Translations under genes and position numbers: made by a program | Part shown: positions 1 through 64,000 of the stretch, piece after piece | Numbering within the stretch: position 1 is the stretch's first letter | Layout of the letters: every line of letters starts with the position of its first letter | Source: TPA_inf: Saccharomyces | Taxonomy: Eukaryota | Direction: 5' to 3' | NCBI GenBank assembly: GCA_000146045.2 | Contig: BK006938.2 | Location: 416,001-480,000, forward strand | DNA: 64,000 nucleotides | The notes under the pieces: model-generated | Told to the model about the DNA's origin: nothing | Seen by the model: only the letters and a program-made list of their open reading frames with translations | Databases searched by the model: none

Positions 1-708
1 TTGCTCTTGTTGCAAACAATTTTCTTCTATTTCATCCTCTTCATCATCACTGATATCGTCGTCATCAGAGTCAAATTCATTGTTAAAAATAGCTCTCGCA
101 TCCTCATTGTTTATTGCGGCGCTATTATCTTGAAGTGACCACTGCATTTTCGGATTATAATTATCCTCATAGAAAAGCACTTCTTCATCATTACCATATA
201 GATTGTCACCGTTATCGAAAAAATCGTTGGAAATTTTAACATCATAATTGAACGTATTCCGTGTCGGTACATACGGGTCTGATACTTTCATTATATTCTT
301 TAGATTGACGGTCTTCTGCAATGGGGTTTCGCTAGCACCCTTAATCTCGTTTGGTATGAGATGGACATTATTAATCTGTCTATCGTTGGCCGTTGCTTCA
401 CTAGTCGTAAAAGAGGTGGTGGTAGTTAAAGTAGGATCCGCGTATTTGTTGAATATCGGGAAATGGTAGGTTTGTTGTGGGGGTATCGAAGCTGCACTCG
501 ATTCATTCTGGTGTTGTAATGAATGATTCCACGTAAAAGTGTTGTTTTCCTTGTTCTTATTCACCAACTTATATGGAGTAATACTAGCATTTGGATGATA
601 GTTTTGATAATGACTCGTAAACTGACTGTGACCTGGATTAGTATGGTACAACTCGTCTTCTAAAATATCCGTTAAGGTTCTTTTTAGGCTAAGTTCCGTA
701 GAAGCCAT
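1..708 (-). CDS. RPN4: RPN4 (YDL020C) proteasome-gene transcription factor, N-terminal 236 codons; C-terminus lies beyond the left window edge
   Basis: Minus-strand ATG at 708..706 opens MASTELSLKRTLTDILEDELYHTNPGHSQ... and the frame stays open to position 1 (...MQWSLQDNSAAINNEDARAIFNNEFDSDDDDISDDEEDE). Not in the ORF track because there is no in-window stop. Protein recognised from memory. Confidence 0.85.
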   Translation of the reverse strand, partial: MASTELSLKRTLTDILEDELYHTNPGHSQFTSHYQNYHPNASITPYKLVNKNKENNTFTWNHSLQHQNESSAASIPPQQTYHFPIFNKYADPTLTTTTSFTTSEATANDRQINNVHLIPNEIKGASETPLQKTVNLKNIMKVSDPYVPTRNTFNYDVKISNDFFDNGDNLYGNDEEVLFYEDNYNPKMQWSLQDNSAAINNEDARAIFNNEFDSDDDDISDDEEDEIEENCLQQEQ

Positions 709-1043
709 GATTGCTTGAAAATTCTAGAAAACTTTTGAAAAGATACAAATTAGCTATTAGTACTATCTACTATTAGTTCAACTAAAAAGCGGAGTTCTTC
801 CTTGAGGAGAAAAGGATGAACAAAATGGAACTGATCTACTCCTTAAATATTCCACGCCAAGAAGAAAAAAGAGTTTCGGGTTTATCTTTAATTTATATTA
901 GAGATAAAACGTATCCTCCTCCTTGAACGATAAAAAATTATCCGTGTGGGTTAGGCTGCTCATCCCGGGCTTTCCCCAAATTGGGCTTCGAACTATTCTT
1001 TCCTTATATAGAATTGCTCTCCTCAACAAGTTTCGCCGAAACG

Positions 1044-1056
1044 GAACTTTCTAGAA
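1044..1056. promoter_or_regulatory. Heat-shock element, perfect nGAAnnTTCnnGAAn (GAACTTTCTAGAA), in the RPN4 promoter
   Basis: Read directly from sequence, about 340 bp upstream of the RPN4 ATG. RPN4 is a known Hsf1 target. Confidence 0.6.
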
Positions 1057-1075
1057 CCATCACTGTAAACGGCTA

Positions 1076-1082
1076 TTAGTAA
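1076..1082. promoter_or_regulatory. Yap1 response element TTAGTAA (TTACTAA on the other strand) in the RPN4 promoter
   Basis: Exact heptamer. RPN4 is a known Yap1 target. Confidence 0.5.
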
Positions 1083-1089
1083 TAGCGAT

Positions 1090-1095
1090 CACGTG
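1090..1095. promoter_or_regulatory. CACGTG E-box inside the palindrome GATCACGTGATT (Cbf1/Pho4-type site)
   Basis: Read directly from sequence. Functional assignment is inference. Confidence 0.35.
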
Positions 1096-1099
1096 ATTA

Positions 1100-1107
1100 T
1101 CCGTGGA
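1100..1107 (+). promoter_or_regulatory. PDRE variant TCCGTGGA (Pdr1/Pdr3 site) in the RPN4 promoter
   Basis: Exact octamer. An inverted second copy lies at 1143..1150 (TCCACGGA, equal to TCCGTGGA on the minus strand). RPN4 is known to be Pdr1/Pdr3-regulated. Confidence 0.6.
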
Positions 1108-1142
1108 AAGGTTCGTACGGGCTGAGGCACCTTTCTTTGAGT

Positions 1143-1150
1143 TCCACGGA
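1143..1150 (-). promoter_or_regulatory. Second PDRE variant (TCCGTGGA on the minus strand) in the RPN4 promoter
   Basis: Read directly from sequence. Forms an inverted pair with 1100..1107, spaced about 35 bp. Confidence 0.6.
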
Positions 1151-1662
1151 ACTTGTTATTACAGGAACAGAAAGGTAGTAAAAAAAGAAGTAACGTCCTC
1201 TCAGTGCATATAGTTTGATCTCTATAACAATCCGTAGTTGGTTTTCTCAACAATTAATATTGAATACGTTAGTGATGATTGGTTTTCAACCTCTGCCGCT
1301 AATTTAGGCACAGTTCTATCGCAGCCGTAATGGAGGCATTATATAGCACTTTAGCGTCGTAACGAAGGGTTATGGTAACCGCCTAACGATTTTATTTACT
1401 CGCTTGTTGCTTGCTTTGTAATTGGTTATATGGATTTCAAAATAATATGGTCATCTGACCATGGTGACATAACCAAAGTGTTCGAAAAGATAACTAAATT
1501 GATACATCTAGGAAAACTGAAGGAAATCCCTATTGTTAAGTAAACATACTATATATGCCAAAAGAAACAAATGTGCGGTAGAATAAAATACAATTCAGTA
1601 CAATAAAATACATTCAAAATACATACAAGTACCAGGAAAAAAGCTCGCATAAAAAAGGCGTG

Positions 1663-4600
1663 TTAAAAAATGTCACCACAATCTTTCAAATCATGATCTC
1701 TTCTTTTAACCCAATATTTGCCCGTATATCTCCAATATTTAGCTTTTGTGATGGGATGAGTATCCCTGACGAACCATTGTGGGTGATATTCAAGGTTATT
1801 TTCCTCCCTTTTTCTGCGTGCTGCTCTTTGCTTTTCTTCAACTCTGAATTTCTCATCACCAGCTTCGTCATAACGCCCATCTTCCATTGCTCTTTGATCT
1901 GGTCTCAAACGTGTATCTGTGGGGGGTAACCATGGCAATAGATGTGGTTGTGGAGCATTCAGCGTGATAGCAAAAGGTGTTAAATTGAATGGCTCCTCAG
2001 GACGGTCGTTTGCCTTCCATATTAAAAACTTCGTTCCGTCATCCGTAGGCCCATTCCCTGCTGATGCAGCGGTTCTAGTTTTCTCCAACGAGAGATCGCC
2101 ATCTTTTACTACTTTCTTGGCAAAAATAGCTTCATTCCAGTGTCCTCCTAGGATCCACACCTTCTGTTTTTTCTTGTTGTAGACTTCGCCTGTGATTTCA
2201 TATGCTCCTGATGACCTCCATCCCCTTGCTTTGAAATACAACTTGCAATGATCACCGGTTGTGTGATTGACAACGTTCACTTCACCGTGGTTATCAACTT
2301 GTGGATTACCAATGAGAATACCTATAACAGTATTGTTGGGCTTCTTCCAAGTATACAGTTCCTCTTTTTCATTGTCATTTGGACGCAACTTAATGTGCCA
2401 TAATCCTAAGTGCTTAACATTGAAAGATCTGCCATTGAATTTAGTATCAACAAATGATTCACCCCAAAAGTCCCATCTTGGTGATTCAGTCCATGTTGCA
2501 GATATAGGAGGGTGATGTGAAACCTGCTCGGTGAAAAATCTGTACTGTTTATCTGGTCGAGAATACTCAAATGTTTCACCCAACAATGGGTTGAAGGGTT
2601 TCGCAACTCTTTTTGTAGTAGATGCGTATGAAGATGCGGTAAATGCCGCAACATATAGAGTTCTCAGTGTTGAATCTTCAAACGTTGCAGCCTGGTCTAA
2701 TAGTTCGGAATACTCCAAATCCTCTGCCACTCTTTGTAAAAGAGATGTAGGCTCATTGAAAGTAACTGGTAACGTCATTCTTGTCATATCTTTGCCCACC
2801 ATCGATTTCAGAACGGCCCAAAGACTAATCTTTGGTCTATCGTCCTTATCCATAGATAGTCTTTTTCTAATACCATCTTCATAACCAAGATAGGACCCTT
2901 CTTTGAGTAAATATTCTTCTTTTCTTTTTTGCACTGTAGTGACAGCAACTATGGTCTTTTCACCGATAACTGAAGATGCTATCTCTTTAGTTTTCTCCTT
3001 TACTTGGCTCTCTTTGTCCTCCGCTTTGAAGTTTTTCAGTGATTGATCAGTTTTTGGTTCATCTTCTGTAACTAGATTATTTTGTTTTTCAAATTTTTGG
3101 CTTGTTTTCTCAACATTTGACTCTATTTTGCTTTTTTCGTCCTGGACATACTGGCTGTCGTTATCTGTTTCATTTGGAACTGGGGGAGGAGCATGCTTGG
3201 GAGCTGCAGCGGTCGAAATTTCAGGATGAGCCTCTGTTAATTCAGTTACTTCATCCACCAATTCCGCGGCATCATAAAACTCATCAGCATCAGATGCTTC
3301 ATCTTCTTCCTTTGTAGCGCTGATAAATTTCGCAATTTGACCGAGAGTACTTGCCGTAGTATCTGATTCCTGTTCTTTGTCATTTTCTAAGGATTCCTTG
3401 TTGCCGGCAGTGGCATGTGATTCCAGCAATTTCTTGTGTAGTATCTTTTTCAAACCTCTTCTTTCTTTATCAATAGATGCTAGACGTTCGGTTTTGTTGG
3501 ACAACTCCATTTCTAATTCTTTCACAGATTGCACCCAAACGTTATTGACATCACCTTGCTTTGAAACCATATCCACTAATCTTTTGTCTCTTTTATAAGT
3601 CAAGTCCTTCAACTTACCAAAAATGGTTGATGTGTTGATGAGGCTCTTCTTTATTGTGAGCCAAACCTCAGGACTTGGCTCCTCTTGTTCAATTAGTTCA
3701 ATCAAAGAACTCAACTCTATACTGATTGCTTGTTCATACATATCAAGTTTCTCCTTATATGGCCCATACTGTGCTTTGATGTATTCTTCATCACGATCAA
3801 AATTTATTCCAAGGTCTTCCTCTTCATCATCTGAATTTGCCTCATCACCCTCGAAATTATCAATATAGTTATTATCACTCAAGGAAGCAGTAGATCCTGT
3901 TGTGGTGTTAGACTGGCTCAAATTCGCACCGTTAGGGACTTTATCTATAGGACTAGCTACACCTGAGCCACTTTGCATACTCCGGTTACTTTTCAAGGTA
4001 TTACTACTGCGGACCCTTTGCAGAGCTGAACCTGTGTGTACTCCAACGGGGGTTTTGCTACCATCCAGCCGGTTTTCAATCATTTTACTAACAAAGCGCT
4101 TGCCAGATTCAGTCAAATTATCGTTTAGTTGGATTTCGCTGGATACGACGGACAGGTTGTTGCTTGGTCTCCGATAAAGACTCACAGAGGAGGGCTGAAT
4201 AACTTCCTTGTGTAATGTGTGCTGATAGTATTGCGAAGCTTCAGGAAGAGATCCTTGTGTTTTGGAATGCGATATCAGGGCTGGAGATTTGTTCTTCAAG
4301 GCCAATGATGGTGGTACTGCCTTTTTTTTGTTTAATATCTCCTTGTCTTTGGCGAATCTAATAGCGCTTTGTATAGCATTGACCCACCTAGTCGTTTCAA
4401 TGGGATGATTGCCCTTTAAGCGCCACCTTGTTGTGCCTGTGATGCCACCTAGCAACTCGAAATTCAGTTTTTCTGAAGAATCGATGTGTAAGCGGCACGT
4501 CGAAACTTTTAAAGTACCACGAGGCCTATCAACATGCGATTGGTCTTTGTAATATGACAGATTTCCGTCGCCACTTAAAATGAACCAACGTAATTTGTAG

Positions 4601-5514
4601 CCATGGGCAAAATTTGTCCATTTCTTTAAAAACCCCTTATACGTAGGAGGCTTACTTGATGCGACATCTTCGTGAACAATAGCTTGTTCTCTCAGATTCT
4701 TTTCAAGTAGATTCTTTAACTTAATTTCCGGTGTAACGTTGTTCGACGGTTTAGCGGGTAGTTTTATATTTTTGACTAAATCCAATGGCGACCGTCCCTT
4801 CCCATCTTTAACTGTTGCTTCTGCACCATGTTTCAGCAGCCATTGACACATTTCAATGTCTTTTTTTTGCGAATATTCATACAGAAGTGTCGTTCCGGTT
4901 TCAGGATCTATGCCATTAATATCTAGTAAATTTAGGTTTCTTGGATTTTTCCAAATAGAGTCCAATTTCGAAAAGTCTCTTTTATTCATGGCTGCTCTCA
5001 AAGAATGAACTGTTTCCAAAAAATAGTCATCTCTTTTCAATTGAATCATTTGTGCTACATTCAAATCTTTGCACATGTCCAAAGGCTGCTGATGAGCTTT
5101 ATTCTTGACACAATCATTGATAGACTTCTGGCTAAGAAGGAAACTGATCACATCCGACCGAGATTGAGCAGCAGCCAAGTGCAATGGAGTATTGCCATTT
5201 TCATCCTGATAATTCAAATCTAGATGGATACCATCATCGCTTTTACTCGAACTCTTCTCATCACCTACTTGGTCCACCCAATGAGCAACAATTTCCTTGA
5301 TAAGAAGAATAGGGGCCACCTGGACAGCATAATGTAAAATTAAATTAAGAACTTGCTGTACAGATGGGTCGTCTTTAGGTTGAAATTCATTGTCCACAAG
5401 CGCCTTTAAATGTTTGAAATCCCCCTGACCCAAAACTTCCAGCAGCTTCACTTTGAGTAAAGGTTTGCTCACTTGGTTGAGATCTTCAGCAATGGACAAG
5501 TCTTCCCTAGACAT
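1663..5514 (-). CDS. OSH2: OSH2 oxysterol-binding protein homolog (ankyrin repeats, PH domain, ORD domain), 1283 aa
   Basis: 1283-aa ORF with ATG verified at 5514..5512. Ankyrin repeat signature NGNTPLHLAA; OSBP signature near the C-terminus (EQVSHHPPISA). Length matches OSH2. Confidence 0.95.
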   Translation of the reverse strand: MSREDLSIAEDLNQVSKPLLKVKLLEVLGQGDFKHLKALVDNEFQPKDDPSVQQVLNLILHYAVQVAPILLIKEIVAHWVDQVGDEKSSSKSDDGIHLDLNYQDENGNTPLHLAAAQSRSDVISFLLSQKSINDCVKNKAHQQPLDMCKDLNVAQMIQLKRDDYFLETVHSLRAAMNKRDFSKLDSIWKNPRNLNLLDINGIDPETGTTLLYEYSQKKDIEMCQWLLKHGAEATVKDGKGRSPLDLVKNIKLPAKPSNNVTPEIKLKNLLEKNLREQAIVHEDVASSKPPTYKGFLKKWTNFAHGYKLRWFILSGDGNLSYYKDQSHVDRPRGTLKVSTCRLHIDSSEKLNFELLGGITGTTRWRLKGNHPIETTRWVNAIQSAIRFAKDKEILNKKKAVPPSLALKNKSPALISHSKTQGSLPEASQYYQHTLHKEVIQPSSVSLYRRPSNNLSVVSSEIQLNDNLTESGKRFVSKMIENRLDGSKTPVGVHTGSALQRVRSSNTLKSNRSMQSGSGVASPIDKVPNGANLSQSNTTTGSTASLSDNNYIDNFEGDEANSDDEEEDLGINFDRDEEYIKAQYGPYKEKLDMYEQAISIELSSLIELIEQEEPSPEVWLTIKKSLINTSTIFGKLKDLTYKRDKRLVDMVSKQGDVNNVWVQSVKELEMELSNKTERLASIDKERRGLKKILHKKLLESHATAGNKESLENDKEQESDTTASTLGQIAKFISATKEEDEASDADEFYDAAELVDEVTELTEAHPEISTAAAPKHAPPPVPNETDNDSQYVQDEKSKIESNVEKTSQKFEKQNNLVTEDEPKTDQSLKNFKAEDKESQVKEKTKEIASSVIGEKTIVAVTTVQKRKEEYLLKEGSYLGYEDGIRKRLSMDKDDRPKISLWAVLKSMVGKDMTRMTLPVTFNEPTSLLQRVAEDLEYSELLDQAATFEDSTLRTLYVAAFTASSYASTTKRVAKPFNPLLGETFEYSRPDKQYRFFTEQVSHHPPISATWTESPRWDFWGESFVDTKFNGRSFNVKHLGLWHIKLRPNDNEKEELYTWKKPNNTVIGILIGNPQVDNHGEVNVVNHTTGDHCKLYFKARGWRSSGAYEITGEVYNKKKQKVWILGGHWNEAIFAKKVVKDGDLSLEKTRTAASAGNGPTDDGTKFLIWKANDRPEEPFNLTPFAITLNAPQPHLLPWLPPTDTRLRPDQRAMEDGRYDEAGDEKFRVEEKQRAARRKREENNLEYHPQWFVRDTHPITKAKYWRYTGKYWVKRRDHDLKDCGDIF

Positions 5515-6832
5515 ATTGTGAAGTTTTCAGTTGGCGAGCTTAAGCTTATGATTATCGATGAAATATGCTAGGTTAAATTTAAAAATTTTCCTTGGGACGA
5601 TTGGTTGATATTCACCTTTGTAATATTAAGCAACTTTGGTAAATAGATTATATACGTTGAAAAAAGAGACCAGAATATCTTGCACTTAAAACCAAAAAAG
5701 AAGCCAAAACTACAAAAAATTCGTGTCGCCTTTCCTTTTCCCTGTTGTTTTGCCTCTTCTCCCTTTGCGAAGCGATTCATTTTAAAAGTTAGAGTAATAC
5801 GATTTCCACGTCGTTCCTCCTTCTCGCGCCAAAGGGGGTAGGGAAGAGAAGGGAGGAGCCCTTGTTATAACGGTTCCGCAGGAGCGAAAAAGACCCTGAG
5901 GCTTTGCCAAGGATAGAAAGAATACCCCAGAGAAAAGGTGAGCAGCAAGTAAGACTCGTTTCGTAGTTAAAAAAAACTGTCAACATTTCGAGCTTGATAT
6001 TAATATTACAAATCATTATTCGTTTGCCAAGAGGAACACATCATTTGTATTTCTTCTTTTGTTGCATTGCAATTGGGCATACTATCTATAGGTCTTGCAA
6101 TGTAATTAAAAACAAGTGCAGAGCTGCTGATATTGCTAATCGGAAAGAGCAAAGAAAGCAGGCTCAAGTCTGAATAAAGCCATGGGATGAGTTATTTCTA
6201 GAGATTCTTGGCATGCGGTTTAAGTCTTTATGTAGCACGTTAGTGAAGCATAATGACGATTTTCTTTTGTTATTTCTGGCTTAACAGTTTTACATTTAGA
6301 TATCTTATAACTATTAAGGCTTTGGGATAGCATGTTCAATCTTGCCTGTAATGCGGATTGACTCTTTGTAAACAATTTTACAAGATACATTAATAGATGA
6401 ATCGGCAATTTTTCTTTTTCAAAGTTGTGTTATATCCTTGTATTTTCTGGCACACTTGCTTATCACTTCTTTCACTAAAAATATAGTTTAACACTCCAAG
6501 AGGAATACCATCCCCAAGCGAGTTGATTGACTGCAAGTGTAATTAAATAGGTGGAAATTGCATGGTGCATATGCCAATGGCTAAGAAAAAATTACTCTTA
6601 CAAAGATTATTTTGTCAATTTCTCGAAGAAAACAATGCTACATTTTGAAATAGGATTTTTTAAATCGTGACATGTGCTTTAATAGAAACGTCACTTCAGC
6701 TCTGTCATTACATAAGATTTAACATGAGCAAAAGGGCTATTTTGGATACGGTATGTCATTCCTTTCCCCTATTAAATATGAAGAACATATATTCTCAAGT
6801 TGATAGAAAATGCAGGAACAATACACAACTAT

Positions 6833-7510
6833 TTACACATTATGCTTTCTCGATTCTCTGAAAATGAACTCCAGTATGGCAATTTGAGCGCAGCTCATTC
6901 CGATGATTAATAATATGCCGTAAATAGAAAACATTACAATTCTATGCTCTGTTGAACAAACGGTGTGATGATTTCTGGTGTTTCTGCTTTTATAGTACTG
7001 TATATTACGTTCCAAAACGTGGAGCTGCCTTTCTATGGTGTCTATAGAATTTTCCACACTGTCTTGCAAGGGATCGGTTTTAGAGTCTCTCAGGTTTCTC
7101 TGCGCCTTTCTCGCCTTGCGTCTTTCATTTCGAATATCATCTTGGCGTTCACAATTGTACTTGAAGTCCAGATCAACAATCTTGTCGTGTGCTTTACCAC
7201 CATAAAAGCAGATAGCATATTCTCCCTTATGTTGGCCTATAAATGACCATTCACCTTGACGTTCACCAGATCTCTCGATTATTGGCTTGTTTTTGTCATC
7301 AGGAGCAAATATTTCGTAGTTAACATCAAAGTCATTGCTCTCTCCTTGCTGTACTGCAAAATAATATGAGATTGTACAGTCAATTTCCGGAGTTAGCGTA
7401 TATAAGCACTCCTTTCGACCTTTATTCAGTTCAAATGTCAACGGTGATGCCTCAGCAAAAAATTGTGCTAAAAAAAAAAACTGGAAGAAAAGTACACATA
7501 AATTGGACAT
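6833..7510 (-). CDS. ERP3: ERP3 p24-family (emp24/GOLD) cargo receptor, 225 aa
   Basis: Signal peptide, GOLD-like domain, coiled coil and C-terminal TM with short tail. ATG verified at 7510. Confidence 0.9.
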   Translation of the reverse strand: MSNLCVLFFQFFFLAQFFAEASPLTFELNKGRKECLYTLTPEIDCTISYYFAVQQGESNDFDVNYEIFAPDDKNKPIIERSGERQGEWSFIGQHKGEYAICFYGGKAHDKIVDLDFKYNCERQDDIRNERRKARKAQRNLRDSKTDPLQDSVENSIDTIERQLHVLERNIQYYKSRNTRNHHTVCSTEHRIVMFSIYGILLIIGMSCAQIAILEFIFRESRKHNV

Positions 7511-7631
7511 GACGGAGTTTTTTAGTCAGTTCACAGTGTCCCTTCAAGTACGGTAACTATCAAGAGCCTTACCAGTTTCTGTCAAGATATTGTCCCCCCA
7601 AATTCTTTCATTGAGGAGAGGATTATGAAGA

Positions 7632-7637
7632 ACGCGT
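7632..7637. promoter_or_regulatory. MCB (MluI cell-cycle box ACGCGT) in the ERP3/CDC7 divergent intergenic region
   Basis: Exact ACGCGT. A second copy lies at 7670..7675. Confidence 0.4.
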
Positions 7638-7669
7638 TCTGTTTTAAAGAGAGAAAAATTCAGGTCAGG

Positions 7670-7675
7670 ACGCGT
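7670..7675. promoter_or_regulatory. MCB ACGCGT (second copy)
   Basis: Exact hexamer, 38 bp from the first copy and about 535 bp upstream of the CDC7 ATG. Confidence 0.4.
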
Positions 7676-8148
7676 TGGTCTCACCTTTGTTGACATAATG
7701 ACCATGACAGTGTAGGAAGTCTAAGTAGTATGTGGAAACCTACGCGATCATACTGATACGTTCGTAAACTTTATCAACGAACGACGCTTTTTTTTTAAAC
7801 CTCTATATAAGCATGTTTTTAGCTTGGGAAATTAAGGTGTAGCCCTGGTTTTGAAGATAATTAAGAATCTAATGGGGCAATGCTTGTGTAGATGACATTT
7901 TATAGAGTAAAATTACTTCCCGTTTAGCTCGATAAACGCCTTAGGCCTACATAAATCTTAAACATTTGTCCCCGGTCAGCTTTTAAATTATGTCTTCTTT
8001 GCCCTGGGGCGTCTTCTTGAACGGCATCAATTTAGTGAGTAGAAGAGCACTTCACATTTCCGCCTAAAATCAATGCAAGAACCATTAACAAAAAAAACCG
8101 CTCAGCAGGCGTAACGGGAAGTAACAGACTACCTTAAATTTTCAATAA

Positions 8149-9732
<1,584 letters not shown>

Positions 9733-10001
9733 CAAAGTGATAAATTACTGCTAGTCTGAAATAATTTCCTTTTCTTTGGAAAGAGAATTTTAAAAGTACT
9801 TACATATTTGCATAGTGAAAGATTTAAATAAAAATTTCTTAAAGTGAAACGGTTTAGCATAATTGGTGGCATGCGCTTAAGATAGTGCCAAATACCAAAA
9901 GGCACAGGTGCAGACGATACTTAAACAATAGTGCTACTACGCCACTTCGTGAAAGCTAATATCTCTTTACCTTGCATTTGGGCATGTTGCAAACAGGAGG
10001 A

Positions 10002-10934
10002 TCAAAATACAAATGGAATCAAGAATGCTCTTCTGGTATGATACTTTTTGTTTTTCTTTTGAGCCCATGCGTACATTTGAGCTGTTGAAACAGTCAAAAA
10101 TAAAACGGCAAATAAATTGAACTTGAACACAAAAGTAAACCAAATCCAAGACCAAACTTCAAAAGTATAGTTGGGAGCAACAAAAAGATTGAAAATACCT
10201 TGATTCAATGGGACACGGATCTTAGCGTTACCATGCTTCTTTTGATAGTCACCCCATAGGCGCAATTTAATGTGGCAATAAAAGTTCCATAGTTCTGAAA
10301 GCACGAAAAGACCAATTAATGTACTCAAGTCATCCAATTTCAAATATGAATAGTATTTGAATAACTTAGCATTCCCAAAGGGGAAGCCGTAGCCAAAGTA
10401 ACCGAATGAAATGAGACCGCTTAGAACCCAGTAATGGAAACAATTTTTGAACAGGTTGAAAATTGGCATAGTAGCTAAAGAGAATTGGTGAACAAATAAG
10501 GTTTCAAATAATCTCTTTCCATAATGTCCTAAAATTAAAAAATATGCAACCCTGTTTAAAAATGGATTATAGTCGGAGCTAGCACTGTGCCATCTATCAA
10601 CAACTGTGGGAATGGTAGATAGATAATAAAAAAGGGAGTGAACCAAGACTGGACCCAAATACTCACAAAAGAAGACTAATCTCCATGAAATTTGGGGACC
10701 CAAATCTTTGATGAAGAATTCCATTGAGTCATCAGCCTCTTCTTGAAAAAACGATTCTGAAATAACCGGAACTTGTTTAGATTCCTTTTTGTAGGTTAAT
10801 CTTATCCTGTACTTGCTGATATTGTGGTTATTAGCAGAGATTTTTTTCAAAACATCATCTAAAGTAGGCTTTTTGGATAAGTCAATTTCAGTGTCCCTTA
10901 ACCCTTTAGAGCGGCTTTTTATGGTGATAGGCAT
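10002..10934 (-). CDS. TSC13: TSC13 very-long-chain enoyl-CoA reductase, 310 aa
   Basis: The track ORF begins with TTG-AAA-ATG. The true ATG at 10934 gives MPITIKSRSKGLRD... Multi-TM steroid 5-alpha-reductase-like C-terminus. Confidence 0.9.
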   Translation of the reverse strand: MPITIKSRSKGLRDTEIDLSKKPTLDDVLKKISANNHNISKYRIRLTYKKESKQVPVISESFFQEEADDSMEFFIKDLGPQISWRLVFFCEYLGPVLVHSLFYYLSTIPTVVDRWHSASSDYNPFLNRVAYFLILGHYGKRLFETLFVHQFSLATMPIFNLFKNCFHYWVLSGLISFGYFGYGFPFGNAKLFKYYSYLKLDDLSTLIGLFVLSELWNFYCHIKLRLWGDYQKKHGNAKIRVPLNQGIFNLFVAPNYTFEVWSWIWFTFVFKFNLFAVLFLTVSTAQMYAWAQKKNKKYHTRRAFLIPFVF

Positions 10935-11135
10935 TTTCAAATTAAATTCAAAATATGTATCTCTCTCAAATAGCTCAATTGGTTTCTAGATAGCTAAATA
11001 GAATATAATCTTACTGTCCTCCGTTCTGTAAAATTCACGCTCTTAGTCCCTTTTCATAATTCCTTAACTTTTTGCGTACAAAATGATATGTTTATTATAT
11101 TTTTCTTTTTTTTTTTTCAAATTTTTTCTTTTTCT

Positions 11136-11146
11136 TGAAAAATTTT
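11136..11146. promoter_or_regulatory. RRPE (TGAAAAATTTT) ribosome-biogenesis promoter element upstream of NOP1
   Basis: Exact match to the RRPE consensus, about 220 bp upstream of the NOP1 ATG, flanked by poly(dT) tracts. A PAC-like CTCATCTC (one mismatch) lies nearby at about 11161. Confidence 0.55.
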
Positions 11147-11342
11147 TCAAATTGGAAAGCTCATCTCTCTTGAATGTATAATACTTTCTTCCTCTAACTT
11201 TCAAAAAGTTTTACATAGCCAAGAAGTTTTCCTTACATCGGTATACTACTGTTATATAAGTTATTCTTCGAGAAACAATTAGATATCATTCATCGGATAA
11301 ATCTAAGTTGCCCATTGCTTTCAATAACTCCGATCAAATTAA

Positions 11343-12347
<1,005 letters not shown>

Positions 12348-13066
12348 GTTGAATAAAGGAAATTAGTCAAAAGTTTCTGGTAGCTTGCTCAATTATTAGC
12401 AGAATAATTGTTTCGTTTATATATATTTCCCCCATTCAGTTTCACTTCCTATTTGAAGTTTTTGTAACCCTCGACTTTGTAAAATAGATATTACTAAATT
12501 CTTTTAGAGAACAAAAGTATTGTACGTATTCGCCATATAAAAAAAAAAGAGTATATGTGGTGACTTTTTGGTCATTAATTGTTAAGAGCAAGCAAGTAGA
12601 AATCATAATCATATTTCGAGTTTTTTAAAGGTAGGAACAATATCGATAAGCTGTTCTCCAGTCTCGACACTGTTTGATGACCATATATCATTAATTCTTG
12701 TAACACTACATCATAGATTTCTCTTTATCCTTGGATTGAATCTGAAAAAATTTTGATAGAGTCTTTTGTTCAAAGTGTCACTTCTTCATCTGTCACTCTT
12801 ACGTATTTTTTTTTTTTTGGCTTTGCCCATAAGAAACATCACTGTATACGCAAGGTCGCAATATTTACTATTTAACATGGATGAGAGGCAGTGTGCGACC
12901 AAAACGAAGACTTAATCATTAAGAAGAGCGTGTGTTGCGTTGATTGGTAATAACCAAGTCGAAATTTGCACTAGGAGCTTCAGTCTAGGAGTGAACTTTT
13001 GAAAAGATTTCAGTCCAAAAATTATTATTTGGAACGCGGAGCTCCTCTAATAGTCGAAATAATAGA

Positions 13067-14926
13067 ATGCATAGCGATACTAACGGTCGAACAAAGAGCA
13101 ATAATAGCCCATCAGACAATAATCCAAATGAGACAGTTATATTAATAGATAGTGATAAGGAAGAAGACGCTTCTATTCGCGAGGCTAACCTTCCTGTGAG
13201 GTTGTACCCAGACAGACGGGTAGGGAGACGACGTGATGCTTTAAATAGGTTTGTGAGGTCAGATTCAAGGAGCAGGAATTCTCAACGGACTCACATAACA
13301 GCAAGCTCTGAGCGCCCTGATTTTCAAGCTAATAACGACGATATCACTATAATACGAGAAGTTGGACGGTTTTTTGGAGACGATGGACCTATTGATCCTT
13401 CTGCACATTACGTCGATCTTGATCAGGAGCCAGGTTCTGAAACGTTAGAAACTCCAAGAACAATACAAGTAGATAACACAAACGGGTACTTGAATGATAA
13501 TGGTAATAACAATGAAAGTGATGATGGCCTGACAATAGTTGAAGAGAGAACAACACGACCCAGAGTGACACTGAACCTGCCAGGCGGGGAGAGGCTTGAG
13601 GTAACTGCGACGACAACAGACATACCGATAAGAAGGTCATTTGAATTCCAAGAAGATCTAGGCGCATCACGCAGGCAGTTACTGAGAAGGAGTGCTACAA
13701 GAGCCCGTAATTTATTTGTGGACCGGTCTGATGAAAACGATGAAGATTGGACAGATGATACCCATAATTTACCAGAAGCTATTCAAAGGGCTCGTAGGGA
13801 GAGCCGTATGCGAATGAGCAGACGGATTGCAGAAAGACAACGTAGGGTACAACAGCAAAGGGTGTCCAGTGACGAAAATATAAGTACATCTATTAGGTTA
13901 CAATCAATCAGGGAACGAATACAATCATATACGCCTGATATTCGTAGTGCTTTTCATCGTGCAGAGTCACTGCATGAATTCAGGTCTATTTTACAAAATG
14001 TTGCTCCAATTACTTTGCAAGAATGTGAAGAAGAACTAATGGCACTCTTCACTGAGTTCAGAAATCAACTGCTGCAGAATTGGGCCATTGATAGGGTCAG
14101 AAATACTCAGGAAGAGGCCTTGAGACTTCACCGAGAAGCATTGGAAAGACAAGAAAGAACGGCAGGAAGAGTTTTCCATCGTGGCACATTACGTGAATCA
14201 ATCACAAACTATCTTAATTTCAATGGAGAGGATGGGTTCTTAAGTCGTTTGTGGAGTGGCCCAGCATTGAGCGATGCTGACGAGGAACGACACACTCAAA
14301 ATATCATTGATATGATCCAAGAGAGAGAAGAACGAGAGCGGGATGTGGTCATGAAGAATCTAATGAACAAAACCAGAGCCCAACAGGAAGAATTCGAAGC
14401 TAGGGCAGCCAGCCTACCCGAAGGTTATAGCGCGTCATTTGATACTACGCCAAAAATGAAATTAGACATTACGAAAAATGGTAAAGAAGAAACCATCATT
14501 GTGACAGATGACGATTTAGCAAAAACACTCGAGGATATTCCTGTTTGTTGCTTGTGTGGCGCAGAATTGGGGGTCGGAATACCGGATGATTTTACTGGAA
14601 TCAGTCAAAAGGATCGTGGTGTTTCATTTGAAGGGTTAGTGTCAAAATACAAATTCCACTGCCCCTACCAAACCCTAGCCAGACCATCAATGCTTGATAG
14701 AGATTTATCAAAACGAACGTTTATTGCATCGTGTGGTCATGCATTTTGTGGTAGGTGTTTCGCCAGGATTGACAATGCAAAAAAAAAATCTAAGATGCCC
14801 AAAAAGAAACTAGCTCAACTAAAGGGTTCGGCTCATCCGGATAATTATGGCCCCAAATTATGTCCCGCAGATTCTTGTAAGAAGCTTATTCGTTCAAGAG
14901 GCAGGTTGAAGGAGGTTTACTTCTAG
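13067..14926 (+). CDS. SLX5: SLX5 (HEX3) SUMO-targeted ubiquitin ligase subunit, 619 aa, C-terminal RING
   Basis: SIM-like patches near the N-terminus (VILIDSD, ITIIREV). C-terminal cysteine-rich RING (CCLCGAE...CGHAFCGRC...C). Length matches SLX5. Confidence 0.9.
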   Translation: MHSDTNGRTKSNNSPSDNNPNETVILIDSDKEEDASIREANLPVRLYPDRRVGRRRDALNRFVRSDSRSRNSQRTHITASSERPDFQANNDDITIIREVGRFFGDDGPIDPSAHYVDLDQEPGSETLETPRTIQVDNTNGYLNDNGNNNESDDGLTIVEERTTRPRVTLNLPGGERLEVTATTTDIPIRRSFEFQEDLGASRRQLLRRSATRARNLFVDRSDENDEDWTDDTHNLPEAIQRARRESRMRMSRRIAERQRRVQQQRVSSDENISTSIRLQSIRERIQSYTPDIRSAFHRAESLHEFRSILQNVAPITLQECEEELMALFTEFRNQLLQNWAIDRVRNTQEEALRLHREALERQERTAGRVFHRGTLRESITNYLNFNGEDGFLSRLWSGPALSDADEERHTQNIIDMIQEREERERDVVMKNLMNKTRAQQEEFEARAASLPEGYSASFDTTPKMKLDITKNGKEETIIVTDDDLAKTLEDIPVCCLCGAELGVGIPDDFTGISQKDRGVSFEGLVSKYKFHCPYQTLARPSMLDRDLSKRTFIASCGHAFCGRCFARIDNAKKKSKMPKKKLAQLKGSAHPDNYGPKLCPADSCKKLIRSRGRLKEVYF

Positions 14927-15107
14927 CACGCGGTTTAATTTTTATAAGGGCATTTTCGAACTTATCATCATTATATATTATCTACTTGCATGAACACTTT
15001 AATCACGCTTATTTAATTAAGATTAAAAGATCAGAGGTGCAATTGTGCTTTGTTTTATATAGTGGATTTGTGTGAAAGGGTTTGCTCCCACAAGATATGG
15101 AGATACT

Positions 15108-15517
15108 CTAAAACAGCATATCCAAAGTACAGCATAAACATAAACCCGCTAGACAGCCCGCTAGACAGTCTTCATTTCCAGAACTGGCCGGTTGTTGTTG
15201 GACATAAATGGGCTGCTGTGGGTGTTGTTGGTAATATTGGGGCTGCTGTTGCTGATAGTATTGAGGTTGTTGCTGATACTGCTGCTGCTGCTGTTGAGGT
15301 GGATAATAGTTCTGTTGGCTTTGCGATGGAGCGTAACCTCTAGACGCCGTTTCATATCCTGGTGGTGGAGCGCTAGGACGAGAATACTGAATCGAAAGTG
15401 ATGTAATGAAAATACAAGGGCTCGTTAGTACGATGTGATCTTCTAAAGGCAAAACTTGTAAAATTAACGTACGCTTTGTTTGGAGGCAGAGTTTCCGTAA
15501 TAATCTTGAGCTGACAT
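15108..15517 (-). CDS. YDL012C tail-anchored Q/Y/P-rich plasma-membrane protein, 107 aa, two exons (exon 1 15473..15517, exon 2 15108..15386)
   Basis: Exon 1 ATGTCAGCTCAAGATTATTACGGAAACTCTGCCTCCAAACAAAGC ([15 protein letters not shown]), then GTACGT. Spliced product is [15 protein letters not shown]|[11 protein letters not shown]...CCTLDMLF. Confidence 0.85.
15387..15472 (-). other. Spliceosomal intron of YDL012C (86 nt)
   Basis: 5' splice site GTACGT (rc of 15467..15472). Branchpoint TACTAAC (rc of about 15412..15418). 3' splice site TTCGATTCAG| (rc of 15387..15396). Confidence 0.8.
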
Positions 15518-16311
15518 GAGATGTGTATTTGCTTGGTTTATGGGCTATTGTATGGGTTTGTCTTAATATCCTTTTCGGTTGCGTAAATACTTTTTATATT
15601 TCAATATTTCACGATGCCGCTGATAGCATCGTTTAATACGAAAACTTCGAGCCATTTACCAAGAAATATTCTGGACTAGGTGGAAGGAAGCTTCGAGAAC
15701 TCACCGTGGCTATTCAAGGCTGATGGACATATGTACTGGGCTGAGCTTAAGATCTCCCATTACTGCTCCGTGGGGTTTTATGTGAAATGTGGCGTTTCAG
15801 CAGTTTTTAGTTGGCTAATTTCCTAAAAGTAGTAATTAGTTTCTTATGATGGATTTAATGGCGTAGTTCATCCGCGTTTAATTTAACTAGAGGATAATCT
15901 ACTTGCAGCATGAATGAAAATAGTAAGCCAGTAAGGATGCACTGACAGACTCAGCTACCGATTAGTGTTGTTGACTTTTCCGCAAGATCCTTTTCTCCCT
16001 CTTTGGACCTAGTCATCCCTCCACACAAGATTCGCTCTTAAGTAGTGGCGCAGGCTGTTCGCTTTTAAGCATAGTGCTTAATGTCGAAGGCTTTATAGAT
16101 CCCAAATACTACGCCTTGAGAAATTGAATGCACTAGCAGTTAGTTAACTTTCTGGAACGCGCATGACGCGTCCCGGGGCGCCTGAGGCGGAGCGTTCGCG
16201 AAATCGGGAAAACATTATACTGGGAAAGATCACTATCTATTCTCTAAATGAACTTTTAAGCAAATTATCGTAAGATAGAAAAGACGAAACCTTAGCAACC
16301 TAGCGGTTTAA

Positions 16312-17025
<714 letters not shown>

Positions 17026-17496
17026 AATTGTTACAAAAAGGAAAGAAGAAAAAATTAAGAATAAATATATAAATAAAGAGGTCGTGAATGATTAGGTCGT
17101 GAAATGCAGTGTAGTTGGAAAGGCGTAGTTTTCCTAGCACAAGGCGTTTCGGAGTTGGAATAAAGAAGCTATCACCAACGAAGAAGCTTTTTTGTCCAAG
17201 ACATCTCTTAAAAGGGTTGTGAAAACATAAAACGCTTAATGCCTTCATATATACATATATAAGTTTATGGTTTCGATGTTTACAATAACTTCTATCCTTT
17301 GCTGGTCCATGCACTTCACCTTGGTAAGTTATGCAACGCACTTTTGTCTACGCCTGCATTCGATATAAAGGGTAAGCTGCCGAGATAACTTTTGTATCTT
17401 CCGTGTCTGCAGATAAAAAAATAATGCATTCTTCAAAAACTTTGTACAATATCGGGAGAGTTTAACAAGCAAAGTGGCAATACAGATTATAAAAAT

Positions 17497-17994
17497 ATGA
17501 AAGTTAAAATAAACGAAGTGCACAGTGTGTTTGCTTGGTCATGGCACATCCCTAGCACATCTGATGAGGACGCAGCCAATAACGATCCAATTGGCAATGA
17601 TGAAGACGAGGATGTCTGTGGTATCTGTCGTGCCAGTTATAACGGTACCTGTCCAAGCTGTAAATTTCCAGGCGATCAATGCCCTTTAGTGATTGGGCTA
17701 TGTCATCATAACTTCCATGATCATTGTATATACCGTTGGCTTGATACACCAACCTCAAAAGGACTGTGTCCGATGTGTAGGCAAACTTTCCAGCTACAGA
17801 AGGGTCTAGCAATTAATGACGCTCATGTCCAAAAGTTCGTTGAAATAGTTTCAAGAAGAAGAGAAGAAATGATAGAGGAGGGCGTCGCAGAAGAGTTTGT
17901 GGACTTTGATGAACCAATAAGGCAAAACACCGATAACCCAATCGGTAGACAGCAAGTTGATACCATCCTGGACGAAGACTTTTTGTTACGATAA
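17497..17994 (+). CDS. APC11: APC11 RING-H2 catalytic subunit of the anaphase-promoting complex, 165 aa
   Basis: RING-H2 pattern CGICR...C..C...C..GLCHHNFHDHCIYRWL...CPMC. Confidence 0.9.
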   Translation: MKVKINEVHSVFAWSWHIPSTSDEDAANNDPIGNDEDEDVCGICRASYNGTCPSCKFPGDQCPLVIGLCHHNFHDHCIYRWLDTPTSKGLCPMCRQTFQLQKGLAINDAHVQKFVEIVSRRREEMIEEGVAEEFVDFDEPIRQNTDNPIGRQQVDTILDEDFLLR

Positions 17995-18263
17995 AAAAGA
18001 AACTTAGAAATCACAATTAGCTATATTTCCATACGGTTCTTTTCTTGTGAACGCTGTTAACATTCTGTATACTTAAATGAAAATTTAATATTGATTTTTT
18101 CTTGTTGCAGCTAAAGATAAAAAAATTTTCTTTTCCAATCGTTGAATAGATGTACTGTAGCCGGAACTGAAGTTAAGGTTGTTAGATTGAAAAAGAACAA
18201 CAGTGTACTAATCATGCTAACGATGACAGCGGTATCGTTGCATACTTAGAATACATAAAAATA

Positions 18264-18336
18264 TGCTTCCAATCGGATTTGAACCGATGATCTCCACATT
18301 ACTAGTGTGGCGCCTTACCAACTTGGCCATAGAAGC
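18264..18336 (-). tRNA. tRNA-Thr (anticodon AGU), 73 nt
   Basis: rc = GCTTCTATGGCCAAGTTGGTAAGGCGCCACACTAGTAATGTGGAGATCATCGGTTCAAATCCGATTGGAAGCA. It folds as a cloverleaf with anticodon loop CTAGTAA and GTTCAAATC T-loop (B box). Confidence 0.9.
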
Positions 18337-18449
18337 TTCTGATTTGTGTTCATTTGATTGTAAGTTAGAGTATTTCAAGCTCTAACTCAATTATGTGAAC
18401 TTTCATAAAATTGTGTTATTTTTGAGAAATATGTGAGTTGTTAGATAAT

Positions 18450-18739
18450 TGTTGGGATTCCATTGTTGCTAAAGGCTATAATATTGGTATACAGAATATA
18501 CTAGAAGTTCTCCTCGAGGATATAGGAATCCACAAAAGGGAATCGATAGTTCTACATAATGTTATTATTTTATCTTCTTTCCTTTTATGCGTTGTCATTC
18601 ATTATCCTATTACATTATCAATCCTTGCATTTCAGCTTCCATTAGATCGGATGACTGTTTCTCAATCTTTATGTCATCTTCTTACACCGCATGTGATAAT
18701 ATAATATTAAATAGATGATATTAGAGTTCAATTCCAACA
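18450..18739 (-). mobile_element. Solo Ty1/Ty2 delta LTR (about 290 bp), minus orientation, 114 bp upstream of tRNA-Thr
   Basis: Begins TGTTGGGATTCCATTGTTG...CTCGAGGATATAGGAATCC (rc of the delta 3' end) and ends ...ATTCCAACA (rc of TGTTGGAAT), with TG...CA termini. Recognised from memory of the delta sequence. Confidence 0.8.
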
Positions 18740-18789
18740 ATTTTCATTCTAGATAGCGGGAATATTACTGGGTATTCAGTATATCACAA

Positions 18790-19078
18790 CGTCTCTTACA
18801 AGATAGAGGATACTACAAGAGGGAAGCAAGAATCATACATGGTAATGTTGTTTTTTCTTCCCCACATTTTTTGTTATCATTCGTTATTTATTATATTTTC
18901 AATGCTTGCATTTGCAGCTTCCATCTCATCTGATGACTGTTTCTCAATTCTTATAGTGTGTTATCATGTACGGTATTAGATGATGACATAAGGTTATGAG
19001 AAATTGTCGTCGAAGTTAAAGGAAGCTGTATTCTGTATACATAATACTATAGAATTTACAAACAGTGGAATTGCAACA
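18790..19078. mobile_element. Rearranged delta LTR remnants: a 5'-truncated minus-oriented fragment (about 18790..18955) joined head-to-head to a plus-oriented 3' delta fragment ending ...GGAATTGCAACA at 19078
   Basis: Both halves align to delta. The central segment (CAGCTTCC...GATGAC and its inverted copy) forms an imperfect palindrome around 18950. Confidence 0.65.
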
Positions 19079-20566
19079 ATTATCAAATTATTCACCTAAT
19101 AATCACCTTTAACATTCAGGGAGGTTTATTTTTGCTTCCGAAATTTTTACAGTCTACAGGGAAGAAATAAATATTTAGTTGAGAAAGTTTTGTTTATTTG
19201 TAAGTTATTAATTTGAAAAATAAATACCATAACTAGCGCAAAGCTTATAAAAGAGATGTTTGTTGAAAAATGCAGAAACCCCATATATAAAACCATGAAA
19301 TGTCACAATGGACATGATGTACATTCTTGGAGATAACATCATATTCGAAATATTCAATATGCCCAATTGGTACCTGTTCTCCATACCCCATTATATGATA
19401 CAAATGATCTGCCCCTATTCTAACACTGTGCTAGCAACATAGCAATTATACTAAATTTTTTCAGTCACTATGCAATACATGTAATCTCTCAACTACCAAG
19501 CAGTCATTATTCTATTAATATATATTTGTGCTTGGAAGTATTGTTTCACTTCTCAGAGGCCTTTCTTGACATGTTATAGTTTTTTAGGTACCTTCTAATC
19601 CTGTAAATTTATACAAAAATTGGTATATAATGGCTACCTCCGGAAATTTTAACAACTTTTGGGTCACACTATTACTGTGTATACTTCCTTTAGAGATCTC
19701 AAGCATTACTGAAAGATAACCTGAGGAAAAACATAGCGCGTCTACGGATGTGTAATACTCGCTGGATTTCCTGGTAAAAACTACTGTACATTTATCAGCT
19801 GCCTCTGCCAATGCTATTGAGAACCGTAGGTTCATTAGAATTACTTCATTCAACGGAAAACGTCACTATACCTGCCGCTTGTGTGTCGCGTCAGTAACGC
19901 CTTGACAGAAAAAGAAAGAAAAGAATATGACCGACCGATCGATGTATTATTATTATTGAACTGATTATAAAAAATTGGAACGTCGTAGAATCAGAAATCA
20001 TAAGACAATGGCCAACTATGCCAAATCACACATCAATATTTAACCGAGATAGCAAAAGAAAATAAATTTCGATTATTTTTAAAATGTAACTGACAGTTTT
20101 TGGCACTTGTGGACTTCCTCTTTCCGGCAGATAGCAAAACCAACGGTAGAATGGCCCCGAAATTTAAATTTTATTTCATTGTGTGCTTGAGCGTGGCCTT
20201 TTTTTTTTTTTTTTTACATATCACAAACAATTCACACATTACCACACATACCATAAGCTAACGTATGCGGTGCAAAGTTCACTATTAGGCGCTTAAAGGC
20301 TTGGAACGAAATGACTTCTGGCTTTTGTTTCCTATACACATTCTTAGCAAAACTTTTGGTGTTGTAACAAGCAATGAGATAGAGAAAGAAATATATCCAT
20401 CAATGGAAGAAATAGGCAGACGTCGGTAATTTTATTCTATTGAAAATATGCAAAAGTGACAGTATAAATTGAAGTAACTAATTTTACATCTAGTAAGCTG
20501 CTGTTGAAGAATTGAATAGTATCGCAGTATTTATTTTGTATACCCTTAGAATACACATACTTGGTG

Positions 20567-20827
20567 TTAGAAGCCATCTAATACACTATATAACTCGGGG
20601 ATTAAATCATCTTGGAAGAGCGAATCTAGTTCAGGATCGCCTGTCGTAAAGTTCGAGGATAAGGACATCGAATTTAGTAGTAGTCCTAATGACTCGATGT
20701 TATTGTCTAAAATTTGTTCAATTTCTTTTCCTGATTTATCATCGTCTTCTTGAATAGGTAAACAGTAATATTTACCAAAGTTCAGGAGGGTTAGGATGGT
20801 GTGAAAAATTATAGGAAGGAACATCAA
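20567..20827 (-). CDS. Small acidic hypothetical protein (86 aa), possibly the annotated small ORF YDL007C-A
   Basis: This is the only ORF of reasonable size in the 2.4-kb gap between the delta cluster and tRNA-Ser. N-terminal hydrophobic segment and acidic C-terminus. Identity not verified. Confidence 0.3.
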   Translation of the reverse strand: MMFLPIIFHTILTLLNFGKYYCLPIQEDDDKSGKEIEQILDNNIESLGLLLNSMSLSSNFTTGDPELDSLFQDDLIPELYSVLDGF

Positions 20828-21527
20828 GAAAGTGCTTGAAATATTTTTCTTGGATTATGGAAGTATCAAGAACGATATTATTTCAATAATGTGATGGTTT
20901 ATATCTTTGCATACAATAGATTTTGTGATACTTTTTTTATGTAATGGTCCCGTAACCCCGTCGCTCTTTCCCTTTTAATTTTGCCCGATCCACTTTCTAT
21001 GCCGGTAGTTTAGCCGCCAAGTGCTATTTTCAAACGAATCAATAGTAGCGGCTGCAACTTTGAAAAAGAAAGAAACAAAATTATGCGCTAGTTTTCCATT
21101 TCTTGTATTCTTTTTTCTTTTGCGGTGGTAATTACGGGAATTTAGTGATGTTGGAACGAGAGTAATTAATAGTGACATGAGTTGCTATGGTAACAATCTA
21201 ATGCTTACACCGTATATTAATGTACACCTCGTATACGTTTAAGTGTGATTGCACCTATTGCAGAAGGAATGTTAAACGAGAAGCTCAGACAATACTGAAG
21301 CTGTGCTAAAGATCTATTAATTGAACATGATATGGTAGGTACATATATGAGGAATATGAGTCGTCACATCAATGTATAGTAACTACCGGAATCACTATTA
21401 TATTGGTCATGATTAATATGACCAATCGGCGTGTGTTTTATATACCTCTCTTATTTAGTATAAGAAGATCAATACTTATTTCTTCATTAATACTATTTTT
21501 TACCTCTAACTATCAACAAGTGATAAT

Positions 21528-21699
21528 TGTTGGAATTCCATTGTTAATAAAGGCAATAATATTATGTATACAGAATACAGCTTCCTCTAACTTCTATGAC
21601 AGTTTCTCATACCTTATGTCATCATCTAACATTGTACATTATAATATACTCGTAGTAAGACTACTAGTTGAGAGAGAATAGTTGATTTTTATTCTAACA
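21528..21699 (-). mobile_element. Internally deleted solo delta LTR (about 172 bp), 72 bp upstream of tRNA-Ser
   Basis: Starts TGTTGGAATTCCATTGTTAATAAAGGCAATAATATTATGTATACAGAATA and ends GTTGATTTTTATTCTAACA, matching both delta termini in minus orientation. Confidence 0.7.
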
Positions 21700-21771
21700 A
21701 ATAATATTCCAGCAGGTTTACATATTCCTAGGTTTGGGATATATCTTAAGTCAATAATTCATCATTAGTAA

Positions 21772-21853
21772 GGCAACTTGGCCGAGTGGTTAAGGCGAAA
21801 GATTAGAAATCTTTTGGGCTTTGCCCGCGCAGGTTCGAGTCCTGCAGTTGTCG
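21772..21853 (+). tRNA. tRNA-Ser (anticodon AGA), 82 nt with long variable arm
   Basis: GGCAACTTGGCCGAGTGGTTAAGGCGAAAGATTAGAAATCTTTTGGGCTTTGCCCGCGCAGGTTCGAGTCCTGCAGTTGTCG. A box TGGCCGAGTGG, B box GGTTCGAGTCC, then a poly-T terminator (TCATTTTTAT) just downstream. Confidence 0.9.
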
Positions 21854-22046
21854 TCATTTTTATATTCCCAATATTTTTATCACTCCGGGTAACGAGTTAT
21901 TAACGGTTTTTCTCCGGTGGCAAATGTCTCTTTTCTTTTACCTAAAAGAAGGTTAATGTGAATATTAGTGAATATGATGCGTATCAGTGTCAAGCTTACA
22001 GTCAATTCAAGTTAAAGAAGAGACAGCGTTTTTAATAGAAAATAAA

Positions 22047-23360
22047 ATGGGACAAGGTGTATCATCTGGACAAGACAAAAAGAAGAAGAAGGGATCTAAT
22101 CAGAAACCCAAATATGAACCTCCCGTTCAATCTAAATTTGGTCGTAAGAAAAGAAAGGGAGGTCCAGCTACTGCTGAAAAATTACCCAACATATATCCAA
22201 GTACTCGTTGTAAGTTAAAGCTTCTAAGGATGGAACGAATTAAAGACCATTTGTTATTAGAAGAAGAATTTGTCTCTAACTCTGAAATTTTAAAACCCTT
22301 TGAAAAGAAGCAGGAGGAGGAAAAGAAACAATTGGAAGAAATACGTGGAAATCCATTGAGCATTGGGACCCTTGAAGAAATTATAGACGATGATCATGCG
22401 ATAGTGACAAGTCCAACTATGCCTGATTATTATGTATCTATCTTATCCTTTGTCGATAAAGAGTTACTAGAGCCTGGATGTTCTGTGTTATTGCATCATA
22501 AAACCATGTCCATCGTAGGTGTTTTACAGGATGACGCCGATCCAATGGTTTCGGTCATGAAAATGGATAAGTCGCCAACAGAATCATACAGTGATATTGG
22601 TGGCTTAGAATCTCAAATTCAAGAAATAAAAGAGTCTGTAGAGTTACCGTTAACACACCCCGAACTGTATGAAGAGATGGGTATCAAACCTCCCAAGGGT
22701 GTGATTCTTTATGGTGCACCCGGTACAGGTAAGACATTGCTAGCAAAGGCTGTTGCAAATCAAACATCTGCCACATTCTTAAGGATTGTTGGCTCAGAGT
22801 TAATTCAAAAATATTTGGGGGATGGTCCTAGGTTGTGTAGGCAAATTTTCAAAGTAGCGGGTGAGAATGCACCAAGTATTGTATTTATTGATGAAATAGA
22901 CGCCATTGGTACTAAAAGATATGACTCCAATAGTGGTGGTGAGAGAGAAATTCAGAGAACCATGCTGGAATTGCTGAACCAGCTGGACGGGTTCGACGAC
23001 AGAGGGGATGTGAAGGTGATTATGGCCACTAACAAAATCGAGACTCTTGACCCAGCATTAATCAGGCCTGGGAGAATTGATCGTAAAATCTTATTTGAAA
23101 ACCCTGATCTAAGTACTAAGAAAAAAATTTTAGGGATTCACACTTCCAAGATGAATTTAAGTGAGGACGTTAATCTTGAAACTTTAGTAACAACAAAGGA
23201 TGATTTGTCAGGCGCCGATATCCAGGCAATGTGTACAGAAGCAGGTTTGTTAGCCCTTAGAGAGAGAAGAATGCAAGTTACAGCGGAGGATTTTAAACAA
23301 GCCAAGGAGAGAGTCATGAAAAATAAAGTTGAGGAAAATTTAGAAGGTTTATACTTGTGA
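22047..23360 (+). CDS. RPT2: RPT2 26S proteasome regulatory-particle AAA-ATPase, 437 aa
   Basis: The true start is the ATG at 22047 ([17 protein letters not shown]-myristoylation glycine). The track ORF begins 60 nt upstream. Walker A GAPGTGKT, Walker B IVFIDEID. Confidence 0.95.
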
Positions 23361-23908
23361 TGTGCCCATTTACATTTTTCTATAATAGATTTACGTATAT
23401 AAGTAATGCTTCAACAAAGCTTAATATGTGTACATTTTGTATCACGTGCAATATTTGTTTCAAAAACTTAATATAGGTAGGGCGTCGGGGCCTTCGCGAA
23501 TTCTAACTGCAAAGGAAAACTGGTGAACACATCTGAGAGGGTTTGTTGTCCTAATTTTATAGGAAACTAAAACTCAAAAGACAAAGTATACCTTTGCAAA
23601 TTGAAAGCTTAGTTAAACATTATTATTCGTGTGTTTGAGGTCACTTTTTTTCGTCTTAAACAGCTCTCAAAGTTGTCTCAAAATTTTTATCCGGATTCCT
23701 TTACATTAACAGACCCCAAACACAACAAGTTTTGATAGTTTAAGTAAGTGAACGCTTATTTTTGTTGTCGTTGAAAAGAAAATAAATAGGCAGTATTATC
23801 AATTAGGAGGTGAGTTAAATTCCATTCTATACCGAGTATACGAGATTTTGCACATTCTTACTTCATATATCATTTAGGCACTGCATTTATCTTTTAAAAA
23901 TCATTATA

Positions 23909-24754
23909 ATGAGTAATCATTCTGAAATCTTAGAAAGGCCAGAAACACCATATGACATAACTTATAGAGTAGGTGTGGCGGAAAATAAAAACTCGAAATT
24001 TCGGAGGACAATGGAAGATGTTCATACGTATGTTAAAAACTTTGCTTCAAGATTAGATTGGGGATATTTCGCGGTGTTTGATGGACATGCTGGGATTCAG
24101 GCCTCCAAATGGTGTGGTAAACATCTTCATACAATTATAGAGCAAAACATTTTGGCAGATGAAACACGAGATGTTAGAGATGTATTGAACGATTCATTCC
24201 TAGCCATTGACGAAGAAATTAATACAAAACTTGTAGGAAATAGTGGATGTACTGCTGCTGTTTGCGTATTACGTTGGGAGCTTCCGGATTCAGTTTCTGA
24301 TGATTCAATGGATTTAGCCCAACACCAAAGAAAGTTATATACAGCAAATGTTGGTGATTCTCGAATAGTATTGTTTAGAAACGGGAACAGCATAAGACTG
24401 ACTTATGATCATAAGGCATCTGACACTTTGGAGATGCAGAGAGTTGAACAAGCAGGTGGCCTGATAATGAAAAGTCGTGTAAATGGTATGCTGGCAGTGA
24501 CGAGATCGTTAGGGGATAAATTTTTTGATAGTTTAGTAGTGGGCAGCCCATTTACCACGAGCGTAGAAATAACTTCTGAGGACAAATTTTTAATCCTAGC
24601 GTGTGATGGATTATGGGATGTTATTGATGATCAAGATGCATGCGAATTAATCAAGGATATTACTGAACCTAATGAAGCTGCAAAAGTCTTGGTTAGATAT
24701 GCTTTGGAAAATGGCACAACAGATAATGTAACGGTCATGGTTGTCTTCCTCTAA
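23909..24754 (+). CDS. PTC1: PTC1 type 2C protein phosphatase, 281 aa
   Basis: PP2C motifs (FAVFDGHAG, ANVGDSR, LACDGLWDV, NGTTDNVTVMVV). Confidence 0.95.
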   Translation: MSNHSEILERPETPYDITYRVGVAENKNSKFRRTMEDVHTYVKNFASRLDWGYFAVFDGHAGIQASKWCGKHLHTIIEQNILADETRDVRDVLNDSFLAIDEEINTKLVGNSGCTAAVCVLRWELPDSVSDDSMDLAQHQRKLYTANVGDSRIVLFRNGNSIRLTYDHKASDTLEMQRVEQAGGLIMKSRVNGMLAVTRSLGDKFFDSLVVGSPFTTSVEITSEDKFLILACDGLWDVIDDQDACELIKDITEPNEAAKVLVRYALENGTTDNVTVMVVFL

Positions 24755-25013
24755 GAAGGATCCGTTATAAACCGCGCAAAAATTATGCATAGACATAGAG
24801 ATATGCAATGTGTATGTGTGTATGTATGTATATGTATAAACGTACCAAATCTATTTTGCATGCATCTCTCACATGACGAATGAGGTTTTAGTAGAATAGG
24901 ATTCCAGATTTTTAAACTGGAGAACATATTCTATCATATATATACCAATTAAATTCACGTAGCGAATGCACAACACGGTTTACAAGTCAATAGTTAACAA
25001 TAGGAAGACCAAG

Positions 25014-26309
25014 CTATATATTGAAGCCGCTGAGGTCTAATTCGCCATTATCTCCAGTGGTCGACCAGTCAATATTAAGGTCGTTGAAATCATTTAATGT
25101 CAAGTATTCTTCACCGTTGTCGGCTGGAGGAGGGTTATCTCCAGGATTGGAAACAACGGTCGTTGGTAAATCATTATTAACTATATTTTCATTATCATTT
25201 CCGGTAGTGATAGAATTGTTCTTGTTATTGCTGTCGTTGTTGGTGGTATTGTTATTGTCGTTCCCACTGTTGTTGTTGTTGTTGTTGCCGTTATCGTCAT
25301 TGTTGTTATTGTTATTATTATTATTATTGTTGTTCTTCTCACTGCTGTTGTTGTTGTTCTCGTTGTCCTCGTTGTTGTTCTTATTCTTTTCATCGCCGTT
25401 GTTATTTTTGTTGCTTTCGTTGTTGTTATCCTTGCCGTTCTTGGTGCTATTGATATTATTATTTATGTTGTTTTCAATAGAAGAAATATTTATGTCATTG
25501 TAGTTGTTACCTGAGTCATTATCGTCAAAGCCTTTGGTTTCGTCCACCGTGGCATTGAAGGCTGTGGAGTCAAAACCAGTACTGTCAAGGCCTGAAAACA
25601 TCGAAATATCCATAGAGTTTAAATCGTTGAACATTACATCCGAGGGTTGGGCCTGCTGGCTTTGGATTCGAGTAGTGGTTAAGGGAGAAAATGCGGCACC
25701 GTTATTAGCAGCATTTGCGTTCTCAAGTTGTGTTTGACTGGATGATTGAAGAGATCCAAGTTCTTGATAATTCTCTTTGGAACCGTTGGCATCCGTTGTG
25801 TTCGCAGGTGCTGTTGTGGAGAAGTTCAAACCAAGGCCATTTTTTTCCTTTGAATTTTGCTGGAGTTGCTGCTGTTGGGAGGCTTCTTCGAGTTCTTGTC
25901 GCTTTTTTAATTCTTCTTGTTCTCTAACCTTCCTCATATTTTCTTGTTCAGCCCTCTTTTTTTCAGCTTCCTCTCTTTCTTTCTCCTTTTCTTTTCCGAG
26001 TGCAGTAAGAGTTTCTAAATATGAAGAACTCTGGCTTAGAGAAGTCTCTAAATCATCTAAAATTCCATGAAATAATTTAACCTTCTCTTTCAATAATTTT
26101 TGCTGAGATTGACTGAAACCATTGACGAGATAAGAATCTAGTTGTACATTTTTTAACTGTTGTTGCATCATCATTTCTGCTCCAACTTTTAGGATGTCAT
26201 CGAAGCAAACAGTAAGCTTATTTTTATACGTCATTGTTCTGGTATTGCTCCCCCGTTCAGAGAAATTGGCTGTGTGAACAGACGAAACTGGGCTATTTTG
26301 TACTACCAT
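25014..26309 (-). CDS. MED2: MED2 Mediator tail subunit, 431 aa, with Asn-rich low-complexity C-terminal half
   Basis: Length and N-terminal sequence MVVQNSPVSSVHTANFSERG... match MED2. The coiled-coil region is followed by a poly-N/D/K tract. Confidence 0.9.
   Translation of the reverse strand: MVVQNSPVSSVHTANFSERGSNTRTMTYKNKLTVCFDDILKVGAEMMMQQQLKNVQLDSYLVNGFSQSQQKLLKEKVKLFHGILDDLETSLSQSSSYLETLTALGKEKEKEREEAEKKRAEQENMRKVREQEELKKRQELEEASQQQQLQQNSKEKNGLGLNFSTTAPANTTDANGSKENYQELGSLQSSSQTQLENANAANNGAAFSPLTTTRIQSQQAQPSDVMFNDLNSMDISMFSGLDSTGFDSTAFNATVDETKGFDDNDSGNNYNDINISSIENNINNNINSTKNGKDNNNESNKNNNGDEKNKNNNEDNENNNNSSEKNNNNNNNNNNNNDDNGNNNNNNSGNDNNNTTNNDSNNKNNSITTGNDNENIVNNDLPTTVVSNPGDNPPPADNGEEYLTLNDFNDLNIDWSTTGDNGELDLSGFNI
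25180..25500 (-). repeat. AAT/AAC codon-repeat tract (Asn-rich domain of MED2); appears as a GTT-rich simple repeat on the plus strand
   Basis: Visible in the sequence. It produces spurious plus-strand ORFs (25021..25503, 25181..25393). Confidence 0.85.
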
Positions 26310-27028
26310 TACTTTCAGACGGGCAGTTTATTTGGGAGGATCCGCCTTCAAATTTAAACTATCTTGAGACCAGAACATCTATTGAAATTTTGGTGAATAT
26401 TCCAGCAACCCTCTCTATCCCGCTTTGAATTTCTTGATGTCATTGGAAACATTTAACTTTTCTCGTTACAAGCGGGTAATATCCTAATCATTGTAATTAA
26501 GACGTTGCTTCCCTGGGAAGAAAATAGTATAAACATAAGATATAATAGTTTTTAAAATGGTCAACGTATGCGATGCACAACTAAAAGGTACCAATTCATT
26601 AAATATTATAATATTTACTTCTTACTATTACACGAAAGACAAGTGTGAAATGCCTAGGAGATTGATGATTGACAAGCTCTGGCCTTGCAATAAAAATACT
26701 TATACACAACTTCAAATAATATAGAAAAGAAAGAAGACTATAAGCTAAAAATGTAGACAACCTCATTTAAATATTATTCTTAGGACTTGGTAATAATAGC
26801 TAATTTGTATATTATTCACCTCGGTCACCGCCTGTAATCACCTTTAACGAAAATAGATGCCCAGCCAATCAAAGCGCATTATGGAGTCGTCTAGGAAGGG
26901 GCCGTCCCATCATTGTAAAAGTTCATGTTAAATTAGATGGAGGATAACAATAAAGGTATCGTACACACACTGCTAAAAGAGCCTCAATCAATTTGTGAAG
27001 GTATAACTGTAGCCGTGAGGATAGGAAA

Positions 27029-27511
27029 ATGTTACGTTCAATTATTGGAAAGAGTGCATCAAGATCATTGAATTTCGTCGCTAAGCGTTCATATGCAGAA
27101 GCTGCTGCCGCATCATCAGGTTTGAAGTTACAATTTGCTCTACCACACGAAACTTTATATAGTGGCTCCGAAGTTACTCAAGTGAACCTGCCTGCTAAGT
27201 CAGGACGTATTGGTGTATTGGCCAACCATGTTCCCACCGTTGAACAATTACTACCAGGTGTCGTTGAAGTTATGGAAGGCTCTAACTCTAAAAAATTCTT
27301 TATATCAGGTGGATTTGCAACAGTTCAACCAGACTCGCAGTTATGTGTAACTGCAATTGAAGCTTTTCCATTGGAATCCTTTTCACAAGAAAATATAAAA
27401 AATTTGTTGGCAGAAGCTAAGAAGAACGTTAGTTCATCTGATGCCAGGGAAGCCGCAGAAGCTGCAATTCAAGTAGAAGTTTTAGAAAACCTACAATCCG
27501 TATTGAAATAG
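27029..27511 (+). CDS. ATP16: ATP16 mitochondrial F1 ATP synthase delta subunit, 160 aa
   Basis: Mitochondrial presequence MLRSIIGKSASRSLNFVAKRSYAEA, then conserved delta-subunit core (GVLANHVPTVEQLLPGVVEV). Confidence 0.9.
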   Translation: MLRSIIGKSASRSLNFVAKRSYAEAAAASSGLKLQFALPHETLYSGSEVTQVNLPAKSGRIGVLANHVPTVEQLLPGVVEVMEGSNSKKFFISGGFATVQPDSQLCVTAIEAFPLESFSQENIKNLLAEAKKNVSSSDAREAAEAAIQVEVLENLQSVLK

Positions 27512-28310
27512 CGTTTTTATGGTACGCATTCTAGAACTTGAGGGGAAGAAGTCTACGTTTTTAAGTGTTGACAAGCAATTCGCTTGAAAGCGCCAAAATT
27601 CATTGTTTGTTCTACTCGAATTTAAGTTTCCATTTTGGTTGATGTCTTAAGTATACAGAGAAACCGTTTATTAGCGTATATATACAGAAAATTTTATTAT
27701 TTTATATTCAAAAACAAGAAAACAAAAGAGAAAACATTAACATGTAATTTTCATAACTAATAGTCCTAGAAAGTAATACTTTTTACAACTGTTTCTTTAA
27801 ATCCTGTATGAAAGCCCTAGTTGCAGATCATCGTGTTATTCCAGTGAGTTTTCACTTCCCTAAGTCCTTCCTATTTATGTTTTAGTCCTTCTTGCACAGC
27901 AATTTTACTTCGGGCACTGTTGCCGTATATTCTAAAAAAATGAAAAAAACGTTCATGCCCCAGCGAAAACCAGTGTTTCCTCGTATTCGTGTCAGTAATT
28001 ACACCAAAGTTTGTTCTACACTAAATCACGAATAAAGTGGGAGATTGAGTTCAACAAAATATCTGATTATAAAAGTATGAGAACAAGAAAATTAAGGAGC
28101 CTCCATAATAAGGTGCTTTTAATTGAGAATGAATGTTCATTAGTTGCTATATTGATGGTGATGGAACTCCAATTACCTAATCAAAAATATGAATGTTTAT
28201 GCGAATAAGAGTTTGTAAAGAAAAAGATCCCTGTAGACTGGATGTGAGATGATGATTTCATTCCCGGCCTCTTAAATAAAAACAATTACCACTGCAAAAA
28301 TGTTCTTCAA

Positions 28311-28410
28311 ACGCGTTTATTATATAATGAAAAAGAAATTCAAATTTTTCGCGTTTGAAAATTTATGCTAAACAAATAACTCGAGGAGGGACGCGTCGAG
28401 AAAATCGCGT
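28311..28410. promoter_or_regulatory. MCB cluster upstream of MCD1: ACGCGT at 28311..28316 and 28391..28396, plus TCGCGT at 28349..28354 and 28405..28410
   Basis: Read directly from sequence, 270-370 bp upstream of the MCD1 ATG. MCD1/SCC1 is a classic G1/S MBF target. Confidence 0.7.
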
Positions 28411-28682
28411 CTTTCTACTCTCACAGTGCTTGCATACGTATGGTATACAGTATCAAAAGTAGCAGAATTTGTCTTCATTATGATATATATATATATATGT
28501 ACATATATATAGGGTGCTAAAAAGTATTCTTTTTGCTATTATTATTGCTTAAATCGCCGACCTTTTTCCCATTGTCACGAGAACATAATTGTTAAACCAA
28601 TAAAAGGAAAATCCATAACAAAAAAGGACTGGTCAAAGAAAAGACAACTCAATTGCACAATTACTTTACAAGAAACACGACA

Positions 28683-30383
28683 ATGGTTACAGAAAATCCT
28701 CAACGTCTTACTGTTTTAAGACTTGCCACCAATAAGGGTCCATTAGCACAAATATGGCTTGCTTCAAATATGTCGAATATACCAAGAGGATCGGTTATCC
28801 AAACACATATTGCTGAATCAGCAAAGGAAATTGCAAAAGCTTCTGGCTGTGATGACGAATCAGGGGACAATGAATACATAACTTTACGAACATCTGGCGA
28901 ATTACTTCAAGGCATTGTTCGTGTATATTCCAAACAGGCCACTTTTCTCCTTACAGATATAAAGGACACATTAACGAAGATAAGTATGTTATTTAAAACA
29001 AGCCAGAAGATGACTTCTACAGTAAACAGACTGAACACTGTAACAAGGGTTCATCAATTGATGTTAGAAGATGCCGTTACAGAAAGAGAAGTTTTGGTCA
29101 CCCCAGGGTTAGAGTTCTTAGATGATACTACTATACCAGTGGGCTTAATGGCGCAGGAGAATTCGATGGAAAGAAAAGTCCAAGGTGCTGCTCCCTGGGA
29201 TACTTCACTTGAGGTCGGTAGACGATTCAGTCCAGATGAAGATTTCGAACATAATAATTTGTCTAGTATGAACCTTGATTTTGACATCGAGGAAGGTCCG
29301 ATAACTTCAAAATCTTGGGAAGAAGGAACAAGACAAAGCTCACGCAACTTTGATACGCACGAAAATTACATACAAGATGACGATTTCCCTCTTGATGATG
29401 CTGGAACTATTGGTTGGGATCTAGGGATTACCGAAAAAAATGACCAGAACAACGATGATGACGATAACTCTGTTGAGCAAGGAAGAAGGCTAGGTGAATC
29501 AATCATGTCTGAGGAGCCTACGGATTTTGGATTTGATCTGGATATAGAAAAAGAAGCACCCGCAGGCAATATAGATACGATAACCGATGCCATGACAGAA
29601 TCACAGCCAAAACAAACTGGCACAAGAAGGAACTCAAAATTACTGAATACCAAAAGTATTCAAATCGATGAAGAAACAGAAAATTCAGAAAGCATAGCTT
29701 CATCCAATACATACAAAGAGGAGAGATCGAATAATTTATTGACTCCACAGCCCACCAATTTTACGACTAAAAGATTATGGAGTGAAATAACTGAAAGTAT
29801 GTCCTATTTACCAGATCCAATCCTTAAGAACTTCTTATCCTACGAATCTCTAAAAAAAAGAAAAATACATAATGGGCGAGAAGGGTCAATTGAAGAACCT
29901 GAGTTAAACGTGTCGCTTAATCTTACCGACGATGTAATTAGTAATGCGGGAACAAACGATAACTCCTTCAATGAACTGACCGATAACATGTCAGACTTCG
30001 TACCAATTGATGCTGGCTTAAATGAGGCTCCTTTTCCTGAAGAGAATATCATCGACGCAAAGACTAGAAATGAGCAAACTACCATCCAAACTGAAAAAGT
30101 TCGTCCTACTCCCGGTGAGGTGGCTTCTAAAGCTATTGTTCAAATGGCGAAGATTTTAAGGAAGGAATTAAGCGAAGAAAAAGAAGTAATATTCACGGAT
30201 GTACTAAAAAGTCAAGCAAATACAGAACCAGAAAATATTACTAAAAGAGAAGCCAGTAGAGGATTTTTCGATATTTTATCACTTGCTACAGAAGGATGTA
30301 TTGGTTTGAGTCAAACAGAAGCATTCGGAAATATTAAAATAGACGCCAAACCTGCACTATTTGAAAGGTTTATCAATGCTTAA
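28683..30383 (+). CDS. MCD1: MCD1/SCC1 cohesin kleisin subunit, 566 aa
   Basis: The true start is the ATG at 28683 (MVTENPQRLTVLRLATNKGPLAQIWLASN...), the conserved Rad21/Rec8 N-terminal domain. Winged-helix C-terminus (FFDILSLATEGCIGLSQTEAFG). Confidence 0.95.
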   Translation: MVTENPQRLTVLRLATNKGPLAQIWLASNMSNIPRGSVIQTHIAESAKEIAKASGCDDESGDNEYITLRTSGELLQGIVRVYSKQATFLLTDIKDTLTKISMLFKTSQKMTSTVNRLNTVTRVHQLMLEDAVTEREVLVTPGLEFLDDTTIPVGLMAQENSMERKVQGAAPWDTSLEVGRRFSPDEDFEHNNLSSMNLDFDIEEGPITSKSWEEGTRQSSRNFDTHENYIQDDDFPLDDAGTIGWDLGITEKNDQNNDDDDNSVEQGRRLGESIMSEEPTDFGFDLDIEKEAPAGNIDTITDAMTESQPKQTGTRRNSKLLNTKSIQIDEETENSESIASSNTYKEERSNNLLTPQPTNFTTKRLWSEITESMSYLPDPILKNFLSYESLKKRKIHNGREGSIEEPELNVSLNLTDDVISNAGTNDNSFNELTDNMSDFVPIDAGLNEAPFPEENIIDAKTRNEQTTIQTEKVRPTPGEVASKAIVQMAKILRKELSEEKEVIFTDVLKSQANTEPENITKREASRGFFDILSLATEGCIGLSQTEAFGNIKIDAKPALFERFINA

Positions 30384-30966
30384 AACCTAGTTACGCCGAG
30401 GGGATTTCTTGGTGGACCCAATAAGCTGATGCATATATAGATCAAAGACTTTAATTTATAAAATTGTCAATATTTAATATTAATATTCACAAAATACGAT
30501 AAAATTCAAACTAATGCGGTAGAGCCACTACTGGCCGCAAGGCAGAATGATCTTGGCAACTCTACACGCTGGTGCATGGGTAGTATTTATTCTAAAACTT
30601 GCTGTATTATTTTGAATAGTGATATTAGGAATCGTCTGCCCACGTACACCGGTGAAGCCGAAATTTTCTCATGGAAACCTTGGGAATAGAAGAAAGGTCC
30701 ATTGTAAGTGCTACATACTGACCATCTTACATAATCTTACACAACCCTGGTAATAAAGCCACGTCTAGAAAGTTTTCCAGGCCAAACAATCTTCTTTTCC
30801 ATTAGCTTTGGTACATTAGCAGCCAGAGGAAACATTATGCAGTTTTTAAAGGCTCAACTTTTTATCTAATATACAAAACAATAAAGTTGAACAATTTCTG
30901 GATAAAGCGCCTAGAACGTCTTACGATATCTTCAAAGAAAATAGAAAAAAATGGAATTTTTAATTT

Positions 30967-31578
30967 TTAGTTAGAGGAAACTAAACTTCCATCTTCACCT
31001 CCTTTAGAATCAGCTACTTTTGTAGATGATCCTTCCTCGTTATTTTTTATCTTCTGTTCATTCTCTTCTTTATCATCATCCGCATCTATATTAGATATCT
31101 TTTTATTATATATTTCCATTTCCATCTGGTATCTTTCTCTGTCCTCACTATAAAGCTTATAGTACGGTTTCCTATCTTGTTCGTTAAGATTTTTCCAACC
31201 TTCTGCCAGATCTCTTGTCACGTCCAGAGAGCCATTCTGCCTAATCCTTTCCTTATTCATTTCACAGTACAATAAGTATGCATTTGTGGGCCTCTTGGGC
31301 ATATTCGGATCTCTTTCCTTTACTTTGTGTCTTTTAGTTTTAGATTTTCGAAATGGCTTCGTCAATAGTTCCTGTTTGAAGGAGGCCAGAGTCGGCAATG
31401 GATCCTCACAGTTTAACTCAGGATCAAGTTCTATCCTGGATTCCAACCTCTCCAGTAAAACACCGTATTCTAATTTGAGTCTTTTCACCGAAAGTCGTGA
31501 CCTTTGGATTGCAAGTCCAAGCACCACATTCTGATCTTTCAATTCTTCAAGTCTGCGCTTTTTTTCTTCAACTGACAT
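30967..31578 (-). CDS. NHP10: NHP10 HMG-box subunit of the INO80 complex, 203 aa
   Basis: HMG box (PKRPTNAYLLYCEMNKERIRQNG...WKNLNEQDRKPYY), acidic tail. Confidence 0.9.
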   Translation of the reverse strand: MSVEEKKRRLEELKDQNVVLGLAIQRSRLSVKRLKLEYGVLLERLESRIELDPELNCEDPLPTLASFKQELLTKPFRKSKTKRHKVKERDPNMPKRPTNAYLLYCEMNKERIRQNGSLDVTRDLAEGWKNLNEQDRKPYYKLYSEDRERYQMEMEIYNKKISNIDADDDKEENEQKIKNNEEGSSTKVADSKGGEDGSLVSSN

Positions 31579-31983
31579 TTCTTATGTGTTACTATTACCT
31601 ATATCCTGGCTGCTTCTCATCCAATTCTAGCCCCTAGAACGATTTAATATATATGTGCGTGGTAATCATTTCCTTATATTTTAATTGAAATCCTTCCTTT
31701 CTCAGAAGAAAATCTTTTTTCTAAGGAAAATGGAGAACCGTCGGCTCCTTTTGCTTTACTGGTGTATTCTTGTTTTTTCTGTTTGATAATGCGATTTAGG
31801 GCGAAAAACTGCTGACAATACCTTGTCCGCTTTCGTGCACAAGATTTCTTAGCACGAAAATATATCAAGTAACCGTAAAATTATTCCTTTGCCGACTATC
31901 ACCGTAACTGCGGCTAAACAAATCTGTCCAACTACTACTCAGCTTAAATTAGCATTTTAAATACATTTAATATTCAATTAGTC

Positions 31984-33276
31984 ATGGTAGATAGTAATGA
32001 TGATCAACCGGAACGCCATGCATTACTTCATAATGACATCCAAACATCAAATAACAGTAGGCCATCACTGGTCCAAAAAAAGTACTTACCTACCCCACAA
32101 GATACAAGAAAGTCTAGAGCATCGTATACAGGAAGTGCCATGATCAACCCGACAAGTAAACAAAGTCGTACAGGATCGGGCGCTCAAAGAACATCACGCA
32201 CAGCACAGAAACTAAAACTTTTGCCAGAAGAACCATTCCAAAGAGATAGCGAAAGACTTACTGATTTAAAGAATCAGGAAGTATATTCTCAGGTAAACAG
32301 GATAAAAGATAAGCCTGCTAGAAGGGATGCTGAAAAGTTGGGAAAAGCTCACAGACATTTACTCCCCAGGTCAACTGCATATTGTACTGCTAGCAGTTAC
32401 AATATGAAAGAGCTGGTAAGGTGGTTAAAGGACTGTCGAAAGCTACATCATACTCATCCTAAATTGTTTGATGAATGCTTGTACACTCCCTTCATTTACA
32501 ACGATTGGAGGGGCGACAAAAGATTTGAGGATGAAGATGTGATTAGGTTGGATGATGAGGGCGGTGAAATTATTGTTAGTGACAAGCACCCAGATCTGTT
32601 TATCTTTGAATATGGTGTTGTCGTTATGTGGGGGTTTACTGAAAGAGAAGAAAAAGCTTTCTTAAACGATATAGAAAAGTTCGAAAAAGAAAAATTGGCG
32701 GAAGAAGATATTCAAGTTGAAGAGTTCAATTATTATGTCACAAAAAGTTATCAACCAAGAATATATAACGATTTTATTACCTTGAGAGATGGTTCAAATT
32801 ACATGGTAAAACTCTCTATCTCTCATGCAATTGCTCAAAGCGTAAAAATTTCACTTTTCGAAGAGCTTGTGGATAATACTATTGAAGATACTCAGGATAT
32901 ACCACAAGAAATTGCATACAGCGGTAAAGTTTCTATGAGCAAAGAAGATATAATGAAAAGTATAGGGGAGCTATTCATTTTGAGGATAAATATCAATCTA
33001 CATGGATCAGTTTTAGACTCTCCAGAAATTATGTGGTCAGAACCACAGTTAGAACCCATATACCAAGCAACAAGAGGTTACTTAGAGATCAATCAGCGCG
33101 TTTCACTTTTAAATCAAAGACTCGAGGTCATTTCAGATCTTCTTCAAATGTTGAAGGAACAGCTGGGCCATTCTCATGAAGAATATCTTGAATTTATTGT
33201 CATATTACTAGTTGGTGTGGAAGTCCTAATATCGGTGATCAATATAGTGGTTGACATGCTGGCTAGTCAACATTGA
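31984..33276 (+). CDS. RMD1: RMD1 DUF155-family protein required for meiotic nuclear division, 430 aa
   Basis: Length and sequence match from memory. C-terminal TM helix. Confidence 0.8.
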   Translation: MVDSNDDQPERHALLHNDIQTSNNSRPSLVQKKYLPTPQDTRKSRASYTGSAMINPTSKQSRTGSGAQRTSRTAQKLKLLPEEPFQRDSERLTDLKNQEVYSQVNRIKDKPARRDAEKLGKAHRHLLPRSTAYCTASSYNMKELVRWLKDCRKLHHTHPKLFDECLYTPFIYNDWRGDKRFEDEDVIRLDDEGGEIIVSDKHPDLFIFEYGVVVMWGFTEREEKAFLNDIEKFEKEKLAEEDIQVEEFNYYVTKSYQPRIYNDFITLRDGSNYMVKLSISHAIAQSVKISLFEELVDNTIEDTQDIPQEIAYSGKVSMSKEDIMKSIGELFILRININLHGSVLDSPEIMWSEPQLEPIYQATRGYLEINQRVSLLNQRLEVISDLLQMLKEQLGHSHEEYLEFIVILLVGVEVLISVINIVVDMLASQH

Positions 33277-33710
33277 GCCTTTTGATCATGCAAATATATT
33301 ACGGTATTTTACAATCAAATATCAAACTTAACTATTGACTTTATAACTTATTTAGGTGGTAACATTCTTATAAAAAAGAAAAAAATTACTGCAAAACAGT
33401 ACTAGCTTTTAACTTGTATCCTAGGTTATCTATGCTGTCTCACCATAGAGAATATTACCTATTTCAGAATGTATGTCCATGATTCGCCGGGTAAATACAT
33501 ATAATACACAAATCTGGCTTAATAAAGTCTATAATATATCTCATAAAGAAGTGCTAAATTGGCTAGTGCTATATATTTTTAAGAAAATTTCTTTTGACTA
33601 AGTCCATATCGACTTTGTAAAAGTTCACATTAGCATACATATATTACACGAGCCAGAAATAGTAACTTTTGCCTAAATCACAAATTGCAAAATTTAATTG
33701 CTTGCAAAAG

Positions 33711-33821
33711 GTCACATGCTTATAATCAACTTTTTTAAAAATTTAAAATACTTTTTTATTTTTTATTTTTAAACATAAATGAAATAATTTATTTATTGTT
33801 TATGATTACCGAAACATAAAA
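33711..33821. other. CEN4: CEN4 point centromere: CDEI GTCACATG (33711..33718), CDEII 78 bp at about 92% A+T (33719..33796), CDEIII TGTTTATGATTACCGAAACATAAAA (33797..33821)
   Basis: CDEI matches RTCACRTG. CDEII length and A+T content are typical. CDEIII carries the invariant CCG flanked by the TGTTTATG...GAAA...AAAA consensus. Lies between RMD1 (YDL001W) and NTH1 (YDR001C), exactly where CEN4 maps. Confidence 0.95.
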
Positions 33822-34188
33822 CCTGCTCAAGAAAAAGAAACTGTTTTGTCCTTGGAAAAAAAGCACTACCTAGGAGCGGCCAAAATGCCGAGGCTTTCAT
33901 AGCTTAAACTCTTTACAGAAAATAGGCATTATAGATCAGTTCGAGTTTTCTTATTCTTCCTTCCGGTTTTATCGTCACAGTTTTACAGTAAATAAGTATC
34001 ACCTCTTAGAGTTAACCTATACTAAAATTTATGCCAGTTAACTATGAGATAAGCAAGTATCATCTCATTTCATTACCTGAAGTCGAGTAAACAGAAAATC
34101 CAATTGTTGATGAACCTCAATGACTTAGAACTATCTATCGGCAGATCATATAAAGAGGATTTAGGTACCTAGAGGACTGTACCTGGAG

Positions 34189-34210
34189 TATATATATATA
34201 TATATATATA
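34189..34210. repeat. (TA)11 microsatellite in the NTH1 3' flank
   Basis: Read directly from sequence. Confidence 0.9.
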
Positions 34211-34219
34211 TTATCTCAA

Positions 34220-46516: not shown

Positions 46517-46610
46517 GTTATTACTGAGTAGTATTTATTTAAGTATTGTTTGTGCACTTGCCTGCAGGCCTTTTGAAAAGCAAGCATAAAAGATCTAAAC
46601 ATAAAATCTG
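46490..46610. other. ARS1: ARS1 replication origin: ACS TTTTATGTTTA on the minus strand (plus 46596..46606) abutting a BglII site AGATCT (46591..46596); B elements extend toward and into the TRP1 3' end
   Basis: ACS is an 11/11 match to WTTTAYRTTTW. The arrangement AGATCTAAACATAAAATCTGTAAAATAACAAG directly 3' of TRP1 is the classical TRP1-ARS1 fragment. The B3 (Abf1) region corresponds to ...AATTTCGTCAAAAATGCTAAGAAATAG at the TRP1 stop. Confidence 0.9.
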
Positions 46611-47145
46611 TAAAATAACAAGATGTAAAGATAATGCTAAATCATTTGGCTTTTTGATTGATTGTACAGGAAAATATACATCGCAGGGGGTTGACTTTTA
46701 CCATTTCACCGCAATGGAATCAAACTTGTTGAAGAGAATGTTCACAGGCGCATACGCTACAATGACCCGATTCTTGCTAGCCTTTTCTCGGTCTTGCAAA
46801 CAACCGCCGGCAGCTTAGTATATAAATACACATGTACATACCTCTCTCCGTATCCTCGTAATCATTTTCTTGTATTTATCGTCTTTTCGCTGTAAAAACT
46901 TTATCACACTTATCTCAAATACACTTATTAACCGCTTTTACTATTATCTTCTACGCTGACAGTAATATCAAACAGTGACACATATTAAACACAGTGGTTT
47001 CTTTGCATAAACACCATCAGCCTCAAGTCGTCAAGTAAAGATTTCGTGTTCATGCAGATAGATAACAATCTATATGTTGATAATTAGCGTTGCCTCATCA
47101 ATGCGAGATCCGTTTAACCGGACCCTAGTGCACTTACCCCACGTT

Positions 47146-47162
47146 CGGTCCACTGTGTGCCG
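47146..47162. promoter_or_regulatory. GAL4 binding site CGG-N11-CCG (CGGTCCACTGTGTGCCG), the single UASG of GAL3
   Basis: Exact CGG N11 CCG 17-mer about 270 bp upstream of the GAL3 ATG. Coordinates are +/-1 (see caveat). Confidence 0.8.
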
Positions 47163-47433
47163 AACATGCTCCTTCACTATTTTAACATGTGGAATTCTTG
47201 AAAGAATGAAATCGCCATGCCAAGCCATCACACGGTCTTTTATGCAATTGATTGACCGCCTGCAACACATAGGCAGTAAAATTTTTACTGAAACGTATAT
47301 AATCATCATAAGCGACAAGTGAGGCAACACCTTTGTTACCACATTGACAACCCCAGGTATTCATACTTCCTATTAGCGGAATCAGGAGTGCAAAAAGAGA
47401 AAATAAAAGTAAAAAGGTAGGGCAACACATAGT

Positions 47434-48996
47434 ATGAATACAAACGTTCCAATATTCAGTTCTCCGGTCAGAGATTTACCAAGGTCTTTCGAACAAAAAC
47501 ATTTAGCGGTTGTAGATGCATTTTTCCAAACATACCATGTCAAACCTGATTTTATCGCTAGGTCTCCTGGCAGAGTAAATCTGATTGGTGAGCATATAGA
47601 TTATTGCGATTTTTCAGTTTTGCCATTAGCCATTGATGTGGATATGCTTTGCGCAGTTAAAATTTTAGACGAAAAAAATCCATCCATTACCTTAACAAAT
47701 GCGGACCCTAAATTTGCTCAGCGAAAGTTTGATCTGCCTTTAGATGGTTCCTACATGGCCATAGATCCGTCTGTGTCGGAATGGTCGAATTACTTTAAAT
47801 GCGGACTACATGTGGCACATTCATACTTGAAAAAAATTGCTCCGGAAAGATTTAATAATACACCCTTAGTAGGTGCGCAGATCTTTTGCCAGAGCGATAT
47901 TCCTACTGGTGGTGGACTCTCATCTGCATTTACTTGCGCGGCAGCACTAGCCACAATTAGAGCCAATATGGGAAAAAATTTTGATATTTCCAAAAAAGAC
48001 TTGACCCGCATCACAGCGGTTGCTGAGCACTATGTTGGAGTCAATAATGGTGGTATGGATCAAGCAACGTCTGTTTATGGGGAAGAAGATCATGCTCTAT
48101 ACGTAGAGTTTAGGCCAAAACTAAAGGCCACACCTTTCAAGTTTCCTCAATTGAAAAATCATGAAATCAGTTTCGTCATCGCCAATACTCTTGTAAAGTC
48201 TAATAAATTCGAAACTGCTCCTACAAATTACAATTTAAGAGTAATAGAGGTAACAGTTGCTGCCAACGCCTTGGCGACCAGATACAGCGTGGCCTTACCA
48301 TCTCACAAGGACAATTCTAACTCAGAAAGAGGGAATCTAAGAGATTTTATGGATGCTTACTACGCCAGATACGAAAACCAAGCCCAACCATGGAATGGAG
48401 ATATCGGAACTGGTATTGAACGTTTACTCAAGATGCTACAATTGGTAGAAGAATCTTTCTCGAGGAAAAAGAGCGGATTCACTGTACATGAAGCCTCTAC
48501 GGCGCTAAACTGTTCACGTGAGGAGTTCACTAGAGATTACCTGACAACTTTTCCCGTCCGCTTCCAAGTCTTGAAACTATATCAAAGAGCTAAACACGTT
48601 TACTCCGAATCCTTAAGGGTGCTTAAGGCTTTAAAAATGATGACAAGTGCCACTTTTCACACGGACGAAGATTTCTTTACAGATTTTGGCCGACTAATGA
48701 ATGAGTCCCAGGCCTCTTGTGATAAACTTTATGAATGTTCGTGCATAGAAACCAATCAAATATGCTCGATTGCCCTAGCAAATGGTTCTTTCGGCTCCCG
48801 TCTCACTGGCGCTGGTTGGGGCGGTTGCACTATCCACCTTGTTCCTAGTGGCGCTAATGGGAACGTGGAACAGGTACGAAAAGCACTAATCGAAAAATTC
48901 TACAATGTAAGATATCCGGATCTCACAGATGAAGAACTAAAAGACGCAATTATAGTTTCGAAGCCTGCCTTGGGTACTTGTTTGTACGAACAATAA
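47434..48996 (+). CDS. GAL3: GAL3 galactose sensor/transducer (galactokinase paralog), 520 aa
   Basis: GHMP kinase motifs (PTGGGLSSA). Galactokinase signature [12 protein letters not shown]. Length matches GAL3 rather than GAL1 (528 aa). Lies adjacent to TRP1/ARS1. Confidence 0.95.
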
Positions 48997-49313
48997 CACT
49001 AAACACCTTCTTGGAACAACCTTTAAATATTAAAAGTTTACTCATACCTCTTACACTCTATAAAGAAACAAGTTGGTGAGTCCAATAGAACCCATTCCAG
49101 CATCCGATGCAACCATAGCCCGGTTGATGCGAGTCAGAGTGGCTCCGCACACAGAGGTTATGTGACCATGGTAACCGTACACATTTTTCCACGGCAAGGA
49201 AGTGGCGCGAAAGAAGCACCGCCCTCCACGGATCACCCCATTTGGAAAAGAACGGAGACATAAAAAAAAATTACCTTCACGCCAGACTATGTATGACTCG
49301 TAGAAATCTAGCA

Positions 49314-49321
49314 TCCGCGGA
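49314..49321. promoter_or_regulatory. PDRE TCCGCGGA (Pdr1/Pdr3) upstream of SNQ2, copy 1
   Basis: Perfect palindromic octamer. Confidence 0.75.
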
Positions 49322-49334
49322 GCTATTTTAAGTT

Positions 49335-49342
49335 TCCGCGGA
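49335..49342. promoter_or_regulatory. PDRE TCCGCGGA upstream of SNQ2, copy 2
   Basis: Perfect octamer 21 bp from copy 1. A degenerate third copy, TCCGCGCA, lies at about 49373..49380. Confidence 0.75.
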
Positions 49343-49477
49343 TGCCTTTCGATCCTTTCCCAGTCGTCTGGTTCCGCGCACATATGACTAAATGTCCGCC
49401 CATTTCCGTTTAAATCCGTTTTCTATTTTCTTTAGGTCTTTCCATTGTATTCCCTGCAACCCCGCTGGGTATTGGTA

Positions 49478-49484
49478 TTACTAA
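49478..49484. promoter_or_regulatory. Yap1 response element TTACTAA upstream of SNQ2
   Basis: Exact heptamer about 435 bp upstream of the ATG. Confidence 0.5.
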
Positions 49485-49918
49485 TAGTGACTACGCAACA
49501 TCAACATATAAAACAAATGATGAGTAGTGCCCCTCCCTCACCGCTATCGCCTCACCACTTTTTATGCTTGTATATGCTTGTAGATAAATAAATACCTAAC
49601 GAAAACAATATATACGAACCTAGTGTATTTGTATCTTTTGTTTTTCAAGTTGAAGTGTTGCGAGGTCAAAAAAAAAAAAGCTCACTGTAGGATATAGGAG
49701 TTACTATATCACCAGTGCATTACATTCTCAGTGCATCCATCGTCTTCAACATTGATTATTTTCTCCTTCCATTGATTAGAGTTCAAGCTCCCTGAGAAAA
49801 CGAAGGTATAGCGGACGTACCCGCAGAGACATAAAAAAAGAAAAACTATATCGAAGACCGAAAGCAGTAAAAAAGTGGATAGAATAACACAGCTACCAAA
49901 ATACGTAAAGAGAATTCA

Positions 49919-52900
49919 ATGAGCAATATCAAAAGCACGCAAGATAGCTCTCATAATGCTGTCGCTAGAAGCTCAAGCGCTTCTTTTGCAGCTTCAGAAG
50001 AATCATTTACGGGCATAACCCATGACAAAGATGAGCAGAGCGATACCCCGGCGGATAAACTAACAAAAATGCTGACAGGACCTGCAAGAGACACTGCGAG
50101 CCAGATTAGTGCCACTGTGTCTGAAATGGCGCCAGATGTCGTATCTAAAGTGGAGTCATTTGCAGATGCACTATCCCGTCATACAACGAGAAGCGGTGCC
50201 TTTAATATGGATTCAGATAGTGACGATGGGTTCGATGCCCATGCCATCTTTGAAAGTTTTGTAAGAGACGCTGATGAGCAAGGCATCCATATCCGCAAGG
50301 CTGGTGTTACCATAGAGGACGTAAGCGCTAAAGGTGTGGATGCGAGTGCCCTAGAAGGTGCTACCTTTGGTAACATTCTTTGTTTACCGTTGACCATCTT
50401 TAAAGGTATTAAGGCTAAGAGGCATCAAAAGATGAGACAGATCATAAGCAATGTCAATGCCCTGGCAGAAGCGGGTGAAATGATTTTGGTTCTTGGAAGG
50501 CCTGGTGCTGGTTGTTCCTCCTTTTTAAAAGTAACAGCTGGTGAAATAGATCAGTTTGCCGGTGGTGTTTCCGGTGAAGTAGCATATGATGGTATTCCCC
50601 AAGAAGAAATGATGAAACGATATAAAGCAGATGTTATTTACAATGGTGAGTTGGATGTTCATTTCCCTTATTTAACAGTTAAGCAAACTTTGGATTTCGC
50701 TATTGCCTGCAAAACGCCTGCTCTCAGAGTCAATAACGTTTCCAAAAAGGAATACATTGCATCCAGAAGAGATTTATATGCAACCATTTTCGGTCTAAGG
50801 CATACCTATAATACCAAAGTTGGTAACGATTTCGTTAGAGGTGTATCTGGTGGTGAACGTAAGCGTGTTTCCATTGCCGAGGCTTTGGCAGCCAAAGGTT
50901 CCATTTACTGTTGGGATAATGCCACTAGAGGTTTGGATGCGTCTACGGCCTTAGAATACGCAAAAGCCATCCGTATTATGACAAACTTATTGAAATCAAC
51001 CGCTTTTGTTACAATTTATCAGGCAAGTGAAAACATTTACGAAACATTTGATAAAGTCACTGTCCTTTATTCTGGTAAGCAAATTTATTTTGGTTTGATC
51101 CACGAGGCAAAACCTTATTTCGCAAAAATGGGTTATTTGTGTCCTCCAAGGCAAGCAACAGCTGAATTTTTAACCGCGTTGACTGATCCAAATGGATTCC
51201 ATCTGATCAAGCCAGGTTATGAAAATAAAGTACCAAGAACCGCTGAGGAATTCGAAACATATTGGTTAAATTCTCCAGAGTTTGCTCAAATGAAAAAAGA
51301 TATCGCTGCTTATAAAGAGAAGGTCAATACCGAAAAGACTAAAGAAGTTTATGACGAATCGATGGCTCAAGAGAAATCCAAATATACGAGAAAGAAGTCT
51401 TATTATACAGTGTCATATTGGGAACAAGTTAAACTGTGTACCCAACGTGGGTTCCAAAGAATTTACGGTAACAAGAGTTATACAGTCATCAATGTCTGCT
51501 CTGCAATAATTCAATCTTTTATTACTGGATCATTATTTTACAATACCCCTTCATCCACTTCCGGTGCTTTTTCAAGAGGTGGTGTGTTGTATTTTGCGCT
51601 ACTATATTATTCTTTGATGGGACTGGCGAATATTTCTTTTGAACATAGGCCAATCTTACAAAAGCACAAGGGCTATTCTTTGTATCATCCTTCAGCTGAG
51701 GCAATTGGCTCCACTCTGGCATCTTTCCCCTTCAGAATGATTGGTTTGACCTGTTTCTTTATCATTTTATTCTTCCTATCTGGGTTGCACAGAACAGCGG
51801 GATCATTTTTTACCATCTATTTGTTCTTAACCATGTGTTCAGAGGCGATCAATGGTTTATTTGAGATGGTTTCTTCAGTATGTGACACTCTTTCTCAAGC
51901 TAACTCTATCTCGGGTATTCTGATGATGTCTATCTCAATGTACTCTACCTATATGATCCAATTGCCTTCGATGCATCCATGGTTTAAATGGATATCGTAC
52001 GTACTACCTATCAGGTACGCCTTCGAGTCGATGTTAAATGCCGAATTTCACGGTAGGCATATGGATTGTGCTAACACTCTAGTACCCAGTGGAGGAGACT
52101 ATGATAATTTATCCGATGACTACAAAGTATGTGCTTTTGTTGGTTCGAAACCAGGTCAGTCTTATGTGCTTGGTGATGACTACCTTAAAAATCAATTTCA
52201 GTACGTTTATAAGCACACGTGGAGAAACTTTGGTATCTTGTGGTGCTTTTTACTGGGTTATGTTGTTTTGAAAGTGATATTCACAGAATATAAGAGGCCT
52301 GTGAAAGGTGGTGGTGATGCTCTTATCTTCAAGAAAGGATCAAAAAGATTTATCGCACATGCAGATGAAGAATCTCCAGACAATGTCAATGATATAGATG
52401 CCAAAGAGCAATTCTCCAGTGAAAGTAGCGGCGCAAATGATGAAGTATTTGATGATTTAGAAGCCAAAGGTGTTTTCATTTGGAAGGACGTATGCTTTAC
52501 TATTCCATATGAAGGCGGTAAGAGAATGCTTTTGGATAATGTTTCAGGTTATTGTATTCCAGGTACCATGACGGCCTTGATGGGAGAGTCAGGTGCTGGT
52601 AAAACAACTTTGTTAAATACTCTTGCTCAAAGAAATGTCGGTATCATTACTGGTGATATGCTTGTCAATGGACGTCCCATTGATGCGAGTTTCGAAAGGC
52701 GTACAGGTTATGTACAACAACAGGATATACATATCGCAGAGTTAACTGTTAGGGAATCGTTGCAGTTTTCTGCTCGTATGCGTCGCCCTCAGCATTTGCC
52801 TGATTCTGAAAAAATGGATTATGTGGAAAAAATCATCAGAGTTTTGGGAATGGAAGAGTATGCGGAAGCCCTTGTTGGTGAGGTTGGTTGTGGTTTAAAC

Positions 52901-54424
52901 GTTGAACAGAGAAAGAAGCTGTCTATTGGTGTTGAACTAGTCGCCAAACCAGACTTATTATTATTCCTCGATGAACCTACATCAGGTTTGGATTCTCAAT
53001 CTTCATGGGCCATTATTCAATTATTAAGAAAGTTATCAAAAGCTGGCCAATCCATTCTTTGTACGATCCATCAACCTTCAGCTACTCTGTTCGAAGAGTT
53101 TGATAGATTACTACTTTTGAGGAAGGGTGGACAAACTGTTTATTTCGGAGATATTGGTAAGAACTCTGCCACCATTTTGAACTACTTTGAAAGGAATGGG
53201 GCAAGAAAATGTGATTCTAGTGAAAATCCTGCTGAATATATTTTAGAGGCTATTGGTGCCGGTGCCACAGCATCCGTCAAAGAAGACTGGCACGAAAAAT
53301 GGTTGAACTCTGTCGAGTTTGAACAAACAAAAGAAAAAGTACAGGATTTAATAAATGATTTATCGAAACAAGAAACTAAATCCGAAGTTGGAGACAAACC
53401 TTCCAAATATGCTACTTCTTATGCTTACCAGTTCAGATATGTTTTAATCAGAACCTCTACTTCATTTTGGAGAAGTCTGAATTACATCATGTCAAAGATG
53501 ATGCTAATGCTGGTTGGTGGTCTGTATATTGGTTTCACATTTTTCAATGTTGGTAAAAGTTATGTCGGCTTACAAAATGCGATGTTCGCGGCATTTATCT
53601 CTATTATCTTGTCTGCTCCTGCAATGAACCAAATCCAAGGACGTGCTATTGCCTCCAGAGAACTTTTTGAAGTTAGGGAATCCCAATCTAACATGTTTCA
53701 CTGGTCGCTGGTGTTGATCACTCAGTACTTGAGCGAACTTCCCTATCATTTATTTTTTTCGACAATTTTCTTTGTCTCATCGTATTTTCCATTAAGAATC
53801 TTCTTCGAAGCGTCAAGATCTGCGGTGTACTTTTTGAATTACTGCATTATGTTCCAGTTATACTATGTTGGTCTTGGCTTAATGATCCTATATATGTCAC
53901 CGAACCTTCCATCCGCTAATGTTATCTTAGGTTTGTGTCTGTCATTTATGCTTTCTTTCTGTGGTGTTACACAACCTGTCTCATTGATGCCTGGCTTCTG
54001 GACATTCATGTGGAAGGCTTCCCCATACACATATTTTGTTCAGAATCTGGTCGGAATTATGCTGCACAAAAAACCAGTCGTATGCAAAAAGAAAGAACTA
54101 AACTACTTCAACCCACCAAACGGCTCAACGTGTGGAGAGTACATGAAACCCTTTTTGGAAAAAGCTACTGGTTACATCGAAAATCCTGATGCTACGTCAG
54201 ATTGTGCATACTGTATTTACGAAGTTGGAGATAATTATTTGACACATATCAGCTCTAAGTATAGCTACTTGTGGAGAAATTTTGGAATATTTTGGATTTA
54301 CATTTTCTTCAATATCATTGCTATGGTTTGTGTGTATTACCTCTTCCATGTAAGACAATCTTCCTTCCTAAGCCCCGTATCTATACTCAATAAAATTAAA
54401 AACATAAGGAAAAAGAAGCAGTAA
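49919..54424 (+). CDS. SNQ2: SNQ2 PDR-subfamily ABC transporter ((NBD-TMD)x2), 1501 aa
   Basis: Two NBDs (GRPGAGCSSFLK; GESGAGKTTLLN) and ABC signatures (VSGGERKRVSIA; LNVEQRKKLSIG). Length matches SNQ2. Confidence 0.97.
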   Translation: MSNIKSTQDSSHNAVARSSSASFAASEESFTGITHDKDEQSDTPADKLTKMLTGPARDTASQISATVSEMAPDVVSKVESFADALSRHTTRSGAFNMDSDSDDGFDAHAIFESFVRDADEQGIHIRKAGVTIEDVSAKGVDASALEGATFGNILCLPLTIFKGIKAKRHQKMRQIISNVNALAEAGEMILVLGRPGAGCSSFLKVTAGEIDQFAGGVSGEVAYDGIPQEEMMKRYKADVIYNGELDVHFPYLTVKQTLDFAIACKTPALRVNNVSKKEYIASRRDLYATIFGLRHTYNTKVGNDFVRGVSGGERKRVSIAEALAAKGSIYCWDNATRGLDASTALEYAKAIRIMTNLLKSTAFVTIYQASENIYETFDKVTVLYSGKQIYFGLIHEAKPYFAKMGYLCPPRQATAEFLTALTDPNGFHLIKPGYENKVPRTAEEFETYWLNSPEFAQMKKDIAAYKEKVNTEKTKEVYDESMAQEKSKYTRKKSYYTVSYWEQVKLCTQRGFQRIYGNKSYTVINVCSAIIQSFITGSLFYNTPSSTSGAFSRGGVLYFALLYYSLMGLANISFEHRPILQKHKGYSLYHPSAEAIGSTLASFPFRMIGLTCFFIILFFLSGLHRTAGSFFTIYLFLTMCSEAINGLFEMVSSVCDTLSQANSISGILMMSISMYSTYMIQLPSMHPWFKWISYVLPIRYAFESMLNAEFHGRHMDCANTLVPSGGDYDNLSDDYKVCAFVGSKPGQSYVLGDDYLKNQFQYVYKHTWRNFGILWCFLLGYVVLKVIFTEYKRPVKGGGDALIFKKGSKRFIAHADEESPDNVNDIDAKEQFSSESSGANDEVFDDLEAKGVFIWKDVCFTIPYEGGKRMLLDNVSGYCIPGTMTALMGESGAGKTTLLNTLAQRNVGIITGDMLVNGRPIDASFERRTGYVQQQDIHIAELTVRESLQFSARMRRPQHLPDSEKMDYVEKIIRVLGMEEYAEALVGEVGCGLNVEQRKKLSIGVELVAKPDLLLFLDEPTSGLDSQSSWAIIQLLRKLSKAGQSILCTIHQPSATLFEEFDRLLLLRKGGQTVYFGDIGKNSATILNYFERNGARKCDSSENPAEYILEAIGAGATASVKEDWHEKWLNSVEFEQTKEKVQDLINDLSKQETKSEVGDKPSKYATSYAYQFRYVLIRTSTSFWRSLNYIMSKMMLMLVGGLYIGFTFFNVGKSYVGLQNAMFAAFISIILSAPAMNQIQGRAIASRELFEVRESQSNMFHWSLVLITQYLSELPYHLFFSTIFFVSSYFPLRIFFEASRSAVYFLNYCIMFQLYYVGLGLMILYMSPNLPSANVILGLCLSFMLSFCGVTQPVSLMPGFWTFMWKASPYTYFVQNLVGIMLHKKPVVCKKKELNYFNPPNGSTCGEYMKPFLEKATGYIENPDATSDCAYCIYEVGDNYLTHISSKYSYLWRNFGIFWIYIFFNIIAMVCVYYLFHVRQSSFLSPVSILNKIKNIRKKKQ

Positions 54425-55786
54425 TGTGGGCTTCAGATAACTTAACATTTTGTGCATTCATCTGCCTTTAATTCTTAATTCTCATTTTACACTATAGAAG
54501 AAGACACGAGTACATCTCGTTTCACTTTTATACTGACATTCATATAATTAACAATAAGTATAGTTTATAATAGATACAAAAAAAAAGTCTTGTATTACCA
54601 TGTTAATAGTTACATTGTGTATAACTCTCGTAGTTTTCAAAAGTCAAGTCTTGTTGAGTAAAAAAGTTTATTTTACCCTTGGGTTTCGACTCAAAATATT
54701 GGATTACGATCTAAGCAAGGTGTTGCAAGTACAAGCTAAACGAAAAGAATAAGACAAAAAAACTGAGGCTCCTCAAACTGGTCACCAAAATTGAACTTCA
54801 AATTTAGTGTTTCTACATTTTTTCTATTTTGTTTCATTTTTATATCCCTTTCATATGATTAACAAAACTTGGTAAATTATCTGGCCTGTCAACCCTTACC
54901 TGTCCTGTCCCTTCTTTAGACAAAAGAAAATAAAAAAATTGGACACAGGAAAACAACAGCCTCCATACCACAGTTTCTGTGTCTTATTCTATTTAGGAAG
55001 GTCATTCTATATTACTCAAAGGAAAGACATCCAGTAGAAACAATAGTGTTGCTAAACGGTTAACTTGCCCACTAATGTCTGCTTATATTTGCAAATCACT
55101 ATTGTGGCAAGTCATACCCTGGAGCTTTGTGATTGAACAACATATACTATATTGCAGCAGTATTTTTCAGAAATAATATTCGAAAGAAGTGAGAACAAGA
55201 AATGACCACGATAGATTACAGCTGACCAACTTAGAAAATGAGTAAACTTATTTTTGTCTTAAGAAGTGCATGCAGCGACCTCTCCCAATTACCAAATTGT
55301 AATTTTTTATTATTCTTTTTTTCTGCATAGTTCATTCGACAGCTTGGTTGAAAAGAGTGATAAAAATTTTCTGTTTTATGAAAAGTTTTCATAACTCTAT
55401 TAAGGGTTGCACTATAAGAACATTTCGCAATAAAGCAACCCTTATCCGGACCCTACATGTTCCGTAAGTCCTGCCTTATTTATCGTAACGGTATTCATCT
55501 TACAGGAATTTTTGAATATAGATAACGTTAGTTTTGATAGATTGGAACAAATGGGAAAATAACAATTTAGAAGCGCTTTCCTCAGCGTATCTGAATTATA
55601 AAACAACTGCGCATATTGCTAAGAACTGCACTGAAGGCATGAATTGTCTATTCCGTTAGAAATATAATTATTTACGAAAGCATCGCGCAGACGCAATTTT
55701 TTTAACATTTTTTTTTTTTCAAGTACTCTGGAAAAGTTTTCATGAAGATCATGAATACGTTACACTACTATTATTATTGAAAATAA

Positions 55787-56941
<1,155 letters not shown>

Positions 56942-57062
56942 AATTTATAGTATAGATCTTTAACTTTAATTTAAATATCTTTGTTACTAGTCTTTAATCA
57001 AACCTTTTTGTTTTCTTTAAAGTCGAAACGTCAGATTTGCTCAAAACCTTCTTGTCGTTACA

Positions 57063-57070
57063 ACGCGAAA
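57063..57070. promoter_or_regulatory. MCB-like ACGCGAAA about 90 bp upstream of PSF1
   Basis: ACGCGN core match. PSF1 (GINS) is a G1/S gene. Confidence 0.4.
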
Positions 57071-57156
57071 ATTGTAATTTAAAATAACTAACGAAGAAAG
57101 CTGAAAAATAGATGTGAGGGAAAATCGTTTATAAACGGCCATGCTCACAGAGAATC

Positions 57157-57783
57157 ATGTATGGAGATTTAGGTAATAAATTAGTATTAGAAGCTAAAAG
57201 AACAAAACAGCTGTACGCAAGAAGTAATCAAGATGTTAATTTACCCATGTATCATGAAGATATAATACGAAATATTCTGAAAGAAGTTTCAAATTTACGT
57301 AAAAATACGGAATATCTTAAAGAACAGCAGCAACTAGGAATGCTAGATGATAAGGTGGCTAAATGCCAGTATTTCGTTACCTTGTTATGTATGGAAAGGA
57401 ACAAGAGATGTCTCTTAGCATACCAAAGGTTGAGAACAGACATACTAGATTCTATGGCTTGGAATAATAATGGTCTGGACTTGATGAGTAGCATTACGTT
57501 TAGCCAACAAGACACAAATAACCTTTCTCATCAAGAGCAGGAATATTTGAAAGAATACTGCGATTTAATTACTGATTTAAAAAGTGGTGACTTGGTCGAT
57601 ATTGATTTATCCGGCTCTTTAGTGCCTCCGAGCGATGTATTTATTGATGTTAGAGTGCTCAAAGATGCTGGTGAGATTCAAACTGAATACGGCGTGTTTA
57701 ACCTTATTAAAGACTCCCAGTTTTTCGTAAGGCAGTCTGATGTAGAGCGTTTGATTCAACAAGGTTATTTGCAGAAGATATGA
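57157..57783 (+). CDS. PSF1: PSF1 GINS complex subunit, 208 aa
   Basis: Length and sequence match from memory. Confidence 0.85.
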   Translation: MYGDLGNKLVLEAKRTKQLYARSNQDVNLPMYHEDIIRNILKEVSNLRKNTEYLKEQQQLGMLDDKVAKCQYFVTLLCMERNKRCLLAYQRLRTDILDSMAWNNNGLDLMSSITFSQQDTNNLSHQEQEYLKEYCDLITDLKSGDLVDIDLSGSLVPPSDVFIDVRVLKDAGEIQTEYGVFNLIKDSQFFVRQSDVERLIQQGYLQKI

Positions 57784-58045
57784 TAAAATGCTTTCAAGCT
57801 GGTCTTCATGATATATAATCCTTTATAAAGCAAGATACATACCTCCATTCTAATTTACTCCCTTCTATGTTTACTTCAGCCCTTTTTAATAGATTTCGTA
57901 AGTTTTGGTTGAGGAGGCTTTCTGAGCTTTACGCGACTTTATTGATGACGAAGCTTCACTTTATTATAATAATGAAAAACTGCGCAGAGAAACTATCGCA
58001 AAACGAAACCATCTTCTTACCCTAAAGCATCCTGTTTCTGAAAAA

Positions 58046-59989
58046 ATGAGAGCATATGGAAAGAGGGGCCCAGTTCTCAGAACTCCTTTTAGATCTAATA
58101 AAGGCTTGCCATCTTCTTCCGATGTTGAATTTAGTGATGACGATGTAAACTCCGTGATTCCTGATGTAAGTTCTACCATTTCGAGCAGTATTGCAGACCA
58201 CCCGATAGAGGGATTATTGGACGAGCCTAGAAAGGCTCAGGACAGCTCGTCGTCATTTGATGGTGCAAATGAGAAGCCCTCTTCACAACTGGACTCAAAA
58301 AGGAATGACCAAAACGTCAAAATTATCACTAGCAGTGATACCTCAATGGCATTTATGAAAGATGAAAAGTTAAGTGCCTTTAATTTCCTTGATGGTTCAA
58401 AGGCATCTAAGAGAAAAAGAAGAAGAACTTACCAAAAGCATGATGCGAACATAACGTCTTCAATTGAACCAGACGTACAAGATGAAGACAGCATTACAAT
58501 GCACAATGAATTTGAATCAATAAGGAAAATATACAATGACATCAATGAATTCATATTGAAGCTACCGAGAGCTGACGATGATATACTGAATAAAATGCTT
58601 GAAAATGAGATGAAGATGGACGACTCTATAGAGAATAATAGCATACGCACATCCAAAGACAAAAAATATGGCAAATTTAGAACAATATTAATAAACAAAA
58701 ATAAAGAAAATGAAATAATGGGAGAAGAGGTAGATCAGAAAGCTAACACCTTGTCCCTAAATAACGCTGACAACAGTAATGCTGAAAAAGAAGGATTAAC
58801 TTCAACAAATCACTACAACGAATTAAAAAATATGGGAGATACAATAAAATACCAGGATGATATTGAGTTTCTTCTGTCCAATTCTAAAAGTAATGACAAT
58901 ACTACGGTACCAATCAATGAATACTTTAAAAAACTTTTAAATTTATCCCTAATGATTATTAATGACGAAGAATTTTTTCAATATGCGAAAAGATATTTCA
59001 AAAAGGAAATAATTAAGCTTAGTTTTGCGCAATTTAGATCGGATTTTCCTGAATTAATCTTATTACAGGGTTATTTACTACATAAAGTTAGTGAATCACA
59101 ATCCGATTTCCCGCCAAGCTTTGACAATTTCTCTATCGAATTAAGTAAAGATGATGGTAAAATACGGACAAAAAAGAATAAGCATATTAAAAAACTCTCA
59201 CACCTAAATTTCGAAGACTTTCTTCGGAAGACTCAATTCAAAACGGGACTTTATTATTCATTATCACTCTGGGAAATGCATGGTAATTTATCGTTAGATA
59301 TAATCAAGAGAATCTCCATCCTTGCTTCAAATAAGGACTTATTCAGTCGGCACGTTAAGACTTTTATTCCTCTTTTAGAAAAATTAATAACCGCTTCCGA
59401 ATTTTGCCACATGTATATTGAACAACCTGAAATGTTCGATTCACTGATAAGCAACTTGAATAATCAGTTTAAGGATATGCTTGATGATGACTCGTTGATT
59501 AAAATCCTAATCTTGTTAACAAACATGGAAGTACATAACTATACGCTATGGAAAGAGGCAGATATGATATTTCAAAGTTCAATGAACACAATTTTGGAAA
59601 GCATACATCCATTGACAGACGCGAAAGTTGATAACATACTCTTGCATTTAGGGCTCTGCCTCAATATTTGCAGTAGAGAAAATAGTCGTTTAAAACTTGA
59701 CGGCAAATTATGGTATGATATGAAAACTATATTTGTTAAAATGATCCGTGACGGTTCTGACACTGAAAATAGGTTAGTACAGGGCCTGTTTTACTTAAAT
59801 TTTTCATTTTTAATTAAACAACGGAAAGAAAATAGTAATTTAGACCCAGGGGAGCTCAATTTGTTACTAGTAGAGCTGGAAGCATTTAAATCGGAAACAT
59901 CTCAATTTAATGAAGGTATTTCAAATAAAATCGAAATAGCGTTAAATTACCTAAAATCAATATACACGAGTGAAAGAATTACAATATAA
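58046..59989 (+). CDS. RAD61: RAD61/WPL1 cohesin-release factor (Wapl ortholog), 647 aa
   Basis: Length and position match from memory. Acidic/Ser-rich N-terminus, helical C-terminal Wapl-like domain. Confidence 0.8.
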   Translation: MRAYGKRGPVLRTPFRSNKGLPSSSDVEFSDDDVNSVIPDVSSTISSSIADHPIEGLLDEPRKAQDSSSSFDGANEKPSSQLDSKRNDQNVKIITSSDTSMAFMKDEKLSAFNFLDGSKASKRKRRRTYQKHDANITSSIEPDVQDEDSITMHNEFESIRKIYNDINEFILKLPRADDDILNKMLENEMKMDDSIENNSIRTSKDKKYGKFRTILINKNKENEIMGEEVDQKANTLSLNNADNSNAEKEGLTSTNHYNELKNMGDTIKYQDDIEFLLSNSKSNDNTTVPINEYFKKLLNLSLMIINDEEFFQYAKRYFKKEIIKLSFAQFRSDFPELILLQGYLLHKVSESQSDFPPSFDNFSIELSKDDGKIRTKKNKHIKKLSHLNFEDFLRKTQFKTGLYYSLSLWEMHGNLSLDIIKRISILASNKDLFSRHVKTFIPLLEKLITASEFCHMYIEQPEMFDSLISNLNNQFKDMLDDDSLIKILILLTNMEVHNYTLWKEADMIFQSSMNTILESIHPLTDAKVDNILLHLGLCLNICSRENSRLKLDGKLWYDMKTIFVKMIRDGSDTENRLVQGLFYLNFSFLIKQRKENSNLDPGELNLLLVELEAFKSETSQFNEGISNKIEIALNYLKSIYTSERITI

Positions 59990-61726
59990 AGAAAGCATAC
60001 ATTGAACATAGCCTGGCTTCATCTTCACCCTGCTGGCAACTATTGAAAAATTGTCCAGAATTTATTATGTTATCCTTAAATTAATGAATGCCATGCACTT
60101 GCTTAAATTTTGACATCGCTTTCAGTGCATTGAAGCTACCAGGATCTTTGATGAGCCTTCTAGCGTATTTTTTTGTATGCCTTATGGCGCTTTTAATATG
60201 TTCATCTACAATTTCTTTAAAATGTCAATGGTAGCTTACTTTTTAAGAGTTATACTCCTGACAATTTTTTTTCACGACATAAGTTTGGTGGAAAATAAAT
60301 GCAGTATTATTTAATTATTTAATTAATTTCCTTGACTGCACAATTCATCAGGAGCGTTATACAAATAAAAGAAATCATACTGTTTCATATTAAACACGAA
60401 TAAGAAATTCAGGTTGAATTACTTGGTGTGATTATTTATCATACGCATAATATCAAAATAACTAATCATAAAAAAATATGAGCAGGATCTCCGCACCTTT
60501 TAAAAAAGGTTGAAAGGGCTTAAAAAACTGAAAGACTAAAACCTTTTTTTCGAGGCATAGGAAGCCTAGAGTACTTCGGGTAGACGATATAACAATGCAA
60601 TAAAAATAGTATATTAATAAACATACGAAAAAAGGTTAATATATTCATTAATAATGTACTGATGGTAATTAATATACCGCAGAGTCTTGAAACTCGGCGG
60701 GTAAAAATTCTATATCCCATAAGGTCCATCAGGTGACTTTTTGTGATACTGTGTTATTGTTACTTTAAATTGGTTAATTATTCAATCAATTTCCAGTGAT
60801 ACAGTAGAAAACAAAGTCAAAGAATCGCAGTACCCGCTGGTCACGCCAAAAAAATAAAGCTTAATGTTCTTTTAGTCAACATATTCACTCAAAGATTGCA
60901 TGATCACCATCAGAATGTGTGAGTAGGTTAGGCTGAACGGCAGTAGGAGCAATTACGTATGTTAGTAAATGGAAGGAGACCAGCATTATGGTTTATCTTA
61001 TTTGGTCTTCCGTACACAAATAGTAGTGAATGTATGGTAAACATGCATGCGATGACTTAACTAAGGATTTACTGGTGTTGGATCAAATTTAATCTCTGCA
61101 TGTATAGGCTATTCAATAATCATGAGGCGTTAAAGGATAGTTTACTTATCATTTTTCCTTCTTGAAGCATTTTCCCAGAGCTGATAGATATATTGAAGTA
61201 GTACTTATATACCTTTCAACTGATGCATGTGAATGCCTGCTTGGAACATCGGGAATAAGAATTATAGTAACAATACCAATTTCTCCAGCGGATTTGTCTA
61301 TTTTCTTGGTACTTCATGCAAGGTGCATCCTTTTTCTCTTGAAATTCATTCTGAATGGCCATAACTGCCAATGTTCACCATTCCTAAAGACGACGTGTTT
61401 ATCACTCCTAGTTGCTTGGAAGTTAGACAACATGAGGAATAATAACCTCAAGAGATTAAAAAATGCAAGTAACTATATTACATATTTATTATGCACACTT
61501 TGCCTTGCCACTTGTGTAATAGACCTGGGTTCTTGCCGAGGTGATATGCTCTTTAATAAAAGATCACCTCAATTCAAGACTAAAAATGGCGAGGTATAAA
61601 TCTGCGTCGCTAACATGTACAATATTTTAATGTATACTCTCGCATATTTATATTTTCGTTTTTCACGGCTTTAATTAGCGTACGTGGTTTCTGATTTTTG
61701 CTTGAGTAATGCACTATTTATTAAGA

Positions 61727-61736
61727 TAGCCGCCCA
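61727..61736 (-). promoter_or_regulatory. URS1-like Ume6 site (GGGCGGCTA on the minus strand; plus-strand TAGCCGCCC) about 65 bp upstream of HED1
   Basis: Core GGCGGC with CTA flank, one mismatch to TCGGCGGCTA. HED1 is an early-meiotic, Ume6-regulated gene. Confidence 0.5.
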
Positions 61737-61796
61737 GGTTAAATTCTTGAATTACAACTACATGTCAGAGACGAACGAAAGAGAGAAATCAAGACG

Positions 61797-62285
61797 ATGC
61801 AACAAAGATCAAATAGGAGAAGCTGCTCCTATATACCACTCGGGGTACATAATAATGCCGAAAAGAGCTTGTGCACCGAAGTTGCTCCAGCAAGAAAGAA
61901 CAAAAGGTCTATTACGACTTCTCCCATAGTCAACATCAACGTTGTAGAAAGAAGACTGTTTAATTTGGAATTGGAAAAACAACAACTTCGTGCCAAAAAT
62001 CTGTCTGAGAACACAGGTGGCGGAAGCCCCAATGGGGGTGCTTATCTGGACGCCAAAAAAGGAGTAAGAGAACAAGATCAATACCAAGGAGGTCCCTCGA
62101 AAGAGCTTGACAGGCTACAACCACCACCTTCAATGAAGAAAAGCCCTCCAAGGAAGAAGAAGAGCCTAAAGGACTTGATATATGAAACGAACAAGACATT
62201 CTATCAGGTGGATTCTAACAAGGTTAAATATAAGGTAGGTCTATCCAAGAAACAGCTATTACCATCCAAAACGGTAGACAACTAA
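61797..62285 (+). CDS. HED1: HED1 meiosis-specific inhibitor of Rad51, 162 aa
   Basis: Length and position (between RAD61 and DAD1) match from memory. Basic and low-complexity composition. Confidence 0.75.
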   Translation: MQQRSNRRSCSYIPLGVHNNAEKSLCTEVAPARKNKRSITTSPIVNINVVERRLFNLELEKQQLRAKNLSENTGGGSPNGGAYLDAKKGVREQDQYQGGPSKELDRLQPPPSMKKSPPRKKKSLKDLIYETNKTFYQVDSNKVKYKVGLSKKQLLPSKTVDN

Positions 62286-62473
62286 GTTCAAAGAGGAGAA
62301 CGTTTGAAAAAGAGTTCGGTGGCCCTCCACTTTTTTCAACGTGCAAAAGTTGTCCACAACTTACTTATCATTAGGCTAAAATTACAATTTATATCTTACG
62401 TATCCTTTATCTAATTTGCGACTGTAAACATAAATTTAGGATAATATTAGGAGAGACAGAGGGAACCGCAACT

Positions 62474-62758
62474 TTACTTCGTTTTCGATTGAGATAAAGT
62501 AGGTTGCTCGTCGATGGGCGCTTCGTCTGATAAACTTTCCAACCCATCATAAAGTGTTTTCCACAAATCAGAAACTGACTGGAATTCTCTTCCCACAGCT
62601 ATCGAGCTCTCCAATGATATATTGAGACCATTCAGACCATTCAAGATTGAATTCATAGTCTCATTGATCTCCTGCAATACTATATTCCTCTGCTCGATGA
62701 AGTATTTGTCAGTGGTTGATATCAACTTTTCTTCATCATTGGATGTACTAGCCATCAT
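62474..62758 (-). CDS. DAD1: DAD1 DASH/Dam1 kinetochore complex subunit, 94 aa
   Basis: The track ORF starts on GTG at 62776. The true ATG at 62758 gives MMASTSNDEEKLISTTDKYFIEQRNIVLQEINE... Confidence 0.85.
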   Translation of the reverse strand: MMASTSNDEEKLISTTDKYFIEQRNIVLQEINETMNSILNGLNGLNISLESSIAVGREFQSVSDLWKTLYDGLESLSDEAPIDEQPTLSQSKTK

Positions 62759-63114
62759 ATGTACATATATCCTCACACGTCCGAGCTCTTCATCAGTCCT
62801 ATTCCTACGCTAATTACTACCTCCTCTTGTTAAAGGTGACTGTTTATTCCCTTTGTTATTTTCGCGGCCTTGACTTTTACCCGGAGGTGGCCCTTTCCGC
62901 TCAATGGTTCTAGTGATCGCCTATAACCGTGTAGTCATATTCATACACGTACAAATTCGTTTGTCTTTTCATATATATAGTTATATATGCTATGCTCGTT
63001 TGTGTATTTATTGGATTATGCAATCAAAATAATGATAGTTACGAATAGATAAATGCATTTACGGACTGAAATAAGCGCAGCTAAAAGAATATTCATTAGT
63101 TCTATCCTTTCTTT

Positions 63115-64000
63115 TCAATCACTAACTTGAGCATCGTCATTGTATCTTGGTTCAGCGTCGAAAATAAGCTCGTATTTTCTCCATTTTTGTCTTAGTTTAC
63201 TATTTGGATCATTATACATTTCTTCGTCTTCTTTGTCAAATTCATCTAACCAATCCCACTTACTGTTGAAGTTGATTTTCGAACCGGTGGCGGAGGTGAA
63301 ACTATTCGAATCTGCTTCTTCGCTAATCATATCATTCATCTCTACTTCATCGAAAATTAACGGCATATCAGAAGTCAGATAATTCCAGATTAATAACAGA
63401 TAAAACCTCAAGCTCTTCACACCTCGTAAGAACCCTTTATCTTCTATATTTGGCGATTTTGGGGGTATACGAAATTTATCCATACATTCCATTGCATCTT
63501 CTTTAGTAACACAACGTGCAAAATCGATCAAGTTGACTTTAACATTAGCAGCTTTTTTCCTTTTAGAATTTGATTTATTAGCATCTCCATCGTACATTAG
63601 TAATAAAGACGCGCCATATAGCCTGTAACCTTTCAAATTAAAAATTTCAGAATACAAAGTATCTAGTTGCTTGATCAACCTTGGAATTTGCCTGATTAAA
63701 CTTTCAATGGTCTTACCATCATACAAAAAACGTGCAAGTACCCTAGCAAATTGCCAACCAACCTTAACCCTTCTACCAAAGTATTTATCTCTTGTGATAT
63801 AATAATCTTTGTTCCAAACCTTTAATCCGCAGATTCTAACGCCTAAACGCCTAGAAGTGGTCTTTAAACACTTTGCACGCTGTGACAGTTGCTTGGCTCT
63901 TTTGGCGTCTACGCCATATTGTCTTGTCCCCATCTTTAGATCCAGTGCACAAGGCTTGTTCATGTTTCTTGTCAAATCTTCCAATAAGATAAATTTTGAA
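63115..64000 (-). CDS. KCS1: KCS1 inositol hexakisphosphate / heptakisphosphate kinase, C-terminal about 295 codons (N-terminus beyond the right window edge)
   Basis: IPK-family C-terminal motifs (PCALDLKMG...; SLLLMYDG). The frame is open to position 64000. The track M at 63984 is internal. Confidence 0.85.
   Translation of the reverse strand, partial: SKFILLEDLTRNMNKPCALDLKMGTRQYGVDAKRAKQLSQRAKCLKTTSRRLGVRICGLKVWNKDYYITRDKYFGRRVKVGWQFARVLARFLYDGKTIESLIRQIPRLIKQLDTLYSEIFNLKGYRLYGASLLLMYDGDANKSNSKRKKAANVKVNLIDFARCVTKEDAMECMDKFRIPPKSPNIEDKGFLRGVKSLRFYLLLIWNYLTSDMPLIFDEVEMNDMISEEADSNSFTSATGSKINFNSKWDWLDEFDKEDEEMYNDPNSKLRQKWRKYELIFDAEPRYNDDAQVSD

Follow-up and report, generated by a model that had tools for sequence, protein, structure and literature searches.

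CEN4 in a 64-kb window of Saccharomyces cerevisiae chromosome IV, and its short form among strains

Introduction

The 64-kb stretch of DNA that we analysed, which we call the window, contains a 111-bp element that looks like a yeast point centromere. Is it the centromere of chromosome IV (CEN4), could something else account for it, and how does this form of the element compare with its counterparts in other strains and species? The cloning, sequencing, and dissection of CEN4 date back decades, and yeast centromeric vectors and minichromosomes routinely carry it. [quoted passage not shown] CEN4 is an already known and fully characterised feature. The element is ordinary and brings no new biology.

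Results

A tripartite element

The coordinates of the element, its parts, and its surroundings are given in Table 1. The original prediction was of a tripartite CDEI-CDEII-CDEIII element at 33711-33821, with a CDEII of 78 bp and about 92% A+T and with the essential CCG in CDEIII. Both a direct reading of the sequence and a script agree with this base for base: the element is 111 bp in total, it reads from CDEI to CDEIII on the plus strand, the measured CDEII is 78 bp with 92.3% A+T, and the CCG is present at 33809-33811.

CDEI fits the RTCACRTG consensus (as in PMC10810202). Within CDEII, 72 of the 78 bases are A or T, with G or C at 33719, 33727, 33730, 33751, 33774, and 33781. CDEII has six A or T runs of at least 4 bases and five homopolymer runs of at least 5; for the latter, 1.7 are expected from its own composition (p ~0.012). 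CDEIII carries TACCGAA at 33807-33813, which satisfies (T/A)(T/A)CCGAA, and is partially dyad-symmetric (8 of 12 pairs). To the right of CDEIII, AAAAA at 33832-33836 gives a T run on the minus strand. No open reading frame of more than 35 amino acids overlaps the element. A search of Rfam found nothing at the CEN4 locus and, in the window as a whole, yielded only two tRNA genes. In short, the element has the three parts of a point centromere in fixed order, orientation, and spacing; it is intergenic; and it is present in a single copy within the 64-kb window.

Table 1. CEN4 and other features of the window (positions are those of the window)
Feature	Position	Strand	Description
CDEI	33711-33718	+	GTCACATG, read directly; from the literature, putative site of a Cbf1 bHLH-zipper dimer
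CDEII	33719-33796	+	78 bp, 92.3% A+T; per the literature, DNA of the single Cse4 (CENP-A) nucleosome
CDEIII	33797-33821	+	TGTTTATGATTACCGAAACATAAAA, read directly; CBF3 site per the literature
TGT of CDEIII	33797-33799	+	literature feature mapped on the window
Central conserved G of CDEIII	33804	+	literature feature mapped on the window
Essential CCG of CDEIII	33809-33811	+	literature feature mapped on the window
Right-hand flank, ~30 bp	33822-33851	+	probable kinetochore footprint (Ndc10, second CCAN contact region), from the literature; no defined sequence element
RMD1	31984-33276	+	exact match to NP_010283.3, Rmd1p of S288C; stop codon 435 bp from CDEI
NTH1	34220-36475	-	exact match to S288C alpha,alpha-trehalase NTH1; stop codon 399 bp from CDEIII
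ARS1 core	46596-46606	-	TTTTATGTTTA; just downstream of TRP1, adjoining the BglII site given for ARS1 in PMC3364953
tRNA-Thr(AGU)	18264-18336	-	beside delta-LTR-like remnants
tRNA-Ser(AGA)	21772-21853	+	beside delta-LTR-like remnants
Delta-LTR-like remnants	18423-18703, 18961-19084, 21522-21699		84-93% identical to the insertion in assembly L022

The location and the published reagents for CEN4

We looked up 19 proteins from the window by exact sequence (OSH2, CDC7, SLX5, APC11, MCD1, NHP10, RMD1, NTH1, YRB1, RCR2, RAD57, SOK1, TRP1, GAL3, SNQ2, PSF1, RAD61, HED1, and DAD1). All of them are S. cerevisiae entries, and most have S288C reference names. Two convergent genes, RMD1 (plus strand) and NTH1 (minus strand), flank the element with their 3' ends. 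We take RMD1 to be YDL001W, with which the left arm ends, and NTH1 to be YDR001C, with which the right arm begins. The sources also name YDL003W (MCD1) to the left of the element and YDR005C and YDR011W to its right. Because YDL names are on the left and YDR names are on the right, the switch from the left arm to the right arm of chromosome D (IV) is within this interval.

Seven oligonucleotides that were published for CEN4, namely an LNA probe for CDEI/II and three pairs of primers (PMC3364953), all map uniquely to the site. Five of the seven match exactly (the probe and four primers), and the other two primers mismatch at their 5'-terminal base only. The probe spans 33711-33733, and 33797-33816 is the site of the CDEIII primer TGTTTATGATTACCGAAACA. 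The same study put BglII sites 50 bp outside the boundaries of CEN4, and the primers for its 214-bp fragment start at 33661 and 33872, which is exactly 50 bp outside 33711 and 33821. [quoted passage not shown] These published data speak against a site that lacks Cse4 and against a fragment that fails to stabilise an ARS plasmid. When we searched the text of the literature for the full 25-bp CDEIII or for the first 20 bp of CEN4, there was no match; an 18-mer matches PMC3364953.

The length and the coordinate point the same way. CEN4 is 111 bp, the shortest of the 16 centromeres, and the others are 117-120 bp (PMC10381965). The centromeres of S288c have been described as 111-120 bp long, with RTCACRTG as CDEI, a CDEII of 78-87 bp, and an absolutely conserved (T/A)(T/A)CCGAA (PMC10810202); the element agrees with each of these figures. 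A bioRxiv preprint gives "CEN IV, 449711", and as 33711 + 416,000 = 449711, the window is chrIV:416,001-480,000.

A public assembly of S. cerevisiae (L001) has the identical 111-bp sequence in the same place. For 33734-33770, within CDEII, the identity comes only from this match and not from a CEN4-labelled sequence. We detected no difference from CEN4 of S288C, which shares the 111-bp length, the start coordinate, the RMD1 and NTH1 flanks, and the boundaries of CDEI, CDEII, and CDEIII; the positions that lack an oligonucleotide were compared only with L001, to which they are identical. So the claim that the window is the pericentromere of chromosome IV and that the element is CEN4 holds up on its flanking genes, the unique mapping of the CEN4 oligonucleotides, its length of 111 bp, and its coordinate of 449711.

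CEN4 in sister species and other point centromeres

We reached the corresponding loci via RMD1 and via orthologues of the neighbouring gene YRB1, in five assemblies of S. cerevisiae and in six other species of Saccharomyces. S. paradoxus, S. mikatae, S. kudriavzevii, S. arboricola, S. uvarum, and S. eubayanus all have the order RMD1-CEN-NTH1, with CDEI-CDEII-CDEIII at the syntenic site. A strict pattern with a cut-off of >85% A+T misses the orthologues in S. uvarum and S. eubayanus, and a relaxed pattern finds both. The CDEII of S. uvarum (L008, 2455-2573) is 85% A+T. In S. eubayanus (L009, 2424-2542), CDEII is only 81% A+T, and GTCAGCTG is found where CDEI is expected. We also noticed that the interval between RMD1 and NTH1 is about 320-360 bp longer in these two species than in S. 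cerevisiae.

Across the six species, CDEII is 85-87 bp long and 81-92% A+T. Its identity to the CDEII of the window in global alignments is 0.61-0.66, which is no better than the baseline from shuffled sequences (0.69 +/- 0.03). CDEI is 75-100% identical to that of the window, and it is RTCACATG in five of the six species. Within CDEIII, G33798, G33804, CCG33809-11, and AA33812-13 are near-invariant across the seven species. At position 12 of CDEIII, the sister species have the T of the general consensus (TTTCCGAA, in all six of L007-L012), whereas S. cerevisiae has A (window 33808; TTACCGAA, an A that is common to all 22 of the S. cerevisiae loci that we describe below). Thus the orthologues share the syntenic position, the tripartite layout, the length class of CDEII, and the CCGAA core, but the sequence of CDEII cannot be aligned. 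Point centromeres have been described as conserved binding sites with a spacer that is constrained only in its length and composition (PMC3155921). What is conserved here matches this expected signature of a point centromere: CDEI and CDEIII are kept, and CDEII keeps only its length and its A+T richness.

The other 15 centromeres of S. cerevisiae (for example CEN3 and CEN6) share the order and orientation of CDEI-CDEII-CDEIII, the RTCACRTG motif, an A+T-rich CDEII, and (T/A)(T/A)CCGAA, and they are presumably bound by the same proteins as CEN4. They differ in length (117-120 bp for the other S288C centromeres, 111 bp for CEN4), and position 12 of CDEIII is A in CEN4 as compared to T in the textbook consensus. 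The pairwise identity among the centromeres is only 51-70%, and it is highest between CEN1 and CEN4 (PMC10810202). More distantly, the proto-point centromeres of the Saccharomycodales (Hanseniaspora and Saccharomycodes) also place one Cse4 nucleosome on an A+T-rich CDEII and are defined genetically by short flanking motifs, but they are without the rigid arrangement of CDEI, CDEII, and CDEIII and without a uniform length of CDEII (PMC13017519). CEN4 has both the rigid arrangement and the uniform length, so it is a canonical point centromere.

Alternative explanations

Could A+T-rich DNA in the 3' region common to two convergent genes have acquired an E-box and a CCGAA by luck? Intergenic and terminator DNA in yeast is A+T-rich, the flanks of CEN4 are 61-71% A+T, and there are 6 RTCACRTG sites and 63 CCGAA sites across the window. 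The combination of these features is much harder to obtain. The pattern RTCACRTG-N76-90-N11-CCGAA has one match in the 64-kb window, counting both strands, and TCACRTG-N90-98-CCGAAA has one match as compared to 0.05 expected from shuffles that preserve dinucleotides. The textbook 25-bp consensus of CDEIII, TGTTTWTGNTTTCCGAAANNNAAAA, has one match in the window with 1 mismatch (24 of 25 positions fit) and is expected 0 times by chance: 0 of 100 shuffles match even at 3 mismatches. The single departure is A instead of T at 33808, the position 12 at which S. cerevisiae differs from its sister species. CDEII is the most A+T-rich 78 bp in the 64 kb, and every 78-bp segment with at least 92.3% A+T starts at 33719-33732. 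Furthermore, six species share all three elements at the syntenic site, with order and spacing unchanged, despite the complete turnover of CDEII, and the published reagents for CEN4 map to the site. We find it practically inconceivable that luck explains the element.

Two other readings would give the site a different function. CDEI is a motif that Cbf1 binds at promoters, and its recognition is E-box-like and identical to that by Myc-Max (PMC10381965), which raises the question of whether the site is a Cbf1-dependent transcriptional regulatory site, as in the promoters of MET genes, and not a centromere. This would leave the constraint on the length of CDEII unexplained, as well as the conserved CBF3 site 78-87 bp away. 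Also, because RMD1 and NTH1 converge, the interval consists of two 3' ends and has no promoter. We consider a regulatory site to be extremely improbable. As for an origin of replication whose ARS consensus sequence (ACS) lies inside the A+T-rich block, there is indeed an exact ACS (ATTTATGTTTA) at 33770-33780 on the minus strand, within CDEII. By composition, we estimate that an exact ACS would arise about 0.16 times per stretch like CDEII; the window has 13 exact matches, including the ARS1 core, as compared to 3.3 expected. Among the S. cerevisiae loci, only the window and L001, L023, and L028 have the ACS, and none of the 19 loci with a 119-bp allele does, so its presence in CDEII is probably fortuitous. 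S. kudriavzevii is the only sister species with a match, which lies elsewhere and on the opposite strand. CEN4 minichromosomes carry a separate origin, ARS1 (PMC3364953). Because the ACS is not conserved, we reject the idea that the main role of the site is as an origin, which seems very unlikely. The site is best explained as the centromere CEN4.

The short allele among strains of S. cerevisiae

To sample further strains, we used variant RMD1 and NTH1 proteins, which led to 22 readable S. cerevisiae loci from 21 assemblies (L001, L003-L005, and L013-L030). This is not a random sample of strains, as protein variants guided the choice and places that were nearly identical were merged. CDEII is 86 bp in 19 of the loci, 85 bp in two, and 78 bp in just one, which is L001, where it is identical to the window. 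Put another way, the 111-bp form of CEN4 is found in 1 of the 21 other assemblies that we sampled, and the rest have 118-119 bp. Relative to the longer alleles, the CDEII of the window has one deletion of about 7 bp and a 1-bp indel, both in A/T tracts, and 2-4 substitutions (87-88% identity). The short form of CDEII is probably derived, because the sister species have 85-87 bp.

There are at least 12 distinct haplotypes of CEN4 among the 22 loci. CDEI is invariant in all 22, and CDEIII is identical in 21; the exception, L003, has T-to-C at position 21, where the consensus varies. That CEN4 is highly polymorphic was already documented in Figure 1 of PMC3155921, whose alignment has an 87-bp CDEII, so we view the variation in length as context and not as a discovery.

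In one more assembly, L002 (GCA_014132395.1), CDEIII and CDEII seemed to have been lost at about 4740-4830. A run of Ns covers most of CEN4 there (189 Ns in the locus), so this is an artefact of assembly or masking.

Separately, L022 (GCA_000977295.3) has a 332-bp insertion at about 3050-3381, which is equivalent to 33528-33532 of the window, or about 180 bp to the left of CDEI. On the reverse complement, the insertion starts with TGTTGGAATA and ends with TTCTCA, and it is flanked by a 5-bp duplication of TCTAT. We take these ends and the duplication to be the signature of a solo delta LTR of Ty1 or Ty2. The CEN4 beside the insertion is intact, at 119 bp.

The surroundings of CEN4

The original prediction listed CDC7, MCD1, RAD61, PSF1, APC11, DAD1, SLX5, RAD57, and HED1, and also ARS1, as being within 30 kb of the centromere, and it viewed their clustering as probably coincidental. 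All nine genes do lie within 30 kb of the element and encode exact S. cerevisiae proteins, and the core of ARS1 is also inside this distance (Table 1). These nine genes for chromosome biology are among roughly 33-37 genes, from 8209 to 62758 of the window. By a rough binomial calculation for a category that was defined post hoc, P ranges from 0.0009 to 0.31 as the assumed background rate goes from 8% to 20%. The clustering of segregation and replication genes near CEN4 may well be coincidental, which is a reasonable view.

RTCACRTG motifs other than CDEI are located at 1088 (plus strand), 1097 (minus strand), 3421, 18697, and 23441. None of them has a partner that resembles CDEII or CDEIII. 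The sites at 1088 and 1097 could be overlapping or adjacent sites of the E-box type.

We made a few other observations about the window. The delta-LTR-like remnants in Table 1 sit in an ORF-poor stretch of 4 kb between APC11 and the next large ORF. From 11376 to 11599, a tandem repeat with periods of 12 and 30 nucleotides encodes a stretch that is rich in glycine and arginine, at the start of an ORF of 327 amino acids (11364-12347), which is presumably NOP1 (fibrillarin). The ORF at 40836-41990 on the minus strand has 238 amino acids from its first ATG, as compared to 395 amino acids for database members that are named Maf1p; this is consistent with a gene that is split by an intron and is hidden in a bacterial-style list of ORFs. 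Finally, in the clusters at 90% for SOK1 and for RAD57/RCR2, neighbouring genes occur together, and the probable cause is that some assemblies contain fused gene models.

Discussion

What would CEN4 do with these three parts? The protein binding and the segregation function that we ascribe to the element come from the literature on yeast centromeres. Cbf1 recognises the CAC(A/G)TG of CDEI as Myc-Max does an E-box, and the Gal4-like Zn2Cys6 domain of one Cep3 subunit contacts the CCG of CDEIII (PMC10381965). Another structural description places the Cep3 domains on a TGT/CCG pseudo-palindrome, Ctf13-Skp1 on the central conserved G, and Ndc10 on a run of thymines that is 21-30 bp downstream of the CCG (PMC6077249); in the window, the T run on the minus strand at 33832-33836 would correspond to these thymines. 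No substitution is tolerated in the CCG triplet, and in no other part of the yeast centromere is the requirement this strict (PMC6077249). The Cse4 nucleosome is wrapped by about 90 bp and is flanked by two CCAN modules that are bridged by CBF3, and the total footprint is about 150 bp, which reaches about 30 bp to the right (3') of CDEIII (PMC10381965).

If CEN4 in the window works this way, then a Cbf1 dimer would read the E-box-like CDEI, and CBF3 (a Cep3 dimer, Ctf13-Skp1, and an Ndc10 dimer) would read CDEIII, with one Zn2Cys6 domain of Cep3 on the essential CCG and the second, as modelled, on the TGT half-site. CBF3 and the chaperone Scm3 would direct the deposition of a single Cse4 (CENP-A) nucleosome on the A+T-rich CDEII. 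On the unwrapped ends of the DNA, two CCAN modules with CBF3 as the bridge between them would form and recruit the outer kinetochore, which would capture one spindle microtubule.

CEN4 is the only cis-acting segregation element in the window. It also anchors the window at chrIV:416,001-480,000, which helps to annotate the rest.

The aspect of the element that stands out among strains is its length. Between CDEI and CDEIII, the 111-bp form is 7-8 bp shorter, or about three-quarters of a helical turn, than the 118-119 bp form of most strains, and the sister species have 118-120 bp. It might be that the CEN4 of the reference is a derived deletion allele that is restricted to a lineage and that measurably alters the geometry of the kinetochore or the fidelity with which chromosome IV is segregated. 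We think that this is unlikely. If it were true, then the statement that "CEN4 is substantially shorter," as it appears in structural discussion, would describe a variant of the laboratory lineage and not something inherent to the chromosome. Published alignments of populations already show the polymorphism; only a functional consequence would be new. With or without such a consequence, the comparison shows that the phrase "CEN4 is substantially shorter" applies to the reference lineage rather than to the species. Although the length of the reference CEN4 is often cited as the minimum for yeast centromeres, it seems to be atypical among strains of S. cerevisiae.
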